The notes beneath the pieces were generated by a model. That model worked only from the letters and a program-made list of their open reading frames with translations. It ran no database searches and was not told where the DNA came from. Of a stretch of 64,000 nt of DNA, positions 1 to 64,000 are shown in pieces. The stretch lies in the NCBI RefSeq assembly GCF_000027125.1, contig NC_017626.1; one strand, given 5' to 3'. The stretch's first letter is position 1, and every line of letters begins with the position of its first letter. Both the position numbers and the translations under genes were made by a program. The stretch is from Escherichia coli 042 (lineage in GTDB: Bacteria > Pseudomonadota > Gammaproteobacteria > Enterobacterales > Enterobacteriaceae).

Positions 1-339
1 GACACATGTCTGAAAGACATTTTTACGATGATACAAAGCAATAATACTTATATGTTCGATGATTTTAAGCACCGATACCATCCGGTCTTTTACCAAATAA
101 TGAAAAAGAATCCCTCCCTGGAAGATAATTGTAAAAAACAACAGAATAAGAATTAATCTTAGGATAAATATTTATTTACCATGGCCTTTTGAACGCTGAA
201 AAGTAGCGCTCTGCAAAGTAAATCCCGCTATAGTTATGCTATGCATTTGTCTTTAATGATATCTCGTCATTGTATTAACAGGCTGAAATTATCATTAATG
301 CACATTTCAATATTAGCAGGGATACCTGAGGAGTTTAAA

Positions 340-1392
340 GTGAACATATATATCGGGTGGCTTTTCAAATTAATCCCTTTAATTATGGGCTTAATTTGTA
401 TCGCGTTAGGTGGCTTTGTGCTGGAAAGTTCTGGGCAAAGTGAGTATTTCGTCGCGGGTCATGTGCTGATTTCTCTGGCAGCCATATGCCTGGCATTATT
501 CACTACCGCATTTATTATCATTTCGCAGCTCACGCGCGGCGTTAATACGTTTTACAATACATTGTTCCCCATTATTGGCTATGCGGGGTCAATTATCACC
601 ATGATATGGGGTTGGGCACTGTTAGCAGGCAATGATGTGATGGCAGACGAGTTTGTTGCCGGCCATGTTATTTTTGGCGTTGGTATGATTGCCGCCTGTG
701 TATCGACAGTGGCAGCGTCATCCGGTCACTTTCTGCTCATTCCCAAAAACGCAGCAGGGAGCAAGAGCGATGGAACACCGGTACAGGCTTATTCTTCATT
801 AATCGGTAATTGCCTCATTGCCGTTCCCGTTTTACTCACCCTGCTCGGTTTCATTTGGTCTATTACGCTGTTACGTAGTGCCGACATAACTCCGCATTAT
901 GTCGCCGGTCACGTATTGCTTGGGTTAACCGCAATCTGTGCCTGTCTAATTGGCCTTGTTGCCACAATTGTCCATCAAACACGTAATACGTTCTCATCCA
1001 AAGAACACTGGCTGTGGTGTTATTGGGTTATTATTCTCGGCTCAATCACGGTGCTGCAGGGCATATACGTGTTAGTCAGCTCCGATGCAAGCGCCCGACT
1101 GGCTCCCGGCATTATCCTCATTTGCCTCGGAATGATCTGTTACAGCATATTCTCAAAAGTCTGGCTACTGGCACTGGTCTGGAGACGTACCTGTTCGTTA
1201 GCCAACAGAATACCGATGATTCCCGTCTTCACCTGCCTGTTTTGCCTTTTCCTGGCATCGTTTCTTGCAGAAATGGCGCAGACCGACATAGGGTATTTTA
1301 TTCCTTCGCGGGTTCTGGTCGGTTTGGGAGCGGTATGCTTTACGTTGTTCTCAATCGTTTCAATATTAGAAGCAGGTTCTGCTAAAAAATAA
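340..1392 (+). CDS. yhiM: Inner membrane protein YhiM (350 aa, GTG start inside the 241..1392 ORF)
   Basis: Multi-TM hydrophobic protein with three internal copies of an (Y/F)VAGHV motif; GTG at 340 preceded by GAGGAG at 328-333; length and position match K-12 YhiM from memory. Confidence 0.75.
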   Translation: MNIYIGWLFKLIPLIMGLICIALGGFVLESSGQSEYFVAGHVLISLAAICLALFTTAFIIISQLTRGVNTFYNTLFPIIGYAGSIITMIWGWALLAGNDVMADEFVAGHVIFGVGMIAACVSTVAASSGHFLLIPKNAAGSKSDGTPVQAYSSLIGNCLIAVPVLLTLLGFIWSITLLRSADITPHYVAGHVLLGLTAICACLIGLVATIVHQTRNTFSSKEHWLWCYWVIILGSITVLQGIYVLVSSDASARLAPGIILICLGMICYSIFSKVWLLALVWRRTCSLANRIPMIPVFTCLFCLFLASFLAEMAQTDIGYFIPSRVLVGLGAVCFTLFSIVSILEAGSAKK

Positions 1393-1706
1393 TTGCAACG
1401 TACCGGATAAAACCAGCGTTGACCATTTGCGTAACGCTGGTTTTTCTCAGGTATCATGAAATAACGCAGAATTAATGCATAGTGGTTAAGTATAAAAAAA
1501 CAGCAAAGTTGCTGATTTTTTCAACCTGTTCATATTTTATAAAGATCTGGCCACTGGGGGAGTTTTAATCACCTTTCCTTCCACCTTATATTAAGCATGG
1601 AGGGTTTCAGTTCACAGGCTCATTAGAAAATAATCACAAGATAACCACTATCAAAATTAGCTCATTTTTAATGCGACTCTAATAATTTTCATCTTTAGGA
1701 AATAGC

Positions 1707-2909
1707 TCAGGACGACTTCGCTGCAATCAAATCCTGCGCACAAGCCCATGCACTCGACCACGCCCACTGGAAGTTATAGCCCCCCAGCCAGCCGGTGACG
1801 TCCATCACTTCGCCGATGAAGTACAGCCCAGGCACTTTGCGCGCTTCCATCGTCCGTGAAGAGAGTTCGTTGGTGTCCACGCCGCCGAGCGTCACTTCGG
1901 CAGTGCGATAGCCTTCAGTGCCGTTGGGTTGTACGCGCCAGTCGGTCAATGTGCTAATCAGTGCCTGTTGGTCACGCACGTTGAGCTGTTTTAGCGAGAC
2001 ATCCGGGATTTGCCCGAGTTGTTGTAAACGTTCAACCAACCGCTTCGGTAGATGAACCGCCAGAGTGTTTTTCAGGCTCTGATTCGGATGTGCATTACGC
2101 TGCTCATTCAGGAAGGTTTCGAGGTCCACATCCGGTAGCAGATTGATACTGACAAATTCACCCGGTTGCCAGTAGCTGGAAATTTGCAACACCGCCGGTC
2201 CAGATAAGCCGCGGTGGGTGAAGAGTAAGTTCTCACGGAAAACGGTGCCGTTTTCAGCGGTAATCACGGAAGGCACCGCCACGCCCGCCAGCACCTGTAA
2301 CTCTTCGAGCAACGGTTTATGCAGAGTGAATGGCACCAGGCCCGCGCGGGTCGGCAGCACGTTGAGGCCAAATTGTTCGGCAATCTTATAACCAAACGGC
2401 GACGCGCCCAGCCCCGGCATTGACAGTCCACCGGTCGCGATGACCAGCTTTTCGCAACCGACAGTCATGCCGTTCAGTTCAAGCGTGAAGCCTGTTTCAT
2501 CCTTCGCCACACTCAGCACTTCGCTACGCAATCTGAAGGCCACATTGCCCTTCTCGCACTCATCCACCAGCATGTCGACAATCTGCTGCGCGGAGTCATC
2601 GCAGAAGAGTTGCCCTAACGTTTTCTCGTGCCAGGCGATGCCGTGTTTATTGACCAGATCAATGAAATCCCACTGGGTAAAACGCGCGAGTGCAGACTTA
2701 CAAAAATGCGGATTCTGGCTCAGATAAGCGCCCGGTTCGACATAAAGGTTGGTAAAGTTGCAGCGCCCACCGCCAGACATGAGGATTTTGCGCCCTGGTT
2801 TTTTACCATTATCGATCAGCAGAACCCGGCATCCTGCCTGACCTGCCAGCGCAGAACAGAACATACCTGCCGCACCAGCGCCTATAATAATGGCATCAAA
2901 CCTTTCCAC
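1707..2909 (-). CDS. yhiN: FAD-dependent oxidoreductase YhiN (400 aa)
   Basis: N-terminal dinucleotide-binding motif IIGAGAAGMF; full-length ORF; convergent with yhiM as in K-12. Confidence 0.85.
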   Translation of the reverse strand: MERFDAIIIGAGAAGMFCSALAGQAGCRVLLIDNGKKPGRKILMSGGGRCNFTNLYVEPGAYLSQNPHFCKSALARFTQWDFIDLVNKHGIAWHEKTLGQLFCDDSAQQIVDMLVDECEKGNVAFRLRSEVLSVAKDETGFTLELNGMTVGCEKLVIATGGLSMPGLGASPFGYKIAEQFGLNVLPTRAGLVPFTLHKPLLEELQVLAGVAVPSVITAENGTVFRENLLFTHRGLSGPAVLQISSYWQPGEFVSINLLPDVDLETFLNEQRNAHPNQSLKNTLAVHLPKRLVERLQQLGQIPDVSLKQLNVRDQQALISTLTDWRVQPNGTEGYRTAEVTLGGVDTNELSSRTMEARKVPGLYFIGEVMDVTGWLGGYNFQWAWSSAWACAQDLIAAKSS

Positions 2910-3140
2910 GTTGCGCTCCTCTAAGAAAAAACGGGCGTGAATTGTAAAGATTCCTCAGTGGTCGCACCAGCATCAATATTACTAAAAGGAAGTATTTACC
3001 TGAATTATATAAGATAATTATTTTTTGAGTGAAATCCATACAGGAGGCAAATCAAAAAAAGTCTATATTTCACTTTGCCCGCGCCGCGAAAGTCACTGAT
3101 AATGCGCCGCGTTCATGTCCTCAAAATGGCGTAACGTCCT

Positions 3141-4640
3141 ATGCTACATTTGTTTGCTGGCCTGGATTTGCATACCGGGCTGTTATTATTGCTTGCACTG
3201 GCTTTTGTGCTGTTCTACGAAGCCATCAATGGTTTCCATGACACAGCCAACGCCGTGGCAACCGTTATCTATACCCGCGCGATGCGTTCTCAGCTCGCCG
3301 TGGTTATGGCGGCGGTGTTCAACTTTTTGGGTGTTTTGCTGGGTGGTCTGAGTGTTGCCTATGCCATTGTGCATATGCTGCCGACGGATCTGCTGCTTAA
3401 TATGGGATCGTCTCATGGCCTTGCCATGGTGTTCTCTATGTTGCTGGCGGCGATTATCTGGAACCTGGGTACCTGGTACTTTGGTTTACCTGCATCCAGC
3501 TCTCATACGCTGATTGGCGCGATCATCGGGATTGGTTTAACCAATGCGTTGATGACCGGGACGTCAGTGGTGGATGCACTCAATATCCCGAAAGTATTAA
3601 GTATTTTCGGTTCTCTGATCGTTTCCCCTATTGTCGGCCTGGTGTTTGCTGGCGGTCTGATTTTCTTGCTGCGTCGCTACTGGAGCGGCACCAAGAAACG
3701 CGCCCGTATCCACCTGACCCCAGCGGAGCGTGAAAAGAAAGACGGCAAGAAAAAGCCGCCGTTCTGGACGCGTATTGCGCTGATCCTTTCCGCTATCGGC
3801 GTGGCGTTTTCGCACGGCGCGAACGATGGTCAGAAAGGCATTGGTCTGGTTATGTTGGTATTGATTGGTGTCGCACCAGCAGGCTTCGTGGTGAACATGA
3901 ATGCCACTGGCTACGAAATCACCCGTACCCGTGATGCCATCAACAACGTGGAAGCTTACTTTGAGCAGCACCCTGCGCTGCTGAAACAGGCTACCGGTGC
4001 TGATCAGTTAGTACCGGCTCCGGAAGCTGGCGCAACGCAACCTGCGGAGTTCCATTGCCATCCGTCGAATACCATTAACGCGCTCAACCGCCTGAAAGGC
4101 ATGTTGACTACCGATGTGGAAAGCTACGACAAGCTGTCGCTTGATCAACGTAGCCAGATGCGCCGCATTATGCTGTGCGTTTCTGACACTATCGACAAAG
4201 TGGTGAAGATGCCTGGTGTGAGTGCTGACGATCAGCGCCTGTTGAAGAAACTGAAGTCCGACATGCTTAGCACCATCGAGTATGCACCGGTGTGGATCAT
4301 CATGGCGGTCGCGCTGGCGTTAGGTATCGGTACGATGATTGGCTGGCGTCGTGTGGCAACGACTATCGGTGAGAAAATCGGTAAGAAAGGCATGACCTAC
4401 GCTCAGGGGATGTCTGCCCAGATGACGGCGGCAGTGTCCATCGGCCTGGCGAGTTATACCGGGATGCCGGTTTCCACCACTCACGTACTCTCCTCTTCTG
4501 TCGCGGGGACGATGGTGGTAGATGGCGGCGGCTTACAGCGTAAAACCGTGACCAGTATTCTGATGGCCTGGGTGTTTACCCTTCCGGCTGCGGTACTGCT
4601 TTCCGGCGGGCTGTACTGGCTCTCCTTGCAGTTCCTGTAA
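3141..4640 (+). CDS. pitA: Low-affinity inorganic phosphate transporter PitA (499 aa)
   Basis: Polytopic membrane protein, PiT family, with a charged central loop; length matches PitA. Confidence 0.9.
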
Positions 4641-4658
4641 TCGCACGCACCAAAACGA

Positions 4659-4688
4659 GCGGGTCAGTTTACTGGCCCGCTTTTTTTA
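4659..4688. terminator. Probable bidirectional rho-independent terminator between pitA and uspB
   Basis: GC-rich hairpin agcgggtcagtttactggcccgct followed by a T7 run, 19 nt after the pitA stop. Confidence 0.6.
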
Positions 4689-4710
4689 TGCGTTATTTTT
4701 GCTGAAGTGC

Positions 4711-5046
4711 TTAATGCCAAATCATCAATGCAATCAGACTGACCACCACCAGACCACACAATGCGCTGGTCAGAATAAACTGCCGACGCACCCGCTCACA
4801 GCGGCGAATAAACTCATCATCGTGATGATCGCGATAACGTTGGGCATAGATATACCAAACGAGACGCACCTGTTTGTTGGGTTGGCCATGTGAGGTAAAA
4901 AAGCCCCCTCCATCAACATATTGATAGAGCAATGGATCGCAGTTACGCAGTACCACTAACAACGCGCGTAGTGATGAGAAATAGCGCGCCATGTTAACAA
5001 TGCAAACGACACATAAAGCCCAAAATAATGCGACGGTGCTTATCAT
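4711..5046 (-). CDS. uspB: Universal stress protein B (111 aa, membrane)
   Basis: Small two-TM protein of the expected length, divergent from uspA. Confidence 0.85.
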
Positions 5047-5273
5047 ACCTCCTCCCCGGCGACCTGCCCGCGGAGTTCCACCCCGGGGCTACCGCTCCCG
5101 ATACGCTGCCAATCAGTTAACACCAGGTCCTGGAGAAACCGCTTTTGTGGTGACCAACATCCGAGCGGCTCTATAGATAGTGTAGGAGATCAGGTTGTTT
5201 TTTTTCCAGAAGGTTAACCACTATCAATATATTCATGTCGAAAATTTGTTTATCTAACGGGTAAGCAAGGCGG

Positions 5274-5301
5274 ATTGACGGATCATCCGGGTCGCTATAA
5301 G
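5274..5301 (+). promoter_or_regulatory. Candidate sigma-70 promoter of uspA (-35 ATTGAC / TTGACG, -10 TATAAG)
   Basis: Hexamers at 5274-5280 and 5296-5301 with a 15-16 bp spacer, about 135 bp upstream of the uspA ATG. Confidence 0.5.
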
Positions 5302-5436
5302 GTAAGGATGGTCTTAACACTGAATCTTTACGGCTGGGTTAGCCCCGCGCACGTAGTTCGCAGGACGCGGGTGACGTAACGGCACAAGAAACGCTAGCTG
5401 GCCAGTCATCGACAACTTTATGGAAGGAGTAACACT

Positions 5437-5871
5437 ATGGCTTATAAACACATTCTCATCGCGGTCGATCTCTCCCCGGAAAGCAAAGTTCTGGTAGAGA
5501 AAGCAGTCTCTATGGCTCGCCCCTACAATGCGAAAGTTTCTCTGATCCACGTAGATGTAAACTACTCTGACCTATACACCGGGCTTATTGATGTGAATCT
5601 GGGTGATATGCAGAAACGCATCTCTGAAGAGACACATCATGCGCTGACCGAGCTTTCCACTAATGCAGGCTACCCAATCACTGAAACCCTGAGCGGCAGC
5701 GGCGACCTGGGCCAGGTTCTGGTCGATGCAATCAAGAAATACGATATGGATTTGGTGGTTTGTGGTCACCACCAGGACTTCTGGAGCAAACTGATGTCTT
5801 CCGCACGTCAGCTGATCAACACCGTTCACGTTGATATGCTGATTGTTCCGCTGCGCGACGAAGAAGAATAA
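5437..5871 (+). CDS. uspA: Universal stress protein A (144 aa)
   Basis: Usp-family sequence [17 protein letters not shown]; RBS GGAGTAAC upstream; length matches UspA. Confidence 0.9.
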
Positions 5872-5897
5872 TCTTCCCTCTACGACGTGTTCCTGAA

Positions 5898-5926
5898 CGC
5901 CCGCATATGCGGGCGTATTGCTTTTT
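5898..5926 (+). terminator. Rho-independent terminator after uspA
   Basis: Perfect hairpin cgcccgcatatgcgggcg followed by tattgcttttt. Confidence 0.6.
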
Positions 5927-6186
5927 GGCGCGCCTTGTTAACTTGCAGCGTAAACACCTTATCTGGCCTACGGTCTGCGTACGCAATCAAAATCCCCTGC
6001 CAATACAACATTTAACACCATCATATTTTCCATCATTAGTGTGATCAGCTGGTTATTTTCTGTTGTAATAGTGTATTAATCTATTCACCGCATCAATATT
6101 AAGAATCTCTGACAGATGTAAACTTTTTCGCGCGTTATCCCTTACGCGTTCATACTTTTCAGGATGGTATTGGAAGGTTAATAAAT

Positions 6187-7656
6187 ATGAATACAACAAC
6201 ACCCATGGGGATGCTGCAGCAACCTCGCCCATTTTTCATGATCTTTTTTGTCGAGTTATGGGAGCGATTCGGCTACTACGGCGTGCAGGGCGTACTGGCG
6301 GTTTTCTTCGTTAAGCAGCTTGGATTCTCGCAAGAACAGGCTTTTGTCACTTTTGGTGCTTTTGCTGCGCTGGTCTATGGCCTCATTTCCATTGGCGGCT
6401 ATGTCGGCGACCACCTGCTGGGGACCAAACGCACCATTGTTCTCGGAGCACTTGTGCTGGCGATTGGCTACTTCATGACCGGCATGTCGCTACTTAAGCC
6501 TGACCTGATTTTCATCGCCCTGGGGACTATCGCTGTCGGTAACGGCCTGTTTAAAGCTAACCCAGCCAGCTTGCTTTCGAAGTGCTATCCACCGAAAGAT
6601 CCGCGGCTTGATGGCGCATTCACCCTGTTCTATATGTCGATCAACATCGGCTCGTTGATAGCGTTATCGCTGGCCCCTGTGATCGCTGATAGATTCGGCT
6701 ATTCAGTCACCTACAACCTGTGCGGTGCGGGATTAATTATCGCGCTATTGGTTTACATCGCCTGTCGCGGAATGGTGAAAGACATTGGTTCTGACCCCGA
6801 CTTCCGGCCGATGAGCTTCAGCAAACTGTTGTACGTGTTACTTGGCAGCGTGGTGATGATCTTCGTCTGTGCATGGCTGATGCACAACGTAGAAGTCGCC
6901 AATCTGGTGCTGATTGTTCTCTCCATCGTCGTCACCATCATTTTCTTTCGTCAGGCATTCAAGCTGGATAAAACCGGGCGCAATAAAATGTTTGTCGCCT
7001 TTGTCCTGATGCTCGAAGCGGTGGTGTTTTACATTCTCTACGCCCAGATGCCAACGTCACTGAACTTCTTTGCCATCAACAACGTGCATCATGAAATTCT
7101 CGGCTTTTCCATCAACCCGGTCAGCTTCCAGGCGCTTAACCCTTTCTGGGTGGTACTCGCCAGTCCAATACTGGCAGGCATTTACACGCATCTGGGTAAC
7201 AAAGGCAAAGACCTCTCGATGCCGATGAAATTTACTCTCGGCATGTTTATGTGCTCGCTGGGCTTTCTTACAGCCGCCGCTGCGGGAATGTGGTTTGCTG
7301 ATGCACAAGGACTGACATCGCCGTGGTTTATTGTGCTGGTTTACTTATTCCAGAGCCTGGGTGAACTGTTTATTAGCGCCCTTGGCCTGGCGATGATTGC
7401 TGCCCTGGTGCCGCAGCATTTGATGGGCTTTATTCTCGGGATGTGGTTCCTGACGCAGGCTGCCGCGTTCTTGCTGGGCGGCTATGTGGCAACATTTACC
7501 GCAGTACCAGACAACATTACCGATCCGCTTGAGACGTTGCCCGTCTATACCAACGTGTTTGGTAAGATTGGCCTGGTTACGCTGGGCGTTGCGGTGGTGA
7601 TGCTGCTGATGGTGCCGTGGCTGAAACGAATGATTGCGACGCCCGAAAGCCATTAA
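6187..7656 (+). CDS. dtpB: Proton-dependent di/tripeptide permease DtpB (POT family, 489 aa)
   Basis: POT/PTR2 N-terminal region [22 protein letters not shown]; about 12-14 TM segments. Confidence 0.9.
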
Positions 7657-7669
7657 TTATTCTTGCAGA

Positions 7670-7706
7670 AAGCAGGGTAGCGATAACGCTACCCTGCTTT
7701 ACTTTT
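7670..7706. terminator. Probable bidirectional terminator between dtpB and rsmJ
   Basis: Hairpin aagcagggtagcgataacgctaccctgctt followed by tactttt; lies between two convergent genes. Confidence 0.55.
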
Positions 7707-8457
7707 ACACCGGCGTTCCGGCATAAATATCAAAGCGATGCCCTTTGGTCACTACCGCGTTTGGCGTGGCGACATTCGCCAGCGGCGGCGCGTAGTCCGG
7801 GCGCTTTACCACCACGCGTTTGGTCGCCAGCAAGCGTGCAGGCTCCAGCAATCCATCAGCGTCGAGATCCGGCCCCACCAGCGACTGGAACACGCGCATC
7901 TCTTTTTTCACCAGCGCGCTTTTCTGCTTATGCGGGAACATCGGGTCGAGATAGACCACCTGCGGGCGTGGGGTAATATCGGTCAGCGCCGTCAGGCTGG
8001 AGGCGTGAATTAACTGCAACCGCTCCTGCAACCAGCCGCCGATTTCCGCATCCGCATAACCACGCGCCAGGCCGTCGTCGAGCAATGCAGCAACCACCGG
8101 ATTACGCTCCAGCATCCGCACGCGGCAGCCGACTGAAGCCAGCACAAAGGCATCGCGCCCCAGCCCTGCGGTGGCGTCCACCACGTCCGGGAGATAATCG
8201 CCTTTAATGCCCACCGCTTTTGCCACCGCCTCACCGCGACCACCGCCGAATTTGCGACGGTGCGCCATCGCTCCGCCAACAAAATCAACAAAGATGCCAC
8301 CAAGCTTCGGCTCATCACGCTTGCGCAGTTCCAGATGCTCCGGTGTTAACACCAGCGCCATCAGGTTGTCTTCATCATGTTCCAGCCCCCAGCGAGCCGC
8401 CAGAACAGATAAGGCACCGTCTCCGGTGCCTGTTTCATCAATTAAGCAGATTTTCAC
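7705..8457 (-). CDS. rsmJ: 16S rRNA m2G1516 methyltransferase RsmJ (250 aa, GTG start)
   Basis: SAM-methyltransferase fold; the 285-aa ORF is trimmed to an internal GTG to give the K-12 length; gene order matches. Confidence 0.75.
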
Positions 8458-8464
8458 TGAATGA

Positions 8465-10507
8465 TCAGCCCTTAATGCCGTAATGCTCCAGCATCGCATC
8501 CAGTTGCGGTTCACGACCACGGAAGCGTTTGAACAGATCCATCGGCTCTTCTGAACCGCCACGGCTCAGAATGTTGTCGAGGAACGACTGTCCGGTTTCA
8601 CGATTGAAAATGCCCTCTTCCTCAAAACGCGAGAAGGCATCTGCCGCCAGCACGTCGGCCCACAGGTAACTGTAGTAACCTGCGGCATAACCACCGGCGA
8701 AAATATGGCTGAAAGCGTGCGGGAAACGGCCCCATGACGGAGAAGGTACCACGGCAACCAGTTTCTTGATTTCTGCCAGAGTTTCGAGGATTTTCGCTCC
8801 CTGATCCGGGCGGAACTCGGCATGGAGGCGGAAATCGAACAGGCCGAACTCCAGCTGGCGCAGAATAAACAGTGCCGCCTGGTAGTTTTTCGCTGCCAGC
8901 ATTTTATCCAGCAGCTCCTTCGGCAGCGGTTCGCCGGTTTCATAGTGACCGGAGATAAACGCCAGCGCCTCAGGCTCCCAGCACCAGTTTTCCATAAACT
9001 GACTCGGCAGTTCGACCGCATCCCACGGCACCCCGCTGATCCCGGAAACACCAGCGGTTTCAATGCGGGTCAGCATATGGTGCAGACCATGACCGAACTC
9101 GTGGAACAGGGTGATCACTTCGTCGTGAGTAAACAGTGCCGGTTTACCATTTACCGGGCGGTTGAAGTTACAGGTCAGATACGCGACCGGTTTTTGCAGC
9201 GAACCGTCGGCTTTACGCATCTGGCCTACGCAGTCATCCATCCACGCCCCGCCGCGCTTGTTTTCACGGGCATACAGGTCGAGGTAGAAGCTGCCGCGCA
9301 GTTCGTTGTTCTCGTCATACAGTTCGAAGAAACGTACATCCGGATGCCAGACATCAACATCTTTACGCTCTTTAGCGGTGATGCCGTAAATACGTTTCAC
9401 CACTTCAAACAAGCCGTTAACCGCTTTGTTTTCCGGGAAGTACGGACGCAGTTGTTCGTCACTGATGCTGTAGAGGTGCTGTTTTTGTTTTTCACTGTAG
9501 TACGCGATATCCCACGGCTGCAACTCATCCACGCCAAATTCGGCTTTAGCGAAGGCACGCAGTTGCGCCAGCTCTTTTTCACCTTGCGGACGCGCGCGTT
9601 TTGCCAGATCGGTTAAGAAATCAAGCACCTGCTGCGGATTTTCTGCCATTTTAGTGGCAAGGGATTTAAAGGCGTAGTTTTCAAAACCCAGCAGTTGCGC
9701 CAGTTCGTGACGCAGCGCGAGGATCTCTTCCATCACCTTGCTGTTGTCCCACTTACCGGCGTTCGGACCTTGATCGGAGGCGCGGGTGCTGTAAGCACGA
9801 TACATCTCTTCGCGCAGAGCCTGGTTGTCGCAGTAGGTCATTACCGGCAGGTAGCTTGGGATATCCAGCGTCAGCAGGTAGCCTTCAAGTTCTTTCGCTT
9901 CAGCCTGGGCTTTTGCCGCAGCCAGCGCGCTTTCTGGCATCCCCGCCAGCTCCGCTTCGTCGGTAACGAGTTTGGTCCAGCCCATTGTCGCATCGAGGAC
10001 GTTGTTGCTGTACTGGTTGCCCAGCTCGGAAAGACGAGTGGCAATCTCACCGTAACGCTGCTGTTTCTCTTTTGGCAGACCGATGCCAGAGAGTTCGAAG
10101 TCGCGCAGTGCGTTATCAACCGCTTTCTTCTGCGCCGTGTTCAGCGTGGCGTAATGATCGCCATCGCGCAGGTCGCGATATGCTTTATACAGCCCTTCAT
10201 GTTGTCCTACCCAGGTGCTGTATTCTGACAGCAGCGGCAGGGTTTGTTCGTACGCTTCACGCAGTTCCGGACTATTTTTCACCGAGTTCAGATGGCTGAC
10301 CGGGGAGAAGATACGCCCCAGCACATCGTCCACTTCCGCCAGCGGCTGGCAGAGATTTTCCCAGGTGTACGGTGCCCCCTGCGCTACTACGCGCTCCACA
10401 TTTTCGCGGCAGTCGTTCAGCGCCTTAGTCACGGCTGGAACGACATGTTCCGGGAGAATTTTAGAAAACGGAGGCAATTCAAAGGGAGTCAGTAACGGAT
10501 TCGTCAT
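8465..10507 (-). CDS. prlC: Oligopeptidase A (M3 family zinc metallopeptidase, 680 aa)
   Basis: HEXXH zinc motif (HEFGHGLHH); start set at [14 protein letters not shown] inside the 693-aa ORF. Confidence 0.9.
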
Positions 10508-10709
10508 TAGCGCAGTCCTGGTTAAAGAGGTTAAGGAAGCGCTCAACAGGCGCTTTACATAATGTTTGTAGCATGGGGTTAAGTGTAGTGAATTTCAATG
10601 AGAAACGTTACGCTTTCGCGGCGGCGGCCTCTTTTCGGTATACTGTCCTGATAGGCTTTTGTGCGCCCCGAATACGGGCCGATTTTTACTTACCGGAACA
10701 CCTTTACCC

Positions 10710-11552
10710 ATGCTCAGTTATCGCCACAGCTTTCACGCTGGCAACCACGCCGACGTCCTTAAACATACCGTTCAGAGCCTGATCATCGAGTCGCTGAAAG
10801 AGAAAGATAAACCGTTTCTCTATCTCGATACCCACGCAGGGGCCGGGCGTTATCAGTTAGGCAGCGAACATGCCGAGCGTACCGGCGAATATCTCGAAGG
10901 CATCGCCCGTATCTGGCAGCAAGACGATTTGCCTGCAGAGCTGGAGGCGTACATCAATGTGGTAAAACACTTTAACCGTAGCGGTCAGTTGCGTTACTAC
11001 CCCGGTTCACCGTTGATTGCCCGTCAGTTACTGCGTGAACAGGACAGCCTGCAACTAACCGAACTGCACCCGAGCGATTACCCGTTGCTACGTTCTGAAT
11101 TTCAGAAAGACAGCCGTGCGCGCGTGGAAAAAGCCGACGGTTTCCAGCAGCTTAAGGCCAAGCTGCCGCCGGTTTCCCGCCGTGGTTTAATCCTTATCGA
11201 CCCGCCGTATGAAATGAAAACCGACTATCAGGCGGTGGTCAGCGGGATAGCAGAAGGTTACAAACGTTTCGCCACTGGCACTTACGCACTGTGGTATCCG
11301 GTGGTGCTGCGCCAGCAAATTAAGCGCATGATCCACGACCTGGAAGCGACCGGCATTCGCAAAATTCTGCAAATTGAACTGGCGGTACTGCCAGACAGCG
11401 ATCGCCGTGGCATGACCGCTTCCGGCATGATTGTGATTAATCCGCCGTGGAAGCTGGAACAGCAGATGAATAACGTGCTGCCGTGGCTGCACAGCAAACT
11501 GGTTCCGGCTGGTACCGGGCACGCCACCGTAAGCTGGATCGTGCCGGAGTAA
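10710..11552 (+). CDS. rlmJ: 23S rRNA m6A2030 methyltransferase RlmJ (280 aa)
   Basis: Start set at MLSYRHSFHAGNHADVLKH inside the 297-aa ORF; catalytic DPPY motif present (LILIDPPYEMK). Confidence 0.8.
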   Translation: MLSYRHSFHAGNHADVLKHTVQSLIIESLKEKDKPFLYLDTHAGAGRYQLGSEHAERTGEYLEGIARIWQQDDLPAELEAYINVVKHFNRSGQLRYYPGSPLIARQLLREQDSLQLTELHPSDYPLLRSEFQKDSRARVEKADGFQQLKAKLPPVSRRGLILIDPPYEMKTDYQAVVSGIAEGYKRFATGTYALWYPVVLRQQIKRMIHDLEATGIRKILQIELAVLPDSDRRGMTASGMIVINPPWKLEQQMNNVLPWLHSKLVPAGTGHATVSWIVPE

Positions 11553-11623
11553 TTGCAGCCATTGCTGGCACCTATTACGTCTCGCGCTACAATCGCGGTA
11601 ATCAACGATAAGGACACTCTGTC

Positions 11624-12976
11624 ATGACTAAACACTATGATTACATCGCCATCGGCGGCGGCAGCGGCGGTATCGCCTCCATCAACCGCGCGGCTATGTA
11701 CGGCCAGAAATGCGCGCTGATTGAAGCCAAAGAGCTGGGCGGCACCTGCGTGAACGTCGGCTGCGTACCGAAGAAAGTGATGTGGCACGCGGCGCAAATC
11801 CGTGAAGCGATCCACATGTACGGTCCGGATTATGGTTTCGATACCACTATAAATAAATTCAACTGGGAAACGTTGATCGCCAGCCGTACCGCCTATATCG
11901 ACCGTATTCATACTTCCTATGAAAACGTGCTCGGTAAAAATAACGTTGATGTAATCAAAGGCTTTGCCCGCTTCGTTGATGCCAAAACGCTGGAGGTAAA
12001 CGGCGAAACCATCACGGCCGATCATATTCTGATCGCCACCGGCGGTCGTCCGAGCCACCCGGATATTCCGGGCGTGGAATACGGTATTGATTCTGATGGC
12101 TTCTTCGCCCTTCCTGCTTTGCCAGAGCGCGTGGCGGTTGTTGGCGCGGGTTACATCGCCGTTGAGCTGGCGGGCGTGATTAACGGCCTCGGCGCGAAAA
12201 CGCATCTGTTTGTGCGTAAACATGCGCCGCTGCGCAGCTTCGACCCGATGATCTCTGAAACGCTGGTCGAAGTGATGAACGCCGAAGGCCCGCAGCTGCA
12301 CACCAACGCCATCCCGAAAGCGGTGGTGAAAAATGCTGATGGCAGCCTGACGCTGGAGCTGGAAGATGGTCGCAGTGAAACGGTAGATTGCCTGATTTGG
12401 GCGATTGGTCGCGAGCCTGCCAATGACAACATCAACCTGGAAGCCGCTGGTGTAAAAACCAACGAAAAAGGCTATATCGTCGTCGATAAATATCAAAACA
12501 CCAACGTTGAAGGTATTTACGCGGTGGGCGATAACACGGGTGCAGTGGAACTGACACCGGTGGCAGTTGCAGCGGGTCGCCGTCTCTCTGAACGCCTGTT
12601 TAATAACAAGCCTGATGAGCATCTGGATTACAGCAACATTCCGACCGTGGTCTTCAGCCATCCGCCGATTGGTACTGTTGGTTTAACGGAACCGCAGGCG
12701 CGCGAGCAGTACGGCGACGATCAGGTGAAAGTGTATAAATCCTCTTTCACCGCGATGTATACCGCCGTCACCACTCACCGCCAGCCGTGCCGCATGAAAC
12801 TGGTATGCGTTGGACCGGAAGAGAAGATTGTCGGAATTCACGGCATTGGTTTTGGTATGGATGAAATGTTGCAGGGCTTCGCGGTGGCGCTGAAGATGGG
12901 GGCGACCAAAAAAGACTTCGACAATACCGTCGCCATTCACCCGACGGCGGCAGAAGAGTTCGTGACCATGCGTTAA
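11624..12976 (+). CDS. gor: Glutathione reductase (450 aa)
   Basis: N-terminal FAD-binding GGGSGG; redox-active disulfide [13 protein letters not shown]; C-terminal dimerisation domain. Confidence 0.9.
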
Positions 12977-12982
12977 ATGTTA

Positions 12983-13013
12983 AAGGGCAAAGAGTGGTGT
13001 GCTCTTTGCCCTT
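12983..13013 (+). terminator. Hairpin after gor (candidate terminator)
   Basis: Inverted repeat aagggcaaagag / ctctttgccctt directly after the gor stop; no strong T-run. Confidence 0.45.
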
Positions 13014-13029
13014 AGTTACGTTTCCGCTA

Positions 13030-13113
13030 TCAGTTCAGAAGCTGAAGCAGAAAGCGGATCAGTTCCAGCAGCGCAATTAACGCCCCAAGAACGATGATTG
13101 CTTTATCAATCAC
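13030..13113 (-). CDS. dinQ: DinQ type I toxin peptide (27 aa, GTG start)
   Basis: Reverse-strand translation gives VIDKAIIVLGALIALLELIRFLLQLLN*, matching DinQ from memory; GGAG 8 nt upstream; missed by the ORF track because of its size. Confidence 0.75.
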   Translation of the reverse strand: MIDKAIIVLGALIALLELIRFLLQLLN

Positions 13114-13306
13114 CCGTTTTCTCCATGCGATGGAGTGAGAATGCATCCGCTTACTCATCCACTGCCTGTCACGGCGCATGTCTCATTGTTAGATAAGAAC
13201 TCTCTCACTCCGGCCAGAGCATCAGTTAACGGCACCACCCGTACTTCTGACCAGGACTTTGAAAGCGTTTATGCGCATTACCAGAGTGAAAATGCCTCAG
13301 AGCTAA

Positions 13307-13322
13307 CTGGATAATCATACAG
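13307..13322. promoter_or_regulatory. Candidate LexA box (CTGG-N8-ACAG) in the dinQ upstream region
   Basis: ctggataatcatacag resembles the CTGT-N8-ACAG SOS box; dinQ is damage-inducible. Confidence 0.45.
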
Positions 13323-13384
13323 TACATGCAGGTTATAAAACCAGCACGTCCTTGCAATAGTTTCAGTATGGTATTAGCATTGAT

Positions 13385-13470
13385 GCGTTAGATGATGGCA
13401 TTCTCACTCCAGCCAGAGCCACCAACTCAGGGCTGAAGAGTAAAAAAACCGACGCAAAGTCGGTTTTTTT
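13385..13470 (+). ncRNA. agrA: agrA-like small RNA (approximate ends)
   Basis: First full copy of the repeat ctctcactccagccagagccaccaactcagggctg ending in the terminator aaaaaaaccgacgcaaagtcggttttttt; the 5' end is a guess. Confidence 0.45.
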
Positions 13471-13616
13471 ACATCCGGATTCGGACAAGGCTTAATATGA
13501 CGATGACCCAGTGAAAGTATATAAATCGTCACTGCGATATATACCGAAGTGCTCCCTCCGCCAGCTGAAGAAACCGCTAATTCTTGCAATGTTAGCCACT
13601 GGCTAATAGTATTGAA

Positions 13617-13701
13617 CCGTTAGATAAGAGCTCTCTCACTCCAGCCAGAGCCACCAACTCAGGGCTGGAAAGTAAAAAACCGACGCAAAGTCGGTTTTTT
13701 T
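13617..13701 (+). ncRNA. agrB: agrB-like antisense small RNA, antitoxin for dinQ (approximate ends)
   Basis: Second copy of the same repeat and terminator (13674-13701); complementary to the partial repeat at 13190-13250 that lies inside the dinQ transcript. Confidence 0.45.
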
Positions 13702-13853
13702 ACGTCCTGATTCAGACCTCCTTTCAAATGAATACCCAACGCTTAATTCACACCTATTACCTTCCTCTGCACATACACATTCGTTAAACCATATATGTTT
13801 TTGACTTATCCGCTTCGAAGAGAGACACTACCTGCAACAATCAGGAGCGCAAT

Positions 13854-14207
13854 ATGTCATTTCTCTTACCCATCCAACTGTTCAAAATTCTTGCTGATGA
13901 GACCCGTCTGGGCATCGTTTTACTGCTAAGCGAGCTGGGAGAGTTATGTGTCTGCGATCTCTGTACTGCCCTCGATCAGTCGCAGCCCAAGATATCCCGC
14001 CACCTGGCGCTTCTTCGTGAAAGCGGGCTATTGCTGGATCGCAAGCAGGGTAAGTGGGTTCATTACCGCTTATCGCCGCATATTCCAGCATGGGCAGCGA
14101 AAATTATTGAGCAAACAAGATTAAGCCAACTGGACGACGTGCAGGCTATCGCCCGTAAGCTGGCCGCAGCCAACTGCTCTGCAGACGGTAAAGCAAGCTG
14201 CAGTTAA
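13854..14207 (+). CDS. arsR: Arsenical resistance operon repressor ArsR (117 aa)
   Basis: ArsR/SmtB HTH with the As(III)-binding ELCVCDLC motif. Confidence 0.9.
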   Translation: MSFLLPIQLFKILADETRLGIVLLLSELGELCVCDLCTALDQSQPKISRHLALLRESGLLLDRKQGKWVHYRLSPHIPAWAAKIIEQTRLSQLDDVQAIARKLAAANCSADGKASCS

Positions 14208-14254
14208 AAAATTTGCCTGGATATATATGATTTTCCGAATGTGAGGTGTCGAAG

Positions 14255-14617
14255 ATGAAGACGTTAACGGTGTTTGATCCGGCGATGTGTTGCAGTACCG
14301 GCGTCTGTGGTTCTGATGTTGATCAGGTGCTGGTCGATTTTTCCGCAGATGTGCAATGGCTGAAAAGCCGCGGTGTTCAGGTCGAACGTTACAATCTCGC
14401 GCAGCAACCGATGAGTTTCGTGCAAAACGAAAAAGCGAAAGCGTTTCTTGAGGCTTCCGGGGCGGAAGGATTGCCCTTGATCTTACTGGGAGGCGAAACC
14501 GTGATGGCGGGCCGTTATCCGAAACGCGCCGAGCTAGCCCGCTGGTTTGGGATCCCGCTGGAGAAGGTGGGGCTGGCACCAACACACTGCTGTGGCGGAA
14601 AAACCGACTGTTGTTGA
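14255..14617 (+). CDS. arsD: Arsenic metallochaperone / secondary regulator ArsD (120 aa)
   Basis: MKTLTVFDPAMCCSTGVCG with Cys12-Cys13-Cys18 and a C-terminal cysteine-rich tail; ATG at 14255 preceded by gaggtg. Confidence 0.85.
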   Translation: MKTLTVFDPAMCCSTGVCGSDVDQVLVDFSADVQWLKSRGVQVERYNLAQQPMSFVQNEKAKAFLEASGAEGLPLILLGGETVMAGRYPKRAELARWFGIPLEKVGLAPTHCCGGKTDCC

Positions 14618-14634
14618 GCCGGTCAGGGGGACAT

Positions 14635-16386
14635 ATGAAATTCTTACAGAATATCCCGCCTTATCTGTTTTTTACCGGTAAGGGAGGTGTAGGTAAAACG
14701 TCAATTTCCTGCGCAACTGCTATCCATCTGGCGGAACAGGGAAAACGGGTTCTGCTTGTCAGCACCGACCCCGCGTCGAATGTCGGTCAGGTATTTAATC
14801 AAACTATTGGTAACGCTATTACTCCTGTGACAGCGGTTCCCGATTTGTCAGCGCTGGAAATTGACCCTCAGCAAGCCGCTGAACAGTATCGGGCCAGAAT
14901 CGTTGACCCTATCAAAGGACTTCTCCCTGAGGAGGTTGTAAATAGTATACGCGAACAACTTTCGGGAGCATGTACGACAGAGATCGCGGCGTTCGATGAG
15001 TTCACCGGTTTACTGACCGATGCCTCTCTGCTGGCCCGCTTTGATCACATCATTTTTGATACCGCGCCAACGGGCCATACCATACGACTTCTGCAGCTCC
15101 CCGGTGCCTGGAGCAGTTTTATTGAAAGTAATCCCGATGGTGCCTCCTGTCTTGGCCCGATGGCTGGGCTGGAAAAACAGCGTGAGCAGTACGCTGATGC
15201 GGTAGAAGCATTATCCGATCCTGAGCGTACCCGCCTGGTGCTGGTTGCACGCCTGCAAAAATCAACATTGCAGGAAGTCGCTCGCACTCATGAAGAACTG
15301 GCAGCGATTGGTCTTAAAAATCAGTATCTGGTGATCAACGGCGTATTGCCTGAGTCCGGGCAGCAAAATGACCCACTAGCAATGGCAATAGTTCAGCGTG
15401 AGCAGGAAGCCCTGGTAAATTTACCCGCCGGTTTATCGACCATTCCAGCAGATACCCTCTTTCTTCAACCGGTGAACATGGTTGGCGTGCCTGCATTAAA
15501 AGGTCTTTTTAATACCCGTTTCGAGCCTGCCCCACTCTCTGGCCAGGTGCGCCAGCAATTCTCTGAAAACATGTCATTCTCTGAGTTAGTGAATGATATT
15601 GCCCGCAGTGAACACGGTCTGATCATGCTGATGGGAAAAGGCGGCGTGGGGAAAACCACAATGGCCGCAGCTATCGCCGTCAGGCTGGCAGATATGGGAT
15701 TCGATGTGCATCTTACAACCTCCGATCCTGCTGCCCACATTAACACTACCCTAAACGGCACACTTAACAACCTACAGGTCAGCAGGATCAATCCGCAGGA
15801 AGAGACCGAGCGCTATCGCCAGCATGTCCTTGAGACAAAGGGAAAAGATCTCGATGAAGCGGGGAAACGACTGCTGGAAGAGGATTTACGCTCTCCCTGC
15901 ACCGAAGAGATTGCTGTATTTCAGGCGTTCTCGCGCGTGATCCGTGAGGCGGGTAAACGTTTTGTGGTGATGGATACCGCACCAACCGGTCACACGCTGT
16001 TACTGCTGGATGCCACCGGGGCTTATCACCGTGAAATTGCGAAAAAAATGGGCGAAAAAGGTCACTTTACTACGCCAATGATGCAACTTCAGGATCCGCA
16101 ACGCACCAAAGTGCTGCTGGTTACGCTGCCTGAAACCACACCCGTACTGGAAGCGGCTAATTTGCAGGCCGATCTTAAACGCGCAGGGATTCATCCCTGG
16201 GGCTGGATAATCAATAACTGCCTTTCTATTGCGGAAACTCGTTCGTCGCTACTGTGTCAGCGAGCAACGCAGGAACGACCACAAATTGAGGCGGTGATGG
16301 CCCGACATGCTAAGCGTGTAGCGCTGGTCCCTCTATTCGCACAAGAACCTACGGGTATCGAAAAACTCAGAAAGCTGGCAAGTTAA
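14635..16386 (+). CDS. arsA: Arsenite-stimulated ATPase ArsA (583 aa)
   Basis: Two homologous halves each with a P-loop (GKGGVGKTS, GKGGVGKTT) and DTAPTGHT signature. Confidence 0.9.
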   Translation: MKFLQNIPPYLFFTGKGGVGKTSISCATAIHLAEQGKRVLLVSTDPASNVGQVFNQTIGNAITPVTAVPDLSALEIDPQQAAEQYRARIVDPIKGLLPEEVVNSIREQLSGACTTEIAAFDEFTGLLTDASLLARFDHIIFDTAPTGHTIRLLQLPGAWSSFIESNPDGASCLGPMAGLEKQREQYADAVEALSDPERTRLVLVARLQKSTLQEVARTHEELAAIGLKNQYLVINGVLPESGQQNDPLAMAIVQREQEALVNLPAGLSTIPADTLFLQPVNMVGVPALKGLFNTRFEPAPLSGQVRQQFSENMSFSELVNDIARSEHGLIMLMGKGGVGKTTMAAAIAVRLADMGFDVHLTTSDPAAHINTTLNGTLNNLQVSRINPQEETERYRQHVLETKGKDLDEAGKRLLEEDLRSPCTEEIAVFQAFSRVIREAGKRFVVMDTAPTGHTLLLLDATGAYHREIAKKMGEKGHFTTPMMQLQDPQRTKVLLVTLPETTPVLEAANLQADLKRAGIHPWGWIINNCLSIAETRSSLLCQRATQERPQIEAVMARHAKRVALVPLFAQEPTGIEKLRKLAS

Positions 16387-16428
16387 TTTTTTATACAGGG
16401 CGACCATGTCGCCCTGTCAGGAGGGTGT

Positions 16429-17718
16429 ATGTTACTGGCAGGCGCTATTTTTGTCCTGACCATCGTATTGGTTATCTGGCAGCCGAAAGGTTTAGGCATC
16501 GGCTGGAGTGCAACGCTCGGCGCGGTACTGGCGTTGCTTACGGGCGTGGTTCATCCGGGTGATATTCCGGTGGTGTGGAATATCGTCTGGAACGCGACGG
16601 CGGCGTTTATTGCCGTCATTATCATCAGCCTGCTGCTGGATGAGTCCGGCTTTTTTGAATGGGCGGCGCTGCACGTCTCACGCTGGGGCAATGGACGCGG
16701 TCGCTTGCTGTTCACCTGGATTGTCCTGCTCGGTGCCGCCGTTGCAGCTCTGTTTGCCAATGATGGCGCGGCGCTGATTTTAACGCCAATTGTCATCGCC
16801 ATGCTGCTGGCTTTAGGATTCAGTAAAGGCACTACGCTTGCGTTTGTGATGGCGGCCGGGTTCATTGCCGATACCGCCAGCCTGCCGCTTATTGTCTCCA
16901 ACCTGGTGAATATCGTTTCCGCAGATTTCTTTGGCCTCGGCTTTCGCGAATACGCATCGGTGATGGTGCCGGTGGATATCGCCGCAATTGTTGCCACGCT
17001 GGTGATGTTGCATCTTTATTTCCGCAAAGATATTCCGCAGAACTACGACATGGCGCTGCTGAAATCGCCCGCAGAAGCGATTAAAGATCCTGCTACGTTC
17101 AAAACTGGCTGGTTTGTTTTACTGTTTCTGCTGGTGGGATTTTTCGTCCTGGAACCGCTCGGCATTCCGGTAAGCGCCATTGCGGCAGTGGGCGCGCTGA
17201 TATTATTTGCCGTCGCTAAACGCGGTCATGCAATTAATACGGGTAAAGTCCTGCGCGGTGCGCCCTGGCAGATTGTCATCTTCTCGCTCGGCATGTATCT
17301 GGTGGTTTATGGCCTGCGCAATGCCGGACTAACGGAATATCTTTCTGGCGTACTCAACGTGCTGGCGGAAAACGGCCTGTGGGCCGCGACGCTCGGCACC
17401 GGATTCCTCACCGCCTTCCTCTCTTCTATTATGAACAATATGCCGACGGTACTGGTTGGCGCGTTGTCCATTGATGGCAGCACGGCATCTGGCGTTATCA
17501 AAGAAGCGATGGTTTATGCCAACGTGATTGGCTGCGATTTGGGACCGAAAATTACCCCAATTGGTAGCCTGGCTACGCTACTCTGGCTGCACGTACTTTC
17601 GCAGAAGAATATGACTATCAGCTGGGGATATTACTTCCGTACAGGAATTATCATGACCCTGCCGGTGCTTTTTGTGACGCTGGCTGCGCTGGCGCTACGC
17701 CTCTCTTTCACTTTGTAA
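16429..17718 (+). CDS. arsB: Arsenite efflux pump ArsB (429 aa)
   Basis: 12-TM membrane protein of ArsB length, immediately after arsA. Confidence 0.9.
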
Positions 17719-17730
17719 TGAGATATTGAT

Positions 17731-18156
17731 ATGAGCAACATTACCATTTATCACAACCCGGCCTGCGGTACGTCGCGTAATACGCTGGAGATGATCCGCA
17801 ACAGCGGTACAGAACCGACCATTATCTATTATCTGGAAACACCGCCAACGCGCGATGAGCTGGTCAAACTCATTGCCGATATGGGGATTTCCGTACGCGC
17901 GCTGTTGCGTAAAAACGTCGAGCCGTATGAGGAACTGGGCCTTGCAGAAGATAAATTTACTGACGATCGGCTAATCGACTTTATGCTTCAGCACCCGATT
18001 CTGATTAATCGCCCGATTGTGGTGACGCCGCTGGGAACTCGCCTGTGCCGCCCTTCAGAAGTGGTGCTGGAAATTCTGCCAGATGCGCAACAACGCGCGT
18101 TCACCAAGGAAGATGGCGAGAAAGTGGTTGATGAAGCGGGTAAACGCCTGAAATAA
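17731..18156 (+). CDS. arsC: Arsenate reductase ArsC (glutaredoxin-coupled, 141 aa)
   Basis: Catalytic Cys12 context HNPACGTSRN; length 141 aa. Confidence 0.9.
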   Translation: MSNITIYHNPACGTSRNTLEMIRNSGTEPTIIYYLETPPTRDELVKLIADMGISVRALLRKNVEPYEELGLAEDKFTDDRLIDFMLQHPILINRPIVVTPLGTRLCRPSEVVLEILPDAQQRAFTKEDGEKVVDEAGKRLK

Positions 18157-18201
18157 AGCGGCGATATCCACTGCCGATAGTTGGTAAAGTGCGCTTCGTT
18201 T

Positions 18202-18296
18202 ATGTCGGATGCGACGCTAACGCGTCTTATCCGACCTACAAAACCGTGCAAATTCAATATATGGCATGAAATCTGTAGCGCGTAGCGCATCAGGCA
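18202..18296. repeat. REP-like palindromic units downstream of arsC
   Basis: atgtcggatgcgacgctaacgcgtcttatccgacctac and gtagcgcgtagcgcatcaggc resemble the REP consensus. Confidence 0.5.
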
Positions 18297-18586
18297 ATTT
18301 TGCTATTTACGCAGCACTCCTCGCGTAAGAATTCAATTATCGCTTCCAGCATTGCGTATTGCGAAACACACATCAGCGTCCGACTCTCACGGTTTTGTTT
18401 GACCAGCCCTACCGATACCAGTGCTGAAATATGGTGACTGAGTGTAGAGCCGGGTATCCCAAGCTGCTTTTGCAACTCACCGACCGGCAAACCTTGTTCC
18501 CCCGCTTTGACCAGGTGTTTGAATATGAACAAACGGGTCGGGTGACCTAGCTCTTTCAGCGCTTTAGCAACTTCTTCCAACTGCAT
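18290..18586 (-). CDS. ArsR/SmtB-family metalloregulator (98 aa), divergent from the downstream permease
   Basis: Winged-helix sequence LGHPTRLFIFKHLVKAGEQGLPVGELQKQLGIPGSTLSHHISALVSVGLV; cysteines near the C-terminus (MCVSQ, ECC). Confidence 0.75.
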   Translation of the reverse strand: MQLEEVAKALKELGHPTRLFIFKHLVKAGEQGLPVGELQKQLGIPGSTLSHHISALVSVGLVKQNRESRTLMCVSQYAMLEAIIEFLREECCVNSKIA

Positions 18587-18693
18587 ATGACACCCCCTTT
18601 GTCTGGTTGATATTTCGATAATACCAGAAATATCTTGATCTGAATTTCATTTCGATTATTCTGGAAATATGGATTCATTCAATGAGGTTACGT

Positions 18694-19695
18694 ATGAGTA
18701 GTTGGCTTGCGATGCTGCAAGATGCCGCAGAGATGTTTGTGTTTCTCGCCGTCGAGCTTTCTTTGCTGTTTATAGTGATTAGTGCCGGTGTCAGCCTGAT
18801 AAGACAAAAGGTGCCAGACCATAAAATCCAGCAGATGATGGGGGCCAGAAAAGGGAGAGGCTATCTCCTGGCGGCTCTGTTGGGAGCCGTTACCCCGTTC
18901 TGTAGTTGCTCGACAATCCCCATGTTACGTGGATTGTTGTCAGCGAAAGCCGGGTTCGGTCCGACCCTCACTTTTTTATTTGTTTCACCGTTACTTAATC
19001 CCATTATCGTCGGACTAATGTGGGTAACCTTTGGCTGGAAAGTTACCTTGTTGTACGCGATTATCGCCGCCGGCATCTCCGTACTTGCCAGTATTATCCT
19101 CGATTCTCTGGGGTTTGAACGTCATATCATTGCCAGTAAAAGCTCATCAGCAAATTGTTGTGCTCCAGCCAAAACTTCGCCAGGGACGACATATACGCCC
19201 ATAAAAGTGAGTTGCTGTAGTCCAGCGGCTAAAGTCATTGAGAAACCCGCAGTTAACTGTTGCAGTACCAAAGCAGTGGCAAGTATTAATCCCATAAAAT
19301 TAGCCATCAAAGATGCATTGCAGCAGTTTAAAGACGTACTGCCATATCTTGTGTTAGGGGTATTACTAGGCTCTTTTATTTATGGCTTTATCCCCTCACA
19401 GTGGATTGCCGCTCATGCAGGGGCAGATAATCCCTTCGCCATCCCATTGAGCGCCGTTGTCGGAATTCCGCTGTATATCCGGGCAGAGGCGGTTATCCCT
19501 CTGGCATCTGTTCTGATGACAAAAGGAATGGGTCTGGGAGCATTAATGGCATTAATCATCGGCAGTGCCGGAGCAAGCCTGACGGAAGTGATATTACTTA
19601 AATCAATGTTCAGAATACCGATGATAGTTGCATTCCTGACGGTTATATTAGGTATGGCTATCTTGATGGGCTATTTGACTCAAATGCTATTTTAA
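18694..19695 (+). CDS. Permease with a cysteine-rich central loop (ArsP / DUF318-like, ~333 aa)
   Basis: TM helices including a TPFCSCS motif flank a hydrophilic loop with three CC pairs (ANCCAP, VSCCSP, VNCCST); start set at the second ATG, which has GAGG upstream. Confidence 0.7.
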   Translation: MSSWLAMLQDAAEMFVFLAVELSLLFIVISAGVSLIRQKVPDHKIQQMMGARKGRGYLLAALLGAVTPFCSCSTIPMLRGLLSAKAGFGPTLTFLFVSPLLNPIIVGLMWVTFGWKVTLLYAIIAAGISVLASIILDSLGFERHIIASKSSSANCCAPAKTSPGTTYTPIKVSCCSPAAKVIEKPAVNCCSTKAVASINPIKLAIKDALQQFKDVLPYLVLGVLLGSFIYGFIPSQWIAAHAGADNPFAIPLSAVVGIPLYIRAEAVIPLASVLMTKGMGLGALMALIIGSAGASLTEVILLKSMFRIPMIVAFLTVILGMAILMGYLTQMLF

Positions 19696-20275
19696 ATAGA
19701 TGCCAGCAGTAAACTATAAGGAGCATTGTGAGTGCCTTATCCTTCTGAGTAGAAAATCATAGATAGGATAATCCTTAAAAATCACAAATAACTTAACTAA
19801 TGCTTTGAGAATGATGACGGATCCGTCAGTAAGTCATCAATCGACAATCACCACGCAATCATGCTTCTCTGACATTTTATCGGAGAAGCAATGTCTCTTT
19901 GTTTCAGTGCTATCCCCCCTTTTAAAGGGCAGATTTCAGTCGCCAATACAACACATTTTTAAATACACTTTAACCTGGTTCATTATTACACATCTAAAAC
20001 ATCACAAAAATATCACTTCACACACTATCGGTGAACATCATAACTTTTTAAAATGAGCGCTTTTTGATAGTTGTTAACGTTTTCCTTTACGATACTATCA
20101 CTGCCCTTTTTTTATACACAAATATTACCGGGTGGAGATAAAAGGGAAATCAAAGGTAATTATATCAGGAAGAGATAACGCATTACATTTATTGTGTGTA
20201 GAAGAAAATCCATTCCTGTTCTAATTATCCAATTTAAACATCTTAGCATAAAACAAATGATGAATAAGGAATTTT

Positions 20276-21499
20276 ATGTCAATTGACTTTACCCCAGGTA
20301 TGATAAATACATATCACGGCGATATTTATAACCGCACAACAGATACCGACAATGTTAAAACACCAGACACACCGATGTGGCCTTGTGATAATCAGGAAGA
20401 ACAGCAGCCCATTAATTTTTCATTGTCTGAAGAAGGATATAACGCTGAACAATTTGATTTAGCGCAACAACAACTCCAACAAATTAATGCGTACCACACG
20501 AACACCACATATACAAATGCAGACTACTCAAAAATTGTGGCTCAAATTGTAAGTCTTATTAATAACATTGAAACGATAAGTTCGACACCACTTACGCAAC
20601 AGACACAATCAATACTTAATCAGATTAATAACATTAGATACGAAAAGAATAAAAATTCTGAATGTCGAATCATTGTTGTCGCTAATCCTAAACCCGACAA
20701 GGCAATCATAACTAAAATTAGCGTAGAAGAGGGAATACCAGTAAGATTCAGTGTCCAAACCATGTTTTCAGATACTAATTTTATTACTGAACAACGAGCT
20801 GACTTACCGACTAATATAAAAGATATTCAAAGCCTGTATCAAAAAATGACGAAGTTATATATTGAGCACAGTGAAAATAAAAACAGGATGAAAGTCTTTG
20901 CCGGAACCAACTTTATTGATTTCAATATGACAGGACAGAACCTGTCCGGGTTCGTTCTAACCTTGTCAAGGTTTTATTTCGAAGATCTACTTAATATAAA
21001 TTTCACTGACGCAAATTTAGGTGACGCTATTTTTTCACATAAAGAACACCCTACCCCAAAATTATATAAAGACGAACAATACCTTGACAAACAAATCGAA
21101 GGTTTATTTTCAACATTATTAACCATTAATGACAACTTTTTACGAGCAAAAGCGGAAATTGCTTCGACAATAATTAAATTCTTAGAGGCCAGGATAACCA
21201 ATATTTCATACAATGACATATTAAAATATCAGAAAGAATTCCAAAAGCAATGTTATAAGCAAGTTAAAGCCTTTACGACACTCTCCCGATACAATAAAAT
21301 TCAAACATGGGCAGAAATGTCTGAATATCAATTCGAAGTATTTCAATACGAGATGCTTAACCCCAAAAAAATGTCATACGCACCTTATTTAAAGAGATCG
21401 CTACCTGATGAAAAAACTATAAATTATGGGGTGGAAATAGAAACACCAACTGGCAAAAGAATTCGCTTATCAAATCATTACCAGAATATAATCCCATAA
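20276..21499 (+). CDS. yhiS: Pentapeptide-repeat protein, intact YhiS-like (407 aa)
   Basis: AT-rich ORF with about 10 consecutive period-5 repeats ([45 protein letters not shown]); position matches yhiS. Confidence 0.7.
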
Positions 21500-21743
21500 T
21501 ATGAACATTAGCACTTTATAATCATTGAATAAAAATAGATTTTATGTACCTTTAAAAAAAGGCTATTTTATGGGGCGATGGATACTCATGTCACGCCCCA
21601 AAATTAACAGAATTAAACTAAACAGAAGGGATATAAACATCAGACAGGTTTACGTTACTATCAGGCATATCGCCTCAGAATCAGATGAAAACTATAAAGA
21701 AATATCTATTATGGTTTTAATATTTGTTGATAAGGATAGTAAC

Positions 21744-22310
21744 ATGAACATGACAAAAGGTGCACTCATCCTCAGCCTTTCATTTTTGCTTGCCGCATGT
21801 AGTTCAATTCCGCAAAATATCAAAGGCAATAACCAACCTGATATTCAAAAAAGTTTTGTTGCTGTTCATAACCAGCCGGGGTTATATGTTGGTCAACAAG
21901 CGCGCTTTGGCGGGAAGGTTATCAACGTTATCAATGGCAAAACGGATACGTTGTTAGAAATCGCTGTATTACCGTTGGATAGCTATGCGAAGCCTGATAT
22001 TGAAGCCAACTATCAGGGCCGACTGCTCGCCAGACAAAGCGGCTTCCTTGATCCAGTGAACTATCGTAATCACTTTGTTACCATCCTCGGTACCATTCAG
22101 GGTGAACAACCTGGCTTTATCAATAAAGTCCCGTATAACTTCCTCGAAGTGAATATGCAGGGCATCCAGGTGTGGCATTTGAGAGAAGTGGTTAATACCA
22201 CCTATAACCTGTGGGATTACGGCTATGGTGCATTCTGGCCGGAACCGGGCTGGGGTGCGCCTTACTACACCAACGCGGTGAGTCAGGTAACACCTGAGCT
22301 GGTCAAATAA
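21744..22310 (+). CDS. slp: Starvation-inducible outer membrane lipoprotein Slp (188 aa)
   Basis: Signal peptide with lipobox LLAACSS; start at the internal ATG of ORF 21525..22310, which has AAGGA upstream. Confidence 0.85.
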   Translation: MNMTKGALILSLSFLLAACSSIPQNIKGNNQPDIQKSFVAVHNQPGLYVGQQARFGGKVINVINGKTDTLLEIAVLPLDSYAKPDIEANYQGRLLARQSGFLDPVNYRNHFVTILGTIQGEQPGFINKVPYNFLEVNMQGIQVWHLREVVNTTYNLWDYGYGAFWPEPGWGAPYYTNAVSQVTPELVK

Positions 22311-22462
22311 CACCACCGAAAGATGCAGATGCTTTCTCAGCATCTGCATCATGCATTACATCAAATTAATACACAGCCAGCTAACTATTATTATAAGCCC
22401 TGTCCTGTTAATTACCTTTGGCAAACTGATTATAAAGTTAATGTCCGCACCAGGAGTCGGTT

Positions 22463-22993
22463 ATGTTTCTTATAATTACCAGGGATACGATGTTCTTCAC
22501 TGCGATGAAAAACATTCTGAGTAAAGGTAATGTCGTTCATATACAGAACGAAGAAGAGATCGACGTAATGTTGCATCAGCATGCCTTCGTCATTATTGAT
22601 ACATTAATGAATAATGTATTTCATTCTAATTTGCTCACTCAAATTGAACGATTAAAACCTGTCCATGTGATTATTTTCTCCCCCTTTAATATTAAACGCT
22701 GCCTGGGGAAAGTACCGGTGACCTTTGTTCCGCGAACTATCACCATCATCGACTTTGTCGCACTCATCAATGGCAGTTACTGCTCTGTGCCTGAAGCGGA
22801 TGTGTCCCTTTCGCGCAAGCAGCATCAGGTTCTGAGCTGCATTGCGAATCAAATGACAACGGAAGATATTCTGGAGAAACTGAAAATATCGCTAAAAACG
22901 TTCTACTGCCATAAACACAATATCATGATGATCCTCAATCTTAAGCGGATCAATGAGTTGGTACGCCATCAGCATATTGATTATCTGGTGTGA
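22463..22993 (+). CDS. dctR: LuxR-family regulator DctR/YhiF (176 aa)
   Basis: C-terminal LuxR-type HTH; length and position match dctR. Confidence 0.8.
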   Translation: MFLIITRDTMFFTAMKNILSKGNVVHIQNEEEIDVMLHQHAFVIIDTLMNNVFHSNLLTQIERLKPVHVIIFSPFNIKRCLGKVPVTFVPRTITIIDFVALINGSYCSVPEADVSLSRKQHQVLSCIANQMTTEDILEKLKISLKTFYCHKHNIMMILNLKRINELVRHQHIDYLV

Positions 22994-23053
22994 TCGATTG
23001 ATTAATATAAAGAGGCCCAGCAATAAATAGCCAGACCTCCCGTTAATTATACG

Positions 23054-24082
23054 TTATGCAGTAACGACTTCCGGTATCAGCGAAGCAATTTGCTTACGCC
23101 ATTGCGCTTGCTCCTGTTCGCCTTCTGTACGTTGACCATAAAGTTGCGCTATCTGCGTACCATCATGGGCAAACAATTCCAGACTGGTCACATAACCGTC
23201 ACTAGCAGGCTTACGGGTTACCCAGGTTTCAGCAATGCTCTCTTCTAATAGATGAAGAGTAAACGTCGGGTTAAAAATATTCAGCCAACCTTTCAGTGGC
23301 ACCACTTTTTCTACCACGCCAGTGAAAATCTGTACGCAGCCACGGTTGCCAACAAACACCATGATTTCATTACCATCCTGCTGTGCAGATTCAAGAATTT
23401 GCGCCAACGCACTGTTGGATACTTTGCAGGCCAAATCGTCTGCCACCAGATTGAACGCCTGTTGGCGCGTCAGGTTGTGGCGCTTGAGCAACGTAAAAAA
23501 CTGATGAACGTCGGTCATCGCCCGCCACTCTTGCTCGACCACACTGGCATCGGCTCGCATTTGAACGACTGGCGCATCAACGGCTTTTAACTCAAGCGGC
23601 GTATTCTCATCGGTGATAAACCGTGCCAGAAGCTCACTCCATGCCGCCATATCGGTATTGTCGGTGGCATAAACTTTTAGTAATGCATCGCCCTGATGAT
23701 CAAAGAACTGAATACTCTGGCGTTCGCCACGAGTCGTATTTTCTTTAATGTGAAAAACACTGGCCCATTGATTGAGAAACAGACGCAAATCCAGCGCGCG
23801 TGGATTGAGGATCAATCCGGCATGTCCGTTCAAATGCTGGTTTGTGAACGCACCAACTTGCTCATGGACTGCATATTCATTACGGCAAATACATTTGGTC
23901 TCGCCAACACTTTCGAGCGCCGCCAGAATGTCACGGATATCGCCGCACATCCGCCACGCATCGTGCGTGACGCGCGCAAATGCCAGTTCTGCTTCGCTAA
24001 TATTCATTAAACCTGCGATGTCACGCGCGTACTTTCCGGGATTTTGTTCTTTTAACTCAAGCCAGCGTGTGTAGTGGTTCAT
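23054..24082 (-). CDS. chuS: Haem oxygenase / haem utilisation protein ChuS (342 aa)
   Basis: HemS/ChuS-family two-domain protein; start set at MNHYTRWLELKEQ. Confidence 0.85.
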   Translation of the reverse strand: MNHYTRWLELKEQNPGKYARDIAGLMNISEAELAFARVTHDAWRMCGDIRDILAALESVGETKCICRNEYAVHEQVGAFTNQHLNGHAGLILNPRALDLRLFLNQWASVFHIKENTTRGERQSIQFFDHQGDALLKVYATDNTDMAAWSELLARFITDENTPLELKAVDAPVVQMRADASVVEQEWRAMTDVHQFFTLLKRHNLTRQQAFNLVADDLACKVSNSALAQILESAQQDGNEIMVFVGNRGCVQIFTGVVEKVVPLKGWLNIFNPTFTLHLLEESIAETWVTRKPASDGYVTSLELFAHDGTQIAQLYGQRTEGEQEQAQWRKQIASLIPEVVTA

Positions 24083-24130
24083 TGTCTCTCTTCCTTCCAT
24101 ATAAATGCCCCGAAATATCGGGGCAGATGA

Positions 24131-26113
24131 TTACCATTGATAACTCACGAAAATTTTTCCATTACGACCATCCTGTGGGATGCCTTGTGGCGACCAGTAC
24201 TCTTTGTCGAAAGCGTTACCCAACACCAAAGTAGTGGTCATACCTTTGAGCGCCTGCTGCCCTTGATAACTGACGTAGAAATCATTCACGCCATAGCCTG
24301 GTTGTTTGCTGTAACTGCTGCTGATATGTGTTGAGCGATCGGCAAACGTACCAACCCACCCAACAGAGAAGCCACTGTGAGCGATCGGAATATTCAGGGT
24401 GCTGGTAACGGTATCCGGGTTAATACTGGAGATATATTCGCCGGTATCGGTGTCTTTGCCGCGGGTACGGTTATAGGCCACATCAAGGCTAAACAGATCA
24501 GTGGTATATTTCGTCATCACATCCCAACCCCAGATTTTGGCGTTCGGGACGTTATACGACATAGTTGTCGCCGCCGCGAAATCGACGGTCGTGGAGATGT
24601 AATCCTTCGCTTTGGTATCAAAGTAGCTGGCTTTAAATTCCAGAGCATCATTGGACAACATCAGATCATCAAAACGCAGCCCAAAACCGTACTCCTGAGT
24701 TTCGTTAGTTTCCGGACGTAAGTTCGGGTTTGGCACCCAATAGTTGGTATAGAAGCGACCAATCGAGAAGTGCTTAGAATCGTTATACATTTCGCCCATC
24801 GTCGGGGCGCGGAATGCCTGGGCATATGAGCCAAATAACATCAGCCAGTTAGCCGGGTTGATAGTCATCCCCGCGCGAGATGACCATTTGTCGGCATCAA
24901 CATCTTTGTAGCCGTCGCTGCTACCGCGATAACTGTCATAGCGGGTTCCGCCAAGCAGGGTAATCGGCAGATCGCGTAAGGTGATCTCATCCTGTAGCCA
25001 GCCGGAGCTAAAATCGATTTTTGCTTGCGGGAAGCCCGTCGTCGCGCCGCCCGGATGTTGTTCCTGACGATAATACTCACCGCCATATGTCAGTAAGTGA
25101 GAAGCGAAACTGTCGGCAAATAGAGTGGAACGGTTCTCCAGTTTGGCTCCTTTTGTTATCTGTTCACGATACTCGCCGGAACTCCCCGTGTTTTGCGCAT
25201 TAATACGGACTTCCGACCAGTAAATTTTTGCATCTGCATTTAACCAGTCGTTGCCCTGCGGGGCGAGTTTATAAGAAAGCTGCGCATCGCGTTGAATTGT
25301 TGAACGATCAACCATCGGGTTGCTGCTATCAGAAGCTTCAACGGTCTGCGGATTTTTTGGTTCACGCGCGTCGTTGTTGTAGTAACGCACTAAACCGCTC
25401 AGAGACTGGGCTGAATCAATTTGCCAGGTCCCTTTCGCCAGCATGTTATTAATGGACTCGTCATTCGGCGCGGTTTCACCATTGCTCTGGCGTAAATCAC
25501 CCCGATCGCGACTGGACCAGGCCACAATACCATCCAGATTTTCAGTTCGCCCAAACGCGCTCGCGCCTAATCCCAGGCTATGGTCCCCCGTGCCGCCAGT
25601 ACCAAAGACACGAAAACCACTACTTTGTCCTTCCTGCAATAAATCTTTTGCATCGACCGTATCGTAGGAGATCACCCCACCCAGCGCGCCACTGCCATAC
25701 AGTAATGCTGAAGGTCCGCGAACAATCTCAACACGCTTGATCAGCGCCGGATCAAGAAAAGTACCATTCAGGTGTCCGGTATCCGTTCCCTGGCGAACAC
25801 CATCGACAAGAACCAGCACGCCGCGATGATCATAGCCACGCATATTTACATCCTGACCGTTGGTTCGTCCGGTACCATCAAGAGTAATTCCAGGAACATG
25901 ACGCAGCAGATCGGTGGCTGAAGTAGCCGTTTGATTTTCAGGAGCGGAAGTGTCGATGACGCTGACCATCATAGGCGCTTCGAAGGAACTACGGGCATTC
26001 CCCGTTGCCGTAACGGTCATGGTTTCAGTAGCAAAAGCAAACGTTGGCAAGGTGGCAGAAACAGCCAAAGCCAACAAACTCAAACGCAACGAGGTAAATT
26101 GCGGACGTGACAT
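24131..26113 (-). CDS. chuA: TonB-dependent outer membrane haem/haemoglobin receptor ChuA (660 aa)
   Basis: Signal peptide, TonB-box region, plug and beta-barrel, C-terminal aromatic residue. Confidence 0.9.
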   Translation of the reverse strand: MSRPQFTSLRLSLLALAVSATLPTFAFATETMTVTATGNARSSFEAPMMVSVIDTSAPENQTATSATDLLRHVPGITLDGTGRTNGQDVNMRGYDHRGVLVLVDGVRQGTDTGHLNGTFLDPALIKRVEIVRGPSALLYGSGALGGVISYDTVDAKDLLQEGQSSGFRVFGTGGTGDHSLGLGASAFGRTENLDGIVAWSSRDRGDLRQSNGETAPNDESINNMLAKGTWQIDSAQSLSGLVRYYNNDAREPKNPQTVEASDSSNPMVDRSTIQRDAQLSYKLAPQGNDWLNADAKIYWSEVRINAQNTGSSGEYREQITKGAKLENRSTLFADSFASHLLTYGGEYYRQEQHPGGATTGFPQAKIDFSSGWLQDEITLRDLPITLLGGTRYDSYRGSSDGYKDVDADKWSSRAGMTINPANWLMLFGSYAQAFRAPTMGEMYNDSKHFSIGRFYTNYWVPNPNLRPETNETQEYGFGLRFDDLMLSNDALEFKASYFDTKAKDYISTTVDFAAATTMSYNVPNAKIWGWDVMTKYTTDLFSLDVAYNRTRGKDTDTGEYISSINPDTVTSTLNIPIAHSGFSVGWVGTFADRSTHISSSYSKQPGYGVNDFYVSYQGQQALKGMTTTLVLGNAFDKEYWSPQGIPQDGRNGKIFVSYQW

Positions 26114-26118
26114 AGCGA

Positions 26119-26134
26119 TTCTCCATGAGGAAAA
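26119..26134 (-). promoter_or_regulatory. FourU-type RNA thermometer hairpin masking the chuA Shine-Dalgarno
   Basis: In chuA orientation 5'-UUUUCC-UCAU-GGAGAA-3' forms a 6-bp stem over the SD, 5 nt before the ATG; such a thermometer has been described for shuA/chuA. Confidence 0.5.
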
Positions 26135-26402
26135 TAAAAAATGCTGGCTGCCTGGGTTAATACCGGGGTGGCTGGCGAAAAATAAATTTATTTAAAATTC
26201 AGAGCGATAATATTCGCCGGGTGAGTTTACAGGCGTTTATATCCCATGAAATTGCCTGGTATCTCGGCAAATACGCAAAAGCACGCCCTCTTTGTCAGGC
26301 AAAACGATATGCCCCATCAGGAGTGAAGAGCGCTGTGCGTTACCCCTTGTAAATGATATGGCTTTGTTATCCATATGGCCGTATTTTGTTAAATGCAAAC
26401 GT

Positions 26403-26421
26403 GATAATGAGAATTATTATC
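26403..26421. promoter_or_regulatory. Fur box (17/19 match) in the chuA-chuT divergent region
   Basis: gataatgagaattattatc against consensus GATAATGATAATCATTATC. Confidence 0.55.
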
Positions 26422-26754
26422 GATCAATTTTTTATGATCAAGCTTTTTTTTAACCGCCATTAACACAATAAACAGAGGGTTATGAAACTTATCCTGCGCC
26501 CTGGAAACCACTTTATTTTTATGGTTATTCCCCCATGACCTCATCACTAAACTTTGTCGTTAACAGTGATAATTTTCTCTTCGCTTTGCTCTGCAAGCCT
26601 CGATATCTCTGGGTTCTCAGCTTTTTCCCGCGCTGAAATTTAGTCGGTAACAAGAACGTTAGCTGACGAAGCATCTTGATAAAAATCAAAAATAAATACG
26701 CTTGTAACGCCTTGCGTATTGAATCGACGGTTGTATTTCATATATAACTCAAAT

Positions 26755-26773
26755 GATAATCATGATCATTCTC
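26755..26773. promoter_or_regulatory. Fur box (16/19 match) just upstream of chuT
   Basis: gataatcatgatcattctc, 24 bp before the chuT ATG. Confidence 0.5.
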
Positions 26774-26796
26774 AATTTGATAAGAGTTCTCATATT

Positions 26797-27711
26797 ATGC
26801 CAAGGATCATCACCAGGCCGTTTCTTTTTTCCCCACTGACGTTATGTATTTCAGCCGTGGCCTCTGCTGCGAAGACCGCGGTAAAACGAAAAAAATTGTT
26901 TACGGCAGTACTGGCTCTTAGCTGGGCTTTTAGCGTAACGGCTGCCGAACGTATCGTGGTCGCAGGAGGATCGCTGACGGAGCTAATCTACGCGATGGGC
27001 GCTGGCGAACGCGTGGTTGGTGTCGATGAAACGACATCTTATCCACCAGAAACCGCCAAACTGCCGCATATTGGCTACTGGAAACAACTCAGCAGCGAAG
27101 GCATTTTGTCACTTCGCCCGGATAGCGTAATTACCTGGCAGGATGCCGGGCCACAAATTGTGCTCGACCAACTACGAGCGCAGAAAGTCAACGTCGTCAC
27201 CCTGCCGCGTGTGCCTGCCACCCTTGAGCAGATGTACGCCAACATTCGCCAACTGGCAAAAACGTTACAGGTTCCTGAACAAGGGGACGCGCTGGTGACA
27301 CAAATCAGCCAACGCCTGGAGCGAGTACAGCAAAACGTGGCGGCCAAAAAAGCCCCGGTTAAAGCCATGTTTATTCTCTCCGCAGGCGGAAGTGCGCCAC
27401 AGGTTGCCGGTAAAGGCAGCGTCGCGGACGCCATTCTTTCGCTTGCCGGAGCAGAAAACGTCGCTACCCACCAGCAGTACAAAAGCTACAGCGCGGAATC
27501 GCTGATTGCGGCTAACCCTGAAGTGATTGTCGTAACCTCACAAATGGTCGATGGCGATATTAATCGGCTACGTTCTATTGCCGGAATTACCCACACTGCC
27601 GCATGGAAAAACCAGCGCATTGTCACCGTTGATCAAAACCTGATTCTGGGAATGGGTCCGCGTATTGCTGATGTCGTTGAGTCTTTACACCAGCAGCTTT
27701 GGCCGCAATAA
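26797..27711 (+). CDS. chuT: Periplasmic haem-binding protein ChuT (~304 aa)
   Basis: Signal peptide and class III periplasmic binding-protein fold; start chosen at the ATG after the Fur box, alternative starts are possible. Confidence 0.75.
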   Translation: MPRIITRPFLFSPLTLCISAVASAAKTAVKRKKLFTAVLALSWAFSVTAAERIVVAGGSLTELIYAMGAGERVVGVDETTSYPPETAKLPHIGYWKQLSSEGILSLRPDSVITWQDAGPQIVLDQLRAQKVNVVTLPRVPATLEQMYANIRQLAKTLQVPEQGDALVTQISQRLERVQQNVAAKKAPVKAMFILSAGGSAPQVAGKGSVADAILSLAGAENVATHQQYKSYSAESLIAANPEVIVVTSQMVDGDINRLRSIAGITHTAAWKNQRIVTVDQNLILGMGPRIADVVESLHQQLWPQ

Positions 27712-27730
27712 ATGGATTTAAATCAGACGA

Positions 27731-29068
27731 ATGAACACAAATAACACCCTGGATCTCACGCCACATTTTGCTTTAGACGGTGATCAGCCATTTAAAGACA
27801 GGCGCGCCATGATGCCGTTTCGTGGGGCCATTCCAGTTGCCAAAGAGCAACTGGCACAGACCTGGCAAGAGATGCTCAATCAAACGGTATCACCACGTAA
27901 GCGACTGGTTTATCTACACATTCCTTTTTGTGCAACACACTGCACGTTTTGTGGTTTTTATCAGAACCGTTTTAATGAAGATGCGTGTGCTCATTATACC
28001 GACGCCCTGATTCGTGAAATAGAAATGGAAGCGGACAGCGTATTGCATCAGTCAGCCCCCATCCACGCGGTCTATTTCGGTGGCGGCACGCCTTCCGCGC
28101 TTTCGGCACACGATTTGGCCAGAATTATCACCACATTACGAGAAAAGCTGCCACTGGCCCCTGATTGTGAAATCACTATCGAAGGCCGGGTACTGAATTT
28201 TGACGCTGAGCGAATCGATGCTTGCCTTGATGCAGGAGCAAACCGCTTCTCAATTGGTATTCAGTCGTTTAACAGCAAAATCCGCAAGAAAATGGCCCGC
28301 ACCTCGGATGGCCCAACCGCCATTGCGTTTATGGAAAGCCTGGTCAAACGCGACCGTGCAGCGGTGGTCTGTGACCTGCTGTTTGGCCTGCCGGGTCAGG
28401 ATGCGCAAACCTGGGGAGAAGATCTGACTATTGCCCGCGATATCGGTCTCGACGGCGTCGATCTCTATGCGCTCAATGTCCTGCCCAATACACCGCTGGG
28501 CAAAGCCGTGGAAAATGGGCGCACTACCGTGCCCTCTCCGGCAGAACGTCGCGATCTTTATCTGCAAGGGTGTGATTTTATGGACGATGCCGGTTGGCGC
28601 TGCATCAGTAACAGCCACTGGGGCCGTACCACACGCGAACGCAATCTCTATAACCTGCTGATAAAACAAGGTGCCGATTGTCTGGCCTTTGGTTCCGGAG
28701 CCGGCGGTTCGATTAATGGTTACTCCTGGATGAACGAACGCAATCTGCAGACCTGGCATGAATCCGTCGCGGCAGGCAAAAAACCGCTGATGATGATCAT
28801 GCGTAACGCCGAACGTAATGCGCAATGGCGTCATACCTTGCAGTCAGGTGTTGAAACAGCGCGTGTACCGCTGGATGAACTTACGCCACATGCCGAAAAA
28901 CTCGCGCCGTTACTGGCTCAATGGCACCAAAAAGGCTTAAGCCGCGATGCGTCAACTTGCCTGCGGCTGACTAATGAAGGTCGTTTCTGGGCAAGCAATA
29001 TTTTGCAGTCTCTTAATGAACTAATTCAGGTACTTAATGCGCCAGCGATTGTGCGTGAAAAACCATAA
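27731..29068 (+). CDS. chuW: Radical SAM haem-degrading enzyme ChuW (445 aa)
   Basis: Radical-SAM cluster motif C-x3-C-x2-C (CATHCTFCGF). Confidence 0.85.
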   Translation: MNTNNTLDLTPHFALDGDQPFKDRRAMMPFRGAIPVAKEQLAQTWQEMLNQTVSPRKRLVYLHIPFCATHCTFCGFYQNRFNEDACAHYTDALIREIEMEADSVLHQSAPIHAVYFGGGTPSALSAHDLARIITTLREKLPLAPDCEITIEGRVLNFDAERIDACLDAGANRFSIGIQSFNSKIRKKMARTSDGPTAIAFMESLVKRDRAAVVCDLLFGLPGQDAQTWGEDLTIARDIGLDGVDLYALNVLPNTPLGKAVENGRTTVPSPAERRDLYLQGCDFMDDAGWRCISNSHWGRTTRERNLYNLLIKQGADCLAFGSGAGGSINGYSWMNERNLQTWHESVAAGKKPLMMIMRNAERNAQWRHTLQSGVETARVPLDELTPHAEKLAPLLAQWHQKGLSRDASTCLRLTNEGRFWASNILQSLNELIQVLNAPAIVREKP

Positions 29069-29080
29069 CAGGAGTGATTT

Positions 29081-29575
29081 ATGAGCCATGTCTCGTTACA
29101 AGAATTTTTGAAAACGGAGCCGGACGGTACGCTGGAGGTGGTAGCCGAACAATACAACACCACACTGCTGGAAGTAGTGAAAAATCTGCCCTCCTCTACC
29201 ATAGTGTCAGGCGATAAATTCGATACTGTCTGGGATACCGTCTGCGAATGGGGCAACGTCACCACGTTAGTACATACTGCCGATGTCATCCTCGAATTTA
29301 GCGGCGAACTGCCTTCGGGTTTCCACCGCCACGGCTATTTCAACCTACGCGGAAAGCACGGCATGTCCGGGCATATCAAAGCAGAAAACTGCACACATAT
29401 TGCCTTGATCGGACGTAAATTTATGGGCATGGACACCGCATCCATTCTCTTTTTCAACAAAGAAGGCAGCGCAATGCTGAAAATCTTCCTCGGCAGGGAT
29501 GACCATCGTCAGCTCCTGAGCGAACAAGTCAGCGCCTTCCATGCTCTGGCAGCATCGTTAAAGGAACACGCCTGA
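29081..29575 (+). CDS. chuX: Haem-binding / haem utilisation protein ChuX (164 aa)
   Basis: Position between chuW and chuY; size matches ChuX. Confidence 0.8.
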   Translation: MSHVSLQEFLKTEPDGTLEVVAEQYNTTLLEVVKNLPSSTIVSGDKFDTVWDTVCEWGNVTTLVHTADVILEFSGELPSGFHRHGYFNLRGKHGMSGHIKAENCTHIALIGRKFMGMDTASILFFNKEGSAMLKIFLGRDDHRQLLSEQVSAFHALAASLKEHA

Positions 29576-30198
29576 TGACGCCGTGGCTACTCTTTGGCGC
29601 AGGCGGAAAAGGTATGGGTGCCAGAACGCTTGAACTGGCGCTGGCGGAACAACGTCCGGTCGTTGCTGTCGTTCGTCATGCCGATGCCGCTACGAAACTG
29701 GCGCAACAAGGCGTACAGGTTTTTACAGGCGACGCCTGTGATGCCAGCGTAGTCGCGAATGCTTGCCGCGCAGCTGGCCCGGATGCGCTTATCATCTCAA
29801 CAATGGGCGGAGCTCAGGATTATCTGGCGCACAGAACAGTGATTGATGAGGCCGAAAAGGCCGGCATCAGTCGCATGATTCTGGTGACCTCTTTGGGATG
29901 CGGCGATAGCTGGCCGTTTTTATCGGAGCGGGCAAAGGCTGCGTTTGGTCAGGCGGTACGGGAAAAAACGCTGGCGGAAAGCTGGTTGCAAACCAGCCAG
30001 CTTGATTACGCCATTCTCCGCCCTGGCGGTCTGCTTGATGGGGCGGCAACGGGCAAAGCACAACGGATACAAAATCAGGAGTGTCATGGTTTTGTTCACC
30101 GTGCCGATGTCGCCGCACATATCCATGAACTGGCAAATGCGCCAGCACTTAACCAGCAGGTCTACAGTCTGATTGAACCGGACCTGAAACCGGCGTGA
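29575..30198 (+). CDS. chuY: NAD(P)-binding reductase ChuY (207 aa)
   Basis: N-terminal Rossmann motif LLFGAGGKGMGA; start overlaps the chuX stop. Confidence 0.8.
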   Translation: MTPWLLFGAGGKGMGARTLELALAEQRPVVAVVRHADAATKLAQQGVQVFTGDACDASVVANACRAAGPDALIISTMGGAQDYLAHRTVIDEAEKAGISRMILVTSLGCGDSWPFLSERAKAAFGQAVREKTLAESWLQTSQLDYAILRPGGLLDGAATGKAQRIQNQECHGFVHRADVAAHIHELANAPALNQQVYSLIEPDLKPA

Positions 30199-30246
30199 TA
30201 CCCCGGCGCGGCATGTCCGCGCCGTAATGTCGTAACGGAGTTTTGC

Positions 30247-31239
30247 GTGCTCAAGGATTCACTCTCTTCCGCCAGGGTCTTTATGGGGCTATCACTATTA
30301 TTGCTAGCTCTGGTGCTGTTCGGTGCCAGTCAGGGAGCGTTAAAGATCAGTTTTGATGCCCTTTTTGATGAGGAATACCGCGATATTTGGCTCAATATTC
30401 GTCTACCACGGGTTTTGTTGGCGGTGCTGGTAGGTGCAGCGTTGGCAACCGCAGGGGTAATTATGCAGGGGCTTTTTCGCAACCCAATGGCTGACCCTGG
30501 ATTACTCGGCGTCAGTAGCGGTTCTGCATTAATGGTTGGCGTTGCTATTGTACTGCCCTTTTCGTTCCCCGTGGTGCTGGTGCTTTATGAACAAATGGTG
30601 TTTGCCATCGCCGGAAGTTTAGTGGTCTGCACCATCATTTTTCTCATCACGCAGCGCCATCGCGATGGCAGCATGATGCAATTGTTACTCGCCGGTATCG
30701 CCATCAATGCCCTGTGCGGCGCAGCGATCGGCATCCTGAGCTATATCGGCGATGAGCAACAGCTACGACAACTCACGTTGTGGATGATGGGCAATCTCGG
30801 TCAGGCGCAATGGCCAACGTTATTGGTTGCCAGTTCCTTCATTCTGCCCGCCATTATGGCAACAACGTGTCTCGCCGGAACGCTGAATTTGCTGCAGCTC
30901 GGTGATGAAGAAGCCCATTACCTCGGCGTGAACGTAAAGCGTAAACGCCAGCAATTACTGTTAGTGAGCTCACTGCTCGTTGGTGCCGCCGTATCGGTAA
31001 GCGGCATTATCGGCTTTATTGGCCTGGTGATCCCGCATCTGATTCGTATGACTACCGGGGCAAATCACCGCTGGCTAATCCCTTGCTCCGCCCTCGCCGG
31101 AGCCTGTTTATTGCTGATGGCAGACACGCTTGCCCGCACGCTGGTACAGCCAGCAGAAATGCCCGTGGGATTATTAACCAGCCTGCTTGGCGGTCCTTAT
31201 TTTATGTGGTTGATTCTGCGCAACCGGAGGATCACATGA
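30247..31239 (+). CDS. chuU: Haem ABC transporter permease ChuU (FecCD family, 330 aa)
   Basis: FecCD-type permease with about 9-10 TM segments. Confidence 0.85.
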
Positions 31240-32006
31240 TCAGCGCCCAGAATCTGGTTTATAGCCTTCAGGGGCGGCGTCTGACTGACAATGTCTCGCT
31301 GACTTTTCCCGGTGGGGAAATTGTTGCCATTCTCGGCCCTAATGGTGCGGGAAAATCTACGCTGCTTCGCCAGTTAACCGGCTATCTTCAACCTGATAGC
31401 GGCGAATGTCGGTTGTTTAATAAGCCATTAAATGAATGGTCGATTACTGAACTGGCGAAACACCGGGCCGTGATGCGTCAAAATAGCCACATGGCGTTTC
31501 CATTCAGCGTACAAGAAGTTATCCAGATGGGGCGGCATCCGCATCGTACTGGTAATCAGGATAATGAAACAGCACAAATAATGGCGTTATGTGACTGTCA
31601 GGCGTTAGCAAACCGCGACTATCGGCAATTATCCGGTGGTGAACAACAGCGCGTGCAATTAGCGCGCCTGCTGGTGCAACTCTGGGAACCTACTCCCTCA
31701 CCGAAATGGTTATTTCTTGATGAGCCAACTTCGGCGCTGGATATTCACCATCAGCAGCACTTGTTCCGTTTATTACGCCAGTTAGTTCACGAACGGCAGT
31801 TCAATGTTTGCTGCGTATTGCACGATCTAAATCTTGCCGCGCGTTATGCAGACCGTGTTGTATTAATGCAAAAAGGAAAGGTTATCGCAAATGGTAAACC
31901 TCAGGACGTATTGACACAGCAGGCGCTGACAATGCTCTACGGCGCGGATATTACCGTACTTAAAGATCCTGCCAACCATTCACCACTGATCGTCCTCGAT
32001 CATTAA
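31236..32006 (+). CDS. chuV: Haem ABC transporter ATP-binding protein ChuV/HmuV (256 aa)
   Basis: Walker [13 protein letters not shown] signature LSGGEQQR, Walker B LFLDEP; ATGA start/stop overlap with chuU. Confidence 0.85.
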
Positions 32007-32012
32007 AAGCAA

Positions 32013-32037
32013 CAGGAGTACCGCACTGGTACTCCTG
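32013..32037 (+). terminator. Hairpin after chuV (candidate terminator)
   Basis: caggagtaccgcactggtactcctg, 6 nt after the chuV stop. Confidence 0.45.
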
Positions 32038-32057
32038 CGAATAAATAACTATACAGA

Positions 32058-32705
32058 TTAGCTAATTGAAACGCCTTTCACCCCTGCCATACCTTTTAAT
32101 AATCGCAACAGATCTTCTATCGACGTTGTGGCATGAAGCTGGATATCAATGGCGACCACTTCATGATCTTCATTTTCCTGCAACGAAACTAAATCAGTTT
32201 TTATTTTTTGCTGCTTAAACCAGTCGAGCATTGACACCGTATTACCGTTCACTAATGTCAGCTGTAAATGGTAATTTTTGTTCATCAGGCGGAAGGTTAA
32301 TTGATGGAAGACTTCCAGCACCAGTAAGGTCATCACTGAACCATAAATGCCCAGTTCGTACATACCGCTACCAATAACCATACCAATGGCGGCGGTCACC
32401 CAGATATCCGCTGCCGTCGTCAGACCTACAATATTTTGGTTACGAACGAGAATGTTACCTGCACCGATAAACCCGACGCCCGTCACCACCTGAGCAGCAA
32501 TACGGCTGGGGTCCAGTCCGACGTGATCTAAAGACAGCACGTCAGCAAAACCATATTTCGAAACAATCATAAACAGGGCGCTTCCCATGCCAATTAATAC
32601 ATGTGTGCGTAACCCTGCTCCTTTGCCGCGCATTTGCCTTTCCATGCCAATAGCGCCACAGGCAATTGCTGCGAGTATAAGACGTATAATAAATTCTGCT
32701 GTCAT
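32058..32705 (-). CDS. yhiD: MgtC-family inner membrane protein YhiD (215 aa)
   Basis: MgtC/SapB-type TM domain; start set at MTAEFIIRLILAAIACGAIGMERQ. Confidence 0.8.
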   Translation of the reverse strand: MTAEFIIRLILAAIACGAIGMERQMRGKGAGLRTHVLIGMGSALFMIVSKYGFADVLSLDHVGLDPSRIAAQVVTGVGFIGAGNILVRNQNIVGLTTAADIWVTAAIGMVIGSGMYELGIYGSVMTLLVLEVFHQLTFRLMNKNYHLQLTLVNGNTVSMLDWFKQQKIKTDLVSLQENEDHEVVAIDIQLHATTSIEDLLRLLKGMAGVKGVSIS

Positions 32706-32768
32706 ATAAAAATGCAAAAAGGAGCAGCAAGATGGCTCAACTTGCTACTCCTTTTTACTTGTACCTCA

Positions 32769-33095
32769 TTAATTCGGCAAGTCATTAGATGCTTGATTTT
32801 TGAAGGTATACAAATTTTTCTGCGGGTTTTTCTTGCAGTATTCGATCACTTTAGGAATTTGAGTGAGATCGGTTTCATTTAAAGTAACGGTATCGCCACC
32901 TTTATATACTGTTTCTTCATGCAGCATCCACCATGCAACCGGTGTCATGGCTTTTGGATTCAGATCAATAAATTCCTGGCAGGTCATATCTTTAGCGGAT
33001 TCATTGGCTGCCAGCGCAGATTGTGCGTTCACCAGTGACAAAGCCGCTACAGCGCCCATAAAAATAAACGCTTTACGGAGAGATGAAATATTCAT
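32769..33095 (-). CDS. hdeB: Periplasmic acid-stress chaperone HdeB (108 aa)
   Basis: Signal peptide and HdeB sequence (MNISSLRKAFIFMGAVAALSLVNAQSALA...). Confidence 0.85.
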   Translation of the reverse strand: MNISSLRKAFIFMGAVAALSLVNAQSALAANESAKDMTCQEFIDLNPKAMTPVAWWMLHEETVYKGGDTVTLNETDLTQIPKVIEYCKKNPQKNLYTFKNQASNDLPN

Positions 33096-33210
33096 TTTGT
33101 AACCCATTCAATATAGAGATTATATATGAACAGGAGGAATAGCTGCTTTTAAAGAAGATATTCCGGCCTGTTCAATATGCAAGGAAGTACGATGTAACGC
33201 ATTCCCGGAA

Positions 33211-33543
33211 TTACATATCTTTCTTAATTTTGTCCCATTCGCCTTTAACTTTATCTTTAAAGTTGGCTTGTTTATCCTGAGTACAAGCCTGAACGATAGC
33301 TGGGGTTACGGTTGCAATACCCTGAACATCTAAAACCGCATCTTCTGGTTTATCTTTGTTGTTCAGCGCTTCAGCAAAACCAACTGCAGTTGGCTGGAAG
33401 GATTCGTCCACAGCCAGGAAATCTTCACAGGTCCAGGAGTTGACCGGTTTTTTGTTATCAGCTGCTTTTTGCGCATCCGCTGCATTGCTCACAACTGGCA
33501 GAAGAAGCAGACCACCAAGAATAACGCCTAATACTTTTTTCAT
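33211..33543 (-). CDS. hdeA: Periplasmic acid-stress chaperone HdeA (110 aa)
   Basis: Signal peptide MKKVLGVILGGLLLLPVVSNA and the conserved Cys pair. Confidence 0.9.
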   Translation of the reverse strand: MKKVLGVILGGLLLLPVVSNAADAQKAADNKKPVNSWTCEDFLAVDESFQPTAVGFAEALNNKDKPEDAVLDVQGIATVTPAIVQACTQDKQANFKDKVKGEWDKIKKDM

Positions 33544-33797
33544 CGTAATATCCTCAACTATAAAGTGAAAGAGCCGTCACGAATCAATTTCGACACTGAG
33601 GTTATAACCTGGTTTTCTGTATATGTCATGTTGATGGAAAATATCAAAATCAGATATTTTTATTTCAATACAATGAGTTACAGATGCATCAGATACTGTA
33701 ATTAGGAAATTTTTATTAAATCGACTGCATTCTTAGACGCGTTTTTGGCATAGATTGATAGCAGGGGATTTTCTTCTTAATTTTATAGGGTGGTTCT

Positions 33798-34370
33798 ATG
33801 TTATATATAGATAAGGCAACAATTTTGAAGTTTGATCTGGAGATGCTGAAAAAGCATCGCAGAGCAATCCAGTTTATTGCCGTGTTGCTGTTTATCGTCG
33901 GGTTGCTGTGTATCAGTTTCCCGTTCGTCTCTGGCGATATTTTAAGCACGGTAGTGGGTGCATTATTAATATGCTCGGGCGTTGCGCTTATTGTTGGATT
34001 ATTCAGCAACCGCAGTCATAATTTCTGGCCGGTATTATCCGGTTTCCTCGTCGCAGTCGCCTATTTATTGATCGGCTATTTCTTCATCCGCGCACCGGAG
34101 CTGGGCATTTTTGCCATTGCGGCATTTATTGCCGGTTTGTTCTGTGTTGCAGGGGTTATTCGCCTGATGAGTTGGTATCGTCAGCGTTCAATGAAAGGCA
34201 GCTGGCTACAGCTCGTTATTGGTGTGCTGGATATCGTCATTGCCTGGATATTCCTTGGTGCAACGCCGATGGTGTCTGTAACTTTGGTTTCCACACTGGT
34301 GGGTATTGAACTGATATTTAGCGCCGCCAGCCTGTTCAGCTTCGCCAGTTTGTTCGTTAAGCAGCAATAA
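33798..34370 (+). CDS. hdeD: Acid-resistance membrane protein HdeD (190 aa)
   Basis: Six-TM small membrane protein, divergent from hdeAB. Confidence 0.85.
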   Translation: MLYIDKATILKFDLEMLKKHRRAIQFIAVLLFIVGLLCISFPFVSGDILSTVVGALLICSGVALIVGLFSNRSHNFWPVLSGFLVAVAYLLIGYFFIRAPELGIFAIAAFIAGLFCVAGVIRLMSWYRQRSMKGSWLQLVIGVLDIVIAWIFLGATPMVSVTLVSTLVGIELIFSAASLFSFASLFVKQQ

Positions 34371-35166
34371 TTATCCCAGTTGTCACCCGGATCATAGTCA
34401 CTTGATGTGACTATGATCCGATTAATACTCTCTCCGCTACACAGCGTTGTAGATCAATTGCGCACTATCATTGAAATAATTACCTGCTGATGATTATTTC
34501 AACCTACTGAATTTCATCTGATTTTTTCATTCCATGGCAAATTAGCCATTTCAAACATTATCATGGCTGATATTTTCCGTAGTCAGGTTTAATGTTTTAA
34601 AAGTGCTGTGGGAAAGTGAACAAAGAGTTCCGTAAGCGTTGATGCTATGGGCGGTTAAATAAGTAATCCGGGTTCATTTTTTGCAACAGGCGTTGATTAC
34701 ATTGCATAAATATCCGTGTCTCCAGACGCTATATAAAAACCTGAAGACATGAATGAGTTATTTACTCAGGTAATTTCAATGCGTTAAAAGAAAGCTGGCA
34801 ATCCAATTGCCAGCTTAAGTCGAAACAAGGAGACTCGATATTTAAATCGGATTACATTTTAACTTTAGTAATATTCTTCAGAGATCACAAACTGGTTATT
34901 GATAACTTATTCTTGGGCAGTAATCCGCAAACGTTAACTTTTTGTTTACTATTTACAAACTGTTAACAACCAGGAATCTTACTTAGGATCAATATATGGA
35001 GTGCGTGATGGATAAATCTGAAGTATTGATTAGTGTTAATAAACGTATTAGTTCACGAAGGGCAAAGTTCTTATAGGCGTTTACTATATTGAACAACGAT
35101 TCGGACAAGGATGTAAATAATGAAAAGGATGACATGTGCGAAACGATAACGGCTAAGGAGCAAGTT

Positions 35167-35694
35167 ATGATTTTTCTCATGACGAAAGATTCTTTTCTTT
35201 TACAGGGCTTTTGGCAGTTGAAAGATAATCACGAAATGATAAAAATCAATTCCCTGTCAGAGATCAAAAAAGTAGGCAATAAACCCTTCAAGGTTATCAT
35301 TGATACCTATCACAATCATATCCTTGATGAAGAAGCGATTAAATTTCTGGAGAAATTAGATGCCGAGAGAATTATTGTTTTGGCACCTTATCACATCAGT
35401 AAACTAAAAGCTAAAGCGCCTATTTATTTTGTCAGCCGCAAAGAAAGTATCAAAAATCTTCTTGAGATTACTTATGGTAAACACTTGCCCCATAAGAATT
35501 CACAATTATGTTTTTCACATAATCAGTTCAAAATTATGCAACTGATTCTGAAAAATAAAAATGAAAGCAATATCACGTCGACGCTCAATATTTCGCAACA
35601 AACATTAAAGATTCAGAAATTCAACATTATGTACAAGCTGAAACTAAGACGTATGAGCGACATCGTCACCCTGGGTATCACATCTTATTTTTAG
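35167..35694 (+). CDS. gadE: LuxR-family acid-resistance activator GadE (175 aa)
   Basis: Sequence MIFLMTKDSFLLQGFWQL... with C-terminal LuxR HTH; preceded by the ~800 bp regulatory region typical of gadE. Confidence 0.85.
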   Translation: MIFLMTKDSFLLQGFWQLKDNHEMIKINSLSEIKKVGNKPFKVIIDTYHNHILDEEAIKFLEKLDAERIIVLAPYHISKLKAKAPIYFVSRKESIKNLLEITYGKHLPHKNSQLCFSHNQFKIMQLILKNKNESNITSTLNISQQTLKIQKFNIMYKLKLRRMSDIVTLGITSYF

Positions 35695-36032
35695 TCAGGA
35701 CATAAGCAACTGAAATTGATGGCTGGCATGACGAGGGATGCAGATGCTGATTTCATTACCCCCGGTGATTACTAAAGGAGAGGCGAAAACGACTTTATTC
35801 CCCTGGTATGTGTATCCACCAGTAGAACCCTTCGTTGCCCGAATGCTGGCAGGAACTGTTGGCAGAACGGCAACATTTTTTTTGTCGTTGACCTCACCAT
35901 GTCGATCACTATGCCTGTATCCCACCTTACTGGCTGACAACCCCACTATGCCGCTGGTCTGTAAATCCCTCATATCTCTCCTCGCGCGCAATTTAAAGAA
36001 CCGTTATTTCTCAAGAATTTTCAGGGACTAAA

Positions 36033-37190
36033 ATGAACAGAAGAAGAAAGCTGTTAATACCGTTGTTATTCTGCGGCGCGATGCTCACCGCCTGCGATGA
36101 CAAATCGGCGGAAAACGCCGCCGCCATGACGCCTGAGGTCGGTGTCGTCACGCTCTCCCCCGGTTCGGTCAATGTGTTGAGCGAATTACCCGGTAGAACC
36201 GTTCCTTATGAAGTTGCCGAGATACGTCCCCAGGTGGGCGGTATTATCATTAAACGCAACTTTATCGAAGGCGATAAAGTGAACCAGGGCGATTCGCTGT
36301 ATCAGATTGATCCTGCACCTTTACAGGCCGAGCTGAACTCCGCCAAAGGCACGCTGGCGAAAGCGCTCTCTACCGCCAGCAATGCCCGCATCACCTTTAA
36401 CCGCCAGGCATCGTTGCTGAAGACCAACTACGTTAGCCGTCAGGATTACGACACCGCGCGCACCCAGTTGAATGAAGCAGAAGCCAATGTCACCGTCGCC
36501 AAAGCGGCTGTTGAACAGGCGACTATCAACCTGCAATACGCAAATGTCACCTCGCCGATTACGGGCGTCAGCGGGAAATCGTCGGTGACCGTCGGCGCAC
36601 TCGTTACCGCTAATCAGGCAGATTCGCTGGTTACCGTACAACGTCTGGACCCGATTTATGTCGATCTCACGCAGTCGGTGCAGGATTTCTTGCGTATGAA
36701 AGAAGAGGTCGCCAGTGGGCAAATCAAACAGGTTCAGGGCAGTACGCCAGTACAGCTCAATCTGGAAAATGGTAAACGTTACAGCCAGACCGGCACGCTG
36801 AAATTCTCCGACCCGACGGTGGATGAAACCACGGGCTCCGTGACGTTACGGGCGATTTTCCCCAACCCAAATGGTGACTTGCTGCCTGGCATGTATGTCA
36901 CGGCATTAGTGGATGAAGGTAGCCGCCAGAATGTATTACTGGTGCCGCAGGAAGGTGTCACCCACAACGCCCAGGGTAAAGCAACGGCGCTCATTCTGGA
37001 TAAAGACGATGTTGTGCAGCTACGCGAAATTGAAGCCAGCAAAGCCATCGGCGACCAGTGGGTCGTCACCTCTGGCTTACAGGCTGGCGATCGGGTGATT
37101 GTTTCCGGTTTGCAACGCATTCGTCCGGGTATCAAAGCACGAGCAATTTCCTCCAGCCAGGAAAACGCCAGCACCGAATCGAAACAATAA
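36033..37190 (+). CDS. mdtE: RND efflux membrane fusion lipoprotein MdtE (385 aa)
   Basis: Lipobox MLTAC; HlyD/AcrA-like coiled-coil and barrel domains. Confidence 0.9.
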   Translation: MNRRRKLLIPLLFCGAMLTACDDKSAENAAAMTPEVGVVTLSPGSVNVLSELPGRTVPYEVAEIRPQVGGIIIKRNFIEGDKVNQGDSLYQIDPAPLQAELNSAKGTLAKALSTASNARITFNRQASLLKTNYVSRQDYDTARTQLNEAEANVTVAKAAVEQATINLQYANVTSPITGVSGKSSVTVGALVTANQADSLVTVQRLDPIYVDLTQSVQDFLRMKEEVASGQIKQVQGSTPVQLNLENGKRYSQTGTLKFSDPTVDETTGSVTLRAIFPNPNGDLLPGMYVTALVDEGSRQNVLLVPQEGVTHNAQGKATALILDKDDVVQLREIEASKAIGDQWVVTSGLQAGDRVIVSGLQRIRPGIKARAISSSQENASTESKQ

Positions 37191-37214
37191 CGTTGCAGGC
37201 TTAAGGGGACTTTC

Positions 37215-40200
37215 ATGGCTAACTATTTTATTGATCGCCCGGTTTTTGCCTGGGTACTTGCCATTATTATGATGCTTGCAGGCGGTCTGGCGATCATGAA
37301 CTTACCGGTTGCGCAGTATCCGCAGATTGCGCCACCGACCATTACCATCAGCGCTACCTATCCAGGTGCCGATGCGCAAACGGTAGAAGACTCGGTCACT
37401 CAGGTGATTGAGCAAAATATGAATGGGCTTGATGGCCTGATGTACATGTCTTCAACCAGTGATGCGGCGGGTAATGCCTCTATTACTCTGACCTTCGAGA
37501 CTGGGACATCTCCTGATATCGCACAGGTTCAGGTGCAAAATAAACTGCAGCTCGCTATGCCTTCATTACCTGAAGCGGTGCAGCAGCAGGGGATTAGCGT
37601 CGATAAGTCGAGCAGTAATATCCTGATGGTAGCGGCGTTTATTTCTGATAACGGCAGCCTCAACCAGTACGATATCGCGGACTATGTAGCGTCTAATATC
37701 AAAGACCCGCTAAGCCGTACCGCGGGCGTTGGTAGCGTACAGCTCTTTGGTTCCGAGTACGCCATGCGTATCTGGCTGGACCCGCAAAAACTCAATAAAT
37801 ACAATCTGGTACCTTCCGATGTTATTTCCCAGATTAAGGTGCAGAACAACCAGATTTCTGGTGGGCAATTGGGTGGCATGCCACAGGCGGCAGACCAGCA
37901 GCTAAACGCCTCGATCATTGTGCAGACGCGTCTGCAAACGCCGGAAGAATTTGGCAAAATCCTGTTGAAAGTTCAGCAAGATGGTTCGCAAGTGCTGCTG
38001 CGTGATGTCGCCCGCGTCGAACTTGGAGCGGAAGATTATTCCACCGTGGCGCGCTATAACGGCAAACCTGCTGCCGGGATCGCCATCAAACTGGCTACCG
38101 GAGCAAACGCCCTGGATACCTCGCGGGCAGTCAAAGAGGAGCTGAACCGCTTATCAGCCTATTTCCCCGCAAGTCTGAAGACGGTTTATCCTTACGACAC
38201 CACGCCGTTTATCGAAATTTCTATTCAGGAAGTTTTTAAAACACTGGTTGAGGCTATCATCCTCGTCTTCCTGGTCATGTATCTGTTTTTGCAGAATTTC
38301 CGTGCCACAATCATCCCGACGATTGCCGTACCGGTGGTTATTCTCGGGACGTTTGCGATCTTGTCGGCGGTCGGTTTCACCATCAACACGTTAACTATGT
38401 TCGGGATGGTGCTGGCGATAGGGTTACTGGTGGATGACGCCATCGTGGTGGTGGAGAACGTCGAGCGTGTCATTGCGGAAGATAAGCTACCGCCGAAGGA
38501 AGCAACGCATAAATCGATGGGGCAGATCCAACGTGCGCTGGTCGGGATTGCCGTTGTTCTTTCCGCAGTGTTTATGCCGATGGCCTTTATGAGCGGTGCA
38601 ACCGGGGAGATCTACCGCCAGTTCTCCATCACGCTGATCTCCTCCATGCTGCTTTCAGTATTTGTGGCAATGAGCCTGACCCCTGCCCTGTGCGCCACCA
38701 TTCTGAAAGCCGCGCCGGAAGGCGGTCATAAACCTAACGCCCTGTTCGCACGCTTCAACACGCTGTTTGAAAAATCAACTCAGCACTATACCAATAGCAC
38801 CCGCTCGCTGTTGCGTTGTACCGGTCGCTACATGGTGGTCTACCTGCTGATTTGCGCCGGGATGGCGGTGCTGTTCCTGCGTACGCCGACCTCTTTCTTA
38901 CCAGAAGAGGATCAGGGGGTATTTATGACCACCGCGCAGTTACCTTCCGGTGCCACCATGGTTAACACCACGAAAGTGCTGCAACAGGTGACGGATTATT
39001 ATCTGACTAAAGAGAAAGATAATGTTCAGTCGGTGTTTACCGTTGGCGGCTTTGGCTTCAGCGGCCAGGGGCAAAACAACGGTCTGGCGTTTATCAGCCT
39101 CAAACCGTGGTCTGAACGTGTCGGTGAGGAAAACTCGGTTACCGCGATCATTCAGCGGGCAATGATTGCGTTAAGCAGTATCAATAAAGCCGTCGTCTTC
39201 CCGTTCAACTTACCCGCGGTGGCTGAACTGGGTACCGCGTCAGGTTTTGATATGGAACTGCTGGACAACGGCAACCTGGGGCACGAAAAACTGACCCAGG
39301 CGCGAAACGAGCTATTATCACTGGCAGCGCAATCACCGAATCAAGTCACCGGGGTACGTCCGAACGGACTGGAAGATACGCCGATGTTCAAAGTGAACGT
39401 CAACGCCGCGAAAGCTGAGGCAATGGGTGTGGCGCTGTCTGATATCAACCAGACAATTTCCACCGCCTTCGGCAGCAGCTACGTGAACGACTTCCTCAAC
39501 CAGGGGCGGGTGAAAAAAGTGTATGTCCAGGCAGGCACGCCGTTCCGTATGTTGCCGGATAACATCAACCAATGGTATGTACGCAACGCCTCTGGCACGA
39601 TGGCACCGCTTTCGGCCTATTCGTCTACCGAATGGACCTATGGTTCACCGCGACTGGAACGCTACAACGGCATCCCGTCAATGGAGATTTTAGGTGAAGC
39701 GGCGGCCGGGAAAAGTACCGGTGACGCCATGAAATTTATGGCAGACCTGGTCGCTAAACTTCCGGCAGGCGTCGGCTACTCATGGACCGGACTGTCGTAT
39801 CAGGAAGCGTTATCCTCAAATCAGGCTCCCGCGCTGTATGCCATTTCACTGGTCGTGGTGTTCCTCGCCCTCGCCGCACTTTATGAGAGCTGGTCAATTC
39901 CGTTCTCGGTGATGTTGGTTGTACCGTTAGGCGTCGTTGGCGCATTACTGGCCACCGATCTACGCGGCTTAAGTAATGACGTCTACTTCCAGGTTGGTTT
40001 GCTGACCACCATCGGGCTTTCCGCCAAAAACGCCATCCTGATTGTCGAATTTGCCGTTGAGATGATGCAGAAAGAAGGGAAAACGCCGATAGAGGCGATC
40101 ATCGAAGCGGCGCGAATGCGTTTACGCCCAATCCTGATGACCTCTCTGGCCTTTATTCTCGGCCTGCTGCCGCTGGTTATCAGTCATGGTGCCGGTTCTG

Positions 40201-40328
40201 GCGCGCAAAACGCGGTAGGTACCGGCGTGATGGGCGGGATGTTTGCCGCAACAGTGCTGGCAATTTACTTCGTTCCGGTCTTTTTCGTTGTAGTGGAACA
40301 TCTCTTTGCCCGCTTTAAAAAAGCGTAA
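37215..40328 (+). CDS. mdtF: RND multidrug efflux transporter MdtF (1037 aa)
   Basis: AcrB-family 12-TM protein with two large periplasmic loops. Confidence 0.9.
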
Positions 40329-40338
40329 CGTGTAAATG

Positions 40339-40379
40339 AGAGTAAGGTTGAACGTGAGGGTTCAGCCTTACTCTTTCCT
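40339..40379 (+). terminator. Hairpin after mdtF (candidate terminator)
   Basis: gagtaaggttgaac / gttcagccttactc inverted repeat followed by tttcc. Confidence 0.45.
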
Positions 40380-40690
40380 GCCAACCATTCACCACTCAAC
40401 AACCAGCTAACCGTCAGGAATACCAGGCTTAGTACACAGCACTGAAAGTAGAAACCACTCCAGCCATTCGTCATCAATTTGAATAACACAATAGTGACCC
40501 ACATTCCCGTAATCGTATGAATTGTCAGCTTAATAATCCCAAACATGCCGAGTCTTTTCCTCCTGAAAATACCTATACCGCCTGGCAAACTGCGAAAGAG
40601 AACTAGCCGGTAGCCCGGCAGAAATCATCAGGGAAGAGTTTCACATGAAGCAGGTGTGAGATCCTGACCAATATTCAAATGCAAAATATG

Positions 40691-41419
40691 TCAGGAAAAG
40701 GTACCTGGCGAATGTTGCGCAAACTGATGTGGCGTTACACCATAATATTGTCGAAATGTGTTTATAAAGTACGATGTACTGCTATAGCCACATTTTTCCG
40801 CAATAGTATGCAGAGGAATTTGACGTAACTCGAGTAATCGTCTGGCCATCGACATCCTGGAGGCGAGTAATATTTTACTGAAACAGGTATTTTCATCCTG
40901 CAACTTTTTTTTGATTAGACTCTCGCTGGTATACATTCTTTCCGCGATATCGCGCAGATACCAACGTTTAGCGATATCAAAGCTAATAAGGCGTTCAACT
41001 TTTCCTGAAACAGTACTGATACTATTGAAAAGTAAGGGGATCAGTTCTTTCTTATGAGAAAACATCGATAAACAGGAAAGATAGAGCATTTTGCTCAGTA
41101 TCGGCGAATTTACCCCGGAGTCATTGAAACTATCAAAAATCGCCGTCACCAGCGGCATGGGGGGTGACTGGTTAATTAACAGACGGTCTTTGCTATGTAA
41201 CCCTAAATTGCGTGGTATCTGACGAATATTTTGTAAGTAATGGCAAACTGTCAGCTCATCGATATCCAGTCGTCGCGTATCCGGTGAACAAAACGCAAAA
41301 TCGTCTGCCAAATTTTTATCCAGTAACAGGATACTCTCGTTGTGCAACGATATTTTTTGCTGTTCATGATAAATATCGAATGAACGACGAACGAGGATCA
41401 CCGAGCAGACATGAGTCAT
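40691..41419 (-). CDS. gadW: AraC-family regulator GadW (242 aa)
   Basis: C-terminal AraC-type double HTH. Confidence 0.85.
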   Translation of the reverse strand: MTHVCSVILVRRSFDIYHEQQKISLHNESILLLDKNLADDFAFCSPDTRRLDIDELTVCHYLQNIRQIPRNLGLHSKDRLLINQSPPMPLVTAIFDSFNDSGVNSPILSKMLYLSCLSMFSHKKELIPLLFNSISTVSGKVERLISFDIAKRWYLRDIAERMYTSESLIKKKLQDENTCFSKILLASRMSMARRLLELRQIPLHTIAEKCGYSSTSYFINTFRQYYGVTPHQFAQHSPGTFS

Positions 41420-41665
41420 GACTATCCCTTATATTTCATTACTGCGATTATTTCAATTTCAGTATACTAATGAAATGATGCCAGACTGTTTCTTAGCGCA
41501 AAAACTGCCAGATTTGGTAGGACCAAAATTTATCCACAAAGTAGTTTTGCATAACAGTTAATTGATAATAAGTAAATGCAACACGAATATATTTTCGCAC
41601 AGCGTATAGCTTATGTTTATAAAAAAATGGCTGATCTTATTTCCAGTAAAAGTTATATTTAACTT

Positions 41666-41771
41666 ACTGAGAGCACAAAGTTTCCCGTGCCAACAGGGAG
41701 TGTTATAACGGTTTATTAGTCTGGAGACGGCAGACTATCCTCTTCCCGGTCCCCTATGCCGGGTTTTTTTT
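41666..41771 (+). ncRNA. gadY: GadY small RNA, antisense to the gadX 3' UTR
   Basis: Plus-strand segment starting actgagagcacaaag and ending in the terminator ccggtcccctatgccggg plus T8, between gadW and gadX. Confidence 0.65.
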
Positions 41772-41787
41772 ATGTCTGAGTAAAACT

Positions 41788-42612
41788 CTATAATCTTATT
41801 CCTTCCGCAGAACAGTCAGTGCCGTAAAAATTCCCTTGCGCAACAATACTTGCCGCCGAGTCACGGTTCGACAATCCCTGCGCCGATCGCTCCTGATACT
41901 CTGTGGGCGTCATCCCATAATAATTTCGAAAGACGTAAATGAAATACGACACGCTGTGATATCCACAGGACACTGCGACTCGCTTAATTGAAAAGCCATG
42001 TATAACAATAAGTTGCAAAGCATGTTGCATTCTACACTCAGTAAGCAACTGTGAATATGAAGTCTCTTCTTCGCGCAATTTTTTCTTTAACAGGCTTGGA
42101 CTCATCAACAGCTCGCTGGCGATTCGGGCTAGTGTCCACTCATGGGCGATATTATTATTGATAACCGTACAAACTCGTGTTCGCATGTTCGGTTGCAAAA
42201 CGTTCAGAAGTAGCGGTATAAACTGCTCATCCTCCAGAAAAACAGATAACAGCGCAAAGATTAATGCTCTTTTACGTAGCGTTTCTGCATAGCGAAGATT
42301 CTTATTCTGCGATAGTTGCGCAACTTCCTGAAAAACAGGAATATCTCTGGTACAGTGATGAACGAGTAATGAAGGAACTTTTTTATGTGCATGAAGTTTT
42401 AATGCCTCCTCCTTGAGCATCGGGAGAAATAATGAAAGCGTATCCCTTGAAACTAATATGAAATGTTCACCACACTTATCTACTCGAATTTGGCTTGCAT
42501 CCGCAAAAACCAGGTCACCGCCATTAAAATAGCGATATTCACCATTAACCATGGTGAGAATATATTTATGTCTTGCGTACGCAATTAGACAATTCCCATG
42601 TAGTGATTGCAT
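41788..42612 (-). CDS. gadX: AraC-family regulator GadX (274 aa)
   Basis: C-terminal AraC-type HTH; position upstream of gadA on the same strand. Confidence 0.85.
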   Translation of the reverse strand: MQSLHGNCLIAYARHKYILTMVNGEYRYFNGGDLVFADASQIRVDKCGEHFILVSRDTLSLFLPMLKEEALKLHAHKKVPSLLVHHCTRDIPVFQEVAQLSQNKNLRYAETLRKRALIFALLSVFLEDEQFIPLLLNVLQPNMRTRVCTVINNNIAHEWTLARIASELLMSPSLLKKKLREEETSYSQLLTECRMQHALQLIVIHGFSIKRVAVSCGYHSVSYFIYVFRNYYGMTPTEYQERSAQGLSNRDSAASIVAQGNFYGTDCSAEGIRL

Positions 42613-42971
42613 AGTTGGCTTAATATTACATAAACATATTACTGTTTATTAATGTAGCACGCCGCCCTCTTAAGTCAAATTGATTGATAAATAAATTTTA
42701 ACGAAGCGGGAAAACAGGATGATAATCTACGGGCAGGATGACTGGATTTATAATACAAAAGGCGCGCTTAAGAACGCAGTGAAATTAATAATAAGCAAAT
42801 AATACCTTGTAGTGACATGAAAAATATCCGTTACATTGAATAAACATTCATATAACATATATCTTATCAACACGATGAATAGACAGCCAATATATTATTG
42901 CGATTAATAAGCAACCGAATGCCCAACTGTTTTTTAAAGGTTGGGCATTCGGTTTTTACAACGTTATGTTA

Positions 42972-44372
42972 TCAGGTGTGTTTAAAGCTGTTCTGCTGGG
43001 CAATACCCTGCAGTTTCGGGTGATCGCTGAGATATTTCAGGGAGGCTTTGTAGTCTTCCAGCAACAGTTCAGCAAAGTCCATTTCGAAGCCGCGACGACA
43101 CATAATGCGCATCACCACGATGTCGGTGGCTTCACCGCCGAGAGTGAAGGCCGGAACCTGCCAGCCGCGCAGACGCAGACGTTCAGAGAGGTCGTACAGG
43201 GTGTATCCCGGATCTTCACCATCTTTCAGTTTGAAGCAAACCGCCGGGATGCCTTCGTCCGGGCGACCGGTACAGATGAACTCATACGGCCCCAGTTTGG
43301 CGATTTCATCCGCCAGATAGGCAGCGACCTGGTAGGAAGCATTCTGTACTTTGGTATAGCCTTCACGACCGAGGCGCAGGAATTCATAGTACTGTGCAAT
43401 TACCTGACCCGCCGGGCGGGAGAAGTTGATGGCGAAAGTCCCAATCTGACCACCGAGATAGTCAACGTTGAACACCAGTTCCTGCGGCAGCGCTTCTTCA
43501 TCACGCCAGATAACCCAGCCGCAGCCCAGCGGAGCCAGACCGAATTTATGGCCTGAAGCACTGATCGATTTCACACGCGGCAGGCGGAAGTCCCAGACGA
43601 TATCCGGGGCGACGAACGGTGCCAGGAAGCCACCGCTGGCGGCGTCGATGTGCATGTCGATGTCGATGCCGGTGTCGGCCTGGAATTTATCCAGCGCATC
43701 GTGCAGCGGCTGCGGGAACTCATAGTTACCGGTGTAGGTCACGCCGAAAGTCGGCACCACGCCGATGGTGTTTTCGTCGCAGGCTTCAATCATGCGTTTC
43801 GGGTCCATAAACAACTGACCGGGGCGCATAGGGATCTCACGCAGCTCCACATCCCAGTAGCGGGCAAATTTATGCCAGCAGATTTGTACCGGACCGCACA
43901 CCAGGTTTGGTTTGTTGGTCGGCTTACCTGCGGCTTCCATACGCTTGCGCCAACGCCATTTCATCGCCATCCCGCCGAGCATACAGGCCTCGGAAGAACC
44001 AATGGTGTTGGTGCCAACGGCCTGACCATTTTTCGGCGCAGGCGCATGCCACAGATCGGCAACCATGTTTACGCAACGCAGGTCGATGGCTGCAGATTGC
44101 GGATATTCTTCTTTGTCGATCCAGTTTTTATTGATCGACAAATCCATCAATTTATGGACGTTTTCGTCGTCCCAGGTCTGGCAGAAAGTGGCCAGGTTCT
44201 GACGAGCGTTGCCATCAAGATATAATTCATCATTGATAATCTGGAATGCGACATCATCGCGCATTTCGTGCAGCGGAAATCGTTTTGACTCCGCGATAGT
44301 AGAAATGGCCTTTGCGCCAAAACGTGAATCGAGTAGTTCTGAGCGGAAATCCGTTAACAGCTTCTGGTCCAT
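42972..44372 (-). CDS. gadA: Glutamate decarboxylase GadA (PLP-dependent, 466 aa)
   Basis: Start at [19 protein letters not shown]; PLP-lysine motif [10 protein letters not shown]; called gadA rather than gadB from its genomic context. Confidence 0.9.
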
Positions 44373-44451
44373 TTCGAACTCCTTAAATTTATTTGAAGGC
44401 AATAAAAAAGTAGGATTTATCCGCAATGGAAGCAAGGCATTACAGGCTTAA

Positions 44452-44471
44452 TTTAAATAACAAAATCCTAA
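44452..44471 (-). promoter_or_regulatory. GAD box (GadE/GadX binding site) upstream of gadA
   Basis: Reverse complement reads ttaggattttgttatttaaa, an exact match to the 20-bp GAD box, about 80 bp before the gadA start. Confidence 0.7.
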
Positions 44472-44582
44472 GCAGAAAAACGACTTTTTATAATATAAAC
44501 ATTTAACATGATAATATTAAAAACAGACTTTATTATCGTAATGAAAATCGCCCAAACATTCCTGTTCGGGCGATTAAATTAA

Positions 44583-45980
44583 TTATTGTTTATCCTGCAT
44601 ATACGGCGTGTAAACCCCGTTCAGACTGTGCAGGAAAGCTACGATATCATCCACATCCTCCTGCGGCAGCTCTTTGCCTACCTGATAGCGCAACATCAGT
44701 TTCACCGCCCCGTCCAGCGTCGGCACATCACCGCGATGGAAGTACGGTGCCGTTAGTGCAACGTTACGTAAACCGGGTACTTTCTGACGCAATTTATCGC
44801 GCTCTTCTTTAGTAACATTCATACGACCAATATCCGCCGCCGTAATTTCACCAAAGTTAAAGTCTTTTTTCAGCCCCAACGGTTCGAAGGAACGTCCGCC
44901 GAGAATAATACCACCATGACAAGTTGCACATTTATTATCTTTAAATAATTGATAGCCTTTTTTCTGTTGTGCCGTCAGCGCATTCTCATCTCCACGCAAC
45001 CATTTATCAAATGGGGAATCCGGCGTAATTAATGTTTTCTCAAATTCAGCAATGGCATCAGTAATATTTTCGCCACTGAAACCTTGCGGATAGACTTCGA
45101 GGAACTGCGCTTTAAGCTGCGGATCTTTTTCCAGCTTAGCAATAATTTCGTCCCAGGATTTCGACGCCATTTCAATCGGATTCAACGGCGGTCCACCAGC
45201 CTGATCCTGCAATGTTGCCGCACGACCATCCCAGAACTGCTCAACGTTAAATACTGAGTTAAATACCGTCGGCGCGTTAATCGGGCCCACTGCGCCACCA
45301 ACACCAATCGATGTTTTTCTGCCATCGACGCCCCCCGCATTCAACGCATGGCAATGAGCGCATGAAATGGTGCTATCAGCCGATAAACGGGGATCGTGAT
45401 ACAGCGCAAAACCCAACTCCACTTTTTGCGCATCGGTAGGCAGTTTTTGCGGGATGGGCTGCACCGGTTCATTGCGATGCTCCGGAGCAGTATCATTGCT
45501 GGCGTAATATTCCGCGCGCTGTTTTGCAATCCAGGCCAGTATTTCCGCCCGCTCTTCATCACTCACCTTACCCGCCCAGTGTAGCGCGGTATAACGCGTT
45601 GGCGGCATAGTTTCATACTGCATCACCCATTCAATCTTATTCAGATCGCTTTGCGAAACGGGTTTATCAGCCAACAGAGCCGCACGCACGGCCTCGAGGT
45701 TAAAAGATTTATATCCAAGCTTTATGTCGTAATCCATCAACTGTTTCGCGCCGGGAATATAATAATAGGCAGGTAATTCTGCCGAAGGCGTATGGCAATA
45801 ATCGCATCCTTTTTCGCGGAGAAAGCCTAAAACCTGATTATTTTCACTGACAGCAGATGCCTGAACATCGGCCTGTTTACTGCGTTTATTATCGTGGTAC
45901 CACACATAACCAGATAACCCTAAATAGCAAATCGCGACGCCAGCCAGGCCGATCGCGGTAATACGTGAGACCATTTTCAT
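44583..45980 (-). CDS. yhjA: Cytochrome c peroxidase YhjA/Ccp (465 aa)
   Basis: Three CxxCH haem-binding motifs (CDYCH, CAHCH, CATCH); N-terminal membrane anchor. Confidence 0.85.
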   Translation of the reverse strand: MKMVSRITAIGLAGVAICYLGLSGYVWYHDNKRSKQADVQASAVSENNQVLGFLREKGCDYCHTPSAELPAYYYIPGAKQLMDYDIKLGYKSFNLEAVRAALLADKPVSQSDLNKIEWVMQYETMPPTRYTALHWAGKVSDEERAEILAWIAKQRAEYYASNDTAPEHRNEPVQPIPQKLPTDAQKVELGFALYHDPRLSADSTISCAHCHALNAGGVDGRKTSIGVGGAVGPINAPTVFNSVFNVEQFWDGRAATLQDQAGGPPLNPIEMASKSWDEIIAKLEKDPQLKAQFLEVYPQGFSGENITDAIAEFEKTLITPDSPFDKWLRGDENALTAQQKKGYQLFKDNKCATCHGGIILGGRSFEPLGLKKDFNFGEITAADIGRMNVTKEERDKLRQKVPGLRNVALTAPYFHRGDVPTLDGAVKLMLRYQVGKELPQEDVDDIVAFLHSLNGVYTPYMQDKQ

Positions 45981-46354
45981 TATTCTTCCCTCACGGTGGT
46001 GAGTTATTGTGACCCAGAAAATTTTCCAGAATGCTGCAAACGTCTCTGCGAGACAAAGCCATCATAAAAAACAGGGAGATACGCTTTTTGATAGGAATCA
46101 ATCAATTACATGAATATAAACTATCAATAAGATAGCCTGTGCCTATTACCCAGATCAGAAATGGCATATCATGATTGCGGCGAGAGCAGGATTGAATGTT
46201 CTGAAAATGAAAAACAAAACCAAATCCGTATTTTTATAAATTCCATTGATATTAGTGCGTTATATTTTTTGACAAGTTAATAAACGTGATCTACCGCACG
46301 CTTTGTCGCCCACCAGGCGGAGCGAATGACTACCCTTAAAGAAAAGCCCGATAA

Positions 46355-48034
<1,680 letters not shown>

Positions 48035-48037
48035 TAT

Positions 48038-48074
48038 TTTTACAGCCAGCCGCTAACTTCCTGCTGGCTGTAAA
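48038..48074. terminator. Probable bidirectional terminator between treF and yhjB
   Basis: tttacagccagc / gctggctgtaaa inverted repeat flanked by T/A runs. Confidence 0.5.
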
Positions 48075-48084
48075 ATTATCCTCT

Positions 48085-48687
48085 TCAGGAGGAGATATTT
48101 AACATCATTGCCGCCTGGGTGCGATTTTTCACTTCCAGACGGCGATACAGGGATTCCAGATGCGCTTTTACCGTTCCGGTACTGATATTCAGCGCCCTGC
48201 CGATCTCTTTATTTGATTCGCCCGCCGCTAACATGGTTAAAATCTCCCGCTGGCGGGCGCTTAACGATTTGAGATCTTTAATGTCCTTTTCCGGCGTCGT
48301 CCGCCAGTCTCCAGGCAGAAACATCATCCCCATCGCCGCACTATTTACCGCCAACGCAAATGTCTCGACGGTTGAATCACGAGGCACAATGGCCAGCACA
48401 TTAAAATGGATAACTTCCTGTAACCACCGTTTATTACAATCCGTCGCCGTAATTAACACCTTAACCTCAGGAAATTGCACCACGGTTTTTTGCAGCAACC
48501 AGTAGCAAAACTCACCATCCTGATCGCCATCGAGCATCACTAAGGCTTCAGGGTAACTTTCCAGCTTTTGCCATAACTCGTCTGCCTGACCGGCCCCCTG
48601 AATACTCACTCCTGGAATACGCTGCTGTAAACTGATTTTCATTCCATGAATAAATATTGACTGCCTGTCAAACATGACTATTTGCAT
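48085..48687 (-). CDS. yhjB: LuxR-family response-regulator-like protein YhjB (200 aa)
   Basis: Receiver-like N-terminus and C-terminal LuxR HTH (LSARQREILTMLAAGESNKEIGRALNIS). Confidence 0.8.
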   Translation of the reverse strand: MQIVMFDRQSIFIHGMKISLQQRIPGVSIQGAGQADELWQKLESYPEALVMLDGDQDGEFCYWLLQKTVVQFPEVKVLITATDCNKRWLQEVIHFNVLAIVPRDSTVETFALAVNSAAMGMMFLPGDWRTTPEKDIKDLKSLSARQREILTMLAAGESNKEIGRALNISTGTVKAHLESLYRRLEVKNRTQAAMMLNISS

Positions 48688-49206
48688 AACTGAATCTCCA
48701 CCTGAATACGTTAAAAAGACTTAAGTAGTGGAAGGGTATTACCCGCGAGAAAAAATAAGAATTCGCCATTTGGCGGTGGCCATTCTACAGAGATGACGCG
48801 TAGAAAATAGTTACCGATATAAATAGTTACAGCTAAACGCCTGAAATTACATGTCGAGGGCACTATTTAAAACAATTTTGAGGATTTCCTTATATTGATG
48901 GTTAGTACGCATGCAATTAAAAATGAAACTCCGCGACCACAAGCAAAAATAACAAACGGCAATGAGACAAAAATAAGCACAAATAGCCAACACGTCCTCT
49001 GTTCACTTTAAAGGGAATCGCTGAAAAAAACGCTCTGTTTAGGGAAATTCACCTTTCTCATAAAGCTATTCCGCCCTTTTCCTGCTGAGAAATCGCCACA
49101 TTCGTCATGACAACATTGTGAAACCCGGCATAAGATGTTAGAAAAAACAATAAACAATGCGATATGCGCGCTACTGTTTCGCTGTGAACAACAATCGGTC
49201 AAAGAA

Positions 49207-50106
49207 ATGGATAAAATTCACGCAATGCAGTTGTTCATCAAAGTCGCTGAGCTGGAAAGTTTTTCCCGCGCAGCGGATTTCTTTGCTTTGCCAAAGGGAA
49301 GTGTTTCGCGCCAGATACAGGCACTGGAACATCAACTTGGCACCCAGCTTCTCCAGCGCACCACGCGGCGGGTCAAACTCACGCCAGAAGGCATGACCTA
49401 TTATCAACGGGCAAAAGATGTGTTGAGTAATCTCAACGAACTGGACGGTCTGTTTCAACAGGATGCCACCAGTATCAGCGGTAAATTACGCATCGACATC
49501 CCGCCAGGAATCGCGAAAAGCCTGTTACTGCCGCGTCTGTCGGAATTTCTCTATCTGCATCCGGGAATTGAGCTGGAGCTGAGTAGCCATGACCGTCCGG
49601 TAGATATTCTTCACGATGGTTTTGATTGCGTGATACGCACTGGCGCGTCACCGGAAGATGGCGTTATCGCCCGTCCCCTCGGCAAACTGACCGTGGTCAA
49701 TTGTGCCAGTCCACACTATCTGACGCGCTTTGGTTATCCTCAAAGCCCCGACGATCTGACTTCGCACGCAATAGTGCGTTACACACCGCACCTGGGTGTA
49801 CATCCGTTAGGTTTTGAGGTTGCCAGCGTTAATGGCGTCCAGTGGTTTAAGTCTGGCGGCATGTTGACGGTAAACAGTCGCGAAAACTATCTCGCCGCCG
49901 GTCTTGCCGGTCTGGGGATTATTCAGATCCCGCGCATTGCCGTGCGCGAAGCCCTGCGTGCCGGGCGGCTTATTGAAGTGTTGCCTGGCTACCGTGCCGA
50001 GCCGCTCTCCCTTTCGCTGATTTATCCGCAGCGTCGGGAGCTTTCCCGGCGTGTAAACCTGTTTATGCAGTGGCTGGCTGGCGTAATGAAAGAGTACCTG
50101 GACTGA
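49207..50106 (+). CDS. yhjC: LysR-family transcriptional regulator YhjC (299 aa)
   Basis: N-terminal LysR HTH (MQLFIKVAELESFSRAADFFALPKGSVSRQIQALE); start set at MDKIHAMQLF. Confidence 0.8.
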   Translation: MDKIHAMQLFIKVAELESFSRAADFFALPKGSVSRQIQALEHQLGTQLLQRTTRRVKLTPEGMTYYQRAKDVLSNLNELDGLFQQDATSISGKLRIDIPPGIAKSLLLPRLSEFLYLHPGIELELSSHDRPVDILHDGFDCVIRTGASPEDGVIARPLGKLTVVNCASPHYLTRFGYPQSPDDLTSHAIVRYTPHLGVHPLGFEVASVNGVQWFKSGGMLTVNSRENYLAAGLAGLGIIQIPRIAVREALRAGRLIEVLPGYRAEPLSLSLIYPQRRELSRRVNLFMQWLAGVMKEYLD

Positions 50107-50154
50107 CCGACTATACTTTTTAAGAATGACCACGACAGAAGGACAAAAGAGCGG

Positions 50155-51168
50155 ATGACGCAGGAAAACGAGATCAAACGTCCCACCCAGGATCTGGAGC
50201 ACGAGCCGATTAAGCAGTTGGATAATAGCGAGAAAGGCGGCAAAGTTAGCCAGGCGCTGGAAACCGTCACCACCACTGCCGAAAAAGTCCAACGCCAACC
50301 GGTTATTGCGCACCTGATTCGCGCAACAGAACGCTTTAACGATCGGCTGGGTAACCAGTTTGGTGCGGCTATCACCTATTTCTCATTTTTATCGATGATC
50401 CCGATTTTGATGGTGTCGTTTGCCGCAGGGGGCTTTGTGCTGGCCTCCCATCCGATGTTGCTACAGGATATCTTCGACAAAATTCTGCAAAACATCAGCG
50501 ATCCGACGCTAGCCGCCACGTTGAAAAACACCATCAACACCGCCGTTCAGCAGCGTACTACCGTAGGGCTTGTCGGCCTGGCGGTGGCGCTTTATTCCGG
50601 CATCAACTGGATGGGTAACCTGCGTGAAGCGATTCGCGCCCAGTCGCGCGATGTCTGGGAACGCTCGCCGCAAGATCAGGAGAAGTTCTGGGTAAAATAT
50701 CTGCGTGATTTTATTTCGCTGATTGGTTTGTTGATTGCACTGATTGTGACGCTTTCGATCACCTCGGTTGCCGGTTCGGCGCAGCAAATGATTATTAGCG
50801 CCCTGCACCTGAACAGCATTGAGTGGCTGAAACCGACGTGGCGGTTGATTGGCCTGGCGATTTCCATCTTCGCCAACTATCTGCTTTTCTTCTGGATCTT
50901 CTGGCGCTTGCCGCGCCACCGTCCGCGCAAAAAAGCCCTGATTCGCGGAACATTTCTGGCTGCGATTGGTTTTGAAGTGATTAAAATCGTGATGACCTAC
51001 ACCCTGCCATCGCTGATGAAATCCCCCTCTGGCGCAGCATTTGGTTCCGTGCTGGGACTGATGGCGTTTTTCTACTTCTTCGCCCGTTTGACGCTGTTTT
51101 GCGCGGCGTGGATTGCCACCGCCGAATATAAAGATGACCCGCGAATGCCGGGGAAAACGCAGCGGTAA
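50155..51168 (+). CDS. yhjD: YihY/BrkB-family inner membrane protein YhjD (337 aa)
   Basis: Six-TM protein with hydrophilic N-terminus. Confidence 0.8.
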   Translation: MTQENEIKRPTQDLEHEPIKQLDNSEKGGKVSQALETVTTTAEKVQRQPVIAHLIRATERFNDRLGNQFGAAITYFSFLSMIPILMVSFAAGGFVLASHPMLLQDIFDKILQNISDPTLAATLKNTINTAVQQRTTVGLVGLAVALYSGINWMGNLREAIRAQSRDVWERSPQDQEKFWVKYLRDFISLIGLLIALIVTLSITSVAGSAQQMIISALHLNSIEWLKPTWRLIGLAISIFANYLLFFWIFWRLPRHRPRKKALIRGTFLAAIGFEVIKIVMTYTLPSLMKSPSGAAFGSVLGLMAFFYFFARLTLFCAAWIATAEYKDDPRMPGKTQR

Positions 51169-51559
51169 TTCAATGGTTTATAATGCCTGATAAACGCACG
51201 GTCGATCCCCTCGCCCCTTCGGGGAGAGGATTAGGGTGAGGGGGTACAAGCCAGCCAGAGACCAGGCAATGACATGCACATAACCACCTGAAACTACATT
51301 TCTTCAGGAGCAAACAATTTCATACCAACTCATAACCCCAGCATATAAATCCAGTTGGTAACTTTTATTTAACCTGAAACCAGTTTTATCCACTATTTAT
51401 AAAATTATGTGAAGCATTTCATAGAAGAAAAATCACTGGCCTAAACATTATCCCCTTTTTGCCTGGTTTTTGACCATTTCCGCGATTTGTTACACATTGA
51501 AATATCACTTTTGCTGTGCGTAATATGGCTATTCGTTAGCCAAAAAATAAGAAAAGATT

Positions 51560-52882
51560 ATGCAAGCAACAGCCACAACACTCGACCACGAGCAAGAATA
51601 CACGCCGATCAACTCGCGTAATAAAGTCCTTGTCGCCTCTCTCATTGGCACGGCCATTGAGTTTTTCGACTTTTACATTTACGCCACTGCGGCCGTTATT
51701 GTGTTTCCGCATATCTTCTTCCCGCAGGGCGATCCTACGGCAGCAACGCTCCAGTCGCTCGCCACCTTCGCCATCGCCTTCGTCGCGCGCCCCATTGGCT
51801 CTGCCGTTTTTGGTCATTTTGGCGATCGCGTTGGGCGTAAAGCGACGCTGGTCGCCTCGTTGCTAACGATGGGGATTTCGACCGTGGTGATTGGTCTGCT
51901 GCCGGGCTATGCCACGATTGGTATTTTCGCCCCGCTGCTGCTGGCGCTGGCTCGATTTGGTCAGGGTCTGGGCTTAGGCGGTGAATGGGGCGGCGCGGCG
52001 CTGCTGGCGACTGAAAACGCCCCACCGCGCAAACGTGCACTGTATGGCTCCTTCCCGCAGCTGGGCGCACCGATTGGCTTCTTCTTTGCCAACGGCACTT
52101 TCTTGCTGCTTTCCTGGCTACTGACCGACGAGCAGTTTATGAGCTGGGGCTGGCGTGTGCCATTTATCTTCTCAGCGGTGCTGGTCATTATCGGCCTGTA
52201 TGTTCGCGTGTCGCTGCATGAGTCGCCGGTGTTTGAGAAAGTCGCTAAAGCGAAAAAGCAGGTGAAGATCCCGCTGGGTACGCTGCTGACCAAACACGTA
52301 CGCGTCACGGTGCTCGGTACCTTCATCATGCTGGCAACCTATACGCTGTTTTACATCATGACGGTCTACTCTATGACCTTTAGTACCGCCGCCGCGCCAG
52401 TTGGGCTTGGCCTGCCGCGTAACGAAGTGTTGTGGATGCTGATGATGGCAGTTATTGGTTTTGGCGTGATGGTGCCAGTCGCCGGATTACTGGCTGATGC
52501 CTTTGGTCGCCGTAAAAGCATGGTAATCATCACCACGCTGATCATCCTGTTCGCGCTGTTCGCCTTTAACCCGCTGCTCGGTTCTGGCAACCCGATTCTG
52601 GTTTTTGCCTTCCTGCTGCTGGGGTTAAGTCTGATGGGACTGACCTTCGGGCCGATGGGCGCGCTGTTACCAGAGCTGTTCCCGACAGAAGTGCGTTACA
52701 CCGGAGCATCGTTCTCTTACAACGTAGCGTCGATTCTCGGGGCTTCCGTTGCGCCGTATATCGCAGCCTGGTTGCAGACTAACTACGGGTTAGGTGCGGT
52801 GGGGTTATATCTGGCGGCGATGGCTGGCTTGACCTTAATCGCCCTACTGCTGACCCATGAGACGCGACATCAATCGTTGTAA
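51560..52882 (+). CDS. yhjE: MFS transporter YhjE (440 aa)
   Basis: 12-TM MFS with motif GHFGDRVGRK. Confidence 0.85.
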   Translation: MQATATTLDHEQEYTPINSRNKVLVASLIGTAIEFFDFYIYATAAVIVFPHIFFPQGDPTAATLQSLATFAIAFVARPIGSAVFGHFGDRVGRKATLVASLLTMGISTVVIGLLPGYATIGIFAPLLLALARFGQGLGLGGEWGGAALLATENAPPRKRALYGSFPQLGAPIGFFFANGTFLLLSWLLTDEQFMSWGWRVPFIFSAVLVIIGLYVRVSLHESPVFEKVAKAKKQVKIPLGTLLTKHVRVTVLGTFIMLATYTLFYIMTVYSMTFSTAAAPVGLGLPRNEVLWMLMMAVIGFGVMVPVAGLLADAFGRRKSMVIITTLIILFALFAFNPLLGSGNPILVFAFLLLGLSLMGLTFGPMGALLPELFPTEVRYTGASFSYNVASILGASVAPYIAAWLQTNYGLGAVGLYLAAMAGLTLIALLLTHETRHQSL

Positions 52883-52894
52883 TAAGAGTGAAAA

Positions 52895-52991
52895 GCCTGA
52901 TGCGCTACGCTTATCAGGCCTGAATTTCCATACAATATATTGAATTCGCAAAGATTTGTAGGACGGATAAGGCGTTCACGCCGCATCCGGC
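52895..52991. repeat. REP/BIME-like palindromic units between yhjE and yhjG
   Basis: gcctgatgcgctacgcttatcaggcc and gtaggacggataaggcgttcacgccgcatccggca match the REP consensus; a further hairpin gccggatgtcagacatccggc lies at 53034-53054. Confidence 0.55.
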
Positions 52992-53063
52992 ATGAACAAA
53001 GCACACTTTGCCAACACTCTAAATCTGTTTAATTGCCGGATGTCAGACATCCGGCAATTATCA

Positions 53064-55124
53064 TCACTTCTTCATCTGCGACAATATCGTCCGACACTGA
53101 TTAGCCTCCCCTTCGGAAGGTGAGATCAGCGCCAGTAACGCCGCCGCTGGCGTAACCAGCGTTGCCAGTGCCGCCGCAACGGCTCCGCGAGCAATCAACG
53201 GCCCGGCTTTCACCCCAGCCTGCGGATTTTTAAACGTCCCACGCACATACAGCGGCGAACGCAGTGTGATAATCCGAATTCCTTTACTCTCCGGATCAAT
53301 AGTCAAATCCAGCTGTTCCGAAGCAAAACTTGCCGTGCCGGTAATGTTAATCAACGCGTTCTCAGTATCGAAAGCAAAAATCTGCGGACGCGCCACGCCG
53401 TTGGCAATATCCAGATTCGCCGCCGCACAGTTCACCCGCACCTCATCGTCACCAAATATCGCACCGACAATGTAGTTACCGACATTCAGCCCGACAATCT
53501 CCATCAGGTTGCGGCTCACCAGCCCGTCATTCATCAGCAGTTTCAGGTTGCCGTTACTGTTGCCTAAAAGCGCCGCCACCGAGTTACCGCTACCGCGTAG
53601 TTCCGCGTCACCGTTCATTTCCCCCAGCGTCTTCTGCATCAGTTCTACATCGGGCATCAGTTCTTTCAGTTTCAGCCGACGAGCCTGAATATCCGCCCGC
53701 CCCTGCATCGGTTTTTTATCGCCCTCCAGATGAATATTCGCCGCAATGCTGCCGCCCGCCATGCCAAATTTCAGCGGTTGCAGGCGCAGGTCAGCATTTT
53801 TGAGGATGATATGAGTAGAAAGATCGCTAATCGGCAGGCTACTGCCATGCTCAATGCGCCGCCCTTTGAAGCGAACATCGGCATCCATAACGTCCCATTT
53901 ATCGGTTTCGAAGCGGTCATAAGGCAGCACTTTGCCCGCAGGCTGAATGCTTTTTTCACCCTTCTTCTGTTCAGACCGTTTCGACTTTTCAGCTCCTTTC
54001 CCGGAATCAACGCCAATCAACGGTCCCAGGTCCACCAGCCGCAATTGCCGCGACTCGACATCACCTTCTAGTTTTGGTCGTGGCTTGCCGGTGGTGTAGA
54101 CCAGAGAACCGTGGATATCGCTATCGCCAATGCGCCCATTAAAACCGCGATAATCAAAGACCGACGATTTTTCAGTGTCGATTTTCGCTACCAGCCGACC
54201 ATCCGTTTCAAACGGCGGGGTATCGGGCAGCAGAACGCCCGTCAGTTCATAGAGATCACCCAGCGAATCGCCAGAAAATTTAAGCCGTAAATCGACACCA
54301 CCCATCTTCATTGGGTCATTCACAACGCCATCAAAAGCAACACGGGTGTTACCAGAGCGGAAATCAGCCTGTACCGGAAACGGCGTCCCTTCGCCACGCA
54401 GCGCCAGCATACCGCCAATTTTCCCCTTACCCGCGAGCGGCTCTCCGTTATAACGTCCCTGCGCCTTCAGGCCAAAAACGTAATCGCCCACCTTTTCTTT
54501 ATCCGCTTTACCTTTCGATCCAGTAACTTCGCTGAACGGCAGCGGCTTGCCTAACGGATCGACAAAAATTTCCAGATCCGCTTTGCTTACTTTGTCATCA
54601 ATGGCGATCCGCCCTTGATCGAACAGAATATTATCCAGCCGAAACGACCATGCCGACGGCTTTGCATTCGTGTCTTTGTTGTCATCGTTGGCGAGATTAA
54701 AGGTCCAGTTATTGTTCTTTTCAGAGAGGCGAATCAGGCGTGCGTCGGGCTTTTCCAGTTTGATCCACGGTAGCCAGACCGTTTTGGTCAGCAGCGCCAA
54801 CGGTGCCAGCGTTGCCTCTACGCGTGGCAAATGCACCATCGTGACTTCGGGAATATCCGGTGGATTGCCAAGAATGATGTCTTCCGCGTGTACATGGGGC
54901 CACGGCACCCAGCTGCGCCAGCCAGTTTCTTGTTTTTGTCGCTCCCACTCCACGCCCAGATCGCCACGGATAGCGAACGGACGATTCAGTTCAGTAGAGA
55001 CTTTCTGGTTGATGGTCGGTTTAAGGCGATTCCAGTCAAAAGTTGCAATCAAAATGATCGCCACGACAATCAACAACAAGAAAGCCCCTGAAATCGCAGC
55101 GGTTATTTTGCCTGCCTTGCTCAT
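53064..55124 (-). CDS. yhjG: AsmA-family protein YhjG (686 aa)
   Basis: N-terminal TM anchor then large periplasmic AsmA-like domain; start set at MSKAGKITAAISGAF. Confidence 0.8.
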   Translation of the reverse strand: MSKAGKITAAISGAFLLLIVVAIILIATFDWNRLKPTINQKVSTELNRPFAIRGDLGVEWERQKQETGWRSWVPWPHVHAEDIILGNPPDIPEVTMVHLPRVEATLAPLALLTKTVWLPWIKLEKPDARLIRLSEKNNNWTFNLANDDNKDTNAKPSAWSFRLDNILFDQGRIAIDDKVSKADLEIFVDPLGKPLPFSEVTGSKGKADKEKVGDYVFGLKAQGRYNGEPLAGKGKIGGMLALRGEGTPFPVQADFRSGNTRVAFDGVVNDPMKMGGVDLRLKFSGDSLGDLYELTGVLLPDTPPFETDGRLVAKIDTEKSSVFDYRGFNGRIGDSDIHGSLVYTTGKPRPKLEGDVESRQLRLVDLGPLIGVDSGKGAEKSKRSEQKKGEKSIQPAGKVLPYDRFETDKWDVMDADVRFKGRRIEHGSSLPISDLSTHIILKNADLRLQPLKFGMAGGSIAANIHLEGDKKPMQGRADIQARRLKLKELMPDVELMQKTLGEMNGDAELRGSGNSVAALLGNSNGNLKLLMNDGLVSRNLMEIVGLNVGNYIVGAIFGDDEVRVNCAAANLDIANGVARPQIFAFDTENALINITGTASFASEQLDLTIDPESKGIRIITLRSPLYVRGTFKNPQAGVKAGPLIARGAVAAALATLVTPAAALLALISPSEGEANQCRTILSQMKK

Positions 55125-55193
55125 CGTTCGCTTCCTCATATTCTTCCTGTGCCAGTCCTAAAGATAGTCCAGCCAGGCGGAAAATGAGGCAGC

Positions 55194-55961
55194 TTATAGC
55201 GCCAGAACCGCCGTATTCAGCGTTTCTATCGGTGCCGGGCGTGAAAGAAACCAGCCTTGTGCGGCGAATGCGGGCGAGTTCTGAACATCACGCCACTCTT
55301 CCGGCGTTTCTACGCCCTCGACGATCACCCCGCGACAATAGCGATTCATGAGATGTAAAAGCTGAGAAAAGAGTGTGCGTCCTTCCGGCGACTGACGCAG
55401 CATCACAAACAGCTCTCGCGCGATTTTGATGTAGTCATAACGCACTTCACTTAGCGCAGAGAAATTTGCCATCCCGGTGCCAAAATCATCCAGCCACAGC
55501 GGGCCAAATTCACACATCGAGGCAAAGGTTGAATCTTTCGGCAGACGGATGTGTTCCACCAGTTCGAAACGCAGCCAGGGAAGACGCTCAATCTGGCGCA
55601 GGATTTTTGGTTGCTGACGCAGGGCGATGAGCGTAGGGCCATCAATATTGACCGATGCCAGCAGGTCGTGCTCTACAAAGAAGTCGGCTTTTTGCGCCAG
55701 CAAATCAATCTGCTCTTTCACAACCTCCATCCGATAGCTGACGGTGATTTCAGTAAAATAGCGATCCGGCGGCAGGCGTTGCGAAGGGTTCAAGGGATGC
55801 GTGACCACCGTTAATAGCTCCACGGCCATTAACCGCCCGCATGTTTGATAGATCGGCTGCCAGGTGTAAGCACGCTCACACTGCAACCAAAAACGCCGTT
55901 CCTGCAAGCTCTCGATGCTTGCTTCAGGGTTGCTTATTCGCTGGATAACCTGCCTTATCAT
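55194..55961 (-). CDS. pdeH: c-di-GMP phosphodiesterase PdeH/YhjH (EAL domain, 255 aa)
   Basis: Stand-alone EAL domain; start set at MIRQVIQRISNPEAS. Confidence 0.85.
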   Translation of the reverse strand: MIRQVIQRISNPEASIESLQERRFWLQCERAYTWQPIYQTCGRLMAVELLTVVTHPLNPSQRLPPDRYFTEITVSYRMEVVKEQIDLLAQKADFFVEHDLLASVNIDGPTLIALRQQPKILRQIERLPWLRFELVEHIRLPKDSTFASMCEFGPLWLDDFGTGMANFSALSEVRYDYIKIARELFVMLRQSPEGRTLFSQLLHLMNRYCRGVIVEGVETPEEWRDVQNSPAFAAQGWFLSRPAPIETLNTAVLAL

Positions 55962-56192
55962 CAAAGATGTCCTGTGTTTAAAAGTGATGCTGCCCGGACT
56001 CGACAAAGATTATCGGCGCGCAAGGGCAGAACTTTACCGCCTGGCCGGGTTAAATTTCCCCACTCCACAACGGAATCTTTCAGGAATACGTTCTGGCTCA
56101 AAAAAATAATGGAACACTGTTTTAATATGGTTGACCAGCAAACCACCACAGCGCAAACTAACGCTAATTTTTTACAGATCAGGTTCACGACT

Positions 56193-57122
56193 ATGTCCAA
56201 AAAGATTGCCGTGATTGGCGAATGCATGATTGAGCTTTCCGAGAAAGGCGCGGACGTTAAGCGCGGTTTCGGCGGCGATACCCTGAACACCTCCGTCTAT
56301 ATCGCCCGTCAGGTCGATCCTGCGGCATTAACCGTTCATTACGTAACGGCGCTGGGAACGGACAGTTTTAGCCAGCAAATGCTGGACGCCTGGCACGGCG
56401 AGAACGTTGATACTTCCCTGACCCAACGGATGGAAAACCGTCTTCCGGGCCTTTACTACATTGAAACCGACAGCACCGGCGAACGTACGTTCTACTACTG
56501 GCGTAACGAAGCCGCCGCCAAATTCTGGCTGGAGAGCGAGCAGTCTGCGGCGATTTGCGAAGAGCTGGCGAATTTCGATTATCTCTACCTGAGCGGGATT
56601 AGCCTGGCGATCTTAAGCCCGACCAGCCGCGAGAAACTGCTTTCTTTGTTGCGCGAATGCCGCGCCAACGGCGGAAAAGTAATTTTCGACAATAACTATC
56701 GTCCGCGCCTGTGGGCCAGCAAAGAAGAGACACAGCAGGTGTACCAGCAAATGCTGGAATGCACGGATATCGCCTTCCTGACGCTGGACGACGAAGACGC
56801 GCTATGGGGTCAACAGCCGGTGGAAGACGTCATTGCGCGCACCCATAACGCGGGCGTGAAAGAAGTGGTGGTGAAACGCGGGGCGGATTCTTGCCTGGTG
56901 TCCATTGCTGGCGAAGGGTTAGTGGATGTTCCGGCGGTGAAACTGCCGAAAGAAAAAGTGATCGATACCACCGCAGCTGGCGACTCTTTCAGTGCCGGTT
57001 ATCTGGCGGTACGTTTGACGGGCGGCAGTGCGGAAAACGCGGCGAAACGCGGGCACCTGACCGCAAGTACCGTTATTCAGTATCGCGGCGCGATTATCCC
57101 GCGTGAGGCAATGCCGGAATAA
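56193..57122 (+). CDS. kdgK: 2-dehydro-3-deoxygluconokinase KdgK (309 aa)
   Basis: pfkB-family sugar kinase with C-terminal TAAGDSFSAGY motif; start set at MSKKIAVIGECMIEL. Confidence 0.9.
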   Translation: MSKKIAVIGECMIELSEKGADVKRGFGGDTLNTSVYIARQVDPAALTVHYVTALGTDSFSQQMLDAWHGENVDTSLTQRMENRLPGLYYIETDSTGERTFYYWRNEAAAKFWLESEQSAAICEELANFDYLYLSGISLAILSPTSREKLLSLLRECRANGGKVIFDNNYRPRLWASKEETQQVYQQMLECTDIAFLTLDDEDALWGQQPVEDVIARTHNAGVKEVVVKRGADSCLVSIAGEGLVDVPAVKLPKEKVIDTTAAGDSFSAGYLAVRLTGGSAENAAKRGHLTASTVIQYRGAIIPREAMPE

Positions 57123-57678
57123 TGGTTTTTGACGGAGAACGGGTAGATATTCGTTCTCCGTTAATCGCCTTGCAGGGGTGAACCGAACTATGCTGATAAT
57201 TTGAAGTAAACTGCTGACGCATATCATTCAAACTACGCGTAAATTTAAGCGGGTTCTCACCTTTAATTTCGACCGTGACGAAGACATTCCCATTGTTGTT
57301 AAAGAAGCCAAAATAATAGTCATGTTGATGACGACGATTGGTTTTAAATTGACGAAATGATAAATAGCAGCGGTTATCGTAGGTAATTAAAAAATCATTT
57401 TCTCCGTATTCGTTTATCATCTTATTTTTCAGGCTACCATCGAAGAGCACTGCATACTTATCTTTGTCAGCAAATAATTCGGCATCAGTTTCTCGGTTGA
57501 TCGTGTTGACGCTGATACCGAATTCTATTTTTACCTTGTCTTTATCGATATTATTTCTTGTGCTGACATACATATTATTGGCATCCCAGAGTAAGAGAAA
57601 GTTTTTGTTGCAGGAATAAAGACCTGTTAAGCAAAGAATGACTGTTAGCAAGAATAGTATGCGTTTTTTGTTACGCAT
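57094..57678 (-). CDS. Hypothetical secreted or lipoprotein-like protein (194 aa), islet gene 5
   Basis: N-terminal signal peptide MRNKKRILFLLTVILCLTGLYSC with RBS caggag; Asn/Lys/Asp-rich and AT-rich; the 3' end reads through the kdgK terminator and 29 bp into kdgK. Confidence 0.55.
   Translation of the reverse strand: MRNKKRILFLLTVILCLTGLYSCNKNFLLLWDANNMYVSTRNNIDKDKVKIEFGISVNTINRETDAELFADKDKYAVLFDGSLKNKMINEYGENDFLITYDNRCYLSFRQFKTNRRHQHDYYFGFFNNNGNVFVTVEIKGENPLKFTRSLNDMRQQFTSNYQHSSVHPCKAINGERISTRSPSKTIIPALPHAG
57132..57161 (+). terminator. Hairpin after kdgK (candidate terminator)
   Basis: acggagaacg ggtagatatt cgttctccgt, 10 nt after the kdgK stop. Confidence 0.5.
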
Positions 57679-57739
57679 TTATACTCCTGAAAATGCGTTG
57701 AGGTCGCAAATATAATTAAATAGTCTGACATAAATAAAA

Positions 57740-58060
57740 TTAATTCCCTATCAATAATACATCTGCGACTTTTCTTGGTCCTTCGTAGATCTCAAATGCC
57801 TCGTACTTAGTCATCCATTGTTCAGGGGCGGTATCGAAAAGGAACTGAACGCACCCCATTGAAACGATACGTCCATCGGTTACATTAGGTTTTTCCAATT
57901 CAAAAACAACGCTCCATGCATTATTTTGCCAGTCAGTTTTCTCCTCTGGAAACCTGGAGACGGGATAATATCTACCGATAGGAGGTGCGCTCCTTCTGCC
58001 ACCTTCATTTTCTGTAAGCCAAACAACCTTTACACGATACATATGTTTCCATTCATTCAT
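57740..58060 (-). CDS. Hypothetical protein resembling EF-Tu domain III (106 aa), islet gene 4
   Basis: VVWLTENEGGRRSAPPIGRYYP and C-terminal FEIYEGPRKVADVLL align with EF-Tu domain III ([36 protein letters not shown]); starts 3 nt after the gene 3 stop. Confidence 0.6.
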   Translation of the reverse strand: MNEWKHMYRVKVVWLTENEGGRRSAPPIGRYYPVSRFPEEKTDWQNNAWSVVFELEKPNVTDGRIVSMGCVQFLFDTAPEQWMTKYEAFEIYEGPRKVADVLLIGN

Positions 58061-58063
58061 TAA

Positions 58064-58543
58064 TTAAATTAAGTGTGAATTATATAATATTGCCACCCCA
58101 TGCGATCTTTCCCATTTTAGTCCATCAACTAATAATGATAGAAAAGAATACTGGAAGCTTATATTTTTAATCACTTCTATTTTTTCATCATCTAATGACA
58201 AGATTACCCACCCCCCGTAATTTTTGCTAACCAGGTTGTTAATAAATTTAATTATAGGATTGGTTGAAATATCCTTTCCTTTATTCACAGCCATTTCCAG
58301 GTCATCGACTAAAGAACCATTGAAGTTGTAAACATGATATTCATTAAAGTCTATGTGCTCATCTAAAGGTGGGCCATAAGTAATCGGTAGATTGCATCTC
58401 TGCAAAAGATGATGATTACACCAGGCGTATACCGGAGGGTCGCGATGAAAGGTTTCCCCACCCCAGTGAACCATAACCTCTTGTAGATCTAGTTCCTCTG
58501 GAGCGAATCGTGTAGGGAGTAAAATATCCAAGTGAAAATCCAT
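58064..58543 (-). CDS. Hypothetical protein (159 aa), islet gene 3
   Basis: AT-rich ORF with no motif I recognise; translationally coupled to gene 4. Confidence 0.55.
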   Translation of the reverse strand: MDFHLDILLPTRFAPEELDLQEVMVHWGGETFHRDPPVYAWCNHHLLQRCNLPITYGPPLDEHIDFNEYHVYNFNGSLVDDLEMAVNKGKDISTNPIIKFINNLVSKNYGGWVILSLDDEKIEVIKNISFQYSFLSLLVDGLKWERSHGVAILYNSHLI

Positions 58544-58642
58544 AGCCTATCCTAAATTTGGCACCCATAACATAAACTGTGTAAGAATCAACGACTGCCC
58601 CCCCAAAAATGGGAAAATTTACTTATTATGCAAAGTTACTTA

Positions 58643-58897
58643 TTAAGAAGCCCATTCCTCATTTTTTGGCAAATAGCCCTTTCGCCAACAGGTCAGAATC
58701 TTAAAACTCGCTCGCAAATAAAATTTATTAGCCGAATCGTTTTTAACCATTCTGACTAATGTCATCTCACCCGTTCTTTTATCTATCACGAACTCGCCGT
58801 AATCAGATCTACAATAGTCAGAAGATGTAGGTCCAAATTCATATTTTACTACTTTATCAGTTTCTTCAATTTTCAATATTTCTATATGATAGGCCAT
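58643..58897 (-). CDS. Hypothetical small protein (84 aa), islet gene 2
   Basis: Start codon overlaps the stop of gene 1 by one nucleotide (TAATG); no recognised motif. Confidence 0.5.
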   Translation of the reverse strand: MAYHIEILKIEETDKVVKYEFGPTSSDYCRSDYGEFVIDKRTGEMTLVRMVKNDSANKFYLRASFKILTCWRKGYLPKNEEWAS

Positions 58898-59322
58898 TAT
58901 TTAACACCATCTATTGCCTGGCATCGTATACAGCTAAAACCAGTAGCTAAAATCTCAACATAACTATCATAACCTGCTATAATATAATGTTTTAACTTTA
59001 ACCGTTTTTTAGGGTCATATAATCTCTCTTTTTCTTCAAGCGGTACAGAATTCATTACTTGATATATACCGGAGTCCAGATTTTCACCATCAACCTTCTT
59101 AATAACAATATTGTTATAGTTGGCTTCATGAAAATTGACGGTAGCACACTTAACTTCAGCAACTGTAGTGAAGACCAGTTCAATTTGAACATAATCTTTC
59201 TCTGTTGATATTAACTCCAGAGCATCTACTTTAATGTTGACGCCATCAGACTCTGTATATGTTAAAGATAAATAAGTTGTGGAAATCCTGAATCCAATCG
59301 ATTGTGATTTTAACACAAGCAT
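58897..59322 (-). CDS. Hypothetical protein (141 aa), islet gene 1
   Basis: Start at the second ATG (MLVLKSQSIG), which has AAGGAG 7 nt upstream; C-terminal CIRC (CxxC); AT-rich. Confidence 0.55.
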   Translation of the reverse strand: MLVLKSQSIGFRISTTYLSLTYTESDGVNIKVDALELISTEKDYVQIELVFTTVAEVKCATVNFHEANYNNIVIKKVDGENLDSGIYQVMNSVPLEEKERLYDPKKRLKLKHYIIAGYDSYVEILATGFSCIRCQAIDGVK

Positions 59323-59525
59323 AAACTCACTCCTTCCAGTAGGCACAGGTATAATTTATTCAGCTAATAAATAATTAAACCCACTCTACGGTAAGTTTAT
59401 TTTAATAATGAATGGTTATCTGCGCGCTACCGCCGTGCCCGGAAAAATATCTGCGGTTATATCACGGTAACTAATTTATTACCGTTAATCCCGGCAGCGC
59501 AGAAGAAACGCTGCCGGGTTATTTA

Positions 59526-61022
59526 TTACTGTGCGGGGGGAATATCCGTCACTTCAGGATGTACGTCATCCGTGGCGACAGAGGTGGTCGCAGCGGCGGT
59601 AGATGGGGTCATGATTTGATCCCAGGCCGCCTGCAACGCTTTCATGTTAAATTCCGGCTCGCCTTTCGGCTGCAGAAGTATTAACGCCATATCATTCGAC
59701 AACTGCTGACGCAGATCCTGATTTAACATCTCCACCGTCAGGCTGTTAAGGAAGTCCTGGCGCAGTTTCTGATATTGCTCCGGCGCGATATCAACGACCT
59801 GATTTTGCAACGAACGCATCCGCTGACCCATCAGAATATCGGTATCAGCTCGCGCATAGGCGGCAAACAGTTTCTGCAGCTCCAGTTTCTTTTGCGCCAC
59901 TAACGCATTGAACTCTTCTTCCGGCAGACCTTTATCGCGAACCTTCGCCAGTTCACGCGCCACCAGATTAAGGTTGCTGCTCAGCTTGTCGTTTGGTGAT
60001 TCGATGTTAATGGCACACTGCGCACGCAGATACAGCACACGACAGTCAAATCCAAGACCGATATCTTTGCTGTTACTGGCGCTTAACGCTTGCTGAACAT
60101 GCCAGAACAGCGCCTCACGGGCCAGGTCCGCACGCCAGTAGCGCAGCAGTGCGGCTGATTCACGAATCGGCTGCCACGGCGTATCCCACATGATTGATAA
60201 CCGGTCCTGACGCACCGCGTCAGTCATAATACTCACCGCTTCCGCACGCAGCGGAGAAAGCGTCGGCACCGGAGCCGGTGTTTCACGTTTGCCTTTCAGT
60301 TCGCCAAACGTTTTATTGATTTGGTCGACGACCGAGCGCGCATCCACGTTTCCCACCACCAGCAGCGTCATTGCATCCGGGGTATACCATTTCTGATAGA
60401 AATCTTTAATCTTTTCCGCTTCAACGGGTTGTTTCAGCGGATCGGCAGGATCGTGACCTAACAAGGTTGATCCTTTCAGACGATAGCGCCACCAGCCCTC
60501 TTTAGTATCGGCAGGCCAGGTTGCCACCATGTCCTGACTTTGCAGCGCGTGGTTGATGGTTTCTGGCGTGATAGTCAGTTTGCCAGTGGCATTTGCCAGA
60601 TAAGAGAGCGCTTCTTTCAGCAAGTCGTTACGGTTATTGGGCAAACTCAGATTAAACAGCGTGGTGTCATAAGAGACAATTACCGGCGGCATCGGGCGTT
60701 TAGGGTCGATCCCCTGCTGCCACAATGAACGCGCCTGTGCTGCTTCAAGGCCACCGCTTTGCGTTAACGCAATACGAGGGATGGCGTGGCTGTAACCGCT
60801 CTGTTGTGTACTTTCGGCGAGCGAACCGGTATTAACCAGCAGGCGAATTTCAACACGATCGCTGGGACGCTGGGGTGTGGTCAGCACTTGCCACTGTAAA
60901 CCGTTGGAAAGCGTCCCCTGTTGCCATGCTGGATCAGGCTGGAGCGCATCTGCCTGCACATAGCCAGCAGTGGCCATCATCAGCAAACCGCCCGCTAAAA
61001 GTCGAATTTTTGTGCCCTGCAT
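59526..61022 (-). CDS. yhjJ: Periplasmic M16-family peptidase-like protein YhjJ (498 aa)
   Basis: Signal peptide MQGTKIRLLAGGLLMMATAGYVQA; length and position match yhjJ. Confidence 0.85.
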   Translation of the reverse strand: MQGTKIRLLAGGLLMMATAGYVQADALQPDPAWQQGTLSNGLQWQVLTTPQRPSDRVEIRLLVNTGSLAESTQQSGYSHAIPRIALTQSGGLEAAQARSLWQQGIDPKRPMPPVIVSYDTTLFNLSLPNNRNDLLKEALSYLANATGKLTITPETINHALQSQDMVATWPADTKEGWWRYRLKGSTLLGHDPADPLKQPVEAEKIKDFYQKWYTPDAMTLLVVGNVDARSVVDQINKTFGELKGKRETPAPVPTLSPLRAEAVSIMTDAVRQDRLSIMWDTPWQPIRESAALLRYWRADLAREALFWHVQQALSASNSKDIGLGFDCRVLYLRAQCAINIESPNDKLSSNLNLVARELAKVRDKGLPEEEFNALVAQKKLELQKLFAAYARADTDILMGQRMRSLQNQVVDIAPEQYQKLRQDFLNSLTVEMLNQDLRQQLSNDMALILLQPKGEPEFNMKALQAAWDQIMTPSTAAATTSVATDDVHPEVTDIPPAQ

Positions 61023-61241
61023 GTGAACCCCTGATCAACTATCCTGGTAATAAAAAACTGCCCGTTGTCGGTCAGTCTAAATGACGTTAAAAACACTTCG
61101 TGTTAGACCGCAAGAACATGAAAATGTCACGGAAGAAGTGAAATAAACCTGAACTCACCCAGGTGGTAAGTTCAGGCACAGGGGTCAATTATGCGCAAAC
61201 ACCCGCACTCGGGGAAGGGAGTGCGGGCATAAGTGATGAGA

Positions 61242-62564
<1,323 letters not shown>

Positions 62565-62710
62565 TTATGGGGTACCTGCGGCCTTAAAATAACACCCAGA
62601 CAACATCACAGAAATGTACCTGGATCATAATTGAAACAAAAAGGTTAAAAAGTTTGAGCTGGCTCGCACAAACCAGCACTTTTTAAAGTTTTGTAATCAG
62701 TTTGGGGTAG

Positions 62711-64000
62711 CTACTTTTCTTCCAGGTAACTCTCTTCGAAGATTTCAATAGGGAGTGGGCGAGCAAAAAGGAAGCCCTGGGCAATACCAACGCCCGCTTT
62801 TGCCAGCCAGTCGCGTTGTGCTTCAGTCTCCACGCCTTCGGCAATCATTTGTAAGTTCAGGCTTTGCGCCAACATGATAATTGCAGCAATCATGCTGCTA
62901 TCTTCCGGCAAGCCTTCAACAAACATTTTGTCGATTTTTAACACGTCGATTGGCAACGATTTCATATGCTGCAGCTGACGCAGCCCTGCGTAGCCCATGC
63001 CGAAATCATCCAGCGCCACCCGAACTCCGGCATTGCGCAGCGGACGGAGGATTGCCACCGCAGCATGAGGGTCGTCAATACGTCGGCTTTCTGTCACTTC
63101 CAGAATCAGTGTTCCCGGCTGAATGCGATAGCGGGTTAACAGTTCCAGCATATCCGCCACCATATTCGGGTGCATCAGTTGCAGCGCAGAGAGGTTTACC
63201 GACAAGGGCAGCATAATGCCGCGCTCTTGCCAGGCTGCAAGCAATCGACAGGACTCTTCCAGCACCCAGTGACCGACGGTAACCATCAGCCCACAGCACT
63301 CAATGCGATCGATTAAGCCATCCGGCAGATCCCAACTGCCATCCGGTTGCTGGATACGCAGTAACACTTCCGCACTGACCAGTTTACCGCTGTTCATCTC
63401 GACCTGTGGCTGTAACCAAATCGCAAACTGATGATTTTCCAGCGCATTAAGGATATCGCTCTCTTCCGTCAACCGCTGCTGGGCGGCTTCCATCTGCTGC
63501 GGATCAAAGAACTGAATCTGATTCTTGCCTTTATGGCGAGCGGTAAATGCCGCAGAAATAGCGCGACTGTAAAGCTGTTCGGCGGTGAGATCGCCGTAGA
63601 ACATCGCCACGCCAATGCTACAGTGCGGACGGAGTTGAATACGTTCAATCGGCAGGCGCTCGCTCATGATAGTGAGCACTTGCTGACCTAAAGTGATTGC
63701 GTGCCACGGTTCCTGTACACCATTGGCAATGACAGCAAAGTCATAACCACTAATCTGCGCGAGGATCATACGTGGCGACAGTACCGATTTGAGTTTTTCC
63801 ACCAGCGTCAGCAGCAGAATTTCTCGTTGCGCCTCTTTCAGCACGCCCGCAGTATCACGCAGGGTTTCACAGGTGATGATCATCAGCGCGGTGGTTTGTT
63901 TACGCGCGACAACCTGCTCCAGCATCTCCATCAGCAAGGCTTTGTTCGGCAAATCCGACACCGGGAAGCGCATCGCGTTTTCGTTCTGTTCTTCATAATG
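62711..64000 (-). CDS. pdeK: c-di-GMP phosphodiesterase PdeK/YhjK, 3' part only (N-terminus lies beyond the window)
   Basis: C-terminal EAL domain preceded by a degenerate GGDEF-like region; the reading frame stays open to position 64000. Confidence 0.8.

Follow-up and report, generated by a model that had tools for sequence, protein, structure and literature searches.

In E. coli 042, an open reading frame (ORF) of 194 amino acids on the minus strand (57094-57678 of the window, the 64,000-nucleotide stretch of DNA that was analysed) reaches its stop codon, TAA at 57094-57096, only within the convergent gene kdgK, so that the 3' ends of the two genes overlap by 29 bp on opposite strands (57094-57122). 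This arrangement, which was present exactly as an earlier note on this DNA had described it, raises the question of where the C-terminus of the encoded protein comes from. The RefSeq/PGAP annotation of an identical genome gives the same coordinates (1695-2279 of L001 correspond to 57094-57678 of the window) and lists the product as hypothetical protein WP_001244699.1. As detailed below, the ORF is a real gene whose native stop was very probably removed by an old deletion, its tail being a by-product of the rearrangement.

Anatomy and conservation of the ORF

The ORF starts with an ATG, 6 nt downstream of a Shine-Dalgarno-like AGGAG read from the sequence (57684-57688, minus strand). Codons 1-23 (57610-57678, minus strand) resemble a signal peptide ending in the lipobox L-Y-S-C23, in line with the plausible signal peptide of the earlier note. 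The N-terminus, MRNKKRILFLLTVILCLTGLYS followed by C, conforms to a PROSITE PS00013-type lipobox rule; this rule asks for a basic N-terminal region, a hydrophobic stretch and the pattern [LIVMFWSTAG](2)-[LIVMFYSTAGCQ]-[AGS]-C with the cysteine at residues 15-35, and all of these parts are found in MRNKKR-ILFLLTVILCLTG-LYS-C23. The pattern occurs in all 11 enterobacterial alleles and in none of the 97 other (Bacteroidota-type) homologues; one allele of the ORF carries the name 'Lipoprotein' in UniRef, and residues 2-27 form a helix in the AlphaFold model. Judged by these features, the product would be a periplasm-facing lipoprotein. Three further parts can be distinguished on the minus strand, namely a conserved beta-sandwich core (codons 35-149; 57232-57576), modelled with confidence (pLDDT 86-97), a variable C-terminal stretch of the gene's own (codons 158-170, TSNYQHSSVHPCK; 57169-57207), which is the last part that alignments find in common with other alleles and over which pLDDT drops to 61-73, and a non-native tail (codons 171-194, AINGERISTRSPSKTIIPALPHAG; 57097-57168), set off by allele differences and by a pLDDT <50 over residues 174-194. 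The product is accordingly modelled as a small, N-terminally anchored beta-sandwich protein, with a lipobox in Escherichia.

The ORF is a real accessory gene under purifying selection. Pairwise allele comparisons gave pN/pS ratios of 0.10-0.47 for the core, with a core pS of ~0.5 between the window allele and the alleles of E. whittamii or S. flexneri. Altogether, 168 homologues were found, and the motifs of the family are invariant across more than 160 of them. In 166 near-identical genomes, the frame is intact and a good ribosome-binding site precedes it. It is hardly credible that such an ORF should be a decaying pseudogene or an annotation artefact from which no protein is made, even though it has no family annotation, is disrupted by an IS5 element in one strain and consists of AT-rich foreign DNA, which is often silenced; the selection on the core, the intact frames, the confident model and the invariant motifs all speak against this view.

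Taking one genome per species, the family is confined to Flavobacteriia-type Bacteroidota and Escherichia. Distant homologues align with the query only up to residues ~150-156, and their C-terminal motif, CNxPxDS, is missing from all enterobacterial alleles. Scans of the five islet proteins of the window with Pfam, NCBIfam and PADLOC detected no significant family, and a Pfam scan of all 108 members of the ORF family returned sporadic sub-threshold matches only. A profile search of PDB sequences with the family gave no match, nor did a Foldseek search of the ORF model against the PDB yield anything at E <= 0.001. Weak fold matches were obtained to TssJ, a lipoprotein of the type VI secretion system (T6SS; 3zhn, 6hs7), and to IglE (5amt), both of which are small transthyretin-like beta-sandwich lipoproteins; however, sequence identity to these proteins is 7-10% and there are no T6SS genes near the ORF. 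Literature searches for kdgK together with yhjJ, for TriTu or for the protein accession found nothing relevant.

A variable islet between kdgK and yhjJ

The left flank of the locus is the core gene kdgK, encoding 2-dehydro-3-deoxygluconokinase (56193-57122, plus strand). Directly after its stop codon starts an AT-rich islet (57123-59525; 36.7% GC vs 54-56% in the flanking genes), which stands in place of the unrelated 95-bp intergenic region of the K-12-type empty site. Besides the ORF, the islet holds four further small genes on the minus strand (57740-59346), which are co-directional with the ORF and yhjJ (57740-58042/58060, 58064-58543, 58643-58897 and 58897-59322/59346) and three of which have homologues in the version of the locus designated L010. 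A conserved stem-loop 3' of the yhjJ stop (59490-59518, minus strand) is present in every islet-bearing haplotype. The kdgK-yhjJ locus came in at least seven versions that differ in gene content, and the ORF is the only gene common to all islet-bearing ones observed. Among the islet types, that of the window, with the 194-aa form of the ORF, occurs most often (169 of 5,426 complete E. coli genomes), the islet being missing from 96% of E. coli genomes. Types containing a DUF3142 gene, in which the ORF has 176/177 aa, occur in 31 E. coli genomes, two of them with a 7-gene form. E. whittamii carries a single-gene form and S. flexneri a form of its own.

The earlier note had taken the end of the ORF for the left boundary of the islet and had suggested that an insertion junction removed the native stop or that the tail is fortuitous. 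The ORF indeed straddles the left edge, but the junction at which the stop was lost is internal to the islet, as the fuller forms L003 and L005 carry the DUF3142 gene and a convergent gene of 664/680 aa between the stem-loop that follows kdgK and the ORF, which stand 3.2 kb apart there. It is not a mobile-element insertion junction. The alignment with K-12 that had been proposed for defining an insertion point and a target-site duplication gave neither: the spacer is unrelated to the islet haplotypes, with chance matches of 9-10 nt only, and the search for target-site duplications and terminal repeats turned up nothing at the islet boundaries beyond short repeats of the kind expected by chance. 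Flanking repeats were limited to one imperfect 11-mer, the left copy of which is located 45 nt within kdgK, and no integrase or transposase is annotated in the window islet. Since the K-12 spacer has no sequence in common with any islet haplotype, the two are alternative alleles rather than an empty and a filled site. We therefore regard it as highly improbable that the islet was inserted into a K-12-like spacer and that the insertion itself removed the stop. The AT-richness of the islet (36.7% GC vs ~55%), its rarity in E. coli and the coincidence of its left boundary with the end of the ORF would fit such an event, but direct repeats at the boundaries, terminal inverted repeats and a recombinase are all lacking, the islet occupies the same locus in a relative that shares no more than 83-87% identity with the window in the flanking genes, and the stem-loop that separates kdgK from the ORF is part of the islet haplotype and lies far from the ORF in the fuller forms.

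The native end of the gene and the junction

The longest versions of the locus are L010 and L017, where the orthologous gene at kdgK-yhjJ encodes 171 aa and ends in ...SSCE(I/F)K with its own stop, two codons past a conserved Cys-Glu; the start codon of the following gene overlaps this stop (TAATG / ATGA). Between three and five additional small genes follow 3' of it and are gone from E. coli, where the L017-type array with the native stop was found in none of the 5,426 complete genomes. The homologue alignment suggested in the earlier note locates the end of the conserved sequence at codons 170-172: six alleles align as far as TGC AAG (+ATT) and then split into three unrelated continuations. 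In the window, the common sequence stops at codon K170 (57169-57171), possibly at I172, and codons 171-194 plus the stop (57094-57168) are made up of the junction, the stem-loop, a spacer and kdgK antisense sequence; the 24 codons come close to the ~25 that had been ascribed to hairpin and kdgK antisense. In the 176/177-aa form, the ORF runs 7 codons into the convergent 664/680-aa gene and ends 23 bp inside it.

From the allele comparison, the deletion junction can be placed at 57163-57168, where AAT adjoins a variable triplet. BLAST alignments of the ORF with L003-type genomes begin at query base 75, which corresponds to window position 57168. Codon 171 is GCG in the window and AAG, ATG or GTT in other lineages; these variants differ by 1-3 nt, whereas the adjoining stem-loop is invariant among the 194-type alleles. 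A single simple deletion is insufficient to account for this variation beside an invariant stem-loop. The ATTAAC of the window was also considered as a remnant of native sequence, given its resemblance to ATTAAATAA of L010, and this was rejected as TTAAT is the flank of the stem-loop in L003. There, the TTAAT flank stands 3.2 kb from the ORF.

The stem-loop downstream of kdgK

The stem-loop (57129-57164) lies directly 3' of kdgK, beginning 7-10 nt after its stop, and falls wholly within the last 24 codons of the ORF. Its arms (57129-57141 and 57152-57164) are 13 nt long and 92% complementary, and the predicted RNA folds have energies of -26.9 kcal/mol on the plus and -16.7 kcal/mol on the minus strand, with z-scores of about -5 (-5.1 for the plus-strand figure). 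Within the window it occurs only once, i.e. it was not found as a dispersed repeat. The earlier note had called it the kdgK terminator. A stable, GC-containing stem-loop soon after the kdgK stop does resemble an intrinsic terminator; however, there is no T-run after the stem on either strand (TTAATCGCC on the plus and CAAAAACC on the minus strand), a consensus terminator scan did not call it, and it is not the sequence that follows kdgK in K-12. The strong hairpin thus stands, while its label as the kdgK terminator is unproven. The hairpin was likewise considered as the end of the ORF's own transcript, which would yield a non-stop mRNA, and this was rejected because no U-run follows it on the minus strand. 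The stem-loop is confined to islet-bearing haplotypes, the sequence 3' of kdgK in K-12 being entirely different. L003 has an identical copy, which there stands before the DUF3142 gene and 3.2 kb from the ORF, and L005 and L017 have a diverged allele in which the pairing is retained.

The tail as a probable neutral appendage

The tail is not native to the gene and is very probably a neutral appendage. Tested on codons 171-194, purifying selection in the frame of the ORF was not seen within the overlap and extension: between alleles, 0-0.5 synonymous differences stand against 4.5-7.5 non-synonymous ones, counts that are small (5-8 differences per allele pair) but differ from those of the core (Fisher p = 0.001, 0.048 and 0.004), for which pN/pS in the same allele pairs is 0.10-0.20. 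In the frame of kdgK, the changes in the overlap are mostly synonymous, except in the last codon. The tail looks conserved because its DNA is constrained as a stem-loop and as kdgK. Nor is the 24-codon read-through longer than expected by chance, since 53% of the entry points into kdgK antisense sequence leave 24 codons or more open. The AlphaFold model shows the tail as disordered, which it probably is. The proposals of the earlier note that it is fortuitous or that a junction took away the native stop are both borne out, for a rearrangement junction, by the native stop in L010 and L017, by the lack of constraint on the tail and by the predicted disorder.

Homologues that share the tail, which the earlier note had linked to an ancestral overlap, do exist: the 194-type tail is also present in alleles from E. 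whittamii, S. flexneri and other Escherichia (82-85% protein identity). The overlap is therefore old and no strain-specific accident, yet the native stop of L010 and L017 indicates that it is not ancestral to the gene. Its age also bears on the idea that the tail or the overlap is functional and kept by selection, be it as a C-terminal extension or through antisense or convergent coupling of the islet gene with kdgK. We consider this very unlikely. The 24-codon frame has stayed open in four alleles (E. coli, S. flexneri, E. whittamii and Escherichia sp.) at a core pS of ~0.5, the stem-loop is invariant among them and the 194-type is the commonest islet type. However, virtually every difference in the tail is non-synonymous when read in the frame of the ORF, kdgK accounts for the conservation together with a stem-loop that is just as conserved at a distance of 3.2 kb from the ORF, disorder is predicted for the tail, the 176/177-aa and 171-aa alleles do without it, and chance alone would keep a frame open over this length in about half of all cases. 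That the 194-type junction has persisted without gaining a stop despite a core pS of ~0.5 leaves room for a tolerated or useful tail.

A proposed order of events

Loss of a stop codon at a deletion junction and the resulting convergent overlap are a well-known outcome of bacterial genome rearrangement. In the history that we propose, the DNA beyond codon ~170-172 would have been deleted in the E. coli-type haplotypes. In one form, the end of the ORF would have been joined to the 3' end of the convergent 664/680-aa gene, giving the 176/177-aa product. In the window form, the 664/680-aa and DUF3142 genes would have been lost as well, such that codon 170-172 meets the stem-loop behind kdgK, a junction with which a 3-nt AAT microhomology is compatible. 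Lacking its own stop, the frame stays open through the stem-loop to the first in-frame TAA, 29 nt into kdgK antisense sequence. As in other cases of C-terminal remodelling by stop loss, the native stop is gone, the frame runs to a chance stop and the extension is unconstrained and disordered; the convergent 664-aa neighbour was remodelled at a similar junction, ending in TTLINR vs KKDLKK before its stop. The case differs in that the junction is unusually old and stable, being shared by E. coli, S. flexneri and E. whittamii, and in that the extension crosses a strong stem-loop.

The order of these deletions might also be reversed. The ORF abutting the stem-loop and kdgK, as in E. whittamii, would then be the older state in Escherichia, and the DUF3142 and 664/680-aa genes would have been inserted later, cutting the tail to VISSDPS and a stop; the tail would still be non-native in comparison with L010 and L017, although the window form would not have arisen by deletion. 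We consider this order unlikely. It would accommodate the single-gene form in E. whittamii, whose flanks have diverged as is typical of a species split (kdgK pS 0.31), as well as the strong differences between the two tail classes in codons 158-170, which make both classes old, and the fact that codon 171 varies in 194-type alleles and is uniformly GTT in 176/177-type alleles. L017, on the other hand, holds the DUF3142/664-aa pair (94.7% identical to that of E. coli WL297) together with the native-stop ORF and five more genes, so that the pair coexists with an un-truncated array. In addition, the ATT after codon 171 is common to the 176/177-aa and 194-aa classes and is not found there in L010 and L017, a pattern that fits a passage from the 177-aa to the 194-aa form via the AAT microhomology. 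We infer from these two points that the deletions probably occurred in the order given above.

Immunity-like gene content

Carrying small, co-directional genes in a set that changes from strain to strain, kdgK-yhjJ resembles the immunity arrays of polymorphic toxin systems ('orphan immunity'; SUKH/SMI1-KNR4, Imm11, TriTu), in which small, co-directional, AT-rich genes vary between haplotypes. Among related versions of the locus, L010 encodes a TriTu immunity protein (E = 2.9e-18, 65.9 bits vs a cut-off of 27), and weaker matches were obtained to SUKH-1 (L010; 20.6, below the Pfam cut-off of 25.4) and to Imm11 (L012; 21.8, just below the cut-off of 22.1). In Tenacibaculum, a homologue of the ORF lies within an array of small unannotated genes. 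In contrast to known arrays, the ORF and the four other genes of the window match no immunity family, and no toxin-like gene was found in or next to the window islet. By this analogy, our best guess, and a weak one, is that the ORF may encode a membrane-anchored immunity-type protein in a polymorphic array. A bolder reading would make it the anchor gene of an undescribed hypervariable immunity-type island and the founder of a new family of envelope-anchored beta-sandwich proteins that protect from an envelope-acting toxin; the distribution over Bacteroidota and Escherichia would then imply a transfer between phyla, followed by the gain of the lipobox. We regard this reading as doubtful.

Implications

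The results call for caution in annotation, as the 24 C-terminal residues of WP_001244699.1 and its relatives are a rearrangement by-product that lies outside the family; residues beyond about 157-170 are best left out of alignments, domain models and expression constructs. The kdgK-yhjJ locus lends itself as a case study of nested deletions in a variable array, which would here have reshaped the ends of two convergent genes, and it also illustrates how long accidental tails can persist. The constant gene of the locus is a member of an un-named family known otherwise from Bacteroidota, and the hypervariable array around it, with its immunity-like content, may be of interest for interbacterial antagonism.

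Anatomy of the islet and its last gene

The AT-rich islet of E. coli 042 (57123-59525; 2.4 kb) is flanked by kdgK (56193-57122, + strand) and yhjJ (59526-61022, - strand) and has a GC content of 36.7% versus 54-56% in the flanking genes. It contains five small genes, all on the - strand in the direction of yhjJ, the last of which is the lipoprotein-like 194-aa ORF (57094-57678). PGAP calls the identical frame in an identical genome (hypothetical protein WP_001244699.1). The other four genes (57740-59346, - strand; about 100, 159, 84 and 141-149 aa) gave no family matches; three of them have homologues with 77-88% identity in the related locus L010.

As described in the earlier note, the ORF runs through a hairpin into kdgK: the overlap is 29 bp, and a stem-loop with 13-nt arms (57129-57164; -26.9 kcal/mol on the + strand, -16.7 on the - strand, z about -5) lies within the ORF. 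Codons 171-194 (57097-57168), referred to here as the tail, run from the junction triplet through the stem-loop and a spacer of 6 nt into kdgK, of which they take up 26 nt in antisense. The name kdgK terminator given to the hairpin calls for care: no T-run follows the stem-loop, a terminator scan gives no call there, and it is not the K-12 terminator, the 95-bp kdgK-yhjJ spacer of K-12 being wholly different in sequence with two hairpins of its own.

The last 13 nt of kdgK (57110-57122) show four differences to K-12, KFu014, E. whittamii and S. flexneri, and the final KdgK residue is A, E, Q or K depending on the haplotype; the variable region therefore starts within the final codons of kdgK. 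At the other end, about 110 nt adjoining the yhjJ stop (59416-59525) bear no relation to K-12 and are kept in all haplotypes with an islet, even in the distant L010. They comprise a stem-loop (59490-59518; -24.2 kcal/mol) plus another, small inverted repeat, and the terminator of yhjJ as well as the array's entry probably lie within them.

The ORF is a real gene

A search of 5.8 billion proteins returned 168 homologues of the ORF, and an AGGAG motif is located 6 nt 5' of its ATG. Between the alleles of E. coli, S. flexneri, E. whittamii and other Escherichia, pS was about 0.26-0.58, with pN/pS values of 0.10-0.32 over residues 1-158; the value for the near-identical WL297 allele, 0.47, rests on only 12 differences. 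An AlphaFold2 model from a 108-sequence alignment (mean pLDDT 82.7) shows a helix at the N-terminus (residues 2-27), followed by a beta-sandwich (residues 35-149) with pLDDT values of about 86-97. The N-terminus, in which the earlier note saw a plausible signal peptide, fits the PROSITE lipobox rule in 11 of 11 enterobacterial alleles and in none of the 97 non-enterobacterial homologues, where it is plain hydrophobic. The ORF is thus a real gene. In E. coli LR-58-2, which carries a window-type islet, an IS5 lies within the 3' part of the ORF (L006, 4952-6380), and PGAP annotates the remnant as a pseudogene without C-terminus, so that this strain, at any rate, can do without the gene.

Where the native gene ends

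The end of the conserved protein was sought by homologue alignment, as the earlier note had proposed. At the DNA level, six alleles are colinear through TGC AAG (C169, K170) and an invariant ATT, beyond which they split into three unrelated continuations: the native stop and the next gene in L010; the antisense of the end of the 664/680-aa gene in the 176/177-aa class, with the tail VISSDPS-stop and a 23-bp overlap; and the stem-loop plus antisense kdgK in the 193/194-aa class. In BLAST searches of KFu014-type genomes, bases 1-74 of the query find a separate match elsewhere in the record, and the match to the ORF begins at base 75 (window 57168). Since colinearity ends at about K170 and the BLAST match breaks there, the E. 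coli-type ORFs of both classes have no stop of their own, and the tail is not native to the gene. In distant homologues, the similarity stops at about residue 150-156.

Codon 171 (57166-57168) is GCG in the window and S. flexneri, AAG in E. whittamii, ATG in E. coli L020 and GTT in all 176/177-aa alleles. The variants are 1-3 nt apart next to an invariant 36-nt stem-loop; junction filler or repeated events are possible sources.

Gene contents at kdgK-yhjJ and origin of the junction

At least seven gene contents were found at this one chromosomal site. The great majority of 5,426 complete E. coli genomes are of the K-12 type without islet. The window type (kdgK, stem-loop, the 194-aa ORF, four genes, yhjJ) occurs in 169 genomes, the KFu014/SMS-3-5 type (kdgK, the same stem-loop, a DUF3142 gene, a 680-aa gene, a convergent 176-aa ORF, yhjJ) in 29, and the WL297 type, which combines the KFu014 layout with the four genes of the window and a 177-aa ORF, in 2. 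In E. whittamii, a 193-aa ORF is the sole islet gene, between kdgK with the stem-loop and yhjJ; S. flexneri has a 193-aa ORF and two different upstream genes. In L010 and L017, assemblies from public sequencing runs, the gene has 171 aa, ends in ...SSCE(I/F)K and has its own stop, overlapping with the following gene's start (TAATG in L010, ATGA in L017); three (L010) or five (L017) small co-directional genes and then a convergent neighbour follow. As yhjJ and kdgK of L010 are 83-87% identical to those of the window, the islet is present at this site in a more distant relative. The kdgK-DUF3142-664-aa block of L017 is 94.7% identical to that of E. coli WL297.

The DUF3142 gene overlaps its 664/680-aa partner, which has weak TPR matches, by 14 bp (L005 1771-4960; L003 2726-5960), and the pair occurs as two alleles of only about 86% identity at one site in 31 E. 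coli genomes. In S. flexneri contigs (L011/L012, 2062-5435), yhjG (AsmA family) directly follows kdgK at a distance of about 380 bp, and these contigs lack pdeH (yhjH), which the window and other E. coli have.

About 2.6 kb that L017 has are missing from the 176/177-aa class: the final two codons of the ORF, five genes, and six codons at the end of the 664-aa gene. At the join lies a 21-nt segment, aagaaggatctgaagaaataa (L005 4940-4960; L003 5940-5960), absent from L017 and L010, which codes for the ends of both convergent genes, KKDLKK-stop on one strand and VISSDPS-stop on the other; the C-terminus of the 664-aa protein is also remodelled, from TTLINR-stop to KKDLKK-stop. The window class additionally lacks the DUF3142 and 664/680-aa genes. 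It would have arisen by deletion across a 3-nt AAT microhomology, which fits both the KFu014 breakpoints (left ccgttAAT/agtttc, right gaagaAAT/aaccttgcagg) and the window junction (ccgttAAT-cg-ccttgcagg). We infer that the deletions took place in this order; the reverse, insertion of the DUF3142 and 664/680-aa pair into a single-gene form like that of E. whittamii, appears rather unlikely. Whichever the order, the tail is foreign to the gene. The earlier idea that the stop was lost at an insertion junction thus holds as to the loss at a junction, but this junction stems from an old deletion internal to the islet.

Comparison with K-12 yielded no insertion point: its spacer shares no sequence with any islet haplotype, which makes them alternative alleles of the whole intergenic region rather than an empty and a filled site, and the islet comes with neither a transposase or integrase nor a target duplication or terminal repeats.

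Conservation of the tail

Four distinct alleles of the 193/194 type have the tail in common: that of the window, that of E. coli L020, that of S. flexneri L012 (matched by Escherichia sp. L022) and that of E. whittamii L009. This makes the junction an old one; pS between window and E. whittamii is 0.31 for kdgK and 0.49 for the ORF core. Such sharing, named in the earlier note as a sign of an ancestral overlap, goes part of the way towards refuting a junction artefact, but the pattern of substitutions speaks for the contrary. Pairwise, codons 171-194 have 0-0.5 synonymous versus 4.5-7.5 non-synonymous changes, compared to 44-47 versus 20-38 in the core (Fisher p = 0.001, 0.048 and 0.004). Read in the frame of kdgK, all changes in the overlap but those in the last codon are synonymous. 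The stem-loop codons of the ORF are invariant, and in KFu014 the same stem-loop is equally conserved though non-coding and 3.2 kb from the ORF. A diverged stem-loop allele in WL297 and L017 keeps its pairing; pairing is perfect in both alleles of this post-kdgK stem-loop, ACGGAGAACG...CGTTCTCCGT (window 57129-57164) and GCGGAGAAATT...AATTTCTCCGC (L005 1685-1717, L017 7750-7790), an indication that selection acts on the structure itself, though it has no T-run. Entry into antisense kdgK is expected to leave the frame open for 24 codons or more at 53% of entry points, and residues 174-194 are modelled at pLDDT < 50. The pattern points against selection on the tail, whose conservation is borrowed from kdgK and the stem-loop. 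Together with the three continuations after K170 and the low pLDDT, the non-synonymous excess agrees with the earlier proposal of a fortuitous C-terminus.

Family distribution and possible function

Counting one genome per species, the family occurs in about 24 Bacteroidota (Flavobacterium, Tenacibaculum, Aquimarina, Chitinophaga and others) and Escherichia, and in no other Proteobacteria; beyond these, only two metagenome-assembled contigs, labelled Collinsella and Actinomyces, have a member. The Collinsella-labelled contig (L021, JAIJJM010000440.1, 2.8 kb) encodes a product 100% identical to that of the ORF, has the junction into kdgK in the same form and is almost certainly an E. coli contig mis-binned into a Collinsella MAG; the 'Actinomyces viscosus' MAG match (L035) may be a similar case. 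In Tenacibaculum, the homologue lies within a long run of small unannotated genes, and in another Bacteroidota genome after a Fic-domain gene.

Among the related versions of the locus, L010 has a clear match to a TriTu immunity protein and a sub-threshold one to SUKH-1, and L012 a near-threshold match to Imm11; the array differs cassette by cassette among haplotypes. By its appearance, the site between kdgK and yhjJ would be a hypervariable array of immunity-type genes. That the ORF product is an envelope-anchored protein of such an array, acquired from Bacteroidota and converted to a lipoprotein, is a tentative idea to which we give little weight at most. The observation in the earlier note stands. 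Its interpretation was right in substance, as the tail is fortuitous and the native stop was lost at a junction, and wrong in detail as to the kind of junction, the identity of the stem-loop and the tail, which close homologues share. The read-through is an unremarkable side effect of rearrangement at a hypervariable site; in practice it matters mainly for annotation, where the 194-aa product is 24 residues too long.

Follow-up and report, generated by a model that had tools for sequence, protein, structure and literature searches.

An EF-Tu domain III-like protein as a candidate immunity factor against a family of Rhs toxins in Escherichia coli

Results

A candidate orphan immunity gene in an islet between kdgK and yhjJ

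The 64-kb stretch of the Escherichia coli 042 genome that we analysed (hereafter the window) carries a gene for a small protein resembling domain III of elongation factor EF-Tu; we call gene and protein D3-like. The gene is likely an orphan immunity gene directed against an Rhs mini-ADP-ribosyltransferase (mini-ART) toxin, and would belong to an undescribed family of polymorphic-toxin immunity proteins with the EF-Tu-domain-III fold. The toxin is absent from the window, and the argument for immunity therefore rests on homologues of the gene. The features discussed below are as follows.

57116 to 59524, minus strand: islet of five small genes (2.4 kb), delimited by composition and comparison with K-12; proposed orphan immunity gene array
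57094 to 57678, minus strand: 194-aa gene; basic product whose N-terminus is lipoprotein-like (…LTGLYSC); overlaps the 3′ end of kdgK by its final 29 bp
57711 to 58560, minus strand: 850-bp cassette of the 159-aa gene and the D3-like gene, from blastn against E. coli N3 and GF4-3
57740 to 58042, minus strand: D3-like (EF-Tu domain III-like) gene, 100 aa counted from M7
58064 to 58543, minus strand: 159-aa gene; acidic ORFan directly upstream of the D3-like gene
58643 to 58897, minus strand: 84-aa gene; hypothetical, conserved in the GF4-3 and N3 versions of the islet
58897 to 59346, minus strand: 149-aa gene; hypothetical, 141 aa from the RefSeq start; its stop overlaps the start of the 84-aa gene

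The islet, all five genes of which are labelled hypothetical protein in RefSeq, is flanked by the convergent genes kdgK (ending at 57122) and yhjJ (59526-61022), and its GC content is about 33-41% versus about 52-58% in the flanks. In K-12 the spacer between kdgK and yhjJ is 101 bp long. Homology of K-12 to the window stops at 57115 and resumes at 59525, so that 2409 bp replace the K-12 spacer. No integrase or mobility genes were found in the islet, and a scan of it for promoters and terminators gave no signal above the shuffled background. Among 5426 complete E. coli genomes, 169 (~3%) carry the full islet and 170 carry the D3-like gene, which is present as a single chromosomal copy with an intact ORF in all 170; in 168 the identity is 99% or more.

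The D3-like ORF, at its full extent, spans 57740-58060 on the minus strand and encodes 106 aa. The second methionine (M7, at 58042) is the start in all homologues and in the RefSeq model WP_000286426.1, and the protein is thus probably 100 aa long. The gene begins 3 nt past the stop of the 159-aa ORF on the same strand (21 nt if M7 is the start). The protein is small and acidic (pI 5.1), and it lacks the G domain and domain II of EF-Tu, the 100 aa making up the barrel only. Scans of this protein and its four islet neighbours with Pfam, NCBIfam, PADLOC and PHROGs returned nothing significant. A profile of the toxin domain described below found no toxin domain over the 64-kb window (best E 1.3), which also holds no Rhs gene, and a DNA-level search for the toxin in E. 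coli matched only the conserved Rhs core. In tblastn searches with the other four islet proteins against the fetched rhs and immunity loci, no homologues were found; only one of the five islet genes of the window can be tied to a toxin.

The D3-like protein and domain III of EF-Tu

The likeness of the D3-like protein to EF-Tu is not significant as a raw pairwise match, because BLASTP against E. coli EF-Tu (a sequence entered by hand) aligned 26 aa around an EGGR motif at E 0.073, in a single comparison, and the Pfam and PDB sequence searches were null. In Pfam the protein stayed without a match up to E≤10, neither the protein nor family profiles retrieved anything significant from PDB by sequence, and hmmsearch of the family profile against PDB reached mitochondrial EF-Tu at E 0.5 only. 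The relationship emerged from profile-profile comparison. As judged by hhalign, a 140-member family alignment matched EF-Tu domain III (a mini-alignment of four sequences entered by hand) over the whole domain, with a probability of 83.7%, E 8e-6, 87 columns and 24% identity. The stretch TENEGGRRSAPP of the D3-like protein was paired with an 11-letter stretch of EF-Tu and FEIYEGPRKVADV with a 13-letter one, and a lysine was placed opposite EF-Tu Thr382. The original prediction, made from the window sequence, had proposed a free-standing EF-Tu domain III, had aligned the same two motifs and had noted Lys at the Thr382 position; hhalign recovered both motif pairings and the Lys.

Other approaches point the same way. 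Pfam GTP_EFTU_D3 (PF03143) matched 5 of the 140 family members at E≤0.1 and one at E≤0.001 (best 3.2e-4). The AlphaFold2 model of the D3-like protein (built with 14 homologues) is an all-beta barrel with pLDDT 86.6 and pTM 0.81, and this barrel can be superposed on domain III of translational GTPases. Foldseek against AFDB50 returned relatives of ~100 aa, several of which are auto-named ‘Translation elongation factor EFTu/EF1A C-terminal domain-containing protein’. On the profile evidence we regard the D3-like protein as homologous to EF-Tu domain III over the whole domain, and its predicted fold is an EF-Tu-domain-III-type barrel.

The D3-like protein is 21-23% identical to bacterial EF-Tu domain III versus 4-14% to the corresponding domain of other translational GTPases, and it retains the bacterial-specific EGGR loop and an F-x-I-x-EG-x-R-x-V motif; EF1A is not known to have an EGGR motif. 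The higher identity together with EGGR suggests that the ancestor of the D3-like protein was a bacterial EF-Tu, and not another GTPase. In EF-Tu, the loops equivalent to EGGR and R-E-G-x-R-x contact the T-stem of tRNA in the ternary complex, and the second of these tRNA-facing loops contains Thr382, the phosphorylation site of Doc. In contrast to EF-Tu domain III, the D3-like protein stands free of a G domain and domain II, scores under the Pfam thresholds and carries a 9-residue insertion, the family signature, which ends in W-x-x-x-AWSV and is not found in EF-Tu. Thr382 is replaced by Lys or Arg in the family, the genomic context of which is that of toxin and immunity genes rather than of translation.

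A word-indexed search detected 18 close relatives only, in Enterobacterales. An exhaustive profile search (E≤0.001) extended the family to 479 cluster representatives (clusters counted at 50% identity), ranging from Enterobacterales to Bacteroides, Firmicutes and Planctomycetes. Nearly all members are stand-alone proteins of 90-130 aa; there are a few fusions, and the fusion partners had no match in a Pfam scan. In the databases the members are named ‘hypothetical’ or are auto-labelled as EF-Tu C-terminal domain.

D3-like genes adjoin an Rhs toxin domain

We examined the neighbourhoods of D3-like genes in a sample of about 20 loci, which is not a census. A scan of one genome per species yielded 12 loci; L011 among them is the E. 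coli islet, carried by a contig that had been assigned to a Collinsella MAG. In 6 of the other 11, the ORF directly upstream of the D3-like gene, 4-30 bp away, is an Rhs C-terminus, and these six C-termini share the same domain of ~107 aa after the PxxxxDPxGL boundary, with the consensus

(M)VLYRGMS..EY..L...G.W..G.GTMEGKWFAESY.DAVTWGNKMGHGG..F.VVQI.VPD.IA..MH.D.HLDGIGPARYA.

In Photorhabdus luminescens DSM 3368 (L016) this domain, preceded by DPLGL, ends a full-length Rhs protein of 1411 aa, and the D3-like gene follows 30 bp later. Orphan Rhs C-termini with the 107-aa domain lie upstream of the D3-like gene in Yersinia nurmii, Affinibrenneria salicis, P. heterorhabditis, Morganella morganii and Methylobacterium indicum; the distance in Yersinia is 18 bp. 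The toxin domain is likewise paired with the D3-like gene in Citrobacter werkmanii, whose D3-like protein is the nearest relative outside E. coli (70% identity) and whose locus is a classical rhs array, with a main Rhs gene, a Scabin-like ART orphan, an HNH fragment and an integrase. Four metagenomic contigs combine the toxin (profile E-values 5e-13, 1.5e-25, 3e-43 and 5.5e-44) with distant D3-like members, the two genes overlapping by 4 bp in three of them and lying 4 bp apart in L034.

Altogether, the toxin domain with a D3-like gene downstream on the same strand was found in 11 independent loci (L012, L014, L015, L016, L017, L022, L024, L025, L028, L030 and L034), spanning gamma- and alpha-proteobacteria and uncultured high-GC bacteria, and DPxGL precedes the toxin domain in all Rhs-linked loci. 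The pairing holds even for D3-like members just ~30-40% identical to the query. The adjacency of the toxin and the D3-like gene is conserved across distant taxa. An immunity role had been put forward as speculation in the original prediction, and the gene neighbourhood, with toxin adjacency in 11 loci, now lends it strong support.

The toxin is missing at about half of the non-E. coli loci examined (including L002, L008, L013, L018-L021, L026 and L033). Some of these are Rhs arrays (Burkholderia L018, Brenneria L013); in Burkholderia L019 the D3-like gene is within an immunity-type islet, and in L020, L021, L026 and L033 it is isolated. Other recognised immunity genes occur near D3-like genes. 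In Serratia marcescens the homologue lies in an orphan array downstream of a PAAR-Rhs-ribonuclease/Barstar pair, with Rhs C-terminal fragments on either side; in Kosakonia it belongs to a small-gene array that includes an SMI1_KNR4 (SUKH) protein; and in E. coli GF4-3 it accompanies a homologue of TriTu. No translation genes were linked to D3-like genes in the loci examined.

The partner toxin domain has an ART fold in its model

The 107-aa toxin domain has no Pfam family, its sole Pfam match being a weak one to Ntox47 at the DPxGL boundary. No sequence relatives of it were found in PDB, and its 18 database homologues are all ‘hypothetical’. The AlphaFold2 model (pLDDT 89.3) has an ADP-ribosyltransferase (ART) fold, and its structural neighbours include TreTu, Tpt1 and CC0527, which are among the closest, as well as diphtheria toxin, RES toxins, TreX, RhsP2 and Tne2. 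The Salmonella Rhs toxin TreTu is a mini-ART with an unusual R6/H31/W68 site plus E12, which resembles Tpt1 and CC0527 and ADP-ribosylates EF-Tu at D21 (PMC9825190). The partner toxin resembles TreTu in being a mini-ART of ~110 aa at an Rhs C-terminus that belongs to no recognisable sequence family, and both toxins have an arginine on strand 1 and a glutamate six residues on: R5 and the near-invariant E11 of the toxin are spaced as R6 and E12 of TreTu. Equivalents of H31 and W68 were not identified, and the structural similarity to TreTu is no better than that to Tpt1, diphtheria toxin or RES toxins. HMMER detected no sequence similarity between the toxin and TreTu. Identity with Tre23 of Photorhabdus was rejected: Tre23 is of the ART-HYD1 type, in the H-Y clade with its H-Y triad, and has a Pfam family, whereas the toxin here has an R-type strand 1 and matches none.

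TriTu, the immunity protein of TreTu, consists of a flat five-stranded sheet and two helices (PMC9825190; PDB 7ZHL/7ZHM), and is not a barrel, in contrast to the D3-like protein. TriTu was not among the entries retrieved from PDB in sequence searches with the D3-like protein and family profiles.

The upstream 159-aa gene and versions of the islet

The 159-aa protein upstream of the D3-like protein was, in the original prediction, its possible cognate effector. It has only four database matches, all from the same E. coli islet, and no match in Pfam, NCBIfam, PADLOC or PHROGs. It is strongly acidic (pI 5.07, net charge -10.7), as immunity proteins are, and with the toxin profile it gives E 9, which is no match. 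In the loci examined, a 159-aa gene never adjoins the D3-like gene in other genera. Because it lacks a match to the toxin profile, is confined to one locus, is acidic and has no family, the 159-aa protein is not the conserved partner of the D3-like family; the effector claim is thus not supported, the conserved partner being the Rhs ART-fold toxin. The 159-aa gene is probably another orphan immunity gene.

The islet is a mosaic across E. coli versions. In GF4-3, the order is 84-aa gene, TriTu homologue, 159-aa gene, D3-like gene and lipoprotein-like gene, the 149-aa gene being absent, and the proteins shared with the window are 90% (159-aa), 92% (D3-like) and 85% (194-aa) identical. This TriTu homologue, which lies two genes upstream of the D3-like gene, gave a match to PDB 7zhm_C (E 1e-25), and PGAP annotates it as ‘immunity protein TriTu family’. 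Thus, a validated immunity family against an EF-Tu-directed ART toxin shares the islet, and its toxin is again absent. TriTu-like genes occur in 3 of the 5426 E. coli genomes, always in the kdgK-yhjJ islet and without the toxin. In N3 the islet consists of 149-aa, 84-aa, truncated TriTu, unrelated 163-aa and 194-aa genes: the 850-bp cassette is missing, and the truncated TriTu gene and the 163-aa gene stand in its place. The 194-aa protein is kept at 85-95% amino acid identity across all three versions. The 159-aa and D3-like genes are thus gained and lost jointly among E. coli islet versions, as one cassette. This co-travel is not accounted for by the immunity model; the simplest view is that both arrived as neighbouring immunity genes of one donor array.

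Comparing the window with GF4-3 gave dN/dS values of 0.22 (D3-like gene), 0.35 (159-aa gene) and 0.40 (194-aa gene), all from small counts; the D3-like value, which points to purifying selection, rests on 17 substitutions only, against a GF4-3 allele that is 94% identical.

Discussion

We propose the following role for the D3-like protein. The cognate toxin would be the 107-aa ART-fold domain at the C-terminus of an Rhs protein, past the DPxGL cleavage motif, and such Rhs proteins would typically be delivered by type VI secretion. By analogy with TriTu/TreTu, Tri23 and RhsI2, the immunity protein would bind the toxin 1:1 and block either its active site or its target-docking surface. The strain would have retained the immunity gene alone, in a small, horizontally acquired orphan array between kdgK and yhjJ, and the protein, if expressed, would protect the cell against toxin injected by rival Enterobacterales.

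Known precedents are the orphan immunity genes found at rhs/cdi loci and, in gut Bacteroidales, the acquired interbacterial defence islands. The islet is likewise small, low in GC, mosaic, toxin-less and patchily distributed in the species, and D3-like homologues likewise lie in rhs orphan arrays. The islet differs from such arrays in that it has no integrase or mobility genes and sits between two housekeeping genes. By analogy, it would be a small acquired array of orphan immunity genes. The proposed pair also resembles Tre1/Tri1, Tre23/Tri23, TreX/TriX, RhsP2/RhsI2 and Tne2/Tni2, in each of which an Rhs- or T6SS-linked ART-fold toxin is neutralised by a small specific protein encoded downstream, and the partner toxin model has three of these toxins (TreX, RhsP2 and Tne2) among its structural neighbours. 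The toxins of these pairs are of other sequence families, and an EF-Tu-like fold has been reported for none of the immunity proteins Tri1, Tri23, TriX, RhsI2 and Tni2.

It is tempting to ask whether the fold of the D3-like protein betrays the target of the toxin. In a more specific form of the immunity model, the toxin might recognise or modify EF-Tu via domain III or the face that binds aminoacyl-tRNA, and the D3-like protein would then be a captured 3′ fragment of tuf that serves as a high-affinity decoy, outcompeting EF-Tu or the EF-Tu·aa-tRNA complex for the toxin. Contact-dependent toxins repeatedly use EF-Tu as a target or cofactor, and several T6SS and CDI toxins bind it. Given this, together with descent from EF-Tu domain III (the D3-like protein being nearest to the bacterial one), the two retained motifs, which correspond to tRNA-facing loops, and a TreTu-like mini-ART as the partner, with TreTu among its structural neighbours and the R/E spacing in common, recognition of EF-Tu and a target-derived decoy are possible. 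We nevertheless hold this view only tentatively and, on balance, doubt it. TreTu docks on the G domain of EF-Tu, where it modifies D21, and not on domain III, and its own immunity protein has an unrelated fold (PMC9825190). Furthermore, the likeness of the toxin to TreTu does not exceed that to other ARTs and is not detectable in sequence, and some toxin-paired family members (L030) have lost EGGR.

We consider each of the remaining explanations improbable, to a different degree. The islet could be the decaying remnant of an rhs orphan array, in which the D3-like gene has no function in E. coli. The lack of a toxin or rhs gene in the window, the absence of a promoter signal over background and the truncation of the neighbouring TriTu gene in N3 would fit such decay, and the near-clonal identity of the gene says little about selection. 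However, its ORF is intact in every one of the 170 genomes and its dN/dS against the GF4-3 allele is 0.22, and it is established that orphan immunity genes are maintained for defence; we therefore find decay unlikely. That the 159-aa protein is a toxic effector and the D3-like protein its antidote, the two forming a toxin-antitoxin or defence module, is very unlikely, even though the genes adjoin on one strand, 3-21 nt apart, and are gained and lost together. The 159-aa protein has no homologue beyond the islet, no PADLOC, Pfam or NCBIfam match and no place beside D3-like genes of other genera, so that the pair is conserved within E. coli only; it is very acidic, its dN/dS indicates constraint like that of its neighbours, and the D3-like family has another, well-conserved partner. 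Finally, a role as a translation accessory factor, in which the free domain III would bind tRNA, EF-Ts or the ribosome to modulate elongation, would agree with the EF-Tu homology and the two retained tRNA-facing loops. It is hardly credible, however, for a gene that is sporadic and horizontally spread, is found in rhs arrays and islets of low GC, goes consistently with a toxin domain and showed no linkage to translation genes in the loci examined. An immunity function against the Rhs mini-ART toxin thus remains our preferred reading.

The type of system, an Rhs toxin with its immunity protein and an islet of orphan immunity genes, is already well known. Apparently new are the toxin family, the immunity family and the descent of the immunity protein from EF-Tu: full-text literature searches retrieved neither an EF-Tu-domain-like immunity protein nor signature peptides of either family, the 2012 census of polymorphic toxins mentions no EF-Tu-like immunity domain, and no model in Pfam, NCBIfam, PADLOC or PHROG covers the toxin or the D3-like protein. 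The finding therefore describes an effector-immunity pair not annotated before, consisting of a 107-aa ART-fold Rhs toxin that has no Pfam family and an immunity family of ~480 clusters. For five ORFan genes, carried by ~3% of E. coli genomes, it provides a role that can be tested, acquired protection from T6SS attack, and the descent of the immunity protein from EF-Tu offers a specific clue as to what the toxin targets. If the D3-like protein does mimic that target, this mini-ART family would be predicted to be a second, independent EF-Tu-directed ART, and an immunity protein that arose from the toxin's own target would represent a new evolutionary route to interbacterial immunity.

The 159-aa and D3-like genes as an apparent cassette among islet versions

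As can be seen from the comparison of the window with the islet between kdgK and yhjJ in E. coli N3 (window 57711-58560 versus 4014-4806 of locus L032), the 159-aa gene and the gene for the D3-like protein, which resembles EF-Tu domain III, behave as a single swappable cassette. Its counterpart in N3 is a truncated TriTu gene together with an unrelated 163-aa gene, and the cassette breakpoint, at ~58560, falls at the same site as the TriTu gene in E. coli GF4-3. TriTu is the immunity protein of the Salmonella EF-Tu-ADP-ribosylating toxin TreTu, and its islet homologue matches the known structure (PDB 7zhm_C) with an E value of 1e-25. The homologues in these two versions of the islet are:

L031 (E. 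coli GF4-3), 2213-2461: TriTu homologue, full-length
L032 (E. coli N3), 4001-4174: TriTu homologue, truncated to 57 aa

No TreTu toxin was found near either of them. Of the 5426 complete genomes of E. coli, only 3 have TriTu-like genes.

At the kdgK end of the islet lies a further small gene:

Window 57094-57678, minus strand: 194-aa islet gene

Over its final 29 bp this gene runs into the 3' end of kdgK, which is convergent with it. The product is basic (pI 9.3), and its N-terminus (MRNKKRILFLLTVILCLTGLYSC) resembles that of a lipoprotein. A role as a periplasmic immunity protein is a speculative possibility. The GF4-3 allele encodes 177 aa and differs at the C-terminus.

Two of the loci appear to be artefacts of assembly or binning. 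The contig of L011 (JAIJJM010000440.1, 'MAG: Collinsella sp.') is 2.76 kb long and was assigned to an actinobacterial metagenome-assembled genome. It is identical to the E. coli islet at the protein level (100%), the kdgK end included, and almost certainly stems from E. coli and was mis-binned. In the E. coli-like assembly of L023 (GCA_019430965.1), dctA, yhjJ, kdgK, pdeH and yhjG are all fragmented. This looks like a low-quality, frameshift-rich assembly, which gives rise to an apparent 127-aa 'homologue' of the 159-aa protein.

Variants of the D3-like family and a possible donor array

A few members of the D3-like family are fusions (P0059, P0133, P0054, P0087, P0135, P0153 and P0021), some with a C-terminal extension after the D3-like domain. 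P0059 (318 aa) carries two D3-like domains in tandem followed by a C-terminal domain, and P0135 (483 aa) includes a 390-aa N-terminal region; none of the extra regions had a match in Pfam. In a JGI metagenome (L030, 2208-2806) the partner toxin domain, the ADP-ribosyltransferase-fold mini-ART, forms a separate gene of 105 aa that has a start of its own, adjoining a transposase and with Rhs-like genes downstream, and the D3-like protein paired with it has lost the EGGR motif.

A complete rhs array is found in Citrobacter werkmanii (CP019986.1):

L028, 1-8937: complete rhs array, comprising
main PAAR-like Rhs (1487 aa) and a 177-aa gene
orphan Rhs with a Scabin/pertussis-like ART and a 135-aa gene
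orphan mini-ART remnant and a D3-like gene
Tox-HNH-EHHH fragment
phage-type integrase

The mini-ART remnant has a stop codon inside its core. This array is a plausible model for the donor array of the E. coli cassette.

Follow-up and report, generated by a model that had tools for sequence, protein, structure and literature searches.

Two overlapping genes in a kdgK/yhjJ islet of Escherichia coli 042 are probably unrelated orphan immunity genes of Rhs-type toxin systems

Introduction

Between kdgK and yhjJ of Escherichia coli 042 lie two small genes, here called g1 and g2, that are encoded on the same strand and share a single nucleotide where the stop codon of the first meets the start codon of the second. 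What does so close an arrangement say about the function of the two proteins? A first-pass annotation of the 64-kb stretch of DNA analyzed here (the window) read the pair as a toxin-antitoxin or effector-immunity module of two genes, one with a toxic product and the other with a product that neutralizes it. The one-nucleotide overlap, the small sizes of both proteins, the strong ribosome-binding site of g1, and the fact that the islet was acquired horizontally all favor a toxin-antidote pair of this kind. A one-nucleotide overlap of stop and start codons is also a common operon junction that is specific to no class of genes. We therefore asked whether g1 and g2 belong together elsewhere, where the relatives of each are found, and which toxins, if any, accompany them.

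Results and Discussion

The islet and its first two genes

The gene order in the window is yhjG, pdeH, kdgK, five small minus-strand genes, yhjJ, dctA, and pdeK (Table 1). Homology to K-12 ends at position 57115, within the last codons of kdgK, and restarts at 59525, at the yhjJ stop codon; thus, 2.4 kb of DNA (57116 to 59524) substitutes for the K-12 spacer. The GC content is 0.30 to 0.43 within the islet and 0.50 to 0.58 in the flanks. As the first-pass annotation had proposed, g1 and g2 stand at the head of the islet, being the first of five same-strand genes that extend over 57094 to 59322, and the TAATG junction and the AAGGAG ribosome-binding site that it had described were both located on the minus strand. 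The ATG assigned to g1 is backed by the family alignment. The 203 nt 5' of g1 hold just the yhjJ stop codon, hairpins, and an AT-rich spacer, and a promoter and terminator scan identified no sigma-70 consensus promoter 5' of g1, with fewer matches than in shuffled controls. The hairpin that directly follows the yhjJ stop codon is specific to the islet and takes the place of the K-12 hairpin; it was missed by the simple terminator scan because it has no T run. No integrase, transposase, recombinase, or mobile-element gene was found in the islet of the window.

Table 1. Positions of the genes and sequence features of the islet in the window
Feature	Position	Strand	Description
g1	58897..59322	minus	141 aa; ATG at 59322, TAA at 58897-58899; no annotated family
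g2	58643..58897	minus	84 aa; ATG at 58895-58897, stop at 58643; ORF coincides with the PGAP CDS
TAATG stop/start overlap of g1 and g2	58895..58899	minus	Common base 58897; seen in the reverse complement
Shine-Dalgarno sequence AAGGAG	59330..59335	minus	7 nt 5' of the g1 ATG; from sequence
CxxC of g1, C131-I-R-C134	58921..58932	minus	Not conserved within the g1 family
Whole low-GC islet	57116..59524		Stands in place of the 95-bp kdgK/yhjJ spacer of K-12
g3	58064..58543	minus	155/159 aa; third gene of the islet; ORF and PGAP CDS; unannotated
g4	57740..58060	minus	100/106 aa; unannotated; weak homolog in a Lysinibacillus Rhs array
g5	57094..57678	minus	194-aa predicted lipoprotein; last gene of the islet
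GC-rich hairpin CCCGGCAGCG...CGCTGCCGGG	59490..59518	minus	Directly past the yhjJ stop codon; from sequence

In identical genomes, PGAP calls the same two coding sequences for g1 and g2, each under the name "hypothetical protein," and the source names of all islet proteins except g5 are "hypothetical" or "uncharacterized." Both g1 and g2 have homologs in several genera. Across comparisons of either gene, dN/dS was mostly 0.09 to 0.29, and this range includes comparisons of one orphan copy with another; it was 0.24 for g1 of the window against its counterpart in the variant islet L002 and 0.22 for g2 against that of variant L046. The two closest E. coli variants of g1 gave 0.68, a value that is based on just 22 changes. 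Both genes are under purifying selection. AlphaFold2 produced confident models of g1 (pLDDT of 92, pTM of 0.86) and g2 (pLDDT of 85.5). Given homologs in several genera, low dN/dS, and confident models, g1 and g2 are real genes and not chance open reading frames.

Searches of PADLOC, NCBIfam, PHROGs, and Pfam with the five islet proteins returned no usable match, and no paper was found for their accession numbers. Against Pfam, g1 had no match at an E value of ≤10 and 57 members of its family had none at ≤0.001; a g1 profile found no match among PDB sequences. Neither g1 nor g2 matched any toxin, antitoxin, or defense model, and neither showed a DNA-binding or enzymatic domain. In structure searches, the g1 model best matched PIM7 of Bacillus cereus (PDB 8owu; bioRxiv 10.1101/2021.10.19.465003), which confers immunity to the LXG/T7SS DNase toxin PT7. 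This likeness lies at the level of the fold and has no counterpart in sequence; g1 (141 aa, compared to 115 aa for PIM7) shows no detectable sequence relationship to PIM7 or Pfam Imm50 and is not assigned to that family. The g2 model consists of a five-stranded sheet and one helix, and its structure search yielded generic, partial GNAT-like matches, which were judged uninformative for a protein of 84 aa. The C-terminal CxxC noted in the first pass is present in g1 (C131 and C134). It was found only in g1 of the window and in the homologs P0002 and P0003; it is missing from P0006, P0009, and P0010 and from the 57-sequence alignment. Being restricted to the nearest enteric sequences, it is neither a feature of the family nor a functional signature.

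g1 and g2 as a pair

Using profile-profile comparison (hhalign), it was found that g1 and g2 are not related (probability of 3%), and the idea that they are distant paralogs was rejected. By tblastn, with every locus fetched, homologs of the two were found together only at the kdgK/yhjJ site of E. coli. Homologs of g2 occur without g1 in Kluyvera, Salmonella, Xenorhabdus, and metagenome arrays, and approximately nine g1 homologs of Paenibacillus stand alone, surrounded by metabolic genes to which they are unrelated and with no toxin in the neighborhood; a Paenibacillus homolog lies on the strand opposite to that of its neighbors. The E. coli/Shigella variant L002, at the same site as the islet of the window, has a 69%-identical g1 homolog whose TAATG overlap is with an unrelated gene of 91 aa that shows no similarity to g2. 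In addition, a one-nucleotide overlap joins two other genes in the metagenomic immunity array L010. As one-nucleotide overlaps are found between unrelated genes in L002 and L010, the overlap reflects ordinary operon packing and is not a marker of partnership, and a tight overlap of two small islet genes should not, on its own, be scored as a toxin-antidote pair in genome scans.

The genes resemble type II toxin-antitoxin operons only in that both are small, overlap, point the same way, and lie on an islet that was acquired. Unlike such operons, g1 and g2 are not a conserved, co-inherited pair, carry no toxin, antitoxin, or DNA-binding domain or fold, and each have a separate secreted-toxin partner elsewhere, as described below. 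Furthermore, g1 does not have the Rhs/DPxGL leader borne by real toxin tips, and its fold resembles that of an immunity protein. Two further assignments were considered and rejected: g1 as an orphan toxin of g2, as g1 has no similarity to the T2 tip (see below) or to the 154-aa orphan tips of Xenorhabdus, and g2 as a TriTu-like protein (PF24689; PDB 7zhm), as it shows no sequence similarity to TriTu and does not belong to that family.

Homologs of g1 follow the Rhs toxin tip T1

A profile search of 1.84 billion representative sequences identified 84 members of the g1 family, nearly all of them stand-alone proteins of 125 to 175 aa. With a six-sequence alignment as the query, a genome-context scan identified 24 loci outside E. 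coli, from Firmicutes, Bacteroidota, and Proteobacteria. At 11 of these 24 loci (L022-26, L035, L038-41, and L043), which include representatives of Lysinibacillus, Aneurinibacillus, Bacillus, Photorhabdus, and Citrobacter, an Rhs tip of approximately 140 aa, designated T1, or a degraded remnant of it is encoded no more than 95 nt 5' of the g1 homolog. T1 carries the motifs HFGQNRIAPNF and TLNNRGLAA, the second of which may resemble ParB/Srx-type motifs, a likeness on which we base no claim. The tip is intact in Lysinibacillus fusiformis, Aneurinibacillus, and Photorhabdus namnaonensis, where it comes after the TIGR03696 Rhs core, and the Firmicutes and Photorhabdus versions are 67 to 71% identical. 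It is interrupted or truncated at L023, L024, L026, L038-41, and L043, and the immunity open reading frame beside a decayed T1 is usually still intact. One metagenomic open reading frame (P0064) is a toxin-immunity chimera. Further g1 homologs lie in arrays of small genes behind full Rhs/YD proteins (L024, L036, and L041-43), and another setting is behind a VgrG/Toxin-deaminase cluster.

This gene neighborhood suggests that g1 is an immunity protein for Rhs toxins of type T1. The g1 protein of the window shares 39 to 49% identity with the copies adjacent to T1 and so may no longer neutralize extant T1. When T1 and T2 were compared with PDB chains and NCBIfam, by sequence as well as by profile, only chance-level matches resulted. 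T1 did not match PT7 or any other solved structure in sequence.

Homologs of g2 follow the Rhs toxin tip T2

The g2 family is restricted to Enterobacterales and is unannotated. The position immediately after the stop codon of an rhs gene is the textbook location of its cognate immunity gene, and in Kluyvera intermedia a 63%-identical g2 homolog begins 4 nt past the stop codon of a gene for a 1,587-aa PAAR-Rhs protein, which itself lies 3' of genes for VgrG and a DcrB-domain protein. The last approximately 135 residues of this Rhs protein, designated T2, contain the conserved motif LLRHExFESxFEG. T2 was also identified as an orphan Rhs tip directly 5' of g2 homologs in Xenorhabdus griffiniae (two copies), in Salmonella enterica, where the array also includes an Imm9 gene, in metagenome contigs L007-9, and in two draft E. 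coli/Shigella assemblies. The gap between T2 and the g2 homolog is 4 to 7 nt in Kluyvera, Xenorhabdus, Salmonella, and the E. coli/Shigella drafts. In one of the draft tips (L055), the TIGR03696 Rhs_assc_core match ends exactly at the start of T2. In two metagenome contigs, g2 homologs (56 to 58% identical) lie in classic multi-immunity arrays, long same-strand runs that also hold Barstar, Colicin_immun, SUKH/SMI1_KNR4, and Cys_rich_CPCC genes. By the same kind of gene neighborhood as for g1, g2 is likely to be an immunity protein for Rhs toxins of type T2.

Members of both families therefore occupy the RhsI-type slot 3' of a specific Rhs toxin domain, and their homologs stand in the exact RhsI position after a DPxGL-delimited tip that is known from the TreTu/TriTu module of the Salmonella main Rhs protein and from orphan Rhs-CT/RhsI pairs (PMC9825190, PMC3967940). 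A true TriTu homolog is, moreover, present beside g2 in sister islets. In contrast to the Salmonella modules, g1 and g2 of the window lie outside any rhs locus, with no core, tip, or remnant 5' of them, and neither is related to TriTu in sequence.

Neither toxin is encoded beside g1 and g2

T1 and T2 are absent from the 64-kb window, as tblastn at an E value of ≤10 gave scattered chance-level matches of approximately 18 to 19 bits, none of them in or adjoining the islet. Likewise, no Rhs core was identified 5' of g1 or g2 or elsewhere in the window, and the islet does not contain a cognate Rhs effector-immunity pair in cis. At the DNA level, T2 was undetectable in 5426 of 5426 complete E. coli genomes, among them 172 that carry the g1-g2 segment. 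The queries for this search were the T2-immunity modules of Salmonella and E. coli/Shigella, and the matches obtained were to the g2 part or to the conserved Rhs core.

From these observations, with an estimated probability of roughly 0.8, g1 and g2, which are unrelated, appear to be orphan immunity genes that belong to Rhs-type polymorphic toxin systems and were acquired independently. As the families occur separately and each has its own Rhs tip, the pair would consist of one immunity gene plus another, with neither a toxin nor an effector. The earlier proposal was thus right about immunity and about the general area of conflict systems; the partnership of a toxin with its protector does not hold, since the genes are unrelated, are separate elsewhere, and have Rhs tips of their own. 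Because T1 and T2 are not encoded beside them, g1 and g2 would provide resistance to the weapons of other strains rather than self-protection.

In the mechanism that we propose, g1 and g2 sit head to tail, translationally coupled, at the start of what would be a five-gene immunity islet, and would be expressed within this compact array. g1 would bind T1 and g2 would bind T2, each the C-terminal toxin domain of one Rhs effector family, when rivals inject these effectors by contact-dependent secretion (T6SS in Gram-negative bacteria). By analogy with TreTu-TriTu and PT7-PIM7, neutralization may be 1:1, with the active site of the toxin covered. The lineage that carries the islet includes UMN026 and strains labeled ST69.

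Distribution of the islet and its variants at the same site

Of the 5426 complete E. coli genomes, 169 contain the whole islet and 172 the g1-g2 segment; strains labeled ST69 are among the carriers, and UMN026 is the source of the AlphaFold DB entry that matches g1 exactly. The islet is lineage specific. Sister islets of other E. coli lineages carry g1 at 92% and g2 at 90% identity, joined, as in variant islet L046, by an overlap of the same type, TAATGATG. Directly 3' of g2 in sister islets such as L049 and L045, and in strain GF4-3, lies a close homolog of Salmonella TriTu (E value of 2.7e-29 to PDB 7zhm_C; PF24689), annotated by PGAP as "immunity protein TriTu family." TriTu is an experimentally validated immunity protein that covers the active site of the Rhs toxin TreTu (PMC9825190). 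IS-related fragments were found in variant L002 only, and g3 is kept in all islet variants.

These data bear on the possibility that g1 and g2, although derived from Rhs immunity genes, are now useless relic cassettes that hitchhike as remnants of an orphan array and are kept clonally. The g1-g2 segment is at least 99% identical in 168 of the 172 carriers, consistent with a recent clonal spread that left little time for decay. Signs of decay also exist: in strain GF4-3, g1 is deleted apart from its last approximately 20 nt, and g2, though kept, has a frameshift close to its 3' end and no annotation, and a secondary IS1 insertion lies in the islet of one strain. The missing consensus promoter, the dN/dS that the two closest g1 variants gave (0.68), and the failure to detect T2 in complete E. 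coli genomes point in the same direction. However, both open reading frames are intact in 171 of the 172 carriers, and the divergent orphan variants at this site, L002 for g1 and L046 for g2, have the low dN/dS values given above. The strong ribosome-binding site and the coupled junction are also kept across islet variants, and T2-armed rhs genes do exist in the gut relatives Salmonella and Kluyvera as well as in rare E. coli/Shigella strains. We consider it unlikely that the two genes are such relics.

It was also considered whether g1 and g2 serve some other role, as small regulators or as stress- or phage-related factors, with their adjacency to Rhs genes a result of shared mobility. Neither protein has a sequence-level family assignment, the solitary Paenibacillus copies of g1 lie amid metabolic genes, and the fold search with g2 was uninformative, all of which would suit such a role. 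Against it, the exact immunity slot, 4 to 30 nt past the toxin stop codon, is occupied repeatedly, in different phyla by g1 homologs and in four genera by g2 homologs, a recurrence that mobility alone hardly explains; the immunity open reading frame remains intact where the adjoining toxin has decayed, and the domain searches detected nothing DNA-binding or enzymatic. A role of this kind is very unlikely in our estimation. As for a toxin-antidote pair, the lack of any association of g1 with g2 away from this E. coli site, the coupling of the L002 homolog of g1 to an unrelated gene, the solitary g1 and g1-free g2 homologs, and the separate toxin 5' of each family elsewhere make it highly improbable.

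Comparison with known immunity clusters

As probable orphan immunity genes, g1 and g2 have their closest known counterparts in Salmonella Typhi, with its putative T6SS/CDI immunity islet (PMC7400221), and in gut Bacteroidales, with their acquired interbacterial defense (AID) clusters (bioRxiv 10.1101/471110). In all three cases, a short same-strand run of small genes lies on an islet that is specific to a lineage and foreign in composition, homologs of these genes occupy the immunity slots of toxin loci elsewhere, the matching toxins are absent nearby, and the genes are read as protection from the weapons of other strains. Clustering with other immunity genes was observed here as well, in the form of the TriTu homolog, the array that holds the g4 homolog, and the g2-homolog arrays. 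The islet of the window differs in that it has only five genes, none of which has a match among curated immunity families, in that it occupies the housekeeping spacer kdgK/yhjJ, and in that its protective effect is inferred. It also differs from AID and rAID clusters, whose definition includes a linked mobile element or recombinase, in that no recombinase, integrase, or mobile-element gene is present.

A broader proposal, which we regard as possible but doubtful, is that the kdgK/yhjJ spacer is a recombinase-free, actively exchanging, acquired interbacterial defense locus at which cassettes are swapped at gene junctions, as might be seen in the exchange of g2 for the 91-aa gene at the TAATG, the gain or loss of TriTu, and the deletion of g1. 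Under this proposal, the version in the window would shield an ExPEC lineage of the ST69 type from Rhs toxins of Salmonella, Kluyvera, and rare E. coli strains, and g1 and g2 would be handles to find the activities of T1 and T2, undescribed so far.

If g1 and g2 are indeed orphan immunity genes, a widespread uropathogenic E. coli lineage would possess a small chromosomal defense kit against Rhs toxins for which it has no genes itself, which would add an example from Enterobacteriaceae to the concept of orphan immunity and AID. Two immunity families are named here together with the Rhs tips T1 and T2, none of which is in Pfam, NCBIfam, or PADLOC, and on the same condition thousands of entries for "hypothetical protein" could be better annotated.

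Other genes of the islet

A relationship of g4 to domain 3 of EF-Tu was considered and rejected, as phmmer against PDB found no EF-Tu. The homolog of g4 at positions 5113 to 5400 of L043 is 28% identical (tblastn E value of 1.7e-9, phmmer E value of 2.5e-8), and this Lysinibacillus Rhs array holds both the g4 homolog and a homolog of g1. The translated N terminus of g5, MRNKKRILFLLTVILCLTGLYSC, is of the lipoprotein type, in line with the UniRef name "Lipoprotein," and the 3' end of the gene overlaps the 3' end of kdgK by 29 nt.

Alternative contents of the kdgK/yhjJ site

In E. coli, the spacer between kdgK and yhjJ, where the islet of five genes (g1 to g5) is inserted in strain 042, is a hotspot whose content takes several alternative forms. 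Some variants of the islet (L045 to L047) carried two added genes on the opposite strand adjoining kdgK, one for a 402-aa DUF3142 protein and the other for a TPR protein of 664 to 680 aa. Variant L002 harbored a DUF6708 gene together with IS-related fragments in place of the DUF3142 and TPR genes.

Islet edges and the remaining islet genes

The convergent genes kdgK and g5 overlap at their 3' ends by 29 nt. The islet boundary lies inside the last kdgK codons, and consequently the encoded C terminus reads ...AMPE* in the window and ...AMPA* in K-12. At the other edge, the 200-nt spacer between the yhjJ stop codon and g1 is islet specific and contains two inverted repeats; a sigma-70 consensus promoter was sought in this spacer and not found.

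Searches of g3, g4, and g5 against Pfam, NCBIfam, PADLOC, and PHROGs returned zero matches. A weak homolog of g4 (28% identity) was identified within a Lysinibacillus Rhs array, which is also home to a homolog of g1; no lead of any kind emerged for g3 or g5.

Features of the islet and its edges (window positions)
Feature	Position	Description
g3, g4, and g5	57094-58543	155/159 aa (g3); 100/106 aa (g4); 194 aa, lipoprotein-like (g5)
kdgK-g5 overlap	57094-57122	convergent 3' ends
yhjJ-g1 spacer	59340-59525	
Second inverted repeat	around 59455-59485	in yhjJ-g1 spacer
GC-rich hairpin	59490-59518	in yhjJ-g1 spacer; without T run

All five islet genes and the end of kdgK also occur, with 100% identity to the E. 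coli islet, on a contig of 2.8 kb that bears the label "MAG: Collinsella sp." (JAIJJM010000440.1). This contig probably came from E. coli and reached the actinobacterial MAG through mis-binning. In E. coli LP-26-E1-261, IS1A was found inserted in an otherwise identical islet (NZ_CM144251.1, 1984526-1987823).

Relatives of g1 and g2 in other genomes

The metagenome protein P0064, from the g1-family alignment A3, is encoded by a chimeric 140-aa ORF, the N-terminal part of which is the C-terminal half of T1, the Rhs toxin tip found upstream of some g1 homologs. The rest of the chimera, at the C terminus, corresponds to the final third of a putative immunity protein of the g1 family. The ORF apparently arose as a scar left by deletion or recombination across a toxin-immunity junction. 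On a 363-kb metagenome contig (L013), a g1-family gene lies downstream of a VgrG cluster whose members include a Toxin-deaminase protein of 543 aa and a gene of 117 aa. On the other side of the g1-family gene come LtrA, DUF1963, and a Cas3-like helicase. The toxin context of this gene differs from T1.

In Xenorhabdus griffiniae (CP133647, about 3.671 to 3.694 Mb; L016/L017), a full-length Rhs gene is followed by at least three tandem copies of a unit of ~6.65 kb. This unit comprises an orphan Rhs tip, an immunity gene, a SymE-like toxin, an HTH regulator, a primase-like protein, and a tyrosine integrase, and looks like a mobile element multiplying orphan toxin-immunity cassettes. Two of the units contain a module pairing a T2-type tip with a g2-type immunity gene. 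At the distal end of T2-immunity modules, an opposite-strand gene of the SymE_toxin family was a recurrent neighbor, being noted in Kluyvera, Salmonella, and Xenorhabdus (L018, L019, L052, L053, L016, and L017).
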